Source: Octopus vulgaris
Lineage: Eukaryota
Direction: 5' to 3'
DNA length: 64,000 bases
Assembly (NCBI GenBank): GCA_951406725.2
Contig: OX597818.1
Coordinates: forward strand, 130,820,001-130,884,000
Part shown: positions 1 to 64,000 of the stretch, piece after piece
How positions within the stretch are numbered: position 1 is the first letter of the stretch
Layout: every line of letters begins with the position of its first letter
Translations under genes and position numbers: made by a program
The notes under the pieces: model-generated
What the model saw: only the letters and a program-made list of their open reading frames with translations
The model's database searches: none
Told to the model about the DNA's origin: nothing

Positions 1-623
1 AATGCTTCTGATTTAGTGAGATCTAGAAGTTGTAAAGTCTTTAACCCAACTCCCATCTCACACAAATCGTAATATGAAAAAAATAAAACCAAAGAAAAAA
101 GAAATAACATGAGAAGGTTCCAGTATATATTTATTGTACTTTTATTTTGTCTTTATTTATATTATATATTCCTTATATTCCCCCTTTCTTCCCCGCCTGT
201 CTCTGGGGCAAACAGTGCAAAAATCAAATGCCATATACACATTTGCAAAGACTTCATCATTGATCTAATGATAAGCAGAGCTGGATAAGGTTTCTGGCAA
301 TAAGGTTTATTAAGTATGAATGTATTGATCTATATAAAATGACATTGCCAACAGATATGGAAATTGGATATTTATTTTAATAACATGTCATTTATTTGTA
401 TTTGTATATATTTTTCTCCCTCTCCCATATTCTCTAATTACTGTGTTATGGCTTAAGCTACAACAGGAGTTTTACCCCCATCATTGTTTTGTAGATATTA
501 ATTGCTAACCATGTAATTGTATGTATGAGTGTGTTTGTGTGCATATATGTATGCATCAACATATGCGTGTGTGTGTGAGTGTGTGTATGAGAGTGTGTGT
601 GTGTTTGTAAATATATGTGTGTT

Positions 624-702
<79 letters not shown>

Positions 703-915
703 TCGTTCGACTCCATTCTTTCATTTATTTATATATATACATATATATAAACACACTTATACATACAATATTTATACATATACACACATATAGATATACT
801 TATAAATATATATATAATTATATGTATACATATATATAAACACACTTATACATACAATATTTATACATATACACACATATGGATATACTTATAAATATAT
901 ATATATAACTATATA

Positions 916-948
<33 letters not shown>

Positions 949-954
949 GTACTT

Positions 955-988
<34 letters not shown>

Positions 989-992
989 GTAC

Positions 993-1031
<39 letters not shown>

Positions 1032-1223
1032 CATATGATTATCATTATCTTCATCATATGATGTTTCTTTCTATGCTGGCATGGGTTGGATGGCTTGATA
1101 GGAACTCGTAAAGTCAGAAAATTGCACCAAGCACAAGCACATCGATACTTACATACATGTAGGTATGAGTTCATGTATATGTGTTTGTGTGTGTGTGTAC
1201 ACACACATACACACACAGACACA

Positions 1224-1258
<35 letters not shown>

Positions 1259-1348
1259 TATTCTGAAATAAGAATATTATTGACAGCGACTTTGAAGTTT
1301 CAGCCAGGTAAGTCACGATTGGCCTGCAGTATTTTTACATATATATAC

Positions 1349-1405
<57 letters not shown>

Positions 1406-1674
1406 TGTGTGTATATATGTGTTCACACAGATAGACAAACACACAAGCATACTTCAGGTATTTTTCAGCTGTAAAGAGAACTTAAGTGACATTATGGGCT
1501 AAAGTTTCAAGTAACAGCTCTTACCAAACTAGGTTGATAAGTAATATATATACATATATACATATAGACATGTACACACACACACATATGAATAAACATA
1601 TTATACATGTGTGTGTGGATGCATGCATGCATACATGCATACATACAAACATACATATATATATATAGATACAC

Positions 1675-1788
<114 letters not shown>

Positions 1789-1927
1789 TACACACACATT
1801 TAATTACATAGACTTTCACACACATACATACATACATACAAACATACCTATATGTGTGTGTGAAAGTCTATGTAATTAAATGTGTGTGTATGTGTGTGTA
1901 TATATACATATATATATGTATATATAT

Positions 1928-2196
1928 CTCAACATCCAAACTTCCTCATTCTACATCGAGTGAAAGACGGGATGGACGCTTCGTTTTTGTGTTGGTGCCC
2001 CACTCTGTCGGACGCGACTATGAGGATTTGCATCCCCAACGTAAAACTTATAATGTAATACATGTCCTTGAAGTAGTAATTGTACGCGGCTGAAGAAGGC
2101 CGTAGACACACACATTATGCATTGTTATAAAACCATCTAATAAAGGCCCGAAACATATGTACCGCTGAATCCTTGGCATCATGTTTTTATTTTGAT
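1928..2196 (+). mobile_element. Penelope-like element (PLE) terminal-repeat remnant between (TA)n tracts
   Basis: Non-repetitive island flanked by (TA)n on both sides and containing a complete type I hammerhead, a known PLE hallmark. Confidence 0.6.
2086..2165 (+). ncRNA. Type I hammerhead ribozyme with long stem II loop
   Basis: GCGG-CTGAAGA-AGGCC...(~43 nt)...GGCCC-GAAAC-ATAT-GTA-CCGC. Stem I is GCGG/CCGC, cores are CUGANGA and GAAA, stem III is the palindrome ACATATGT, and the cleavage triplet is GUA. Confidence 0.8.
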
Positions 2197-2217
2197 TAAT
2201 ATATATATATATATATG

Positions 2218-2253
<36 letters not shown>

Positions 2254-2256
2254 GTC

Positions 2257-2349
<93 letters not shown>

Positions 2350-2354
<5 letters not shown>

Positions 2355-2415
2355 AATATTCAGCCACATCCAAAATTTGCCTCCCATTCACAGCAGCAGC
2401 AGCAATGACAGTGAC
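2350..2415 (-). pseudogene. Candidate decayed exon ([22 protein letters not shown]) running into a (TA)n tract
   Basis: Acceptor ttcataaag|GTC, then 22 open codons in phase 0, compatible with the phase-0 donor of the 3934-4129 exon. Confidence 0.3.
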
Positions 2416-3330
2416 CTTTATGAAAGTGCAATTCAATATGATTAATTCATGTATGGCTTGGAAAATGTTTTCTGTATACTTTGAACACCAAATTATCTAT
2501 CTTTAAGGAACACACTTTGGATATTATTGATGTAAGTATAATATCCACTTAGGTACGAAACAAAAACACAAAACTGCAACGAATAAATAAATAAATGATA
2601 TAAGTAAAAAAAAAAAAGATAAATTTAAAAAAGGCACAAATAATTTTTAAAAAAAAAGTAATAATAAAATAAATTTGCAATAATTTGATTGTCTTAACAA
2701 ATATTTGATTAGGAAGGATGGGAGGAGGCGACGGTTCATTTCTCGCTTTGCATGATTTGTGGATGTTGTGAGTGTTTATGGTTGTTTTGCTTTTTGGCAA
2801 TTTTTTGAACAGCTGGGGGTAGCAGGAGGGTGAGCAACACTCTAATTGGCTAAATTTGAAGATAATCAAATATATAATTGTGGTAATAAAGAGAGATATT
2901 TGGTTTTCTTTTTTTCCTTTTACATACTTTTTTTTTTGTGTTCCTTTAATGTTTGTCAACTATTTCTCCATGTTAGCTTAGATTATAACATAAAAAAAAT
3001 ATATATTTATATTTAAATGTCTCCTAAGCTTTTATGATGGGTGTGTGTGTGGGGGGGTTTGGTGGTGTTTGTGGAGTGGAGAGCATGTGAGGTGGGGGTG
3101 GAGGAAGGAAGAAGGGATTTTTAATGGCTGCTGCACAATTCCACATTTTATGGTGAAAAGTGAGTGGTAGCCTTAATCCATCACCTACTTTAACACCAAT
3201 AACATCCCAATGACCACCACTACCACCTCATGGTCCTTGGGAACATGTAGCAGAGACCACTCTGTTGCTTGCATTTGGGCCAAGCTTCAAGTTTATGAAC
3301 AGACTTTTCTCTACAACAGAAAAGGGTCAA

Positions 3331-3872
3331 CCCTTTAGCATTTAAATCGACTACATCTGGCCCAAATATTCTATGTGTTTTATGTTTGAACATGCCAGTT
3401 CTGACCTCTCACACCTACCATACAATGTCGTTCTAAAAATATACAATCACATCATTGAAATATGGAAGCTGTAAGGGGTAGCGAACTTCTTCACTACTTC
3501 AGGGAGTGATGACCCTGCCTGACACGAGTTCCGGGCTCAGCTGGCTCCGGCTGACAGTACCCGGTATGGGCCCCTATCCAGGGTTACGGAAAGGAGACAG
3601 CCTTCAAAGAAATCCGGAGTGGAGCCCCGAAGGCGGTCTAGTGTTCGACTCGACACTCTTCCGGCAGCTCCTGCAACCAAGCTGGTACCAAACGTAATGC
3701 ACTGCACTCCACTGGACTACATCAGCTAGGTCGAGAGAGGAAACCTGACGATTGGGCTACCCAGGACTTTCTTATCTATAGCCCAGGCCTGCGCAAGATG
3801 ATATAGAATTAATCTAAAGCAATGTGAGTAAATAAGAATTACATCTGACAGAATAATCTGAAAACTAAAGAG
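3331..3872 (+). mobile_element. piggyBac-like (TTAA) MITE interrupted by a GC-rich insert
   Basis: tcaa-CCCTTTAGCATT...CTAAAGAG-ttaa. The body matches copies at 13007, 24937 and 42558. Confidence 0.7.
3471..3793 (+). mobile_element. GC-rich insert, probable non-LTR (RTE-like) 5' UTR fragment
   Basis: Sharp composition change inside the MITE. The motif aaatccggagtggagccccgaaggcggt resembles RTE 5' UTRs as I recall them (not searched). Confidence 0.4.
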
Positions 3873-3933
3873 TTAAGCACACTGCTCTTTCTTTTCATGT
3901 TAAATCAGTTAGAAAGAAACAAATAAACTTAAC

Positions 3934-4129
3934 CTGGGGATAGTTCTGAATGAGCTGTTCAGTAAGCAAACATAACCATTCCATCTGACCATTCCATCTG
4001 ATCAAGAAGTACATTCTCAGATGTAACATACCCTTTATCTTGTAAATGGGTAAAGAAGCTGAAAATTGAACTAAAATTCTTCTGGTTAGGCATGGGTATG
4101 TTATCAGTCTGAGAACCATCGTCCTTGTG
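3934..4129 (-). pseudogene. Candidate coding exon frameshifted by a 13-bp tandem duplication
   Basis: Pyrimidine tract and aaag| acceptor; donor cag|gttaag. Removing one copy of ACCATTCCATCTG (3975-4000) gives a 183-nt phase 0/0 exon: HKDDGSQTDNIPMPNQKNFSSIFSFFTHLQDKGYVTSENVLLDQMEWLCLLTEQLIQNYPQ. Confidence 0.5.
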
Positions 4130-4611
4130 CTTTTACAAAATGGGAAAGAAGGAAAGGACAAATTAGATAGTGGCTTCATTCATTTGGTTTTACATTTGAC
4201 AAGAATTGTTAAAACAGATTTACTATAGAGGGATGCTCTTCCTGTCATCAATCTTTACTCGGTTTCCAAGTAAGGCATTTTTTCCTTCATTCCACTGGTC
4301 CACATCCACTGAAGTCTTGAAAGACAGGACTCTATGCTTATAAGAAATTTTAGACAAATTTGCTTAAATGGTGTTTATGAGAAAACATGAGATGACATAC
4401 ATACCTATGCACATGGACACCCACACACGCACTTACATATGAATGCATGTATACACTCACAAATATATACACACACACACCTATCTACCTACCTATTTAT
4501 CTATCTTATATATATACATACATACATACATATGTACGTACGTACATATGTACGTATGTATGTATGTATGTATGTATGTATGAGTGTGTGTGTGTGTATG
4601 TATACATATGT

Positions 4612-4822
4612 TTGTGTGACCTCGTGTGTACCATCGGCAATTTTTTTTCCTCTGTCTTCCCTTCTCTGGATCTTTCCTTCTACTATGTTTCCGACGAAGA
4701 GCTCCACTTGAAACGTAATACCCTCCTTCTTTCCTTCTTTCCTGAGCGTCTAATAATACTATATTTGTTCAATGTCCTTGCGTTGTTGTGTTTTTTTGTG
4801 CTTTCTTGTTTGGATTAACTTT
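4612..4822 (+). mobile_element. PLE terminal-repeat fragment with degenerate minimal hammerhead (4688-4720)
   Basis: ttt-CCGACGA-AGAGCTCCACTT-GAAAC-GTA. Same family as 12298-12450 and 49105-49315. Confidence 0.65.
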
Positions 4823-5572
4823 ATATATATACATACATACATACATACACACATACACACATACATATAAATATACATACATATGTGTGTGTGTATATAC
4901 ATATATATAGACAGTTGATTTATACAATTGATTTACCTCTCTCCAAAATCGCTGGGCTCGTGTCAAAATTTGAAATCAATAATGGAATAAGCAGATGTGC
5001 TCCAAAAGGAAACAGCAGGGATTTACCCTAACTACCTATATAATGCATGCATATATACACGCACACACACTTACGCACAACACATACAGACATACATACA
5101 TACACGTACACTAATTCCATTCACAAAGTATTGGTCAGCCGGAAGCCACAGTAGAAGACACTTACTCAAGGTGCTGCACACTGGGATCAAACTGAGAACC
5201 ATGTGATTACAAAGTTCACTCTGTAAAACCACACAGTCATAACCGAATGTAGACATAAAATGAAATCTCTGTAAAGAAGAGATAGTTCTCCTTGATCAGA
5301 TTTGATGTGGGACAAAACAACAATAACAACAACAACTAAACTACACCAACAACCAACAAACAATAGTATCAAGCAACTTAATTTCGTCCCCTTTTCAGGC
5401 AAAGATCAATGTAAGGAAAGATCAATGGAAGTGCAATCTTGTGCAGAGAAAAGAAGTTAGGTAATTAATGTGAACGAATGCTTCAATTTAGTGATTAGTA
5501 ACCGAGGTTGTCTAATACAAAGGATTGAGGTGTGGTTAGAGCGAATGATTGACAATACTGTGGAGTGGGAAA

Positions 5573-6473
5573 TCTTTATATATAAAAGTGAAGTTGTGTG
5601 TCTGTCTCCTACGATTTAGATTCCTAACTACTCCCACATTTTGCGATGCAGTTTAATCAAAACCAGGTATCTATAGTCGTGATTCATATCGAGCCCTTCT
5701 GGGTATTAGCGCGTGTCTACGATGAGTCTACGATTTAAAAAATAATTTACCATAGTTTTTTTCCATTTTAACGCATATTTTTTCGTGTGTCGATGGCGGC
5801 GGAGTTGGCGTCCATGCTCACATCTGCACCTGTGTTGCTTCTCCCCCTTCTTCCCTCCCTCGTGAAGCTGTGGGGAAGGGAGTGTAAGGAAATCAACGTC
5901 GTAAAGCGTTGTCAAGGAGACCAGCGTTCTTTTAGAACAACGATTTCATGGCTTGAAGACACCAAAACAGAAATCGCTAAAAAAGCTGAAACAGATCCAC
6001 AAAAACGGCAAAAACCGCCACACAGGGCAGGTTTCCTGTGCAAACAATTTGCACAACCAAATGTTTTAGTTGTTACACAAATCTTTATACATAAAAGTGA
6101 AGTTGTGTGTCTGTCTCCTACGATTTAGATTCCTAACTACTCCCACATTTTGCAGTGCAGTGTAACCAAAAGCGGGTATCTTATAGTCGTGATTCATATC
6201 GAGCCCTTCTGGGTATTAGTGCGCATCTACGATGAGTCTATGATTTAAAAAAAATTTACCATAATTTTTCCCCATTTTAATGCATTTTTTTGCTATTATA
6301 TAAGGGAAGTAACTCTCTAAAAATGTATTATTAAATCTCAGAACGTAAAAAGCTACAGTAACACCCCCTTTGTGGTTAGCCATATTGAGATTGCTATTAT
6401 ACTTTACATCTCTAAAAATGCTTATATAGTTATTTCCCTTACAAACCCGAGCAACGCCGGGCGATACTGCTAG
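5573..6473 (+). mobile_element. Non-autonomous Helitron with an internally repeated 5' end (6082)
   Basis: a|TC 5' end, subterminal hairpin CCCGAGCAACGCCGGG, and CTAG|t 3' end. About 200 bp of the 5' end recurs at 6082-6290. Confidence 0.85.
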
Positions 6474-6489
6474 TATTATATAAATAAGT

Positions 6490-6745
6490 TAAGCTGTGAG
6501 CTGGCATAATTACTAGCATGTCAAGCAAAACGTTTAGCAACATTTGTCCATCTTTACATTCTATGTTCAAATTCTGCTGAGGCCAAGTTTGTCTTTCATC
6601 CTTTTCAGAGTCAAGTACAAGTTGAGCACTGGGATTGATGTAATTGATTTACCCCCACCCTTCCACCCACTCTGAATATGCAGGATTTGTGCTGAAATTT
6701 GAAAATAATATTCTTTTCTTCTCTAGGCACAAGGCCTGAAAATTT
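6490..6745 (+). mobile_element. Degenerate family E SINE (Meta-domain-like)
   Basis: Head aagctgtgagctggcataat...gttcaaattctgctgagg and a ctttcatccttt box; matches the reverse complement of 16480-16700. Confidence 0.65.
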
Positions 6746-6819
6746 TACTTTACATCTCTAAAAATGCTTATATAGTTATTTCCCTTACAATCCCGAGCAA
6801 CGCCTGGCGATACTGCTAG
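6746..6819 (+). mobile_element. Second copy of the Helitron 3' terminus
   Basis: Near-exact repeat of 6400-6473, including the hairpin and CTAG|t. Confidence 0.85.
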
Positions 6820-7251
6820 TGAAAATATAAAAAAGTAAACGAATCCAAAAAAGAAAGAAATTAAAAGTGAAAAAGAAAGGTGGGATTGTGTCATGTGAAA
6901 ATTTCTTCAAGCATTTCTTGTGTAAGAATTTCCAAAGTTGTAAGAAATAAGGATATCAGTGCTCTTCGTGATGTTAGAATTCAAATGGATCAAGCCATTC
7001 AGGCCAACAGACTGCATGCTGTACAAACTGGGACAAGATCGCAAACCATTTAGAAGACGATACAAAAAACACAGACGGGACATTCGAAGCCTTCAATCTT
7101 CAGTCGAGAACCGGATCATCCTCGCAATTTCGGCTGATTAATCTTGAGATTGCTCCGATCTGGCCAGCCCAAAAGGAAAATCTAAGCCAAGCACAATATA
7201 TATACACACACACATATGTATGTGTACATGTGTGTATGTATGTATGTATGA

Positions 7252-7294
<43 letters not shown>

Positions 7295-7504
7295 TACATA
7301 TGTATACATACACACACACTCATACATACATACGTACATATGTATGTGTGTATGTATGTATGTATGTATGTATATATATATATAAGATAGATAAATAGGG
7401 AGGTAGGTAATTGTGTGTGTATGTGTGTGTGTGAGTGTATGTATGCATGCATATGTAAGTACGTGTGTGGGTGTCCATGTGCATAGGTATGTATGCCATC
7501 TCAT

Positions 7505-7790
7505 CACATAGATAAAAACACATTTGTGCTCATAGATATGTCAATCCCAGCAGATTGTAATGCTTCTGTGAAAAAAACATTTGGAAAGTTGGGTAAATAT
7601 AAGGAGCTTGAAAGCAGTCTCAGAAATGTGGAATCTAAGAAAAAAACAACGGTAACTGTTGTCACTGGAGCTTTGGTGGTAATATCAAGTGGCATTCTAA
7701 AATATTATGAGCAAATACCAGGAAAATTTTTAAAATATCAGAACTGCATGAAATTGTTCTCATAGATACAGCAGCTCACTTTCCAAGAAA
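7505..7790 (+). mobile_element. Old R4/Dong-like LINE fragment (restriction-like endonuclease domain)
   Basis: VLIDMSIPADCN...KLGKYKELE...VVTGAL aligns with the fresher copy at 16787. Confidence 0.65.
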
Positions 7791-7882
7791 AAGACTGCCA
7801 ACCAAAAGGAGTAAAGAGTATGAAGAAATGCCACCAAGCATTTTGTTTAAGATGCAATTGAGTCTGCCGTCTCACTGCCTTC

Positions 7883-8080
7883 AAATAATAATAATAATAA
7901 TAATGACGATGATGATGATGAGGAGGAGGAGGAGGAGGAGGAGGAGGGAGAGGAAGATGAGGAAGATGAGGAAGATGAGGAAGAGGAGGGAGAGGAGGAG
8001 GGAGAGGAGGAGGGAGAGGAAGAGGAAGAGGAAGAGGAAGAGGAAGAGGAGGGAGGGAGAGGGAGAGGGAGAGGAGGAGG
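7883..8080. repeat. Compound AAT/ATG/GAG/GAAGAG microsatellite
   Basis: Seen directly. Confidence 0.95.
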
Positions 8081-8081
8081 G

Positions 8082-8672
8082 CTGCAGCAAATATTTTGCT
8101 CAATAGCACAGAATTGTGATGCCCTGATGCAGTACCAGGCAGTGGCTCCCATGGCCTCTGATCTTAACTGATTGGAAGTGTTATCATGTGCATTGTTTTG
8201 TTCTGGTATAAAAGACGAACTACAGCAAATATTTTGCTCAATATCACAGATTTGCTTGTCAGTCGCTTGACCTTAACCAGTTGAACATAGCCCTTCGTAG
8301 TTGATGACATGTGCATCACTATTCACAAGCAGAAGAAGTGGGGGAGCATCATAGCTATGTGTTTTGAGAAATTCTTTGGGGTTTGGATAATTCACCTCTG
8401 GAAACATGGGTGTTTCATTCAACACCCTTAAACAAGCCTTGTTCAGGAACTTTTTGAGCGGGATGGGTTACTCGACCTGAAGAAAATTCTAACTGGGCCC
8501 CACTTGCAAGGTCATGCGCTGTTTATTTTGATATGAGATCACTATGTCGTGCACATATGGTTGTGATGCATGTGCCTAGTGTACCCTTATCAGATGGGTA
8601 GTCATGATGGGTATACTGGGCTTCGTATACTTGTACCTCAGTGTCACTTTGATGGCATGTGCTAATCTCTCA

Positions 8673-8676
<4 letters not shown>
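8082..8676. repeat. Unclassified interspersed repeat ending in (AAT)n, possibly a LINE 3' UTR
   Basis: Ends actg-aataataat like the Dong copy at 17161. Internal direct repeat cagcaaatattttgctcaata at 8085 and 8223. Confidence 0.35.
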
Positions 8677-8717
<41 letters not shown>

Positions 8718-8799
8718 TATAATAATAATAATAATAATAGTAATAATAATAATAATAATAATAATGATGATGATGATAATAATAATAATATATAATAAT

Positions 8800-9132
8800 A
8801 ATCCCTTATACTGGCCAGAAACTGGTACTTAATTTATCGACCTGAAAGGATGAAAGGCAAAATTGACCTCAGAGGAATTTGAACATTATGACAGATAAAA
8901 TGCCACAAAGCATTTTGCCCAGCATGGTAACGATTCTGCCAGCTTGTCGCCTTAATAATAATAATAATAATAATCCTTTTCACTAAAGGTACAAGGCCTG
9001 AAATTTTTGGGGAAGAGCCGAGTCAATTACATTGATCCCAGTACTTGACTGGCAAAAGTGACCTTGATAAAATTTGAACCCAGACCGAAATGCTGCCAAG
9101 GATTTTGTCTGACGAGCTAACAATTCTGCTAG
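8800..9132 (-). mobile_element. Two degenerate family E SINE copies separated by (AAT)n
   Basis: Contain ctggtacttaatttatcgacc-tgaaaggatgaaaggcaa and cgattctgccagct. Confidence 0.7.
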
Positions 9133-9134
9133 CT

Positions 9135-9135
9135 A

Positions 9136-9185
<50 letters not shown>

Positions 9186-9339
9186 AATGGTGATGATGAT
9201 AATGATGAAGATGATAATGATGATGATGATGATGATGATGATAACGATGATGATGATAATGATGAAGATGATGATAATGATGATGATGATAATGATGATG
9301 ATGATGATAATGATCATGATGATAATGATGAAGATGATA

Positions 9340-9386
<47 letters not shown>

Positions 9387-9553
9387 AATGATGATGATCA
9401 CGATGATGATGATAATGACGATGATGAGGAGGAGAAGGAAGGGGTGGAGGTGGAGGAGGACAAAGTGGGGGAGGTTGGAGAGGTGGTGGTGGAAGAGGAG
9501 GAGGAAGATATGTTACTGCCACAACAGCTGCTGATGATGGTGGGATGGTGAGG

Positions 9554-9617
<64 letters not shown>

Positions 9618-10908
9618 TAATAATGGTATTAACAATACTGATAATTAAATAATAATCGAGACAAAAATAAACAAAAACACTGTGACATAACAGGGATCAT
9701 GCAACTCAAGATGCTGCGATTGAGGCTGGTGCTGATGAGGATGAGGATGATGCTGAAGAAGATGATGATTTGAAGCAGCACTGACGATAGCAACAACTGA
9801 AATGACAGTAATGACATTAATGATGAGGACTATGAGAGTAGAGATGGAGATGATGATGATGATGATGATGTTCGCTATAATAACGATGATTGGTAACAAT
9901 AATTATAATTTTACCATTGAAGACGATGTTGATCTTGTCTCTTTGACCTCTCTATCTACCATTAATGATGCAATGACAGTGATTACGTTGACAACGACGA
10001 CGACGACGACGATGTTGATGATGATGATGATGTTATTGCAAATGATGACATTTATGATGATGATGATGATGATGATGTTGTTATTGCAAATGATGATATT
10101 TATAGTGATGATGATGATGATGATGTTAATGAAAGTAATGACAAGAAATGACGATGATGATGGTGCTAGAAGTGGTGGATAGCGGTGGTGGTGGTGGTGG
10201 TGGTGGTGAAGGTGGTGGTGAAGGTGGTGGTGATGGTGGCTGAATTAATGGTGGTGTTGGTGGTAATGGTTAAACTGGTGGTGGTGGAAGTTGAATTGGT
10301 GGTGGTGGTAGTGGTGGTGGTGGTGAAGGTGGTGGTGATGATGGCTGAATTGATGGTGGTGTTGGTGGTAATGCTTTAACTGGTGGTGGTTGAAGTTGAA
10401 CTGGTGGTGGTGATAGTGGTTGAATTGGTGGTGGCGTTGGTGGTAATGGTTAAACTGGTGGTGGTAGTCGTGGAGGTGGTGAAGGTTGAATTGATGGTGA
10501 TGGTAGTTGAATTAGTGATGGTGGTGGGCAGTAGTGGTTGAATTAGTGGTGGCGGTGGTTGAATTAATGGTGGTGGGCATTGGTGGTGGTGGTGGCTGTC
10601 CTCTTCATCATCGGTGTCATGGTGTTGGAGGTGATGGTGGTGGTGGTGGTGGTGGTGGTAATGATGCTTATGAAAGTAATGATAATAATAAGATTGATAG
10701 CAACAATAACAATGAACTAGGATGATGAAGGTAATGAGGATGACAAATATAACCAAGATTCAAATGATGATGATGACAATGATGATGATGGTCGCGATGA
10801 TGACGATGATGATGATGATGATGGTCATGATGATATAACATGATGCTGATAACAATGTTAGCAACAGTGATGATGATGACATTGATAATGATGATGATAA
10901 TGATGATG

Positions 10909-10940
<32 letters not shown>

Positions 10941-11008
10941 GATGGTCGTGATGATATAACATGATGCTGATAACAATGCTAACAACAGTGATGATGATGA
11001 CGTTGATA

Positions 11009-11068
<60 letters not shown>

Positions 11069-11135
11069 GTCGTGATGATATAACATGATGCTGATAACAA
11101 TGCTAACAACAGTAATGATGATGACATTGATGATA

Positions 11136-11171
<36 letters not shown>

Positions 11172-11280
11172 GTAAAAAATGGCATTGATCATGTGAATGA
11201 AGTTGACAATGATGCTGATGATGATGATGAAATGAAGAGAATGGCAATGTTTGATGATGATGATAATGATGATGATTGAT
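9135..11280. repeat. About 2.1 kb trinucleotide repeat field ((ATG)n, (AAT)n, (GGT)n) with higher-order units
   Basis: Seen directly. A spacer ggtcgtgatgatataacatgatgctgataacaatgctaacaacagt recurs three times between 10820 and 11115. Confidence 0.95.
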
Positions 11281-11479
11281 ATTCATGAGAATGTAGAAAG
11301 GATGGTTAGTTTATTTTAAATGGTGTTATGCTTAAAGCAATGGCATTCATTGTTTTAGCTTTCCATTGAGGGTAAAAATGACAAGGGAGTGTCTATGCAA
11401 CTTGGGCAGAATATATATACTACAAGGTTTTTTTTGTTCAGAACACTGTACATATCTTCCTGATATGTATAACTTCTGC

Positions 11480-11885
11480 TGAAAGACACACACACAGAAA
11501 CATGCAAATACACATAAACACACACAAAAACACAGACACATAAATACACACACAAACACACACACACACATGCATACCTAAACACACACGCACACACACA
11601 CACAAACACATACATAAACTCACATAAACACACACAACACAAAACACACACAACACAAAACACACACATATAAACACTCACACACACACACATACACACA
11701 TAAAAACGCACACAAACACACACACACATGCATACCTAAACACACACGCATACACACACATAAACACACACATAAACACACACACAAACACATACATAAA
11801 CTCACATAAACACACACAACACAAACACACACATATAAACACTCACACACACACACATAAAAATGCACACAAACACACGCACATA
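11480..11885. repeat. Compound (AC)-rich repeat with internally duplicated blocks
   Basis: Blocks catgcatacctaaacacacacgca and catacataaactcacataaac each recur. Confidence 0.9.
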
Positions 11886-12297
11886 TCACTGTGTCGACCG
11901 GACTATAGGTTGTTGTTATACACTGCTGGTCACAATGCACGTCCTTGCATTGTGTTTTTAGCTTTCGAATGATGCCATCCCACTGGTTAGGCAAGCAGTC
12001 CTACATTCCCCATAAATGGAAAGCCAGTTTGTCTTTTGCTCAAAAACAGGATGCACCAGTAGTCTGGGAATTGAAACAAATAGCTTGTGATCAAGAGTGC
12101 AACACCCTAACCACTAGTTCACATGCCTTCATCGCCGAGGTCGACTTTGCCTTTCATCCTTTTGGGGTTGATAAATAAAGTACCAGTTACGCATTGGGGT
12201 CAATGTAATCGACTTAATCCCTTTGTCTGTCCTTGTTTGTCCCCTCTATGTTTAGCCCCTTGTGGGCAGTAAAGAAATATATAGATATATATATATT

Positions 12298-12450
12298 TAA
12301 TCCAAACAAGAAAACACAAAAAAAGCACAAAAAAATAAAACCACAGCAACGCGAGGACGTGGACCAAATAAAGTATTATTGGACGCTCAGGAAAGAAGGG
12401 AAGGAGGGTTTAACGCTTCGAGTGGAGCTCTTCGTCGGAAACAAAGGAGA
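12298..12450 (-). mobile_element. PLE terminal-repeat fragment with minimal hammerhead-like motif (12408-12442)
   Basis: Reverse complement reads gttt-CCGACGA-AGAGCTCCACTC-GAAGC-GTT-aaac. Confidence 0.65.
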
Positions 12451-13006
12451 AATATATATATATGTGTGTGTGTGTATGAAGTTACATATATATGTATGTA
12501 GTTACCATCTGTGTGTCAGTGTATCATGCTAAGAGCAAAAATACCATTAAAAGGCATGAGGCAGGGGAATTATCTGAGATAAAATCTCGTCATAGACTTC
12601 ATCATCATCGTCGTCATCGTTATCATTTAACGTCCATTTGCCATGCTGGCATGGGTTAGACAGTTGAACTAGAACTGGTAAACTGGAGGGCTGCACCAGG
12701 GTCCAGTCTGTTTTGGCTTGATTTCTATGGCTGGATACTCTTCCTAATGCCAACCATTCCACAGTGTGTACTGAGTGCCTTTTACATGTCATCAACATGA
12801 GTCATGCCTATGATGTCACTTAGCTTGATATGTCTTCTAAAGCACAGCAAATTGTCAAAAAATTTGTCATCACCTTCGTTGTGTTAAAAGCAATATATTT
12901 TGGAGTGAAATTAATATCATTGTGGCAGTGACTCACAAGAACTACAGATACATTCCAGCTTTCTTGATACTTGTCAAAGCCATGCACCCAGTTGTCACCT
13001 GCTTAA

Positions 13007-13608
13007 CTCTTCAACATTTCAACCAACCATATCCAGCCCAAATATTCTACCCGTTTTATTTTCAGACTGGCCAGGTCCAGCCTTTCATAGCTATCCTACA
13101 ATGTTAATCTAAAAATATGGCTGTGTGGTAAGTAGCTTGCTTACCAACCACATGGTTCCGGGTTCAGTCCCACTGCGTGGCATCTTGGGCATGTGTCTTC
13201 TACTATGGCTCTGGGCCGACCAATGCCTTGTGAGTGGATTTGGTAGACGGAAACTGAAAGAAGCCTGTTGTATATATGTATATATATATATGTGTGTGTT
13301 TGTCCCCCTATCATTGCTTGACAACCGATGCTGGTGTGTTTATGTCCCCGTCACTTAGCGGTTCGGCAAAAGAGACCGATAGAATAAGTACTGGGCTTAC
13401 AAAGAATAAGTCCCAGGGTCGATTTGCTCGACTAAAGGCGGTGCTCCAGCATGGCCGCAGTCAAATGACTGAAACAAGTAAAAGAGTAAAAGAGTAAAGA
13501 GAGTAATGTCATCGAAATCTCAAAGCTCTGTGATAATACATGATTAATACAAAAATAATGTGGATAGACAAGTATTACAATTCACTGAGTAATCCAAATG
13601 TTAAAAGA
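13007..13608 (+). mobile_element. piggyBac-like TTAA MITE interrupted by a family A SINE
   Basis: TTAA at 13003-13006 and 13609-13612; body homologous to the 3331 copy. Confidence 0.65.
13117..13504 (+). mobile_element. tRNA-derived SINE family A (CORE-like)
   Basis: A box tggctgtgtggtaag, B box gggttcagtccc, CORE-like cttgggcatgtgtct, internal TA/TG tract, and tail gctccagcatggccgcagtcaaatgactgaaacaagtaaaagag. More than ten copies in the window. Confidence 0.9.
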
Positions 13609-13787
13609 TTAAAGAAAAGTTGTTCCTCAATATATGAGAAACAGTAATAAAATAGTCATAGGTCTGGAAGAAGCTTTACAAGCTGTAGAAAAACTTGGTG
13701 CATGTAATTGAAACAATATTGAATTTTAATTGCCATCTGTATCATCATCATCATCATCCAGTGTTTTAAGTCTAGGTTTTGTCCCCA

Positions 13788-14395
13788 TTCAATTCACTGC
13801 AGGGAAGGTTCACTACCGTCAATTCACCATGAAGGAAGTTCACCATGAGGAAAGTTCCCTGTATGTATATAATAATAATCCTTTCTACTGGCCAGAAATT
13901 GACCTCAGTATGCAACTGGTACTTAATTTATCGGCCCTGAAATGATGAAAGGCAAAATTGATGAAAGGCAATATTGAGAAAATATATCCATAGTTTGTTC
14001 CTTCTTGAGCCACATCTGGCTCAATAGGGCCGGTTTCCTGGTTTCCTTGGTGTATAGGTTCCACACCTGCACAGGACGCCAGTCCGTCGTAGGTGAGCTG
14101 CAAGATGCGGGAGGAAAAAGTGAGAGAAAGGTGTGGCGAAAAAGTCAGGAGGAGTTCGCCATTACCTTCTACCAGAGCTTCTTGGAGTTTAGGCATTTCG
14201 CTCATAAACACACACATCGCCCAGTCTGAGATTCAAACCCGCGATCCCTTGACTGTGAGTCCACTGCTCTAACCACTAGGCCATGTACCTCCACATATCC
14301 ATAGTATCTCACCAATGACAAAAAAAAAAAGGAAATGGTGAATTGATGACAGTGAACTTTCCCTGCAGTGAATCGATGATGGTGAACTTACTGGA
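13788..14395. mobile_element. Fold-back element or MITE with ~40-bp inverted arms made of 15-bp subunits, containing nested SINEs
   Basis: aattcactgcagggaaggttcactaccgtcaattcaccat (13791) is the reverse complement of atggtgaattgatgacagtgaactttccctgcagtgaat (14335). Confidence 0.6.
13995..14294 (-). mobile_element. tRNA-derived SINE family B with 11-bp target-site duplication
   Basis: Head (reverse complement) gtggaggtacatggcctagtggttagagcag. TSD ATATCCATAGT at 13984 and 14295. Confidence 0.85.
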
Positions 14396-14404
14396 CATGA
14401 TTTC

Positions 14405-14700
14405 CTATGGACATGCTGTCTCTTCACTCCGCCTTTTCTACTGCTGCTACTATGGCCTCTGTTCCTCAGAGCTGGCTGATCAACTACCTTTTACCATGAC
14501 CAGTCAAACTGAGTGCTTTACATGTTTCACTCCCACTCATCATCTATATTGTATCTACAACTCCAGGTTCTGTGCAAATAATAATAATATATACCCCAAT
14601 TTTTCCTCTCGAAAACAAAAATCCCCCCTGGAATTCCACTCTGGCTTACATTATCCATTGCATTTGTTCAAGCAGAACACCAACCTCATCAATTTCACAG
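14405..14700 (+). mobile_element. Old LINE ORF2 C-terminal fragment (CR1/L2/Jockey group)
   Basis: HAVSSLRLFYCCYYGLCSSELA...LHLFKQN resembles the post-RT C-terminal motif. Confidence 0.55.
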
Positions 14701-14768
14701 GTCCCAATGGGCCTTGCAAAAACACCATAGGTACATCCTCTCCCTCACCCCTTATCAAACAAACGTAA

Positions 14769-14807
<39 letters not shown>

Positions 14808-15192
14808 GTGATGATGATGATAAACTCAACATACATATATAGACTATCACCAATAAATGCTAAAATAAATAGTATATTAACAGCCAAGTTACACAAAATA
14901 TATTAACTCCAACTCTAATACATATAAAACACACAATCAGAATGATATGTATATGAGTAGATAAACGTGCATATGGCAATGCATTAACATGTATTTGTAT
15001 ATACAAATGACAAACACAGGCAGAAGAGAAAGCAATTAAAATGATTGGTTGAATCTACTTTATATCTAAAAGCAAAAATATATAAGAGAGAAAAGATTAT
15101 TTATCTATTTATATAAACATTATCATCATAAACACTGTCAGAATATATGTGTGATTGTGTGTTTGTATACACATACATATTCATACATATAT

Positions 15193-15227
<35 letters not shown>

Positions 15228-15568
15228 TGTGTGCATGCACTTATGTACGCATATATTTATATATGTATATATAAATGAACCGATCATGAAGAACATTCTT
15301 GTATGCTTCTATGCCTTTTGAAGTGCCATTTGTGCAGAAGATGGAGGATTGATATACTAATGATATACACACACATATACATACATCCATATATATATAT
15401 TTATATATATATATATATATATTTATATACATACACACACACATATATACATACATATATTTATGCATGTATATTTGTTCCAATCTACATATATGCGTGT
15501 ATATATATATATATATGTTTATATACATGCATGCATACATCCATACACACATACATACATTCACATAT

Positions 15569-15699
<131 letters not shown>

Positions 15700-16479
15700 T
15701 ATATCTATATATATCAACTACTTACAATCCTCCCCAGAACAATCAGCAATATTCAGCAAGCATAGAAAGACGAGCAAATATATTTTCATCCATCGGAATA
15801 AAGAAAAAAATAAAAATAACAACAACAAAAAAATAAATAAAAATAATATAAAAAAAGAAAACCCGAAGTAGATGAAGATATCCATGCCATTTATTTCTTT
15901 TTAATATTCTTCTTTCCCTGCTCTGTTTTCTACTACTTGGAATATCAGTTTCTATGTTACAGAGCAGTCAAGTGGCAGCGTGGATGGAGAAATATGGAAA
16001 AAGAAGAAGTGGATATGTGAGGATTTGAAATACAATCAAGGTAGATTAAGCCTCTGGCTATACTGGAGTGTTTAGTCTAGACACTAGAATACAAGACAGA
16101 AGAATTGCATCACAAATGGCATCTTTCTGTATCTGTCCCAGTGTTGTTTTTTTTTTCTTCTCTATCTGTCTATTTGCCTGCTCCTTTTTCACTACATCTC
16201 TCTCTTACTCTGTCTACCTGTCTATCTATGTATCTATATTTCTGTCTGTCTGTCTAACTATTTATCTAGCCATCTAGCTATCTTTGTAATCTATATGTTT
16301 GTCTATTTCTTTAGTGAGGATTTCTGCAACTTTTTCCTGAGTTCCTGCCAATAATAATAATAATAATAATAATAATATTTTAAAAGGATTGATGTAACTC
16401 TTCACAAAACTGTCGAAATTTCATTCAACTAATAAAATATCTATTACAATCGAATCACGCACTTCATCTTAATAATAAT

Positions 16480-16698
16480 AAAAATACTTTCTACTATAGG
16501 CACAAGGCCTGAAATTTTGGAGGTAGAGGACTCGTTGATTACATGGACCCCAGTGTTTCACTGGTACTTAATTTATCGACCCCGCAATGATGAAAGGCAA
16601 AGTCAACCTCAGCTGAGTTTGCACTCAGAATGTAAAGACAGACAAAAGGCTACAAAGCATTTTGCCCTGCATACTAACAATTCTGCCAGCTCGCTGCC

Positions 16699-16700
<2 letters not shown>
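16480..16700 (-). mobile_element. SINE family E (tRNA head plus Meta-like domain) inserted in (AAT)n
   Basis: Reverse complement reads aaggcagcgagctggcagaattgttag...gactttgcctttcatcattgcggggtcgataaattaagtaccag. Confidence 0.8.
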
Positions 16701-16760
<60 letters not shown>

Positions 16761-16786
16761 TATAATAATAATAATAATAATAATAA

Positions 16787-17165
16787 TGAAGAAAAAAATG
16801 CTTTCTAATTGAGGTATCAATAGCAGCAGATGACAACGTTTCTCTAAAAGAAATGGAATAACTTTCAAAATACAAAGACCTGGAAACAGAGGTAACTTGA
16901 ATGTGGAATCTAAAAACAGAAACAATTCCTATCATAGTTGGTGCATTAGGTATGATAAAAAATATTCAGACAAATACATAACAAAAATACCAGGACTTAC
17001 AAATATATATAACATACAGAAAATTGCACTACTAGGCACTGCACACATCCTGTGCAAAACACTCTCAATACAGTAACCATAAGAGCATCACCACAAACCA
17101 CAGCACATACCCAAGGCTGCACTCGGTAGTGAAGTGAGAGCACAATATAAAAATAAAACTACTGA
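16787..17165 (+). mobile_element. 5'-truncated R4/Dong-clade non-LTR retrotransposon inside a (TAA)n repeat
   Basis: CFLIEVSIAADDNVSLKEME*LSKYKDLETEVT*MWNLKTETIPIIVGALG...KIALLGTAHIL. (AAT)n on both sides matches the known Dong target preference. Confidence 0.85.
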
Positions 17166-17219
17166 ATAATAATAATAATGAAAAGAAGAAGAAGAAGAAG
17201 AGTAGTGGTAGAAAAAAAA

Positions 17220-17432
17220 CTCACCAGTAAAATTTCCACGTTTTTCTTATTTTTATTGTCCTAAAATTTTTGTTGCGTCTTGCAACGTTTTCAATAGTTT
17301 TGACTCTAACCGGTGAGTGTGTTACATAATAAGGCACAAAAAGAAAATGACTCTCCCCAGACACAATAGAATATGCTTCAACACATGAACTCATATAAAG
17401 AATCTTGCAAACCAAATCCAAAAACGAAATAA
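17220..17432. mobile_element. PLE-like fragment with an internal inversion junction
   Basis: 17220-17305 matches the left arm and 17308-17430 the right arm and flank of the palindrome at 47909-48245. Confidence 0.6.
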
Positions 17433-17737
17433 AGAAAAAAGATTTCTTTTAAATTCAAAAAATAATAATCTTTTGTACCATAAGCACAAGACCTGAAAAT
17501 TTTTAGGGGGTAGGGCTTGTTGATTACATCGACCCCTGTGCTCAACTATTTTTATTGTTTTATTGACTTCAAAAAGATGACAGGAAAACTACCTTAATAA
17601 TGATAATGATGATCTTTTTCACTTGCAATAGGGGCCTTGGATGAAGAAGGCATTATATAGACAGGTTGTAGGAAGTGTGTGTGCTGGGGGTGGGGGAATT
17701 ACATAAAATTGGATGAGGCAAAAAGTAAAGAAATGTT

Positions 17738-17956
17738 CTTTTATTCTTTAATTTGTTTCAGTCATGTGACTGTGGCCATGCTGGAGCACCACCTTTAGTC
17801 GAGCAAATCGACCCCAGGATTTATTCTTTGTAAGCATAGTACTTATTCTATCAGTCTCTTTTGCTGAACCACTAAGTTATGGGGACGTAAACACACCAGC
17901 ATCAGTTGTCAAGCGATGTTGGGGGGACAAACACAGACACACAAACATATATACAC

Positions 17957-17997
<41 letters not shown>

Positions 17998-18190
17998 TAC
18001 GATGGGCTTCTTGGGCAAGTGTCTTCTACTATGGCTCCGGGCCGACCAATGCCTCCGGGCCAACTCACAAGGCTCTGGTCGACCTGAAACTATAGTAGAA
18101 GACACTTGCTCAAGGTGCCACATGGTGGGACTGAACCCAGAACCATGTTGGTCATAAGCAAGCTACTTACCACACAGCCACTCCTACACC
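17738..18190 (-). mobile_element. SINE family A with an internal inverted segment
   Basis: Full tail and head on the minus strand. 18010-18055 is a plus-strand copy of the CORE-like segment. Confidence 0.85.
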
Positions 18191-18623
18191 TATACAATAA
18201 ATAATATACACTGTATATAAATGTATAGAGTGTCCTTGTAAAAACCAATCAGAGAAAGATCCAAGATCCTGATCATCATGAGCAAGTAGTTTTTTTTAAA
18301 CCTTTAGCATTCTGATTTCTTTATCAAATATATTTCTTATCTATTCACCTTTTTAGAAAAAATTAATCACACATTATTTTGAACCACCAATCAAAACAAA
18401 TACAACTCCACAAAATAGTACCAACCAGCCAACCAACCAGCCAACCAACCAACCAACCAACCAGTCAGTCAGCTACCTTATGATTGTGATCCCAACACTC
18501 TAACCACTGAGCTATGTACCTTCACATACATTTTTCTTAACAAAGTAAACAACAGGTTGTACAGTGTGCCGTGTAGATAAATTACAGGTAGAACAAAAAG
18601 AACATAAGCAGAAATCAAACAAA

Positions 18624-18654
<31 letters not shown>

Positions 18655-19371
18655 TACACACACACACACATAATTCAGGTAACTACTTCTGATGGCTTAA
18701 GGTAAGAGGTACATGCATTTAGTGCTCAGGTTAATTTGCTATCTACACTTCAACTTCAACTGAAACTAAGAGTGGGGATGTTATAGCCATCTAACGAAGA
18801 GTGGTTATAGATAGTGCTTCATCTGAGCAGGTACATGTATAACAGAACAAAATGATAAGCAGTCAAAAAACTGGTATCAAGTCAGATTAGGACATTTATA
18901 TATTTAAATTTTTGGCAAGGCTGGATTTAGACCCATAAAGGCCCTAAGTACTTAAGAGAGTTTGGTGACCCCATGCTTTCTGAGATTCGCCAACACTACA
19001 CCTGATTTTCTCCCCTCCATACACACATGGGCATGTATCTGACTCATACATTGTTCATGTTCGAGACATTTTTACATTACTGCATGTACTTTATATGCAC
19101 TTTCTAACAAGTTGTGGTGCACCTGAGCACTGTATACAATAATTTCATTATTATTATTATTATTATATGTAATTCAAAATAAAAACAATAATAAACCATA
19201 AAATGAATTTACATTTTTCAAATTGAAATAGAACTAACAGTAGGATGGATAATAATGTTCATACTTCCACTTTATATTTAAAAAGTTTTCTCCCACTTCT
19301 TTTAATTACAAAGTCCTTAATCAGATCCTCACTATGACACCATGAATATATATATATATATATAACTATAC

Positions 19372-19626
19372 TCTCTTTACTCTTTTACTTGTTTCAGTCG
19401 TTTGACTGCGGCCATGCTGGAGCACACATACACACATACATATATCTATATATACATATATACGACAGGCTTCTTTCAGTTTCCATCTACCAAATCCACT
19501 CACAAGGCATTGGTCAGCCTGGGGCTATAGCAGAAGACACTTGCCCAAGATGCCACGCAGTGGGACTGAACCTGGAACCATGTGGTTGGTTAGCAAGCTA
19601 CTTACCACACAGCCACTCCTGCGCCT
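19372..19626 (-). mobile_element. SINE family A, internally deleted
   Basis: Tail is joined directly to the internal microsatellite; head is intact. Confidence 0.85.
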
Positions 19627-19639
19627 ATATATATATATA

Positions 19640-19790
19640 TTTTTCTCTCCTTGTTTCTCTCCTTGTTTTCTGTAGAAGAGCGTAGGCTCGAAAAGTAAAA
19701 GTCTTTTTCAATTCCTGAGCGTTATACTAATATATCTGTTTGTTTTGTACATCACCTGTCTTCGTCTTTTGGTTTTTTTTCGTAAACTCT

Positions 19791-19793
<3 letters not shown>
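19640..19793 (+). mobile_element. PLE terminal-repeat fragment with mutated minimal hammerhead (19666-19700)
   Basis: tttt-CTGTAGA-A-GAGC-gtag-GCTC-GAAAA-GTA-aaa, flanked by (TA)n. Confidence 0.6.
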
Positions 19794-19824
<31 letters not shown>

Positions 19825-19995
19825 TAAAGTCCAAATTAATGGTATCAGGTAAAGGTGGTCATTGTAGGTAGAATTCAAAGCTGGGTGAGAAGAAAAGAAT
19901 GGAGGAAGAATGAGTGCAGATAGTTTTTTTTTAATAGCTGTTTCAAATATAGATGCACAGATGTTGCACACCCCAGCAGATAATCTGCAGCCAAC

Positions 19996-20094
<99 letters not shown>

Positions 20095-20137
20095 CATCAT
20101 CATCGTTTATAGTCCACTTTCCATGCTAGCATGGGTG

Positions 20138-20207
<70 letters not shown>

Positions 20208-20424
20208 CACACAAGTATGTTGATGCAAACAGGGAAAATAGAACTCAAAATATGAGTATACGTATATATTTTTATTAATATTGAGCAGCAGGAACAGAGT
20301 GACTCAAGGTTCCAATGTATGAAACTCTCAGGCCTTGAGTCACTCTGTTACTTCTGCTAAATATAGCATACACCTATGTATGTATAGTATAATATAAAAA
20401 TGCAGTCATGTTTATCAACTTGTA

Positions 20425-20677
20425 GAGGCATGTAAAAACACCATCCGTTCGTGGTCGTTTGCCAGCTCTGTCTGGCACCTGTGCAGGTGGCATGTAAAAA
20501 GCACCCACTACACTCACGGAGTGGTTGGCGTTAGGAAGGGCATCCAGCCGTAGAAACACTGCCAAATCTGACCGGGCCTGATGAAGCCTTCCGGCTTCAC
20601 AGACCCCAGTTAAACCGCCCAACCCATGCTAGCATGGAAAACGGACGCTAAATGATGATGATGATGATGATGATGAT
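20425..20677 (+). mobile_element. RTE LINE 3' UTR (family D) ending in (ATG)n
   Basis: gcacccactacactcacggagtggttggcgttaggaagggcatccagc...ggacgctaaatgatgatg. This UTR follows an RTE ORF end at 33715-34354. Confidence 0.8.
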
Positions 20678-20729
20678 ATATATATATATATACATAATTT
20701 TAAAATGCATACCTATCTATATATATATC

Positions 20730-21305
20730 TTCATCATCGTTTAATGTCCGTTTTCCATGCTGGCATGGTTTGGACGGTTTGACTGGAGACTGGCAAGCCA
20801 GGATGCTGCACCAGGCTCCAAACTGATCTGGCAATGTTTCTACAGCTGGATGCCCTCCCTAAAGCCAACTACTCCGAGAGTGTAGTGGGTGCTTTTTACG
20901 TGCTACTGGCATGGGAGCCAGTCAGGCAGCACTGGCATTGGCCACGTTCAGATGGTGCTTTTTACATGCCTCTGGCACAGGAGCCACTCGGGGGATGGAG
21001 GGGCTGGCATCGACCACATTCGGATGGCGCTTCTTACATGCCACCGGCATGGAGAACCAGTCAGGCAGCTCTGGCAGTGACCCACACATGAATGAATGGT
21101 GCTTATTGCATGCCACCGGTACTGGTAATGGTCACAACTACAATTTCCATTTGATCGTGATTTGATTTTGATTTACTTGACTCAATAGGTCTCCTCAAGC
21201 ACGGAATGTTGCCCGACAATTCAAAGGTACTTTTTACATGGGCTGGTTATGCAACACTGGTGTAGGCTACGGCTGTGATCTCACTTTCCTTGCCGGATCT
21301 TCTCA
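20730..21305 (-). mobile_element. RTE LINE 3' UTR (family D) with ~60-bp internal subrepeats
   Basis: Tail-to-tail with the previous copy; repeated tggcat(c/t)g(g/a)ccac...gatggtgcttt...tgccaccggc units. Confidence 0.8.
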
Positions 21306-21566
21306 ATTACAACATATATGTATATAGGTGTGTGAGTGTGTGTATGTGTGCTTGTATGTATGCATGTATGTATGTATGTATGTATGTAGGTAAATATCTG
21401 TGTATGAATACGTTGTGACACATGTTTCTCAACATCAGTCAGATCTTTGAATATAAATCATTTTTAAATGCTATTTTACTCTTGGGACACCATGTAAATT
21501 TGTATGTACACTCAATCACGCACACATACTCACATACCTGCACACACATACAAACAAACAAAAAAA

Positions 21567-21711
<145 letters not shown>

Positions 21712-21901
21712 GTGTGTGTGTTGAGATACATAAAATATGACAGTAATCATTGTGTACTTATCATTTACACATGCAAACATGTGTACATGCACACACAGAT
21801 ATTCACTTTACATTTATATATGTATATTATCATTCTGGATTTGTAAAGATTGAGAGAGAAAGGGAGGAGCAGAAGAGGAGGAGAATATGAGCAAAAAGTA
21901 A

Positions 21902-21939
<38 letters not shown>

Positions 21940-22541
21940 GATTTCCTCAATGTGGATGCTAGAATACATAAACATATATGTCAGGCATAAAATTTATCAC
22001 TATCTAAATCTTATTTGCCTATATCTATGTAAATGTAATTTTCTTCTTTGTTTTTTTGTGGGGTTTTTTCAGGCTAAGGAGATTAAACTGAACATCAATC
22101 TGCCATAAATTTTCTGACAGCAATACTAAATGGAAAATAAGGAATTAAATAAGAATTACACAAGTAAAAATTACATATTTTATATATTTCCTAGCAGAAA
22201 CGACACACACACACAAAAGTAAAAAAAAAGATAAATAAATAATTAAATACATACATAAATAAAAAGGGAATGTATGAATGTATATAGATAAACAAAACAA
22301 AACAAAAAAAAACAAAAAAAAATCAGTGAGAAAAGAAACAAAGAAACACCTAGAGATATTCCCAAAAGAATAATTAAGTTAAATATATATATAATTTAAT
22401 CAAAGAATCTCAAGGTTGAGATTTATATACATGTGCGTATATGTATGTGTGTACATAAGTACATATGTGCATATATATATATAGATAGAAATTGCACATA
22501 TATATATACACACACACATACATATACGTACACACACATAT

Positions 22542-22598
<57 letters not shown>

Positions 22599-22704
22599 AG
22601 TAATACACACACATCGTTATATACTTATATACTTACATATTTATAAATATATACTATCAAATATATGTATATACATAGAAAGATATAGATATATGGATTG
22701 ATAG

Positions 22705-22739
<35 letters not shown>

Positions 22740-23215
22740 AGTGTATGTGTGTATATATGTAGATATGTGCCTATATATATATATGGATACATATGCGTGT
22801 GTATACATACACACACACACACACACACATATATATAGTTATATACTTATATATTTATGAATATATACTTACATATAAATATATGTATATACATAGAAAG
22901 ATATAGGCAGATAGAAGAACTGATAGATTAATAGAGATATACATATATCGTGTGTGTGGGTGTATTGGCGTTGTTGCAAGGAAGGGGTTAATTCCATGGC
23001 TTTTGCAGGTCCTCCTAAGGCTGGTTGGAATGTTCATGATTTGTCACCTTCACCCTTCTCTGTTATCACTTTTATCTTAGAACTTATATTTCATACATTG
23101 TTAATATTGTCTGATTACTCTGCAGATTATTGTGGTAGATCTTATAGTTGTTTAACAACATGTCACCTCTCAATGAGTAGATCTTTGATTATAGATATTC
23201 TGTCTCTAACCACAT

Positions 23216-23275
<60 letters not shown>

Positions 23276-23278
<3 letters not shown>

Positions 23279-23460
23279 TAAGTAATTAAGGGTTTAGCAA
23301 TGATTTGCCTCACCACACCCCAAAATTTAGAAATAGCAGTCAAAGAGTTATGGCTAGATCTCCCTTTTAAGTAGAAAGAATAGCCATAACTCTTTGACTG
23401 CTATTTCTAAATTCGGTGTGTGGTGAGGCAAATCGTTGCTAAACCCTTAATTACTTAGTA
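23276..23460. repeat. Inverted repeat (~80-bp arms, ~24-nt loop), probable PLE inverted terminus
   Basis: tactaagtaattaagggtttagcaa...agttatggcta pairs with tagccataact...ttgctaaacccttaattacttagta. Confidence 0.9.
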
Positions 23461-23756
23461 TTACTTAAACATTCCTCGAATGGGGCTTTTACATGCCGAA
23501 ATCTACTTGGTGAAATTAATGATTATTCCAAATTAATTAATTTCACCCTATATTATTATATATATATAATAATATTAGGGAGTAAATCCAAACTTACAGG
23601 GAAAAATTAGATTTAGGATTAAATCTAATTTTACAGTATAAATATATATATATATATATATATTAAATTAGAGATAAAACCACTATTAGGCAAATCAAAC
23701 AGTGAAAAACATAAACCAAAACATAGAAATAAAATTAATTAATATATATTTATTCT

Positions 23757-24259
23757 ATCCTTTTATTCTTTTACTTGTTTCAGTCATTTGATTGCAGCCA
23801 TGCTGGAGCGGTGTACTTAGTCAAACAAATTAACCCCAAGACTTATTCTTTGTAAGCCTAGTACTTATTCTATTGGCCTCTATTGACAAACCCTTAAGGT
23901 ATGGGGACATAAACACACCAACATGGGTTGTCAAGCGATGGTGGAGGTACAAGCACAGATACATAAGCATACACACACACACACACGAATATATATATAT
24001 ATATATATATATATCAGATAGGCTTCTTTCAGTTTCTGTCTACCAAATCCACTCACAAGGCTGTGGTTGGCCTGAGGCTAGAGTAGAAGACACTCGGTCA
24101 AGATAACTTTTTTTTGGTGGGGGGGGGTTGTGTGGTAAGAAGTTTGCTTCCCAACCACATGGTTCAGTCCCACTGCTTGTCTCCTTAGGCAAGTGTCTCA
24201 GGCTGACCAAAGCCATGAGAGTGAATTTGGTTGATAGAAACTGAAAGAAGCCCATCATG

Positions 24260-24260
<1 letters not shown>
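23757..24260. mobile_element. Two head-to-head SINE family A fragments (minus 23757-24100, plus 24128-24260)
   Basis: Homology to 13117-13504 in both orientations. Confidence 0.8.
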
Positions 24261-24301
<41 letters not shown>

Positions 24302-24404
24302 CCATTTCTGTGCGTGCTTGTGTCTGTATCTGTCCCATTCCCCACTACTTATCTTATGCGCCCTGCTATTCTTGAAGATTGCAGTACAGTGATTTCTGGG
24401 CAAT

Positions 24405-24845
24405 ACAATTATGCAAGTACGCTGCCAAATTATATAGGTGTGTTATAAAATCTTACCAAAGGTTCTCAAAATTGTACAGGTATATTGCAGAATTATTCAG
24501 GTGTTTTGCTGTATTATGCAGGTGTGTTTACCAAATTAAGCATGTGACTTCCAACATTATTCAGGTGTACTACAGAATTATAGAGGTGTTTCACGAACAA
24601 TACAGGTATGTCAAAAACCTATACTGGTGTGTTATAAAATCATACCAGTAGCTCTCAAAATTATACAGGTGTGTTGCAGAATTATTCAGCTGTTTTACTG
24701 AATTATACAGGTGTTATAAAATCATACAGGTGGCTTTCAAAATTCTTCTGCTGTATTGCAAAATTATATAGGTGGAGCATGAAATTATGTGGTTTGAATC
24801 ACAAAATTATACAGGTGTATTATGTAATTATAGAGGTGTCAAAAT
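24405..24845. repeat. Degenerate 21-bp minisatellite (about 20 units, AATTATACAGGTGT...)
   Basis: aattatacaggtg recurs at ~21-bp spacing, with a 189-bp higher-order period (24441 vs 24630). Confidence 0.85.
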
Positions 24846-24936
24846 GTCTTATGCTTGATTTTCTACTTTGCAGATTAAAATCAAACACCAAACTCTTTTC
24901 ACTGTTGCTGCTTCCTTCTCAAATGCTCAATTTTAA

Positions 24937-25422
24937 CCCTTCAGTATTCAGATGTAATATTTATTCATGTTGTTTTGAATTAATGATACATTATCTTGTA
25001 GCTTTCAGTTCACAATCATGAGGTAGTGAGTTCGATTCCTGGACTGGGCTGTGTATTGTATTCTTGAGCAAGACTCTTTATTTCACATTGTTCCAGTTCA
25101 CTTAGCTGTAGAAATGAGATGCAATGTCACTGGTGCTAAGCTGTATTGGCTTTTGCCTTTCCCTTAGATAACATTGGTGGTGTGGAGAGAGGGGAGGCTG
25201 ATACAAATTTGCCTAGACTTGTGCTTTGGAGGATAACTTTCTAGGAGCAATCCTATGGTCTTTTATGACCGAAAGGGATCTCCTCCTTGAGATTTTGATG
25301 ATGTAGTTGTTTATTTTTAGAAGGATATTGTAGGGTATGTGTGAAAGGCTCAATATGGCTTGTTTGAACATAAAACAGATAAAACATTTAGCCTGGATAC
25401 GACCAGTTTAAATGTTAAAGGA
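24937..25422 (-). mobile_element. piggyBac-like TTAA MITE interrupted by a family C SINE (25006-25285)
   Basis: ttaa-CCCTTCAGTATT...atgttaaagga-ctaa; reverse complement matches the 3331 copy. Confidence 0.65.
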
Positions 25423-25575
25423 CTAAATAGTATATTTATAGCATGTCTTATTTTTAGTGGTTCAACAAAAGAGACTGACAGAATAAATACTAGGTTTAGA
25501 AAATAAGTCCTGATGTTGATTTGGTCGACTAAAACTGCTATCAAAATGACTGAAACAAGTAAAAGAATAAAAGAA

Positions 25576-25622
<47 letters not shown>

Positions 25623-25699
25623 AAGAAATAGTGGCTTTGTAAATGAAAAACTTTAGGATTAGGACAAATGAAGTAATTACATTTTATGTGACAATATAT

Positions 25700-26400
25700 C
25701 TAATAGTATTAGGTGTAAGTCTGAAATCCTAAAAAGACCCAGATGAGCTGAGCTGATGCAGTTGTGATCTCATTGGGCAAGAATGTTTGGTGCTACTGAT
25801 ATTTGAGCAGGAAAACAAAGGTTTGGGCCTTTAGATCTCTGGTTCTCCCCGTCCTGCTCTACAGCTGCAAAACTTGGACACTGTCTGGGGCCCTTAGGAG
25901 CCACCTAAACTCCTTTGGTACCAGGATGCTTCACAAGATTACGGGTTACTATTGATCAGGTTTTCTATCCAGTCAGTGAGTCTACTTAGAAACTGGGATG
26001 TATCCTGTTACTTGAATGATTCGGGAGTACCAGCTCAAACTGTTTCATTAAGCTGCTTGATCTGCCAAGTTAGACCTTGATAACTGTGTTCACTAGTGTA
26101 GATTGAGTGTGTATTGCCTGGGGTGGCCCTTTACTTTGCTGCCTCCAGGTCCCCACAAAAAAAAAAAAATATTGCCTACAGCAGACCCAGAAGTGGTGCT
26201 GCCCCCATAAAAGTGCCATCTGAGTTGGACTGTCCACTCCAGTTATGCTAATGACTGTGTTCTCTTCTTTGAGGATTCAGCTGAATTGATGACTCGAGTT
26301 GGCTGGCCACATACCAAATTCTCATAGCAGATGAGGAGGCATCTCACAGAGATGGGAACTGACTGGAACTCTGCTCGACAAACTACTCAGGAGGATCCAG
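25700..26400 (+). mobile_element. Decayed RTE-clade LINE ORF (post-RT region)
   Basis: YLSRKTKVWAFRSLVLPVLLYSCKTWTLSGALRSHLNSFGTRMLHKITGY*...IREYQLKLF matches the RTE signature LLYGCETW. Confidence 0.8.
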
Positions 26401-27225
26401 GCACTGGCACACCATCATTTATGATGACGAGGGTTCCAGCTGATTCTGAATATTTGATGTAGCCAGGTAAACTGGCTCTTGTAAAATTCAGTGGGTTACC
26501 CAAGAAACTAGATATCAAGAAAATATTTAATCTAAAACTGAACAAAATATTAGGAAAATGCACCAGTATATTTCATGCATTGATGTACATGTGTGTGTGT
26601 GTGCTTGTGTATGCATTTCAGTATATATATACATATCTCCCTTATAAATGTGTGCTGTGTGTGGAGGGTGATACATATGTGTGTTTGTCTATATATGTGT
26701 GTATATATACATATGTGTGTGTGTGTGTGTACGTGTTTGTTTATATATTTATATATATATAAAAGCTTCTGTTCTTAATGATATTGACTGGGGAAGACTT
26801 ATATGAAATTTCATTTATAAAAGTAGGTCTTTTGAATGAGGATAGATTGTGTTTAGAATCTTGCATCAGAGACAGTGGAACCACACATCAGATACACACA
26901 CAGACGCACACATACATATGCACAAACACATACATATTCACACATTTGTGTAGATATACATATATACTTATTAGACATATACACGTATGTGTACATATGA
27001 TGCATGCAAACCTACTTGTATAAATGAGAAATTGTATGCTTTTATGTATGTGTGTATATATATATATATATATACACACATATATATATATACACATATA
27101 TATATATACTGAGAGAGTGAGAGATACATATATACATAAATATATATGTACAGAAATTCATATGTAAATACACACACTCACACACACATATGCATACATA
27201 CTTGCATATATACATACATTCTTAC

Positions 27226-27278
<53 letters not shown>

Positions 27279-27293
27279 CATACATATATATAT

Positions 27294-27365
<72 letters not shown>

Positions 27366-28198
27366 TCACACATACACATGCACACACATATTCATGTACA
27401 GAATCTAGTTCGGAACTAAAAATCAAATCAAATAAATAGATGCAAAACACATAATAACAAGACGATGATGATAAGACAGATCGTATTGTGAATTGAGGAA
27501 ATTGCTGGATTCAATATATTTTTATTATGTACACAACATCCGTGAATCCTTCTCGTGGAGATCTGCAATAAGGATTCAGAAATGAAAGACACGGAGTGTA
27601 AGAACGCTAGTTTCTTTTTAAATGCATAGACAAAAGTAAAGTATTTTTAAAAAGAAAACTTCTAAGTATTCTTGATATGATATTCGGAATGAAATTTATC
27701 GTGAGAAAGACAGAGGTAAAACAAAAACAGAGAGGGAGGGAAAGAAAGCGAGAGAGAGAGAGAGGGAGAGAGAGGGGGAGAGAGAGAAGCGGGGAGAGAT
27801 GTAAATGTTTACAATAATAACTTTAATCAGCATTGTTATTATGACTGGTTTTTTTTTTTCCTTCCTCTTAGAATATATTTGTTTATTTATTTATGCAGTG
27901 TTGTAAATGTTTTTTGGTAAACACGATAATCTAAGAATAAGGCAGGCATTGAAATTAAATATATCACTGTATCTATAAAGAAATTTACTAGATTGTCATA
28001 TTCCGACTTGTTGCAGGTTTTATTATTTTATTTTTCGTTTGTAAAATTTACATCTTACTTTTTATTTTGAATTTTTGTTCAGTTATCACTATAATTCCAT
28101 AATTCTTTCACATTTTTCTTTCTTTTTTTACCTTCTTTTTTTTTTGGATATGTTACTTTTTCTTTGATCTGTAAAAATTTATTTTGAAGATAAGGATG

Positions 28199-28235
<37 letters not shown>

Positions 28236-28609
28236 GCCATAGGGATATGTATGCATATATGTTTGCTGTGTGAGTACGTGCTTATGTATGTATGCATAAA
28301 TAGATATATATACATAAGCATATACTTAAATATATATACATACATAAATATATATTTATACATAAATGTATACATATATAAATATATATTTATACATACA
28401 TATATATACAAATATATACATATATATATATGTATAAATATATATATATATACATATATACATAAATATATATTTATACATATATATTATATACATGCAT
28501 AAATATATATATATATATACATATATATTATATACATACAAAGATATATATATATGTATATGTATGTATGTATATATATATATGTATGCATGTAAATATA
28601 TATAGGAAA

Positions 28610-28805
28610 TGTAATGAACAAAAAGAAAAACATAAAAGACAACATTGGTGGGATAGATATTAACAAATACTGTATTATTTTGATGCTTAAAAGGAAGGAA
28701 GGAAAAGAGTCTTAATGCTTTGAACATTTGCCCTTCATCAGAAGACAAGCATAGGAAGAGTGAGAAAGCAGAAAGATGTTTAAAAAAAATTCTTTTAACT
28801 CAGGT
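28610..28805 (-). mobile_element. Old PLE terminal-repeat fragment with degenerate hammerhead (28705-28748)
   Basis: Reverse complement reads gtctt-CTGATGA-agggcaaatgttc-aaagc-att-aagac; the downstream flank resembles 4720-4820. Confidence 0.5.
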
Positions 28806-29137
28806 GAAGGGTTAGTGGCCAGCAGGAATATAGTTCTTAGGGAGCAGGGTGTAAGAAGGGTGGAGGGAGCAGGTGTATGTATCTGTGTGTGCATGTTTGG
28901 GAGTATATTTGACCTTCAAGATGAGCATAAGGGTGAAGTGGTGTGTATGTATTTGCTTTTTTTTTGGTAGGATGTGTTGTAAGGTGTTGGTGTGCATGTG
29001 TGTATGTGAATGTGAGTGTGTGTAATTGTATGTTTAAGGAATGTGTGAAAGTCAGAAGGCGGAAACACATGTGCATGTGAGTTAAAAGGAAAGGCAAGAA
29101 GAATGTGGAGGGCATAGTCAAATTGTATGTGAAGATA

Positions 29138-29310
29138 TAGGTGCAGGAGTGGCTCTGTGGTAAGTAGCTTGCTAACCAACCACATGGTTCTGGGTTCAGT
29201 CCCACTGCTTGGCATCTTGGGCAAGTGTCTTCTGCTATAGCCTCGGGCCGACCAATGCCTTGTGAGTGGATTTGGTAGACAGAAACTGAAAGAAGCCTGT
29301 CGTATATGTG

Positions 29311-29357
<47 letters not shown>

Positions 29358-29570
29358 CTGTGTTTGTCCCCCATAGCATTGCTTGACAACCGATGCTGGT
29401 GTGTTTAAGTCCCCGTCACTTAGCGGTTCGGCAAAAGAGACCGAAAGAATAAGTACTGGGCTTGCAAAGAATAAGTCCCGGGGTCGATTTGCTCGACTAA
29501 AGGCGGTGCTCCAGCATGGCCGCAGTCAAATGACTGAAACAAGTAAAAGAAAAAAGAAAGAAAAGAAAAT
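29138..29570 (+). mobile_element. SINE family A, full length
   Basis: Head ggtgcaggagtggctctgtggtaag through the gaaacaagtaaaaga tail. Confidence 0.9.
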
Positions 29571-29839
29571 ATGGTTGTGAGACACTATCAAATAGTATCT
29601 TCTACTTTAGCTATGAGTTGACTTATGGATTCTTGAAGGATTTTTCATTTGTTATATTTACTTTACATGAAGTATCTCAATGTTACGTTCTTTGATTATC
29701 TCCCTTGAAAACACGTTCATCGTTTGCACAAAACCTATGGTGGCATTGTTGCTTCCAAAGTTTATTTTTGTTTCTCTATTAGTAATTTTACTCTCATATC
29801 TATCTTAAAATGAGCTGCTTGGTGGAGGTCTGCGGGGGA

Positions 29840-30280
29840 TAACATGACAAGACTTAACTGTTGGGATCAACTCAAAAAGCTCAGGCTTTGCTCCCTCCAC
29901 CACCTCAGTGACCTCTATATCATCTGTATGATGTGGAAAATATTCTATCAACATTGCCCATCTTTAAAATTCATCCGAGGCTTGGCCCCAGTGCCATCGA
30001 TCCACTACAGAAATGTTCGTGTCATATCACAACACTATGACAGAACCATTTCACCTCAATTGGCCCTGTTCTCTTCAACATCGGGGCAGACACACATAAA
30101 GGAGGAAAGCGATTTCACAAAATTTAAACGATCCCTAGATGATTACCCCCAACAAATACCAGATAAACCACCCACACCTAGATATGTCTCTGAAAACAAT
30201 AACCCACTACTTGAATGGGTTACGGTTTTCCAGAGCTGACTGTGTATCTCTTCCAGGTGGTGCTGTTAAATTAGACATGG
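29840..30280 (+). mobile_element. CR1-group LINE ORF2 C-terminal fragment
   Basis: NCWDQLKKLRLCSL...YIICMMWK...FKRSLDDYPQQIPDKPPTPRY...NPLLEW. Confidence 0.75.
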
Positions 30281-32112
30281 CCAAGTTGTTTATGGAAGAC
30301 CAGCAGTCACCTATACATATCGGCTTCCCCTCTCCATGCCACCGATGCTATCCAAGGGAAAGACAAAGGCTGATACAACTTGGTAGCAGTGACATTGCAA
30401 CTCATTTCTACAGCTGAGTGAACTGGAGCAATGTGATTGAAAAGCAGCATGAATGGCATGAGGGAAGGAGAAGGATTACCAGGAGGAAGTATGATGAAAT
30501 GAAGGGTAATAGAGGTTCCCAAAAGTGATGTGTGATGACAATGTATGAGAGAGGAGGTGGTAACGTTACAAGGCGTGGAAGAGGAAAAGATGACACTAAA
30601 GACAGGTAGTGGTTAGTGTGTGTAACTAGGTGAATATCTCTGGAGAGAGTCAATGGCTAGCAGTAAAGGTAAGTGATAATAAAGGTTACTGAATATGAGC
30701 AGACAGAATACAAACCCTTATTATACACATATGAAGATGAAAGTGGAGTAGAGTGATAAAAAGTGATGGTGGGAGAGAGATGGAATAAAAACATGTTGGG
30801 ATAAGGATTAAATATAAGCAGTGTCAGTGCCATTCCTGGGTCATACCTGCTTACACAGGTAACATGATGCAGTAAATAGAAAAGTGGGTGACTGATAGAT
30901 GAGAGACTATACCAGCTCTTTTCTGATTGGATAGAAGTGCTGGTATATATTTCTAACCACTAGGCCAGCTGAGGCTTGTAGATATAAGCATTCTTCATTA
31001 ACCTTAATAGGTGCTGAAACCATGCAGTAAAAGAACCACCTGAAGTGATTAGAAATCACTGTCTCTGAGCTAGCTGGTATTATCGCCATATCTATTTAGT
31101 CATTTTTTTTATTTCTAGTTGTGGCCATCTTAGACTTTTTAGGAAAAGTAAGAAAATCAATATTTATTACAAGGTTTGAAGAGGGAGGGGTTTTAAAAAA
31201 TATTTCTATAACATCATTTACCTCACATAAAATTTTGAAAAAAGGGTAATTTTCAATGTTTCTGCTAGTTATTTTATTTATTTATTTATTTATTTGTTTT
31301 TTGTTTTTTTTTTTGTCTTGCAAGTTCAATATATTTTTCTTTTTAAAAAGTTAAATCTTCCTAAATTCACTGAAAAATATAAAATTAGCTAACTGAAATC
31401 TTAAACTAAGTAGCCTTTTGTTAGTGAAAACTTTAAAAAAAAAAACCAAAAAAGAAAAAAAAAACCACAACACTGTTTAAAATAAATTTGATTATTTTAC
31501 ATATTTTATAACAGGAAAAAAAATTAAGATATTCTAAAACACGAAACCAGTATTACGAGAGGTACAAAGACCATAATTAGAAAGACGAAGAAGAGCAGGT
31601 TTTCACGGTGGAATGAAGTTAATTAGGAAAGAGAAGTGGACATCTTTAAGATATTAAGTGCTAATGTACCTTATTAGTCCGCTGCTAATTAGAGGTATTG
31701 CAGGCTACTTGTCTTATTGGAAAGTCATAGTTTTGGATAATATTCATAGCAAACTTCCACAGTAAGTAGGGTACAAAACTGTGTAGCAAATGTAATCACC
31801 AAATTGTAATTAGTGACCAATCAACCGAATAAAAAGGAATAACTAGATGATCATAGCACGGAATTAAGAATGGAAATAAATTTGGATTAATTTATTTGAA
31901 AATGTTTTGTTTTTGTTATTGATTTGTTTCCCCCCTCCCCAGCCTCCCTCCACTTAATTTACAATGGTATAGCTTGGCTTGGATTGGTTTGGTTGGGTGG
32001 AGCTTATGATTTCTGATGAATATATGGTTATTAACTTAGGTGTGAGTATAGATATCTCTCTCATTTTCTCTGTATGTAGATGTATGTATATATATATATA
32101 TATATATATAAG

Positions 32113-32328
32113 AGAGGGTGCCGAAAACTTCCTGATATTGGGTAAATGAAAATACTAGAGGATCAGTTAATTATGATTTTATTAAACATATTCCCCTCTC
32201 ATATTCACACACTTATTGCAGTGGTCCTTCAGGTTTTCTAAGCCCTGTAAAAGAATTCAGGAAGGTTGAGCGTCCAACCATGCCTTTTGTAATACCCTTA
32301 AAGCCAGAAACTTTTCAGCACCCCATCA
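32113..32328. mobile_element. mariner-type MITE in (TA)n
   Basis: Imperfect TIRs gagggtgccgaaaacttcctg / cagaaacttttcagcacccc with TA flanks. Confidence 0.7.
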
Positions 32329-32395
32329 TATATGTATGTATATATATATATAGGCATATCAGTATGTATATACACATATGAGAATACATACAAAC

Positions 32396-32432
<37 letters not shown>

Positions 32433-32522
32433 TATATATGTATATATGTATCTATCTATCTATCTATATATATATATATATATATATACATACATGTACA
32501 TATATACTTGCGTATGTCACTT

Positions 32523-32594
32523 TCCTATGTAGTTTAGTGGTTAGGATTCTTAGCTTTCACCCAGGTGACCCAGGTTTGAATCCCAGCATAGGAA
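32523..32594 (+). tRNA. tRNA-Glu(TTC) pseudogene
   Basis: 72 nt TCCTATGTAGTTTAGTGGTTAGGATTCTTAGCTTTCACCCAGGTGACCCAGGTTTGAATCCCAGCATAGGAA. Acceptor stem TCCTATG/CATAGGA is perfect, but the anticodon and T stems are mismatched and the T loop reads TTTGAAT. Confidence 0.8.
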
Positions 32595-33034
32595 CATGTT
32601 TATTTTGTCCAACCTATGCTAGCATGGAGAACAGAAGTGAAATGAAGATGATGATGATGATGAGGATGATGGTGCTGATGACCTAAAATGTCAGCAAAAT
32701 ATCAATATCCACTCATTTTACTCCCGCACAGGGTGATTTGTTTCACTTGGTTTGAGGTGTTCATTGGTTTTTAACACTAAACATCTTAAAGGGACTTTTT
32801 CCCTGATGCAGTCCTGCAGCTAATAAACTCTGTAACTACATACATTTAGTGTGTGTGTCCTTTATAATGTCTACATTATTAAAGCTACTTCAAATTCAAA
32901 ATTTGATATATTTATTATACGGTTTGGCTCCATGAGACTTGATGTTTCATGGGCATCTAACACGAACTGGAGCTGAATCAAACAGTTTTAGATAATAATC
33001 CATGAAACCCCTGCCTTTTCCTTTCATTTGTCCT

Positions 33035-33440
33035 CTCACTCATGTAACTTTGGCATTGAGAGTTGCACAAATGCCAGAACTGGGCGCCACTGCATAGTGT
33101 CAAGGACTCCAAATTTGCCATCAAGATGTAGGACAAGATACTGTGATAGCCTGGGCTTCAGAGGCCCACAGCTCTTCAATATCCTCTCGAAGAACCTAAG
33201 AGACCTGCATGGGGTGGATGCAGATATTTTTAAAATAAAACTGGATCTCTTCTTGTCAGGTGTCCCGAATGAACCAACTGGTGCAGGAGGTGCAGATGAG
33301 GGCAGCTGCATCGAACTCTCTCATGCACCAAATGGCAATTGCTAAAAAGCATTCGTGAAGTAAAATCATGTAGCAACACCAAATGGCGATGCCCCAGCAT
33401 GGCCACAGCTTGTGAGCTGAAACTAGATGAAAATAAAAAA
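33035..33440 (+). mobile_element. CR1-group LINE 3' end (ORF2 C-terminus plus 3' UTR)
   Basis: RTGRHC...YCDSLGFRGPQLFNILSKNLRDL...FKIKLDLFLSGVPNEP; tail ccccagcatggccacagcttgtgagctgaaactag. Confidence 0.8.
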
Positions 33441-33714
33441 AATATTAAAAAATATATATAGATGTATATCATCATCATCATCAGCAGCAGCAGCAGCTGC
33501 ATTTAATGCCCATTGTCCTTGGTGGCATGGGTTAGATGGTTTGGCCAGGGTTGGTAAGCTAAGGGGCTGCACCAGTCTCCAATCTGATTCGGCATGGTTT
33601 CTATGGATGGATGCCCTTCCTGATGCCAACCTCTCCAAGAGTGTAATGAGTGCTTTTACATGCCAGTTACATGACACTAGCAGTGGCCACATTGCTTCTG
33701 TGAAAAACCAATGC

Positions 33715-34354
33715 TTGAATTGTGCTGGTATGGTCATGAAATGCACACGGATGAAGACAGTTGTGTAAAGAAGTTCTGATGTCTAACTCTGGAGGGAAAC
33801 CTGTAGAAGAGGTAGACCCAAGAACACATGGGATGTGGTGGTGAAACATGATCTTCAAACTTTAGGCCTCACAGAGGTAATGACTGGTGACCAAGACCTT
33901 TGGCGATATGCTGAGCTTGAAAAGACCCATCAAGCCAAGTGAAATCATGCTGGTGTCACACAACTGGCACCCATGCCGGTGGCACAGAAAAAGCACCTTT
34001 TGAGCATTGGGCCTGATGGAGACACAGTGGCATGTGAAAAGCACCTTTCAAGTGGTGGGCCTTATGGAGGCAATGATGAATGACCGAGACCTTTGGCATT
34101 ATGTTGTGCTTGAGAAGACCCATCAAGCCAAGTAAAATCACAGTTGTGGCAGAGACTGGTATCATGGAAATGGCACCTGTGCCACTTGCACATAAAAGCA
34201 CCCTTGTACTATTCTCTCAGAGTGGAAGGGCAGCCAGCTGCAGAAACCATGCCAAATCAGACTGGAGTTGGGTGCAGCCTTCAAGCTTGCCAGCCCTGGT
34301 CAAACCGTCTAACCCATGCCAGCATGGACAACAAACGTTAAATAATGATGATGA
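33715..34354 (+). mobile_element. RTE LINE 3' end: ORF C-terminus plus family D 3' UTR and (ATG)n tail
   Basis: CWYGHEMHTDEDSCVKK...RGRPK-like motif...HDLQTLGLTEVMTGDQDLWRYA, followed by the UTR. Confidence 0.8.
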
Positions 34355-34355
34355 T

Positions 34356-34670
34356 ATCATCATCATCATCATCATAATCATCATCGTTTAACGTCCGTTT
34401 TCCGCACTAGCACGGGTTGGACGGTTCGACCGGGGTCTGGGAAGCCAGGGCTGCACCAGTCTCCAGTCTGATCTGGCAGTGTTTCTACAGCTGGATGCCC
34501 TTCCTAACTCCAACCACTCCACGAGTGTAGTGGGTGCTTTTTACGTGCCACCTGCACAGGTGCCAGGGGGGTCTGGCATCGGCCATGATCGGTTAGTGCT
34601 TTTAACGTGCCACCGGCACGGAAGCCAGCCAAGGCGGCGCTGGCATCGGCCACGTTCGGATGGTGCTTTG
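34356..34670 (-). mobile_element. RTE 3' UTR (family D), tail-to-tail with the previous copy
   Basis: catcgtttaacgtccgttttcc...ggatgcccttcctaac. Confidence 0.85.
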
Positions 34671-35094
34671 CCTGCTTGTACATAAGTGTATGTCTACATG
34701 TATGTAATCATGTATTATTCTCGAATCAATAAAGTCACTTTCAGCAGAATGAATGTATTGATAAATAGAATGGTTGACAATTCTTAAGTATAGAAGTGTG
34801 TGTGTGTGTGTGTTTGTGAGTGTGTATGTGCATGTGTGTGTGTGCATGCATGCATGCGTATGTATGTATATATAGTATATGTACGCACTCAAGAAACATT
34901 TATGTATGCTTGTGCATGCATCTGTGTGTATTTGTGCATCCACGTGTATGAATATGTGAGTGTGTGACTGTCTGTTGTGATAAATTTACAGGGCGAGCCA
35001 TTTCTTCTGAAGGAATGTGTTGTACAAATAGTGGGGGTTCTTGAGAGGCTCATAACTATATAAGAGTATATATATATGCATATACATATATATA

Positions 35095-35229
35095 TATATA
35101 TATATTATCTATCATATTATATATATGGTGTATGTGTGCACGTGTGTATGTATATTTATATTTATACATATTTAGATGTAAACAAACACATATATATATA
35201 TACGCATATTCTATATGTGTTTGTCTGTG

Positions 35230-35278
<49 letters not shown>

Positions 35279-35411
35279 TATCTATCATATTATATATATG
35301 GTGTATGTGTGCACGTGTGTATGTATATTTATATTTATACATATTTAGATGTAAACAAACACATATATATATACGCATATTCTATATGTGTTTGTCTGTG
35401 TATTTATACAC

Positions 35412-35412
<1 letters not shown>
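35095..35412. repeat. About 173-bp tandem duplication of microsatellite-rich DNA
   Basis: ttatctatcatattatatatatggtgtatgtgtgcacgtg occurs at 35105 and 35278. Confidence 0.9.
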
Positions 35413-35479
<67 letters not shown>

Positions 35480-35482
35480 TTC

Positions 35483-35521
<39 letters not shown>

Positions 35522-35915
35522 TATATTATGCATGTGTGCAGGTTTGTGCTTGTAGGGATGTTGTTGTTTGTGAATGAGCAGACATAACGGTGAGTAGTAA
35601 TAAGACAATAAATGGAACTGTAAGATCAACTGCAGTACTGCAGATTGTTCTAAGTACTTGGCTGTTTCTCACAAGTGTCTCCTTAGATTGCAGTTTACAC
35701 ATGTATGAACTGATTGTCTCTCTACATATGCGGCACATTCATGTGCTTTCTAATGCTCGCGTTATAATCAATACAATAAGGATACGTAACATGTGGAGTT
35801 CCTGAAGCTCGGTTGTGCTGCGCTTGTGCGTACGTGTTCATTCACACAAACAAACAACCACATTTCTATGCAAGCACCCTTTTATCCTACACACACATGC
35901 ACACATTCATATATA

Positions 35916-35958
<43 letters not shown>

Positions 35959-36024
35959 TTTTATATTAGTTATGATATTGTATTTACAAGTTTTTATGAA
36001 AAACAATGAAACTACTTAGCATCT

Positions 36025-36061
<37 letters not shown>

Positions 36062-36180
36062 CATATATATATATATACATACATATACATATATATATAT
36101 ACTTATACACACACATATATATATATATATACATATACACACATATATATATATATACATATACACACACATATATATAC

Positions 36181-36231
<51 letters not shown>

Positions 36232-36269
36232 GTAGGATAATAAAGAGAAAGTTCTTGGTACAGTATTAT

Positions 36270-36415
36270 ATATGTTTGAAAGAATGAGTAGAGACGGCCT
36301 TTTTGAGGGGATAATTTTTATTTTAATCTTAATAATGTTTACAGTGAGTTACTCTGATATGAGTTTCAAGCTTCTTGTAGCCGTTCTACTTCTTCTTCAC
36401 ATATGCTTTTGTATT

Positions 36416-36489
<74 letters not shown>

Positions 36490-36785
36490 TATTTTTGTAT
36501 ATTTTGTTTTAATTTTTTATCAGCGTTTTTTATACTTTTTTATATTCTTTTATATTCTATTCTCTTTTCAGTCTATGTTTTTTTTTTTGTATTTTTGTAT
36601 GTATACTTGTAAGAAAAAATCTTTTGCTATTTAAGCAACCAGTAAAGCATACAGATTTGAATTTGAAAATGGCTACGAGAGGCTTGAAACTCATATCAGA
36701 GTAACTCACTGTAAACATTATTATTAAGATTAAAATAAAAATTATCCCCCCAAACAAGCCATTTCTACTCATTCTTTCAAATATG
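36270..36785. repeat. Inverted repeat (~115-bp arms, ~285-bp spacer), probably PLE-derived
   Basis: 36270-36385 is the reverse complement of 36668-36785. Confidence 0.85.
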
Positions 36786-36788
36786 AAT

Positions 36789-37203
36789 ATGAGTGGCTGT
36801 GTGGTAAGTAGCTTGCTTACCAACCACATGGTTCTGGGTTCAGTCCCACTGCATGGCACCTTGGGCAAGTGTCTTCTACTATAGCCTCAGGCTGACCAAG
36901 GCATTGTGAGTGGATTTGGTAGGCGGAAACTGAAAGAAGCCCGTCGTATATATGTATATATATATATGTATGTGTGTGTATACGTTTGTGTGTCTGTGTT
37001 TGTCCCCCCAACATCGCTTGACAACCGATGCTGGTGTGTTTACGTCCCTGTAACTTAGCAGTTTGGTAAATGGAGGCCGATAGAATAAGTACTAGGCTTA
37101 CAATGAATAAGTCCTGGGGTCGATTTGCTCGACTAAAGGCGGTGCTCCAGCATGGCCGCAGTCAAATGACTGAAACAAGTAAAATAGTAAAATAGTAAAA
37201 ATA
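36789..37203 (+). mobile_element. SINE family A
   Basis: Near-consensus copy. Confidence 0.9.
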
Positions 37204-37285
37204 GTATATATATATATATATATGAATACATACATAGACACCCACCCACACACACACAATACAACACACATATATACATCACCAT

Positions 37286-37333
<48 letters not shown>

Positions 37334-37683
37334 ACTCTCCCATCAAAGACAATGTATGAGTGTTTAGTGTTTGCTAAACAACCTGAACAAATGGTTTGTT
37401 TATCATGATAAAGTGTATCTACAGTACATTAGCTCACTTACACCAATAAATCAACATTGCCAGTAGATATGCACAAGTATGCCACACATGAGATGCTGAA
37501 ATGATCACAGAGCAATGTGAAATGAAGTGTTTTGCTCAAGAACACAATGCACTACCTGGTCTAGGAATTGAAACCATGATCTAGCAATTGTGAGTGCAAC
37601 ACCCAAACCACTAGGCTAATAATGCAGTATTCAGTGTTCTAATAAAACAGCCATGTTAATTTGGATATAAAGATTACCATATA

Positions 37684-39258
37684 TCTCTATATATATAAAA
37701 CTGTGAATGTGTGTGTGTCTGTCTGTCTGTCTGTGTGTTTCCCTAAAACTTGAGAACTACACAACCAATTTCATTCAAATTTTACACATGCCTTACTTAG
37801 GGTCCATGTAGTTTCATGGGCAAAACAAATGTTCAACTTCTTGCCTAGAGCGAGCCCATAGCAATTACATATCTTCTCCACTATTTCAGTATTACGTATT
37901 AAAAGTGAAACAAAAACATTTCTCTATTTTATGTCAGATACTTTCACTTTAACAATAAAAATAATAATAACAATTGAATTATATGTAGTAAGTAATAATT
38001 AAAATCAGACTAAAGTATAATATAATCGTAACATAACAAACGTAAAAATAGCAATTGGTATAAAATTGCATCAATGACTTGAACTTGAATAAGTGGTTTC
38101 ACATGAATGGGAATTAATTAAAAATAAAATTATTGTGCAGAAATGGAATAGTCCAGATGGAGCTGTGCTTTTACATTAGATTATCTGCTAATTAGCTAGC
38201 ATTAAGTATCTATATGAAGTTTGGCTGTATGTAAAATCTGTTTACTCGAACAGCTGGTTCTACAGAGTACTGCTGTTGGTTTATTTCTTATACATAAAGG
38301 ACTAAAGCTTCAACTGCTTACTGCTTTCTAATTCATCGTAAGGTTTGTTGTTATTATTATTACTGTTTAACTATTGTTATCACGTTTGTTGGTTCCTCGT
38401 AAAGGAAACATTGGTGTGTTGCATTTGTTAAATAATTGTAAACTGTAACCCTACCCCTTTGGGAGAAGGAGCTTTGGTTATTGTTTAAAAATTGAATTGT
38501 TGCCCTGTTTAGTGAAATTGACAATATTTTCGCCATTTACACGGAAGCATTTTTGTTAGAATGCCTTCGATAGAAGAAAGTCCAAAAATGAATTTCGATG
38601 CACCCATTGGTGGGCGCAAACTCATTGAAATTAAAATGGAAGAAATAAGGAGTGATCACCGACAAAGACGGTGAATCTAGGATAACACCACCAAACGAAA
38701 TAAAAAATCAAATTAAAGAAAAGACTATTGTCTATAAAGTATACAATGTAGAGAGAGAAAAAAAGATTTGAACACCTGGAGGAAAGCACCATCGAAAAGT
38801 GTCTTGGTGCGACCATGAAAGATATCTAACTAGAGGTGGTAAATTCGCCACAATAGAAGCAAGGTTCGAGTCAACGGAGCGTGCAAGGGAGTACTCGACT
38901 TGAACCTTGCAAAGTGGAAATATTTTATTTTTACCTTTATATCTGGGACGTAGGACGCCCCGGATAAAAATTTAAAATGTCCCCCCAGAAGTAGAGGTAG
39001 GCTGGATTGTAGCCACACTTCTATACAAGAGGGAGGACAAGATACCATTGATCAGAATTGCAAGAGACAGGCCTACAATTCCAGTCTGTTATATATTTTG
39101 AGTATTGTTATCATTAGCGATATCAAGATATAACTTTGTATTTTGTATTTTATGTGTAGATGTATATATATAGATGTACATGTAATATGTACACATATAT
39201 ATACACATATATACATGCACTAGCACTATGACCCGGCAACGACGGGTCATAATGCTAG
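37684..39258 (+). mobile_element. Non-autonomous Helitron (~1.57 kb)
   Basis: a|TCTCTATATATATAAAA 5' end followed by (TGTC)n; hairpin ATGACCCG-gcaacga-CGGGTCAT; CTAG|t 3' end. Confidence 0.75.
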
Positions 39259-39514
39259 TATATATATATATATATATATAGGTGCAGGGACCTATAGAAT
39301 ATGTACCAGAGTTAAAATAAGTACTGGTAGTGATTTGTTTCACTGACCCTACATACAGGTGTTCCAGTATGGCTAGAATTCAGTGATATAAACAAACAAA
39401 AGGACAAAGGGTATATAAAGATGCATATATATGCATACGTGTGTGTGGGTATCTGTATATTTATGTATGTATATTTATTTATCTACCAACCTCTCTCTTT
39501 CTCTCTCTCTCTCA

Positions 39515-39553
<39 letters not shown>

Positions 39554-39787
39554 TATATACATCATCATCATCATCATACATCATATATACATATATATAT
39601 ATATATATACATATATATGTGCATATATATACATATACATACATACTTATATATATACATATACATACATTTATATATATGTATGTATATATATATATAT
39701 ATATATATACATACATATATACGTACATACATACATACACACATACATACATACACACACACACATATACATACATACATACATACA

Positions 39788-39823
<36 letters not shown>

Positions 39824-40035
39824 TATAAAGGCACATTTCAGCTTGCAAACTTAGCAACATACACGTACAGTTTCACACAGAGCTATGCATGTCTGTATAC
39901 ATACATATATACATGCATACATGATTGCATGCATACATCTACACATACAAACATACATACATTGATAAGTGCATATACAGTAACTATGATATTTATCTCT
40001 TCTTTTATGTCTAATGGCCCCGATATTCTATGCCA

Positions 40036-40072
40036 CCTTATTATTATCATGATTATTATCATTATTATTATT

Positions 40073-40145
<73 letters not shown>

Positions 40146-40345
40146 TATTATCATCATTATTATTATCATTATTATCATCATTATTATTATTATTATCATT
40201 ATTATTATTATCATTATTATCCTTATTATTATCATTATTATCATTATTATTATTATTATCATTATTATCCTTATTATTATTATCATTATTATCATTATTA
40301 TTATTATTATTATTATCATTATTATTATTATCATTATTATTATTA

Positions 40346-40376
<31 letters not shown>

Positions 40377-40447
40377 CATTATTATTATTATTATCATTAT
40401 TATTATCATTATTATCATTATCATTATTATCATTATTATTATTATTA

Positions 40448-40490
<43 letters not shown>

Positions 40491-40552
40491 CATTAGTATT
40501 ATTATTATCATTATTATCATTATTATTATTATTATCATTATTATTATTATCA
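40036..40552. repeat. (ATT/ATC)n microsatellite, ~0.5 kb
   Basis: Seen directly. Confidence 0.98.
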
Positions 40553-41029
40553 CTATAACTCAGCACTCTAAGGTGGCCTTAATTAACACATACACACACA
40601 TGTATTAGCAAACATATATATACATGCAGGCACATAGATGCACACATGCATATGAACAGATATAAGCATACAGTTGCATACACACATACATGGGTATGCA
40701 CACACATACACTCACACACACCCACATTCATTTGCATAAGAACAGATACACATTCATGTATACATAGTCTATCTCTCTCCCTCTCCCTCCCTCTCTCTCT
40801 CTCTCTCTCTCTCTTTCTATTAGACATGCATCTCCTCTTCGTGTCCCTTCCTCTTCTTCTTTTATAGTCATTTGTCTTGTACCATTTACCATATCAATGA
40901 GGGGACAGAGGGGTAGAAGAGACAATAGGAGGGGATTTGGTGGATGGACTACTTTTTAGGGGTGGCGGGTTAGGTAGGAGAACATTTTTCATGAGTGGAG
41001 CAATTGTGATAGCGAGGAGGAAAGAAAGA

Positions 41030-41640
41030 GTCAGGGAAGAGAGAGAGAGTGGGAGAGAGAGGAGGAGAGAGGGGCAGAGAGTGAAAGAGAGAGAGAGGGG
41101 GAGAGAGTGAAAGAAAGAGTGGGGAGAGAGTGAAAGAGAGGGTGGGGGAGAGAGTGAAATAGAGAGGGGGAGAGAGTGAAAGAGAGGGTGGGGAGAGTGA
41201 AAGAGAGAGAGGGGGAGAGTGTGAAAGAGAGGGTGGGGAGAGTGAAAGAGACAGACAGACAGACAGAAGCAGTGAGAGAGAGATAGGGAGTTAGGAATGG
41301 TATTTGGGGATCCTAGTAATGCAGGTAATGGTAGTGGTGGTGGTGGAGGTGGTTGTAGTGATGATGGTGGTGGGGGCCCTGGTGGTTATAGTGATGATGG
41401 TGGTGATGGTGGAGGTGGTGGTGGTGGTGGTGGTGGTGGTGGTGGTGGTGGTGGTGATGGTGGTGGTGGTTGAGGTGGTTGTAGTGATGATGGTGGTGGG
41501 GCCGGTGGTTATAGGGATGATGGTGGTGATGGTGGTGGTGGTGGTTGAGGTGGTTGTAGTGATGATGGTGGTGGGGCCGGTGGTTATAGTGGCGATGGTG
41601 GTGGTGGTGGTAGTGGTGGTGGTTGAGGTGGTGGTAAGTG
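41030..41640. repeat. Purine-rich GA minisatellite followed by a (GGT)n compound repeat with higher-order units
   Basis: gagagtgaaagagag-ggg units; gaggtggttgtagtgatgatggtggtgggg recurs three times. Confidence 0.9.
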
Positions 41641-42045
41641 TAATGGAGATACTAACACTGTTCTACCCAAATATTATTACATGATCCAGCAGCAATAGTG
41701 GTAGTGGCGTAGGTAGTGGTGGTGGATGCAGTGGTGGTAAGATGATGACCATAATCAATTTGCAGTGGCTAAGTTACAATAATGGTTGTTATTGTTGTTG
41801 CTGTTGTTGTTGTTGTTTTGCTCCGAGTCAAGCCTGAGTGGGAAAGCTTATGATCAAAGGCATTTTGGCCATGACTTATTCCGTCATTATTACTTCTATC
41901 CGTGGAGTGGAGTCCAGGTCCACATTATGGTCGATGAAAGTGGCAATTCTGAGGACCAAGACTGTAGTAGTGGCTGTTAGCTCCAGGTCAATTATGACTG
42001 ACCAAACCTTTGATCAAGGGTGTTATAACCACCCTGTAGGTCACC

Positions 42046-42431
42046 GTGGAGGCGCAATGGCCCAGTGGTTAGGGCAGCGGACTCGCGGTCGGAGGATCGC
42101 GGTTTCGATTCCCAGACCGGGCATTGTGAGTGTTTATTGAGCGAAAACACCTAAAGCTCCACGAGGCTCTGGCAGGGGGTGGTGGTGAACCCTGCTGTAC
42201 TCTTTCACCACAACTTTCTCTCACTCTTTCTTCCTGTTTCTCTTGTACCTGTATTTCAAAGGGCCAGCCTTGTCACACTCTGTGTCACGCTGAGTCTCCT
42301 CGAGAACTACGTTAAGGGTACACATGTCTGTGGAGTGCTCAGCCACTTGCACGTTAATATCACAAGCAAGCTGTTCCGTTGATCGTATCAGCTGGGACTC
42401 TCATCGTCGAAACCGACGGAGTGAAAAAAGA
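42046..42431 (+). mobile_element. tRNA-derived SINE family B, young, with 10-bp TSD
   Basis: A box tggcccagtgg, B box ggtttcgattccc. TSD GTAGGTCACC at 42036 and 42432. Confidence 0.9.
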
Positions 42432-42557
42432 GTAGGTCACCAGTCTGTACGATCTCGGGAGGGGGGCATATAAAACTTTGGGGGGTTTATAATATCAAAA
42501 TAGTAAATTAAGGAACCACAGTAGTATTTTAAACATCCATCTAAAGTTTTGATTTAA

Positions 42558-43294
42558 CCCTTTAGCATTTAAACCAGCCATATCTAGCCAAAATTTTCTA
42601 CTTGCTTTATGTTCAAACTGATGAGATCTGGCTTCTCATGGCAACACTACAGTATCATTCTAAAACTTAACAATTTCCTCATCAAAATTTCAAAGCACCA
42701 TGAAAATGCATGATTAATTCAAAACAATGTGAATAAATAAGCATTACCGTAAATCCTCAAGTATAATCCGCATTTTTTTCCCCAAATTTAAAGGTCAAAA
42801 TCCCTAGTGCGTACTACTATATACGAGGTTAAAAATGAAAAATATTTCCCAAGCAATGTCCAAGTCTCTATCTGCTGTCCAGCAATGTTTATTCAGATGC
42901 ATTTTGTGATGTCAGGCACAAAATTACCTTAAGCTAAGCCTGAAAGCAATGAAGTCATAAAAGAATCAACCATAACTTGCAGCAAACAACATTTATTAAA
43001 CGTTATTACTGTTATTTCTTTATTTTCTGCAAACAAAATGCACAAAAAGGCTACACATTCGCATTATGTTATATATACAATAATAATAAAGGACGTTACT
43101 GTATACATTTTTACAAACCAAGGACATTATATAGACCTCCTTGACTCAAGTTAGAGAAGGGGTGCATATTATACACAAGGTTTAGGTTTTTCAGAGGTAC
43201 AGCCACCTAAAAATCCCCTGCGTATCATACCCGAGGGTGGGCTATACTTGAGGATTTACGGTCCTTTTGACAGAGTAATCTGAAAGCTAAAGGA
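42558..43294 (+). mobile_element. piggyBac-like TTAA MITE interrupted by a Tc2/pogo-like MITE
   Basis: ttaa-CCCTTTAGCATT...GCTAAAGGA-ttaa. Confidence 0.75.
42747..43261. mobile_element. Tc2/pogo-like MITE
   Basis: Perfect 19-bp TIR CCGTAAATCCTCAAGTATA / TATACTTGAGGATTTACGG; TA on the left and TC on the right. Confidence 0.85.
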
Positions 43295-43349
43295 TTAAAT
43301 GTATGCATGGCAAGAAACAGCTAGGTTTTTTCTCAAACATTTTGCATAA

Positions 43350-43750
43350 TTCAGTTTTGAGAAGGACTGAGGGAGTAATGGTGAGAGCAATGTGTGGTGT
43401 GAAACTGTTGGATAAAAGGTGGGCTGAGGACTTGGTGGGGATGCTGGGGTTTAAGAAATTTGTGGAACAGTTGGCAAGGGCGAATGGAGTGCAGTGGTAT
43501 GAACATGTGTTGATGAGGGATAAGGACCACGTTCTGAAGAGTGTGCTTGAGTTTAGAGTGAATGAACCGCGAAAGCGAGGTTGACCAAAGAAAATGTGGA
43601 GGGGACAGGTGGAGGAGGAGATTGGAAGGGTTGGCTTGAGGAGGGAGGATGCCCAAAACCAGGTGAGATGGCAAGATGGTGTGAGAGTGGTTGCTGTAAG
43701 AGTGAGGTAGATCCGGCCACTCTCGTTAATGGGGACAAACCTGGATTTAA
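43350..43750 (+). mobile_element. RTE LINE ORF C-terminal fragment
   Basis: VLRRTEGVMVRAMCGVKLLD...VQWYEHVLMRDKDHVLK...RKRG*PKKMW. Confidence 0.85.
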
Positions 43751-44853
43751 GATATTGGAATTCATCAATTTCATTCAAGTTAATGTTTGAAAAAACAAAA
43801 TAGGAATTTTGAAAGAAGTATCTAGAAAACAAGTTTTTAAACATTGAAAGGCCATGGGGTGGGGTGGGGGTTGTCCACCAAATTGAAATAGTAATCACTC
43901 TATCTGGGATGCTTATTTCATCAATCATGATATGATGAAAGGTGGAGTTGACACAAGTGGAATTTGAAATTCAAAATGAAGAAAGTCAGAATAAAATATC
44001 TCAAGGTAATTTATCTGATGCTCAAACGACTCTGTGAATTTATTGTCTTCAGAAAAACACTGTTGCTTTGCTCCAGTGCAGAATACAGTGCGGCTTAGTG
44101 GTTAGGGTGTTGGACTCATGATCCTAATATTGTGGTTTCAATTCCTGGACTCAGCAAGACATTGTGTTCTTGAGCAAAGCACTTCATTTCATGTTGCTCC
44201 AATCCACTCTGATGGCAAAACTACAGGCTAAAAAAAGGTTTGCTATGACTAGCAAAGAGATATTCCCTAATTGCCACTCTGATTCTTCTGTTCCCACTTA
44301 CTTTTACTCAGCTTGTACCTTAAAGGTCAATCCAAACATCTCATCATCACTGTTTTTACCTTTTTTCAGTTCCACCTGATCGCTCCTACATTTTCTTCTA
44401 AAATGTGAGTTATCATGGAGTTTTTCCACAGTAAGAAACCCGTTCTGCTCTGGCACCCTTCCATCATACTTTAACCCTTCATCCCCAGCTTAAACTAACC
44501 TCCTTGAGGTCTGTAGTTTTGCTGGCTGCATGACGAGCTTACCAGTGCTAGTACCATAATAAAAAGCACCCGGTACATGCTATAAATTGGTTTGTATTAA
44601 GGACATCCAGCCATAGGAAACATACCAAAGCAGGTAGTGAAACACAATGCAGTTGCTGGGCCCAACAGATCCTGTCAAAACATCTAATCCAGGGGTCCTC
44701 AACCAGGGTCTATAAGACCCTTGGAGATCCACATTGCCCTTGGGGATCCATGTAAGATTTTGTTGTTAGAAATTAATGTGCAGCAACCTGGTTATACTTC
44801 AACAATACTTGAAATATTTTAATAATTTTTTTTAATAAAATTCCAAATAATAT

Positions 44854-45005
44854 AGGCACAGGAGTGCCATGTGGTAAGTCGTTTGCTTACAAACCACATG
44901 GTTCCGGGTTCAGTCCCTGTGCGTGACACCTTGGGCAAGTGTCTTCTGTTATAGACTCAAGCTGACCAAAGCCTTGTGAGTGGATTTGGTAGATAGAAAC
45001 ATATA

Positions 45006-45037
<32 letters not shown>

Positions 45038-45135
45038 TAGTGCATATGCATGCATTTGTGTATATATATACATATATATACAACTTTATCAATATATATA
45101 TATATATACAAAGACAGATAAAATGACAGACGGAC

Positions 45136-45193
<58 letters not shown>

Positions 45194-45332
45194 ACAGAGA
45201 AATAGAGAGATAGCTATATAGATACATATATAAATAGATAGATAGATAGATAGATATATATATGTATATGTATATAGATAGATAGATAGATCGTATATAT
45301 ATGTATATGTATATAGATAGATAGATAGATCG

Positions 45333-45411
<79 letters not shown>

Positions 45412-45635
45412 TTGTGTATCTGTGTTTGTCCCCCCACCCCCAACATCACTTGACAACCGATGCTGGTGTGCTTACGTCCCCTCAACTTAGCGGTTCGGCA
45501 AAAGAGACCGATAGAATAAGTACTAGGCTTACAAAGAATAAGTCCTGGGGTTGACTTGTTCGACTAAAGGCGGTGCTCCAGCATGGTCACAGTCAAATGA
45601 CTGAAACAAGTAAAAGAGTAAAAGAGAGGGTAAAA
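44854..45635 (+). mobile_element. SINE family A whose internal tract holds a copy of nearby flanking DNA
   Basis: Head and tail are intact; 45000-45260 duplicates 45951-46220. Confidence 0.85.
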
Positions 45636-45950
45636 GAGAGTATAATATTAAAGTATAGAAGTATAACAGGAATTTCTTAAAACAATGAATGGTCGTGAGG
45701 GTTGAGCAGAATAGCAACCAAAGGGACCCATCAGCGAAAAATAAATTGGTTGGGAAACTTATCTAAATCATACCTATATGTAGCAGGAATGTTAAATAGC
45801 AATGTTGCTGATGATGATACATATGTATAATTTTGGGTTATATTTTTAGTATTTATTAAATAATGAAGAGAAACATATTTTATTCAATAAATCTCTTAAA
45901 TGTAGTTTGTCACAAGTAATTAAGTATATAAGTGTAAATATTTGTCACCC

Positions 45951-45997
<47 letters not shown>

Positions 45998-46093
45998 TAG
46001 TGCATATGCATGCATTTGTGTATATATATACATATATATACAACTTTATCAATATATATATATATACAAAGACAGATAAAATGACAGACGGAC

Positions 46094-46155
<62 letters not shown>

Positions 46156-46199
46156 ACAGAGAAATAGAGAGATAGCTATATAGATACATATATAAATAA

Positions 46200-46239
<40 letters not shown>

Positions 46240-46279
46240 ATAGAGAAATAGAGAGATAGCTATATAGATACATATATAA

Positions 46280-46324
<45 letters not shown>

Positions 46325-47034
46325 TAGATGGATCACCTTCAGATATTCAATGGGTACTCACTATCACATACATACATTCAGACACATACACATATACACA
46401 TGCATATGTACATACACATACACACATGCATATGTACATACACATACACATGCATATGTACATACACACACACGTGCATACACACACACATGTGCACATA
46501 CACATGTACACACACATGCACGCACAGACTCACACGTGCACGCACAGACACACACGTGCATGCACAGACACACACGTGCACGCACAGACACACACATGCA
46601 CGCGCATATACACACAAACACACACACACACACATCTGTGTCCAGCGATAGGTCTCCGTCATGCAATTTTGCTAGCAAGTCATATTACCTTTGTTAGTAA
46701 CTCAGAACAGTAACTTGCCTGACAGACCCGACTAAGACCCGATAAAAGGAGGAAACATTAAATCTCTAAGAGCAGAACAAAGCAGATATTGGCGGCTGGG
46801 TGGAGGACCGGGGGGGGGGATGTGGGGTGGATACAAGTGCGGGGGTGAGGGTGACAGTAAGACTGACTGCGACAAGGTTGAATTGGTGGCAGCATGAATG
46901 AGGGTGGTCAATATACCGGCTTCGTTCCACCGTTCCACTACCACTAGTATAGTAATACCAATGCCAGATCTGCTGACACCGCTGCCATCACCCACCTCAT
47001 ACCAAGAGTCTGTCTGTCTGCCTGCTTGTCTGTG

Positions 47035-47080
<46 letters not shown>

Positions 47081-47393
47081 ACCCTCTCCTCTCCTCCCCC
47101 ACATCGGTTCTTAGATCTTGTGCATAATACCGTCATTAGTCAGGATAATGCTGGTAGTAAGTAAAGGACCATAACACTATGGAACACTATGGACAGTTGA
47201 TGGCATGGAAACTAAAGGAGGAGGATGAGAAAGAATTGGAAGGAGGAAGAGAGGGAGAAAGAAAAGGGATGGGTGGGTAGAGCCAGAAGAATGGGTATGA
47301 AAGGATTAAGAATAATTTTCCCTTCTTTAGATTGCTTTCACTCTCTCTCTCTCTCCATCTCACTCACTCAAGCTTCCCACATTATATATATAT

Positions 47394-47539
<146 letters not shown>

Positions 47540-47789
47540 GTGTGTGTGTATGTATGTATATATTATGAAGTTGTATATAAATGTATATAAATACACAAAT
47601 GCATTCACATGCACCTCACACACCATACACACATACAAATACAACCATGTCTTCCTTCCAGTATGTCTTGCTGTGGATGTCTTCTTCATTTCCAATATCT
47701 TTTGGCATTAGTCACTCTGATACGAACTAACAGAGACAAAAGAAAAGGACATATGTCAGTGTACATGTATGTGTGTGTGTCTGTGTGTA

Positions 47790-47833
<44 letters not shown>

Positions 47834-47908
47834 GACACGTGCATATGTATGTATATATTTATATGCATAGACATGTGTGTGTATGTGTATAAATATATAT
47901 ATATACTC

Positions 47909-48184
47909 TTGTGTCTGGGTAGAGTCATTTTCTTCTTTTGCCTTATAATCTAAGACACTCACCGGTAAAATTTCCACTTTTTTTTCTTATTTTTATTTTT
48001 CTAAAATTTTCGTTGTGTCTTGCAACCTTTTCAATAGTTTTGAATCCGTCCAAAACTACTGAAAAGGTTGCAAGATGCAATGAAAATTTTAAGAAAATAA
48101 AAATAAGAAACAAAAGTGGAAATTTTACCGGTGAGTGTGTTAGATTATAAGGCAAATGAAGAAAATGACTCTACCCAGACACAA
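47909..48184. repeat. Long palindrome (~133-bp arms, ~9-nt loop), probable PLE inverted terminus
   Basis: ttgtgtctgggtagagtcattttcttc...agttttg pairs with caaaact...gaagaaaatgactctacccagacacaa. Confidence 0.92.
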
Positions 48185-48332
48185 CAGAATATGCTTTAAC
48201 ACATGAACTCATATAAAGAATCTTGCAAACCAAATCCAAAAATGAAATATATATATATATATAATATAGCTAGCTAGATAGATAGATAGATGGAGAGATA
48301 AATGGATAGATAGATAAATAGACATATAGATA

Positions 48333-48745
48333 TAGGTGCAGGTGCAGCTATGGGGTAAGAAGATTGCTTCTCAACAACATAGTTCTGGGTTCAGTCCTAC
48401 TGTCTGGCACCTTGGACATGTGTCTTCTACTATAACTTCAGACTGACCAAAGCCTTGTGAGTGGATTTTGTAGACAGAAACCGAAAAAAGCCTGTTGTAT
48501 AATGTGTGTGGGCATGCGTGTATCTGTGTGTGTATGTGTGTGTGTGTCTGTCTGTCCCCACGACTGCTTGACAATCGGTGTTGGTGTGTTTATGTCCCTG
48601 TTACTTAGTGGTTCAGCAAAAGAGACTAATAGAATAAATTCTAGGCTTCCAAAATCAATAAGTTGTGGGATTGATCTGTTTGACTAAAACCTTTCAAGGC
48701 AGTACCCCGGCATGGCCACAATGAAATGACTGAAACAATTAAAAG
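48333..48745 (+). mobile_element. SINE family A, diverged
   Basis: Head, CORE-like part and tail are recognisable. Confidence 0.8.
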
Positions 48746-48763
48746 ATATATATATATATATAT

Positions 48764-49075
48764 ATCACCGTGATCACCATGACTGACCAGGCTATCAGAT
48801 GTTGCTACACATCGCTGGTCACAATGTGCTTCGCATTGTTTTAGCCTTCAACTGACGCCAATCCGCTGGCTAAGCGAGCAGGCCAACAGAAGAAAGAGTG
48901 AGAGAAAGTTGTGGCGAAGGAGTACAGCAGGGATTGCCACCACCCCTTGCTGGAGCCTCATGGAGCTTTAGGTGTTTTCACTCAATAAACACTCATAACG
49001 CCCAGTCAGGGTATCGAAACTGCGATCCTACAACCACGAGTCTGGTGCCCTAACCACTGGGCCATTGCGCCTCCA
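48764..49075 (-). mobile_element. SINE family B with RTE-type tail
   Basis: Head (reverse complement) gtggaggcgcaatggcccagtggttagggc; tail aligns to the RTE 3' end at 50896-50960. Confidence 0.85.
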
Positions 49076-49104
49076 CACATACACACACACACATATATAT
49101 ATAT

Positions 49105-49315
49105 AAAGTTAATCCAAACAAGAAAGCACAAAAAAACACAACAACGCGAGGACGTGGAACAAATATAGTATTATATGACGCTCTGGAAAGAAGAAAAGAA
49201 TGAGGATTTAACGTTTCGAGCGGAGCTCTTCGTCGGAAACATAGGAGAAGGAAAGATCCAGAGAAGGGAAGACAGAGGAAAAAAAATCGCCAACGGTACA
49301 CACACGGTCACATTT
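49105..49315 (-). mobile_element. PLE terminal-repeat fragment with the best-preserved minimal hammerhead (49207-49240)
   Basis: Reverse complement reads ttt-CCGACGA-A-GAGC-tcc-GCTC-GAAAC-GTT-aaa. Confidence 0.7.
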
Positions 49316-49497
49316 TGAAATATATATATATATATATATATACATCCATAGAGAGGGAGATATAGACACAGAGAGTAAGAAGCACTGGTATGGTTGGAGT
49401 GCAGGTATGGCCGTGTGATTATGAAATTTGCTTCCCAACCACATGGTTTTGTGTTTAGTTCTACTGCATGGTAAGATGACAGTGTCATTGCTATCTA

Positions 49498-50623
49498 CTA
49501 TAAACAAAAATCAGTTGGCTTGGAGGAATGGTCATATACAGAACAAATAAATTGTAAGTCATATGTTATAGCAATGATAATAATATAAAGCAAATATATG
49601 AGTTTCTCCTGCCTCAATATAAAGATACCATATTTACTGCAATGTTGAATATAACCAACCTATAGTGAAATTAATATAAAAGATATTAGAAATAGATGTA
49701 ATTGTAGAATTATTAATCAATGTCTTCTTAACAGGTACTGCCTCAGAAAAGACATTGCATATTTGTATAATATATACTACCTAATTCCATAATGGGATTA
49801 AGTTGTATATATGATCTACATCCAACATTCTGAAAATTAGATGTTCTTCCCACAAGGATTCCTTTGCTAATCCTACATTAAAGCATCCAACATCATTTTC
49901 ACAATATCCAGCTTCAAACAAATAGCTATCAGATTTAAACTTGACTGGATTATTTTAGACACAGCAAAACCAAACAGCAGTGATAGGTTAGGAATGGATG
50001 TTATTTGTGCATTTGTGGAACCTGCAAATTTAACTCGAAAATAGTCATTTATTAACTAAAAATAACAAATTTTTAGTTAAACACATCATAAAATACCGAA
50101 AACCTTACTGAATACCTTTAAATGTCCAGGACCCCTGGATTGGAGATACATAAAAATCACTATCCGAATCGTGGCCGATGCCAGTGCCGCCTCGACTGGC
50201 TTCTGTGTCGGTGGCACGTAAAATGCATCAATCCGACCGTGGCCGATGCCAGACTCGCCTGGCACCAGTGCAGGTGGCACGTAAAAAGCACCCACTACAC
50301 TCACGGAATGGTTGGCGTTAGGAAGGGCATCCAGCTGGAGAAACATTGCCAGATAAGACCGGAGCCTGGTGCAGCCTTCTGGCTTCCCAGATCCCCGGTC
50401 GAACCGTCCAACCCATGCTAGCATGGAGAACGGACGTTAAACGATGATGATGATGATGATGATGTAGTGTAATTAGAAATCTTGACAGCAGTAAAACTTT
50501 TCAGTTTTCTCCACAAATATATCAAAATATGTGATCTCATAAAGTAAAGAGATGATATTTTGAATGGTCAACCCTGACTTAATTGTTTCACACACAAGAT
50601 TTTTAGCCATAATTACCTTAATG
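49498..50623 (-). pseudogene. Candidate three-exon decayed gene segment, family not recognised
   Basis: Exons 50623-50109 (split by an RTE UTR), 50021-49781 and 49659-49498, joined by GT-AG introns of 87 and 121 nt with matching phases; several in-frame stops. Confidence 0.4.
50150..50463 (+). mobile_element. RTE 3' UTR (family D), young copy
   Basis: Near-consensus sequence ending ggacgttaaacgatgatgatg. Confidence 0.85.
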
Positions 50624-50852
50624 CTATAAAAAGCTAATTGTATTTACTATGAAAACCCAGGAGGATTAGTCCCATAATAAATAGGCATTCTATATTTTAC
50701 TTTCATGTGGTTGGTTCTTATTAGGCTTCATAGTTAAATAATTAATATTTCCATGATTATGATATATTCAGTTATAGTTGCAAAATGTATTTACATATCT
50801 GATATAAAGATAGAAACACTGCTGCTTTATACATACATAGATACATACAAAC

Positions 50853-50895
<43 letters not shown>

Positions 50896-50899
<4 letters not shown>

Positions 50900-51140
50900 T
50901 TTGATCACTTTGACCGACCAGTCCGTCAGGCGTCCATTTGACACCGCTGGTCACAGCACACTGTCCACTCCTCTCTGGATCACGCCTTTCTCATCCACGT
51001 GATCCCAATCGTCCTCCTGAAATCGTAATTCCACCGTCGTGGAGGTCTTCCGGGTGGTCTTTTCCGCTCACGCGGGTACCACTCAGCAGCTGCGTGCGTC
51101 CACCGATTATCGGTGAGCCGGGCGACGTGTCCAGCCCATC
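50896..51140 (-). mobile_element. RTE LINE 3' end (second RTE family) in (TA)n
   Basis: RWAGHVARLTDNRWTHAAAEWYPRERKRPPGRPPRRW; tail with a short repeat tcaaagtgatcaaagtga. Confidence 0.9.
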
Positions 51141-51179
51141 TATACTTGCTGTGTGTATATATATATATATATATAAATA

Positions 51180-51435
51180 GAAAAATAAATGTACCCTTTT
51201 AAAGCCTAGCCAGGCTCATTTATCCCGGTTTCCTAGTTTCAATGGTGCATGTGTTCCCCAGTTGGATGGGATGCCAGTCCATCACAGCGTTACTCATTTT
51301 TGCCAGCTGTGTGGACTGGAGCAACGTGAAATGAAGTGTTTTGCACAAGAACACAATGCTTCACCCTGTCCAGGAATCGATACCACAATTTTACGATCAT
51401 GATGCCTGACACCCTAACCACTAAGTCACGTGCCT

Positions 51436-51438
<3 letters not shown>
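51180..51438 (-). mobile_element. SINE family C variant with an alternative tail
   Basis: Head (reverse complement) tggaggcacgtgacttagtggttagggtg plus the CORE-like cacttcatttcacgttgctccagtccac. Confidence 0.8.
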
Positions 51439-51505
<67 letters not shown>

Positions 51506-51596
51506 TTATATATATACATATATATATATATATACATATATATACATATATATATATATACATATATATACATATATATATATATACATATATATA

Positions 51597-51938
51597 AAGG
51601 GTAAAGACCCCCTTCGGTCATGAATGACCATGGGATTGCACCTAGAAAGTTACCCTCCTAGACACAAGTCCGGGCAAGGTTGTTTATGGAAGGCCAGCAG
51701 TCGCCCATGCATACCAGCCTCCCCTCTCCACGCCACCAGTGTTATCCAAGGGAAAGACAAAGGTCGATACAGCTTGGCACCAGTGACGTCGCAACTCATT
51801 TCTACAGCTGAGTGAACTGGAGCAACGTGAAATAAAGTGCCTTGCTCGAGAACACAACACGCAGCCCGGTCCGGGATTCGAGCTCACAACCTCACGATCG
51901 TAAGCTCGACACTCTAACCACTGAGCCATGCGCCTTCA
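51597..51938 (-). mobile_element. tRNA-derived CORE-type SINE family C, full length
   Basis: Reverse complement reads gaaggcgcatggctcagtggttagagtg...gagctcgaatccc...gagcaaggcactttatttcacgttgctccagttcactcagctgtagaaatgag. Partial copies at 25006, 30283, 37500, 44085 and 53435. Confidence 0.9.
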
Positions 51939-51939
51939 C

Positions 51940-52041
<102 letters not shown>

Positions 52042-52081
52042 GCATATATATATGTATATACATACATATATATATACATAT

Positions 52082-52118
<37 letters not shown>

Positions 52119-53188
52119 CATATATATATACATATATATATATATACATATATACATATATATACATATATATATATATATATAATATATGTATGTCTGT
52201 GCATGTGGATGTGCAATTGTGCATGTATGCTTATATATATATACATTTATATATATTGTATGTATGTAAACACATGTGCATTTTCAGTGCACAGTGTGTA
52301 TATATGTATGTATGTTAGAGCCAATAATTTCTTTCCAATTCTGATGATGCTAATGCATCAGTTTCTTCTATTATCATTTTTCATTTGTTAAGTTTTATTG
52401 TATAAGTTGTAGCTGATAACATGATCACATAGATAGACAGACACATGTGTGTATACATGTGTATGTATGCGTATTGTGTGTGTGTATTCATGCACGCACA
52501 TGCATGTGTGTAGATGTTAGAACTTTGAGACACAGCTAGCTGGATACAATTTAACTGCATCAGTTACTACCTTGAATAAATATATACTAACATTCCCTTC
52601 ACTGCCAACACCAACAAAATCACCATAACTACCCCCACCAACAACAACAACAATAATATCAACAACAACAACACAAACAAGCAATTTCTTCCACACCAAA
52701 GTCCCTACCAATATCTACCAACATCTCAACTCCAAATCGTCCACCCTTACTTAACAGATCCTCTTATCTTATAATACTCCAACTTAAAGCCTTTGTAACA
52801 TGATCCATGATATCCAACTTAATGCCATCATTACTCAGTCACCTTTATTTCAGCTTTCAGCTTCAGTCTTTTGTCTTGGAGAAGAGAAATTACTAACAGA
52901 CAGCAGAGGAAGCAACACTAGAAAAGGCGTAATCTACCACTGTAAACTATGACTATAATGATATATTGCAGTTAGGGGACTAACTAAGGGACAGATCAAG
53001 GTGACCTGTAAAAGGGACCCAGTTGACCAATCTAGCTATTATATCATTCCTTTATCACAATGTCTGATGTATTTATTAACTTTGCTACTTGACTGGCTGT
53101 CTGATTTCTCATGCTCCGCCTTCTTTCCACTTCTCTCTTCTTTCTCTTATTTTCTCCTCCTCTTTCTCTTATTTTCTTCCTTGCACAG

Positions 53189-53233
<45 letters not shown>

Positions 53234-53765
53234 TATTTATGTAATGATCTCAAATTTTATGCAACCCTTAACTTTTATACATAAAAATTTGTTATTACAC
53301 TTTCGCATTTAACATAAAGAAACCAGGATTGGTCGTCAAATGGTGGTGGTGGTGGTGGTGGATACATACAAAGACACACACATACACGCACACACATACA
53401 CGCATATACTCGTATGTATGTATGTATGTGTCTGAAGGCATATGGTCAAGTGTTTAAGGTATTGCATTCACGATTGCTAGATCATGGGTTCCGTTCCCAG
53501 TCTGGGTGGCATGTTATGTTCTTCAGCAACACACTTCATTTCACAGTGCTCCAGTCCTAACAGCTATAAATTGGTAACCCTGTAATGGAATGACCTTCTG
53601 ATAATCAAGAGGAATATTGGCCTGCTTGTGTTGCCAGTGGGGTGGTGTCATTCAAAAGCTAAAGCCATATGAAGTGCATTGTGACCAGTGATGTATAACA
53701 TCTGACAGTCTCGTTGATACCATGTTACCATTATATATATATATAGTAAGTAAAGTGAGTGACCT

Positions 53766-53807
<42 letters not shown>

Positions 53808-54963
53808 CAGGGTGCATAAGGTATTTGGGAACATAACTTTTTGGGGTCACTGCTGCATTTTTTGCTAACTCTGTATAATCTTTGTTTCAGAAAAATAATA
53901 ATGGCAGATCCTCAGCTTACTCAAGAAATGAAGAGGAATGCTGTTATTGTGGTTATAAAGGCTGAGCATAGCGATTTAGAAATATCTCGGGTTTTAGGAG
54001 TTGCCAGATCTTTCAACTGCAAAGTTTGTAAGGAGCTAGAGACTGAAGATGGAAATGTATCACCAATAGCAAAGCATAAAAAGCATTCTAAATGCTCTGA
54101 AATCATCAGAACACCTGAATCTATCCAGCAAGTTAGATCATTGATTACAATCCTAGAAAATTGATGAGGTTAATTGCAAAAGATCTCCATGTCAGAAGGA
54201 ACAAACAAAAGAAAATCACTACATCAGATTTAAAAGGCTCCTAAACAAACTGAAAAATCTAGCAGATTTGATTTGCTTTTTCTCAGATGAGTTAATAGAA
54301 GAAATGACAGATGGTTATGTGCAGACCCCTCTGAAGTTCCAAGTGTTGTGCATACAAAATTTCCTGTAACTGCCATAGTTTTAGGGGTTGTCAGCAATGG
54401 AGAACATGTGATACCTCCTTACTTCTTTCCACAAGGCTTTAGAGTTAACTCTGCTGCCTACACTGAGGTTCTGGAAATAATTGTTAAGCCCTGGATAGAC
54501 AGTTTATATACAATGGAAAGTTATATGTGTTTCAGTAAGACTTTGCATTATCACACATGGCTCTAGTAATATAGGAATGGATGGCTGAAAAAAATGTTCA
54601 TGCTCACATATCTCCTAACATTTGACCTCTTAATTCCCCAGACCTCAATCCATTGGATTATTCACGTGGAGCATGGTTGAGATAGAGGTCAATGAACTCA
54701 CCCATAACACCAAAGATTTTTTGAAAGCTGCCATAGTCAGAGTAATGTCCAAAATGAACCAAGACCACTTGATTCGAGCATGTAGGTGACTTAGATCTCA
54801 TATAGAAGCAGATGTTGAAGCTGAAAGTGGCTTTATTTAATAACATTATAGAAAAGAAGGTTTATTTTTATCCTCATAGCATTTTTTGATAAATAAAGTC
54901 ATTATCTGTTATTATATAGCTGTTCTATTATAATCATATATGTCCTCAAATATCATACGCACC

Positions 54964-54966
<3 letters not shown>
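53808..54966 (+). mobile_element. Decayed Tc1/mariner transposon of DD37D (maT-like) type with both TIRs
   Basis: TA-flanked TIRs CAGGGTGCATAAGGTATTTGGGAACATA / TATGTCCTCAAATATCATACGCACCCTG. Motifs FFSDE, VFQ*D and *PLNSPDLNPLDY are present, with a D-D spacing of 38 here (one codon lies in an A run). Confidence 0.9.
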
Positions 54967-55040
<74 letters not shown>

Positions 55041-55233
55041 CAAAAACAAATAAGATCCAAGTGAATTCCAATGAATTCAAATGAATATGGTACTTAACTT
55101 AGATGCACCAGAATTCATTTATGATATTAATTTAAATCTGCTTGTAATTTGACTTTAAATTTCATAGAACTCACTCCTAATACTTCATGAGGATAATCAA
55201 ACTCTCTAGGATGTCGGGAAAACATATATGTGA

Positions 55234-55322
55234 TTTAGCTGATGAATACTGAACATTTGTATTTGCTGCAATATTTGCAGCTTCAAATAAAATTGTTCTC
55301 AGTATGAAACAATTGTACTAAA
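55234..55322 (+). ncRNA. Type I hammerhead ribozyme with extended stem II, within a PLE-like remnant (55037-55356)
   Basis: TTTAG-CTGATGA-ATACTGA...TCAGTAT-GAAAC-AATT-GTA-CTAAA. Stem I is 5 bp, the base of stem II is 7 bp, and stem III is the palindrome ACAATTGT. Confidence 0.85.
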
Positions 55323-56012
55323 CTACTAATCCATTCTTGTTGCTTTTTTCTTGGTTATATATATATATATATTTATATATATTTATATATATATAAGGTC
55401 TCTCACATTGCTTATTCTTTCGCTGAATGCTTCTCTGAAATTTCTTTAGTTCCTAAATATCACCTGGTTTGGGAGTATGAGCAGTAGGTAGCTGTTCTTA
55501 AGGCAAAACATTTTTCGAGTGTCAACATCAATGTCAGATGTCTCAGAAAATATTTGCAGAAACCTGGCCATTGATCTCTGTACAGATTGTTGAGATCTCT
55601 CCTATTCATTGTGCCATGCCACTTTTATGATGAGGGATGGAAGTGGGCCTATTTTATATATATTCCCCTTGTCAAACCAACTTTATCTTTTAATTACCAT
55701 GATGCCTACCACAAGGAATTACATTGGATCTGTTTTTACTATACTGCCAGTCATCACTCCCTCTTCGTCAGGACATCTGTTATTCACCACTCTGTCTTAC
55801 CATAGTCCACTTCTATTATCGTAATTAACTGATCCCCCTGTATTTTCTCTTACCCAAAGCCAGGAACTTTTTAGCAACCCCTCGTATAAAACTCAGAGTT
55901 TTATCATAGCTACTGAATAATTGTCACATATTACATTACATTTACAGATAAATTCCTCTATTTACATAATATCGAGGTCTCTTTCTTTCTTATGTTGTCT
56001 TACCGTTTTTAT

Positions 56013-56061
<49 letters not shown>

Positions 56062-56103
56062 TATATACACATATATATATATATACACATATATACATAT
56101 ATA

Positions 56104-56145
<42 letters not shown>

Positions 56146-57018
56146 AACATTTATAAATGATAGCCCCTATTGTTTAAAACTTCCCAATGCACAGATAACT
56201 GTATAACACCATGTAATAAGTACCAAAGATTCCACATTAATTCATGCACATGGACACACACCACACACATATTTAAATGAAAGCATATGCAGGTGCACAC
56301 ATAAAAACAAATACACATACAGCTACACACATATACACACTCAAATACACACTCACACATGGATGATCGTAAACAGCCTCATTTGACATACTGCTGTCAT
56401 ATTTGTATGTTTCCCTATTCACCTCAATCATTAAAACTGTTTATCTACAAAAATATGACTTAAACTTTTAATTTTCATTTATTCATATACATATATATAT
56501 TTTCCTCACCATTTTCTAACTTCAGTAATCTTAATGTCTTTATTATACATATTCTTTATTATTGCTCTGAACATCACCAGTATTTGACAGTATTGTTTAC
56601 CTTGTTGTTATTGTTATAACGTAGGTGTTGACTTGTGATCATAATTTGTTTTCATGTTGATTACTCGCATATTTTTTTTTTATTAAGGTTTCTGCATAAA
56701 ATTTTATTTAATTTTACTAAATAAACCTAGAAGATAATATTAAATGGATCTATTTGGACCGATCATTCGTTGTTATGTACAATTTCTTATCTATGATGCA
56801 GAATATGTATTCATACACAGACATACATGCATATTCCCATTCATGTCATGCAAATTTTTATCTATGTTGAAGAATATATGTGTGTATGTGTGTGTGTGTG
56901 TGCATGCACGCGCGTGCATGTGTGTGTATATATTAATGTTATTATTATTGTGTATGTAAACATCTATGCTATGTTATGAATTTATATATATTCGTGCAGT
57001 ACCTTACAACTTCACTTT

Positions 57019-57056
<38 letters not shown>

Positions 57057-57159
57057 CAGTTATAGTTACATATATACACACACACAATTACATATTGATA
57101 CTGATCTTATGTTTGGATGAATACATTTATTTATCTGCATATATTAATGTGTGTGTATA

Positions 57160-57209
<50 letters not shown>

Positions 57210-57282
57210 AACGTATATATGTACATATCTATGCATAAATATATATATATATATATGCTTGTATAGCTTTCTGTCTGTGTGC

Positions 57283-57329
<47 letters not shown>

Positions 57330-57800
57330 GTATATGTGTATATAATATATATGATATATATATATATATATGTATATATGTGTGTGTGCTTGTGTGTGTG
57401 CGTAGGTATATATAATTGTTTACACAAATACTTGTATATGTATCATCATGAGAGCTATTTCAATACAATATCTTAACGCAAGTTGTGCTGTGAAAAACAC
57501 AATAGAGTATGAGTTAAGCTATATTGGGTGCCCGAGGCTCATGGAGCAGGTTTCAATTACACGCAGCAGAAATCAAATCCCTTTACATCAATTATTATTA
57601 CCCTTTTAGAGGTATAGTCTACTGCTTCTTTTACACTACAAACATAGAAAAGTTTTGGTGGCATCCAGAAGGAATAAAGGACCCCTTGTTAATACTTTAA
57701 TACTCCTCTAAAATATGTATCAGACAATGCATGTATATACATATATGTGTGTGTGTGTAGAGAGAGAGAGAGACAGACAGACTGACAGACAGAGTGACAG

Positions 57801-57839
<39 letters not shown>

Positions 57840-58068
57840 CATACATATAAACAAGCATGCACACCTATATATTTATACAATGATTATATATTTATATACA
57901 TACACGTCTACATATGTAGAGGTATGCATACATACATTTACATATGTATATACACACCTATACATATGAAGATGTATGTATACGTACATATATATACATA
58001 TGTATACATACATAATGTACACATGTATGTACACACACATACACACATATATATGTACAGTATATATA

Positions 58069-58935
58069 GAGGAGTTGGACAAAATAATGGAAACACCTTA
58101 AAATTTCAAACAAATTCATTTTAATATGGGGTAGGGCCGCCTTTGGCAGTAATTACAGCTTGAATTCTATGAGGTATTGAATTGTTTCCAAAGGAATTTT
58201 TGTCCATTTTTCAGCTAAAACAGTATCTAGTTATTGTAGTGATAATGGCGAAGGATATCAACTCCTTACTTCTTTTTCTAAAATGCACCATAAATGTTCA
58301 GTAATATTGAAATCTGGGGACTGTAGTGGTCACATAAGATGTTCAACTTCACTACAATGTTCCTTGTGCCATTCACTAACAACTTTAGCTATGTGAATTG
58401 GTGCATTATCATTCTGAAAGATTGCATTTCCCTTCTGAAACAGTTCTGCAACCATAGGATGAATTTGATCAGATAAAATACTTAAATAGTCCTGACTAAT
58501 ATCAATTCTGCCATGAAGGAAAATCCTTGGGCAGGCAGATTTCCAAGATATAGCCCCACAAGATCATCACAGATCCTTTTCAATGTTTAACAGCTGGAAG
58601 AAGGTGGTCTGGGTCAAATGTTTCTTTTAGCTGTCTCCACATGTATACTCGGCCGGTGGTTGGAAACAAGGTAAAGGATGACTCGTCTGAGAAAATAACA
58701 TTCTTCCTCTGCTCTAGGGACCAATTTATGTAGGTTATTACTCCACTCTAAATGCTTTGCAACATTTGTTTATGAAAGTAGTGGTTTTCTGATTGCAACC
58801 TTCCCATGAAATCTGGCTTTGTGCAGCTCCCAGTGAACAGTTTTTGTGGAAACTGGATTCTCAAGGTGGTTATTAAGCTCTGCAGTAATTTTGGGAGCTG
58901 TACTTTGTGATGACTTAAAAATGTTGTGTTAGCAT
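58069..58935 (-). mobile_element. 5'-truncated Tc1-like transposon with DD36E spacing
   Basis: TA plus TIR-like GAGGAGTTGGACAAAATAATGGAAACACC. Minus strand reads VIFSDESSF and FQND-(36 aa)-EHLW with SPDFNI. Confidence 0.88.
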
Positions 58936-59089
58936 GCATTTTCGGAGATCTTAATTTCAATGATATTTTCTATATCTTAATATGTTAAGACAACAGAAAC
59001 AATTATTGGCCTTGTATGGTGAATTCTACAATTAAAGATGTGATTTTCTCTTTGTGTATTTTTGTTATGCCCATATGCATGTATCTATT

Positions 59090-59121
<32 letters not shown>

Positions 59122-59394
59122 GTATGTATTATATCATGTAGGTAATATATCTATATATAAATGGTTACATATAGGCAAAAGCATGGCTGTGTGTATATAT
59201 ATAAGCGCAGGTGTGGCTGTGTATATAGTAGAAGTCTCTTGCCCGAGGTACCACACAGTGGGACTGAACCCAGGACCATGTGGCTGTGTATATGGCTGTG
59301 TGGTAAGAAGCTTGCTTCCCAACCACATGGTCCTGGGTTCAGTCCCACTGTGTGGTACCTTGGGCAAGAGACTTCTACTATAGCTTCAGGCCAA

Positions 59395-59446
<52 letters not shown>

Positions 59447-59720
59447 GTATGTATTAAATGATGTATGTAATTTATCTATATATAAATGGTTACATATAGG
59501 CAAAAGCATGGCTGTGTATATATATATAAGCGCAGGTGTGGCTGTGTATATAGTAGAAGTCTCTTGCCCGAGGTACCACACAGTGGGACTGAACCCAGGA
59601 CCATGTGGCTGTGTATATGGCTGTGTGGTAAGAAGCTTGCTTCCCAACCACATGGTCCTGGGTTCAGTCCCACTGTGTGGTACCTCGGGCAAGAGACTTC
59701 TACTATAGCTTCAGGCCAAC
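59090..59720. repeat. About 325-bp tandem duplication whose unit contains a fold-back SINE A head
   Basis: 59145-59396 repeats at 59475-59721, and each unit has ~60-bp inverted arms. Confidence 0.9.
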
Positions 59721-60027
59721 CAAAGCCTTGTGAGTGGATTTGGTAGACAGAAATTGAAAGAAGCCTGTTGTATATATATGTGTGTGTGTGTGTGTCTGTG
59801 TATGTGTGTGTGTGCGTGTATTTGTGTATATAAGCCTACCATCACTTGACAACCAATGTTGGTGTGTTTATGTCCCCATAACTTGGCAAGAGACCGATAG
59901 ACCAATAGAATAAGTATTAGGATTACAAAGAATAAGTCCTGTGGTCAACTTCTTTGATTAACACCCTTTAAGGTAGTGCTCCAGCATGGCCATATTCAAA
60001 TGATCGAAAAGAGCAAAAGAATAAAAA
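59612..60027 (+). mobile_element. SINE family A
   Basis: Head continues into body and tail. Confidence 0.85.
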
Positions 60028-60789
60028 AAAATGTATGCATGAAGTTTGCAAATGCATGTTACAACTTTCCAGTTAGAGATTTATGGTCAATCTTGTACGA
60101 TGTATGTCATAGAGATAAAATGGATTAACCACAAAATGAAAATAGACAGAATTCGAATTGAGAACATACATGAATATCCTCAAATATCACAAAGTATTTC
60201 TTTTTCGGATCGTCTACAAATTTAGCCATTGATCTACTTGTTTTTTATGCAAAGATCAGATGGAAGGGTGAAAATAAAAAGACAAAATAATACATGTTGA
60301 AGGAAAGTGAAAGTAAAAATTATGTCAAACCAATGTAATATGTCTTATGAAAAAGTGACGAAGGCACACATTCTCACACTTGTTTTCCTTCTGTAAATTT
60401 GTAGCCCTTTACCAAAGAAATAAATCAAATAAATCAATAATTCTTTCGTAGGTATATTGGCTCCTTAGAATGATTTAACTACAAAATGTTGAACAGCAGC
60501 ACAAATGGCTAAGAACTTGATAGATTAATTTAACATTTGCATAAATTATTTTTTGTAAGGGTGGAGGCTGGTATTTTGTATGTTATAATTTATTTATGTG
60601 TATCATATATTCATTCATTTTCGCATTTGAAGTGTAAAACTTATGTTAATCTTTAGTTAAAAGGTGTAATAGATAATTTACGTCAATTTTCATTAATAGA
60701 AAAATAAGTTATTCATTTGCTGCATTTTTTTCTGTGTCTTAAGCAATCTTCATAAACAATTTATCACTCTAAATGTATTCATACATACG

Positions 60790-60833
<44 letters not shown>

Positions 60834-61266
60834 AATATAATGGAATATGTACATGTATATGTAATATCTATGAGTACATTATATATGTGTGTGCGTATCT
60901 AATGTAGATGTTCTTGAAATATAAATGTACATATGCATGTATACAAATGATAAATTAATGTAAGTATATAAATTATAACTGCATTTATGCATACATTATT
61001 CAAAGACACATACACACACAGATACACACACAGAGTATATAATGTGTCCTTATTTAATGTAAATGCATATATATATATATGTGTGTGTGCGTGTGTGTGT
61101 GTAATCTGTACAACCTCAAACATACACACATATATATATGCCTAAAATATAAACATGTGTATAATAGGTATATTTAATGTTTATAAGCGCAAATATTTAT
61201 GTTTACATATTGCAAAGTTATGTATGCATAAAATTTGCAAAATGTGTCTATATTTTATAATTACAT

Positions 61267-61322
<56 letters not shown>

Positions 61323-61699
61323 GTGAATGTACATAATGTAGATTCATGCATGCATATGCAAGGTAATAAAAATACATGCACTTATGTGTAGCTACTTAAA
61401 TTTATCTTTATGTAAATATGTCATATATTTTATACATGCTCACATAATGTATATCTATATAAATTACTTTCATGTATTCATGTATTTTTATATATGTAAA
61501 TTTTCACCAAAATTTAATAAGCAAAAGAAAACACTGTGTATATTAAAATCTAAGTTGACTTCTTACACGTTTTTATTATTTGTATTTATTATTTAAGCAA
61601 TTTATATTATCAATAAGAACATGTATTTTAGACAACCTTAAGGAAACAAAACAATATTTGACATTTTTACCTCTTATCCTTGTTGTTGTTATTATTGTT

Positions 61700-62431
61700 A
61701 TTACTGTAGTAGATTAGCAGAATCAATGAAGCATCACATAAACAACCTCATGGGACTTGTCATGGCTTTCTACATTCTGATTTCAAATCCTAAAGAGGTC
61801 AATTTTGCTTTACATTTTTCCAAGTCAACAAAGTAGTCAACCTGCTAAATAACACAGTTGATATAATTAACACACCCCTCCACAACCTCGCCAATCTCCC
61901 CTACCTCTCACCTCGCCAAAATTTACTGGTCTTTTGCTTATGCTAGAAGCAATCATTTAGATGACAGTGAGTTGGAAGAATTGTAAGAACATTGGACATG
62001 ATACCTTGCTGTGTTTAATCTGGTTCTTTACACTGTGCATTTGAATCCTGCCAAAGTGAACTTTGGCCTTTGTCATTCCAGAGACAAATAAAATAGAATA
62101 CCAGTTAAGTACTGGGGTTGATGTAACTGATGAGCCCCTTCACTTCAAAACAGTTGGCAGTGTGCCTCATTTAGAAACAATTATCATTATTATTATTATT
62201 ATTATTATTCATCGTTTAGTGTCCGCTTTCCATGCTGGCATGGGTTGGACGGTGCAACTGGGGTCTGAGAAGCCAGAAGGCTGCACCGGGCCCAGTCTGA
62301 TCTGGCAATGTTTCTACAGCTGGGTGCCCTTCCTAACGCCAACCACTCCATTATTATTATTATTGTTATCGTTATTGTTATTATTATTGTTATCGTTATT
62401 ATTGTTGTTGTTATTATTATTATTATTATTA

Positions 62432-62474
<43 letters not shown>

Positions 62475-62985
62475 TATTATTATTATAAGGTGATCTGGCA
62501 GAATCGTTAGGGCACTGGGCAAAATGCTTAGTGGCATTTTGTCTGTCTTCATGTTCAGAGATCAAACTTTGCTGAGGTCAACTTTGCTTTTCATCCTTTT
62601 GGGATCAATAAAACAAATAATTGTAGTTGTGGCCGATGCCAGTGCCACCTGACTGGCTCTCATGCTGGTGGCACACAATAAGCACCATTTATGCGTGGGT
62701 CACTGCCAGTGCTGCCTGACTGGCTCCCCATGGCAGTGACACATAAAAAGCACCATCTGAATGTGGTCATTGCCAACCCCATCTACCTTGACTATCTTCT
62801 GTGCCGGTGGCATGTAAAAAGCACCCACTACACTCTCTGAGTGGTTGGCTTTAGGAAGGGCATCCAGCTGTAGAAACATTGCCAAATCAGGTTGGAGCGT
62901 AGTGCAACCTCCTGGCTTACCAGTCTCCAGTCAAGCCATCCAACCCATGCCAGCATGGAAGATGGACGTTAAACAATGATGATGA
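61700..62985. mobile_element. Cluster of family E SINE fragments and family D RTE UTR copies (62205-62350 minus, 62625-62985 plus) with (ATT)n
   Basis: Homology to the copies listed above. Confidence 0.75.
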
Positions 62986-63248
62986 TCACACACACACATC
63001 CACATATATAACACACACATACACACATATATATATAATATATTATATTACAAATGGGGAAGGTCATAAAGGGCTTATCTTTATGGCGTATCATGAAATC
63101 CTGAGCTAACAGGTCTTGAGATCTGATGATATTCTATACAGTTAAACCTTTTATCCTATAAACCAGCCTTCCCTATTTTTAATATAACATATACTGCTCT
63201 ACATCTTTGAGTGTTCTTCTTCTTTTTGATTTAGGTTTTTTACAGACA

Positions 63249-63340
<92 letters not shown>

Positions 63341-63344
63341 AATA

Positions 63345-63503
63345 AGTTTATTTCAGAGTCTGTCTACTAAATCTACTCACAAGGCATTGGTCAGCTTGAG
63401 GCTACAATAGAAAGCATTTGTATATGGTGCCCCTCACTGGGATGGAACCCGGAACCAAATGGTTGGGAAACAAGCTTCTTTCTACACAGCCACACCTGTG
63501 CCT
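63345..63503 (-). mobile_element. SINE family A head fragment
   Basis: ctcacaaggcattggtcagc...gaacccggaacc...cacagccacacctgtgcct. Confidence 0.75.
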
Positions 63504-63899
63504 GAATAAATTTCACATTCATATTTCTATTTAAATTTTTGTTAGCTGTTTTTATAATTATAATACATTTTTGTATGGACTATTCTTACAATGTTAGTGC
63601 AAAACAAGAGATATTTACATATAAAAAAAAAATATGTATTAATTTTCTAGTACAAACTGTCAGCCAATCAGTATAGGACAATGTATTAAAAGGTCTTAAA
63701 TATACATTCATAAAATTTGTTCCATTTTCCAATAAGCATTTGAAGATCGGCAGCTTAGTGAAATGCTTTGTGACGTTTCAGCTTATAATAAATTACAAAC
63801 CACCCTAATTATAATAACGAACACTGTTTTTTTTTTTTCAATTGAATTCATATGAATCCATTTATCTCACTCTCGCACACACACACATACATGCACACA

Positions 63900-63961
<62 letters not shown>

Positions 63962-64000
63962 TACACATAAATGTACAAAGGCAGACACAAATGCACATAC

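What the first reader, a model, noticed from the sequence alone, without database searches (positions are those of the whole stretch)
55234..55322. Apparently intact hammerhead whose stem II extends into a long interrupted hairpin
Seen: canonical CUGAUGA, GAAAC and GUA; stem I UUUAG/CUAAA; stem II AUACUGA/UCAGUAU continuing through GAACA/UGUUC, UAUUUG/CAAAUA and GCUGCAA/UUGCAGC to a 3-nt loop; palindromic stem III ACAAUUGU. With 2086-2165, this makes two dissimilar elements sharing a long-stem-II design. Inference: a hammerhead architecture in cephalopod PLE-like elements that may be under-described. This is the best candidate for a functional RNA in the window.
Basis: partly seen in the sequence, partly recalled or inferred. 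Interest (0 to 1): 0.75.

Follow-up and report, generated by a model that had tools for sequence, protein, structure and literature searches.

The report
Long-armed hammerhead in Hydra-clade retrotransposons
This is the broken-off end of a known kind of animal jumping gene carrying a predicted self-cutting RNA (hammerhead) with an unusually long hairpin arm; about 22,000 such long-armed core motifs sit in this genome where standard searches miss them, but cutting and a job for the arm are untested.

Summary
55234-55322 is an intact type I hammerhead (cut predicted after 55317) with a palindromic 8-nt stem III and a 60-nt stem II. It is the 3' end of a 5'-truncated Hydra-clade Penelope-like element inserted in (TA)n, with an inverted 'tail'. 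Core bases are invariant across 12 subfamilies; the arm keeps its length (56-63 nt in 176 of 177) and its apical hairpin shows compensatory changes, but its middle shifts register and its pair conservation is not significantly above neutral (p=0.15). Core motifs spaced 40-69 nt occur 21,779 times genome-wide (control 138) against 6,425 short ones. Published descriptors and Rfam miss them, and every listed Hydra-clade hammerhead has a short stem II. 5,265 copies run through the cut site, 2 end at it, so the copied RNA was uncut or re-ligated. Most likely a dimer- or protein-assisted ribozyme, as shown for other Penelope-like elements; this lone copy is probably inert. The scan noted a long-stem-II Hydra hammerhead before in another genome (e1-9560118). 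New variant of a known kind.

The parts
55234..55322 (+). Type I hammerhead ribozyme motif; cut predicted after A55317
   Evidence: core invariant across 12 subfamily clusters
55234..55238 (+). Stem I 5' strand (pairs with 55318-55322)
   Evidence: compensatory changes at 2 of 5 pairs and 3 of 5 in the wider set
55246..55305 (+). 60-nt stem II: basal helix 55246-55252/55299-55305, interrupted middle helices, apical hairpin
   Evidence: fold z -3.8; length 56-63 nt in 176 of 177 intact copies
55265..55281 (+). Apical 7-bp hairpin with 3-nt loop, the best-conserved part of the extension
   Evidence: 95% of cells paired, two pairs with three pair types; pair probability 0.55-1.0
55309..55316 (+). 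Palindromic stem III, predicted dimer interface
   Evidence: palindromic in 17 of 20 representatives; double-hammerhead energies
55129..55359 (+). 5'-truncated 3' end of a Hydra-clade Penelope-like element (end of 3' UTR, hammerhead, about 40 nt to the first preferred end point)
   Evidence: 96.5% identical to copy L007; longer copies lead into RT and GIY-YIG-like frames
55038..55130 (-). Inverted 'tail' (about +65 to +160 after the cut in other copies; the start of the 5' UTR in full-length sister elements), with a conserved hairpin at 55088-55110
54967..55037 (.). (TA)n target microsatellite, left flank
55356..55396 (.). (TA)n target microsatellite, right flank
1899..2193 (+). 3' end of a second Hydra-clade family; hammerhead 2086-2165 with 53-nt stem II region (51 nt in typical copies), cut predicted after 2161
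   Evidence: full-length member L281 has DKT, GLYRDD, CxCx5C and 52% identity to the L086 protein over the RT part

Best explanation
This is the 3' end of a truncated Hydra-clade Penelope-like retrotransposon whose type I hammerhead likely cuts only as a dimer or with help from the element's protein, while the 60-nt stem II is a conserved hairpin arm that probably serves as a folding scaffold rather than as part of the catalytic core. Shown: clade, copy structure, invariant core, conserved arm length, and that integrated copies span the cut site and end at two preferred points about 37 and about 155 nt past it. Inferred: full-length elements carry one hammerhead about 200 nt before the start codon and one after the 3' UTR; the two would pair through the palindromic stem III and trim transcripts, while the protein would prime reverse transcription internally at the two downstream points on RNA that is still uncut, on both strands of a nicked (TA)n target. 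That would give this copy: one cDNA from the +37 point (231 nt, with the hammerhead) and one inverted cDNA from the +155 point (93 nt). This lone copy would cut only if transcribed and paired in trans.
For: Clade: the 957-aa ORF of a full-length sister element has RWK, DKT, GLYRDD, CxCx5C, CxxC and CxH, matching the Hydra definition and Hydra-1_Obim motifs; the window's own subfamily encodes a 71% identical RT-thumb. Selection on the ribozyme: 0 alternative subfamily states at 11 core positions against 1.0 private change per column; core-stem changes keep pairing in 13 of 18 subfamily-level against 16 of 39 private cases, p=0.03. Dimer: the double hammerhead is 5 kcal/mol below two monomer minima for this copy and equals the cofold minimum in 6 of 11 representatives. 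Template: 5,265 copies pass through the cut, 2 end at it; end points cluster at +34 to +39 (48 of 110) and +151 to +166 (29 of 110); the tail is the 5' UTR start. Precedent: anole Poseidon starts reverse transcription internally at two sites that bound the tail, its hammerhead cuts only with protein, and cutting is not needed for insertion in vitro (PMC11167929). Arm: identity 0.76 across 11 representatives against 0.31-0.62 upstream.
Against: No cleavage or transcript end was observed. For this copy the cofold minimum (-47.2) lies 1.8 kcal/mol below the double hammerhead. The first stem II pair is A-U here, not the usual G-C. Fixed-register pairs of the extension are not kept significantly better than neutral (8 of 21 against 7 of 33, p=0.15); RNAalifold finds only the apical hairpin and mispairs the core stems; extension-only shuffles give z -1.3 to -3.6 in this lineage and none of 9 subfamilies beats a neutral-drift control clearly (best 14 of 300). 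The 35 nt after the hammerhead are as conserved as the arm (0.74), so part of the arm's identity may reflect 3'-end homogeneity. Tight length conservation is more than a plain scaffold would need. Exact tandem arrays in other families fit a circular template as well.
Confidence: 0.55

Rival explanations
1. Both hammerheads cut the transcript to unit length, the ends are ligated to a circle, and the protein copies the circle from the two internal start points across the re-formed hammerhead, giving tails, pseudo-LTRs and tandem units.
For: Copies span the cut and the tail is the element's own 5' UTR, as a circle predicts. A non-coding family forms 3.5 identical 534-nt units, each with a 50-nt-arm hammerhead, between (TA)n runs. 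The model was proposed for Penelope-like elements (PMC4209133) and shown for retrozymes (PMC7229834).
Against: An uncut transcript from a copy that already has a 3' tail, or from a tandem, gives the same products. In anole Poseidon uncut RNA is the dominant substrate and no reads end at the cut. No circle was seen here.
Confidence: 0.25
2. The long arm is a functional module: a docking site for the element's own RT-endonuclease, or a partner for a tertiary contact with stem I, that switches cleavage on or holds it off until the ribonucleoprotein has formed.
For: Length fixed at 56-63 nt in 176 of 177 copies while the upstream UTR is full of indels; apical hairpin with three pair types at two positions; arms of 44-65 nt in several unrelated-looking families, one with its own compensatory changes (3 of 11 pairs); a Penelope-like hammerhead is protein-assisted.
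Against: No shared sequence or loop among the families' arms; weak and register-shifting middle helices; 6,425 short-spaced cores exist in the same genome and all listed Hydra hammerheads have a short stem II, so the clade does not need the arm.
Confidence: 0.2
3. The motif no longer cuts; it is kept only as a structural or protein-binding signal at the element's end.
For: Monomer predicted to misfold; very low in vitro activity of minimal Penelope-like hammerheads; cleavage dispensable for insertion in vitro in Poseidon.
Against: The invariant positions are exactly the catalytic ones while N7 varies, and the stem III palindrome is kept through a compensatory change.
Confidence: 0.07
4. Chance match or assembly artefact in AT-rich repeat DNA.
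For: AT-rich context; no Rfam hammerhead hit.
Against: 21,779 motif matches against 138 for the reversed control; fixed position in the element; same motif in contigs of runs with four further organism labels.
Confidence: 0.01

Closest known systems
Hydra clade of C-terminal EN+ Penelope-like elements, e.g. Hydra-1_Obim (Craig et al. 2021, PMC8557442)
   Same: RWK, DKT, CxCx5C linker, C-terminal GIY-YIG-like domain without CCHH, (TA)n targeting, inverted 5' copies, tail, type I hammerhead near the 3' end with short self-complementary stem III.
   Different: Listed Hydra hammerheads have stem II plus loop of about 12-25 nt (22 nt in Hydra-1_oBim) against 57-60 nt here; elements here are about 4.6 kb per unit with a 957-aa ORF, Asn-rich linker and 1.1-1.5 kb 3' UTR, against <3 kb; the tail is about 120 nt against 30-40 nt.
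Minimal type I hammerheads of metazoan Penelope-like elements (Cervera and de la Pena 2014, PMC4209133)
   Same: Type I topology, 4-5 bp stem I without an evident loop 1 contact, palindromic stem III, predicted dimer activity, position in the flanking repeats.
   Different: Helix II there is at most 7-8 bp with a loop of <=10 nt (descriptor); here an interrupted hairpin of about 25 bp; stem III palindrome of 8 nt rather than 4; A10.1-U11.1 in this subfamily.
Poseidon_Ac (PAc) of Anolis (Frangieh et al. 2024, PMC11167929)
   Same: Two internal end points downstream of the hammerhead bounding a tail; copies include the uncut hammerhead; both target strands used.
   Different: Other clade; hammerhead overlaps the start codon and the start sites lie in the ORF; no homology between RNA and target, whereas both end points here sit at TA-like microhomology.
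PLE-X1_sMoe hammerhead (Craig et al. 2021, File S2)
   Same: A Penelope-like hammerhead with a 52-nt stem II region: precedent for a long arm.
   Different: Spike moss, endonuclease-less Chlamys-related element, single family, marked as deviating; arm not analysed.
Metazoan non-LTR retrozymes (Cervera and de la Pena 2020, PMC7229834)
   Same: Type I hammerhead in repeats; tandem non-coding units occur in another long-arm family of this genome (L256).
   Different: This family is tied to an RT-endonuclease ORF, copies are 5'-truncated, not 200-400-nt tandems, and the loop 1-loop 2 contact is not evident.

Membership tests
Type I hammerhead ribozyme | Core CUGANGA / GAAA / NUH in type I order around three helices | tested here: met
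   invariance
Type I hammerhead ribozyme | Stems I, II (base) and III supported by compensatory change | tested here: met
   (p=0.03)
Type I hammerhead ribozyme | Site-specific self-cleavage | not testable with these tools
   only assembled contigs of guessed-RNA runs were available
Type I hammerhead ribozyme | Score against Rfam hammerhead models | tested here: not met
   no hit at E<=10; none at gathering score in 8 loci of other long-arm families; likely due to the insert
Minimal PLE hammerhead (Cervera 2014) | Short palindromic stem III suited to dimers | tested here: met
   (prediction only)
Minimal PLE hammerhead (Cervera 2014) | Stem II 3-7 bp with loop 3-10 nt | tested here: not met
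   60-nt insert against the descriptor
Hydra-clade PLE | Single ORF, RT followed by C-terminal GIY-YIG-like endonuclease | tested here: met
   by motif comparison; Pfam gave no significant family
Hydra-clade PLE | RWK, DKT, CxCx5C linker, CxxC and CxH, no CCHH | tested here: met
   read in sister subfamily L086, 71% identical to the window subfamily's RT-thumb, whose own endonuclease part shows CxCx5C, CxxC, CxH
Hydra-clade PLE | (TA)n insertion, pseudo-LTR and inverted structures, tail | tested here: met
Hydra-clade PLE | Placement in an RT phylogeny with reference clades | not tested
   reference proteins were only seen in a supplement, not held as sequences
Hydra-clade PLE | Short elements (<3 kb, typical not defining) | tested here: not met
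   about 4.6 kb between the two hammerheads of L085 and L086
Non-LTR retrozyme | Short non-coding head-to-tail repeats | tested here: not met
   this family carries an ORF and single or inverted ends; met for the L256 family
Non-LTR retrozyme | Abundant circular RNA | not testable with these tools
   no raw RNA reads

The most novel reading that the evidence does not exclude
Long-armed hammerheads are the dominant ribozyme form of Hydra-clade retrotransposons in this lineage (over 21,000 cores, unseen by current descriptors), and the 45-65-nt stem II arm is a docking module through which the element's own protein switches cleavage and circularisation on, with non-coding tandem derivatives propagating as circular-RNA retrozymes on that machinery.
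Probability: 0.2. Interest if true: 0.75.

Novelty: new variant of a known kind. Interest (0 to 1): 0.45.

Why it matters
Hammerheads in Penelope-like elements are known, but their role is open. Here the commonest spacing in a 2.8-Gb animal genome is one that published descriptors and Rfam cannot see, so ribozyme censuses and 'no hammerhead' calls for such elements may be too low. A dozen subfamilies with natural compensatory variants, young full-length members with intact ORFs and a non-coding tandem family give ready substrates to test whether these ribozymes need a dimer, the element's protein or the arm, and whether the copied RNA is uncut or circular.

Tried and rejected
Rfam: whole window, swamped by microsatellite hits; focused, no hammerhead. 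Pfam: nothing significant on the endonuclease part or the full ORF. Neptune clade: first guess, dropped once the Hydra motifs were read. Repeat finders gave mostly microsatellites. Expression: no RNA holder listed; four guessed-RNA contig sets hold pieces of the family but cannot show ends, strand or cleavage. RNAalifold alone did not recover the hammerhead. A tree-based count of independent compensatory events was not obtained; extant subfamily states were counted against private changes instead, so the number of independent events stays open. Retrozyme reading for this family rejected (ORF-linked, no short tandem). Lunse et al. 2017 on dimer-cleaving Penelope-like hammerheads is not held and may list long-stem variants; one supplement file of PMC4209133 could not be searched.

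Full report
1. Observation. The sequence at 55234-55322 reads as described: stem I 55234-55238/55318-55322, CUGAUGA, a 60-nt insert (55246-55305), GAAAC, palindrome ACAAUUGU and GUA, cut predicted after A55317. A strict type I descriptor finds only this site on either strand of the window. The insert folds at -17.6 kcal/mol (z -3.8; 2 of 300 shuffles). Rfam gives no hammerhead hit at E<=10.

2. What it belongs to. A 311-nt query found 69 matches among 40 scored of 2,148 candidates in the 2.8-Gb genome; a 33-nt subfamily marker has 91 matches at <=1 mismatch, control 0. Copies share the 3' end and are 5'-truncated at varied points. Longer ones lead, 1.1 kb upstream, into RT-thumb and GIY-YIG-like frames. 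A full-length sister element (L086) has a 957-aa ORF, 71% identical over 341 aa to the window subfamily, with RWK, DKT, GLYRDD, CxCx5C, CxxC and CxH. These are the Hydra-clade marks of Craig et al. 2021 (section read; alignment passages). The window copy is (TA)n, an inverted 93-nt tail, a 231-nt 3' end, (TA)n. The 2086-2165 motif belongs to a second family (1,727 candidates) whose full-length member L281 has the same clade motifs and 52% identity in the RT part. The organism was not determined here.

3. How common the long arm is. Core motifs with an 8-nt stem III pattern and 40-69 nt between the core halves occur 21,779 times (reversed control 138); with 8-29 nt, 6,425 times (control 97). 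Spacings of 30-39 nt and other stem III lengths were not counted. Of 61 distinct long-spaced sites I inspected (15 loci as the tool listed them, 40 regions hand-picked from the first 100 rows), 57 have a stem I of at least 3 bp. A link to a Hydra-type ORF was shown only for this lineage, the 2086 family and the L034 family. The descriptor of Cervera and de la Pena allows loop 2 up to 10 nt and stem II up to 7 bp (supplement passage). The Hydra rows of Craig's File S2 all have short stem II regions (22 nt in Hydra-1_oBim); one spike-moss element has 52 nt. 'Long helix II' in PMC13725137 means 6-8 bp (passages). Searches showed no paper on long-armed hammerheads in these elements; Lunse et al. 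2017 was not held and is known to me only through a review passage.

4. Is the arm conserved? For: 176 of 177 copies with an intact core (of 194 profile hits) have 56-63 nt. Across 11 representatives identity is 0.76 in the arm, 0.31-0.62 upstream and 0.74 in the 35 nt downstream. On 27 chosen rows 93.8% of cells pair, with both-side changes in stem I (2 pairs), basal stem II (3), middle (2), apical hairpin (2) and stem III (1), and slid controls at 39-48%. With more distant families (21 rows) the apical hairpin stays 95% paired, one pair taking C-G, U-A and A-U, another C-G, U.G and U-A. A separate lineage (13 rows) gives an 11-bp stem II by RNAalifold, 3 pairs compensated. Against: these structures were named by me from these sequences, and rows are related. 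Among 12 clusters covering 154 of 194 copies, subfamily-level changes keep pairing in the core stems better than private ones (13 of 18 against 16 of 39, p=0.03) but not significantly in the extension (8 of 21 against 7 of 33, p=0.15). A C-A mismatch is fixed in the apical hairpin of two young subfamilies. Shuffling only the extension gives z -1.3 to -3.6 in this lineage and -0.7 to -4.8 in typical copies of other families; a neutral-drift control is undercut on average by 8 of 9 subfamilies, none clearly. RNAalifold alone finds only the apical hairpin. So the arm is a length-conserved, loosely paired hairpin, firm at its base and tip.

5. How it likely works. The 11 catalytic positions show no alternative state among the 12 clusters, against 1.0 private change per column: selection acts on the ribozyme during copying. 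The monomer is predicted to misfold (stem III probability 0.03-0.07), whereas a double hammerhead lies 5 kcal/mol below two monomer minima here and equals the cofold minimum in 6 of 11 representatives, though not in this copy. Full-length elements have one hammerhead about 200 nt before the ATG and one at the 3' end, so a partner exists in cis. The cut does not define the copied end: 5,265 sites run through it and 2 end at it in (TA)n. This matches anole Poseidon, where reverse transcription starts internally at two sites bounding the tail, both target strands are extended, the hammerhead cuts only with protein, and uncut RNA is the main substrate (PMC11167929, parts 1-2 of 4 read). The window copy's two segments (+65 to +160 inverted; -189 to +42 forward) do not overlap, as two primings on one template would give (inference). 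A re-ligated circle explains the same data; a non-coding family with 3.5 identical 534-nt units favours circles for that family at least.

6. RNA data. No run on record as RNA was listed; guessed-RNA contigs hold pieces of the family and say nothing on ends. Contigs of runs under four other organism labels hold the motif with the long arm, so it is not confined to one assembly.

7. Papers seen. PMC4209133: parts 1-2 of 4 and supplement passages. PMC8557442: passages, outline, section 11, supplement part 2 of 59 and search hits. PMC11167929: parts 1-2 of 4. PMC6765202, PMC13725137, PMC6962438, PMC7229834: passages. Hammerhead numbering and the NUH rule are recalled.

8. Verdict. Real, a member of the Hydra-clade Penelope-like elements, carrying a type I hammerhead of known design except for a long stem II that I found described only as a single plant exception. 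New variant of a known kind; interest 0.45. The family-level signal and the genome-wide count are the result; this copy is probably inert.

Noticed in passing
L256:1015-2894 (G000:C1:5011014-5012893, - strand): 3.5 identical 534-nt non-coding units between (TA)n runs, each with a 50-nt-arm hammerhead: a retrozyme-like array and the best target for a circular-RNA test.
   Followed up: partly
G000:C1:25050050-25052891: Six hammerhead cores with a 25-nt stem II region at 559-560-nt spacing, another tandem family; similar 545-nt spacings at C1:14.26 Mb and 30.58 Mb.
   Followed up: no
window 55088-55110 (-) and L007:1690-1852: Two conserved hairpins in the tail between the two preferred end points; 12 predicted pairs, mostly invariant, one with both-side change. 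Candidate protein-binding or start signal.
   Followed up: partly
L086:1877-4750: The ORF has a long Asn-rich linker between thumb and endonuclease; intact 949-957-aa frames in 7 of 11 loci fetched for long open frames point to a young subfamily.
   Followed up: no
L057:563-647 (-): Single copy lacking 12 nt of the apical hairpin (48-nt insert), a natural deletion variant.
   Followed up: no
L040:1077-1150, L077:2754-2825: Families with 33-nt stem II regions and 10-12-nt palindromic stem III, the latter long enough for monomer folding.
   Followed up: partly
window 53820-54860 (+): Broken frames that look like a Tc1/mariner-type transposase remnant (label recalled, not tested).
   Followed up: no
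window 32523-32594 (+): Rfam tRNA match, 41.7 bits, above the gathering score; tRNA or tRNA-derived SINE head.
   Followed up: no
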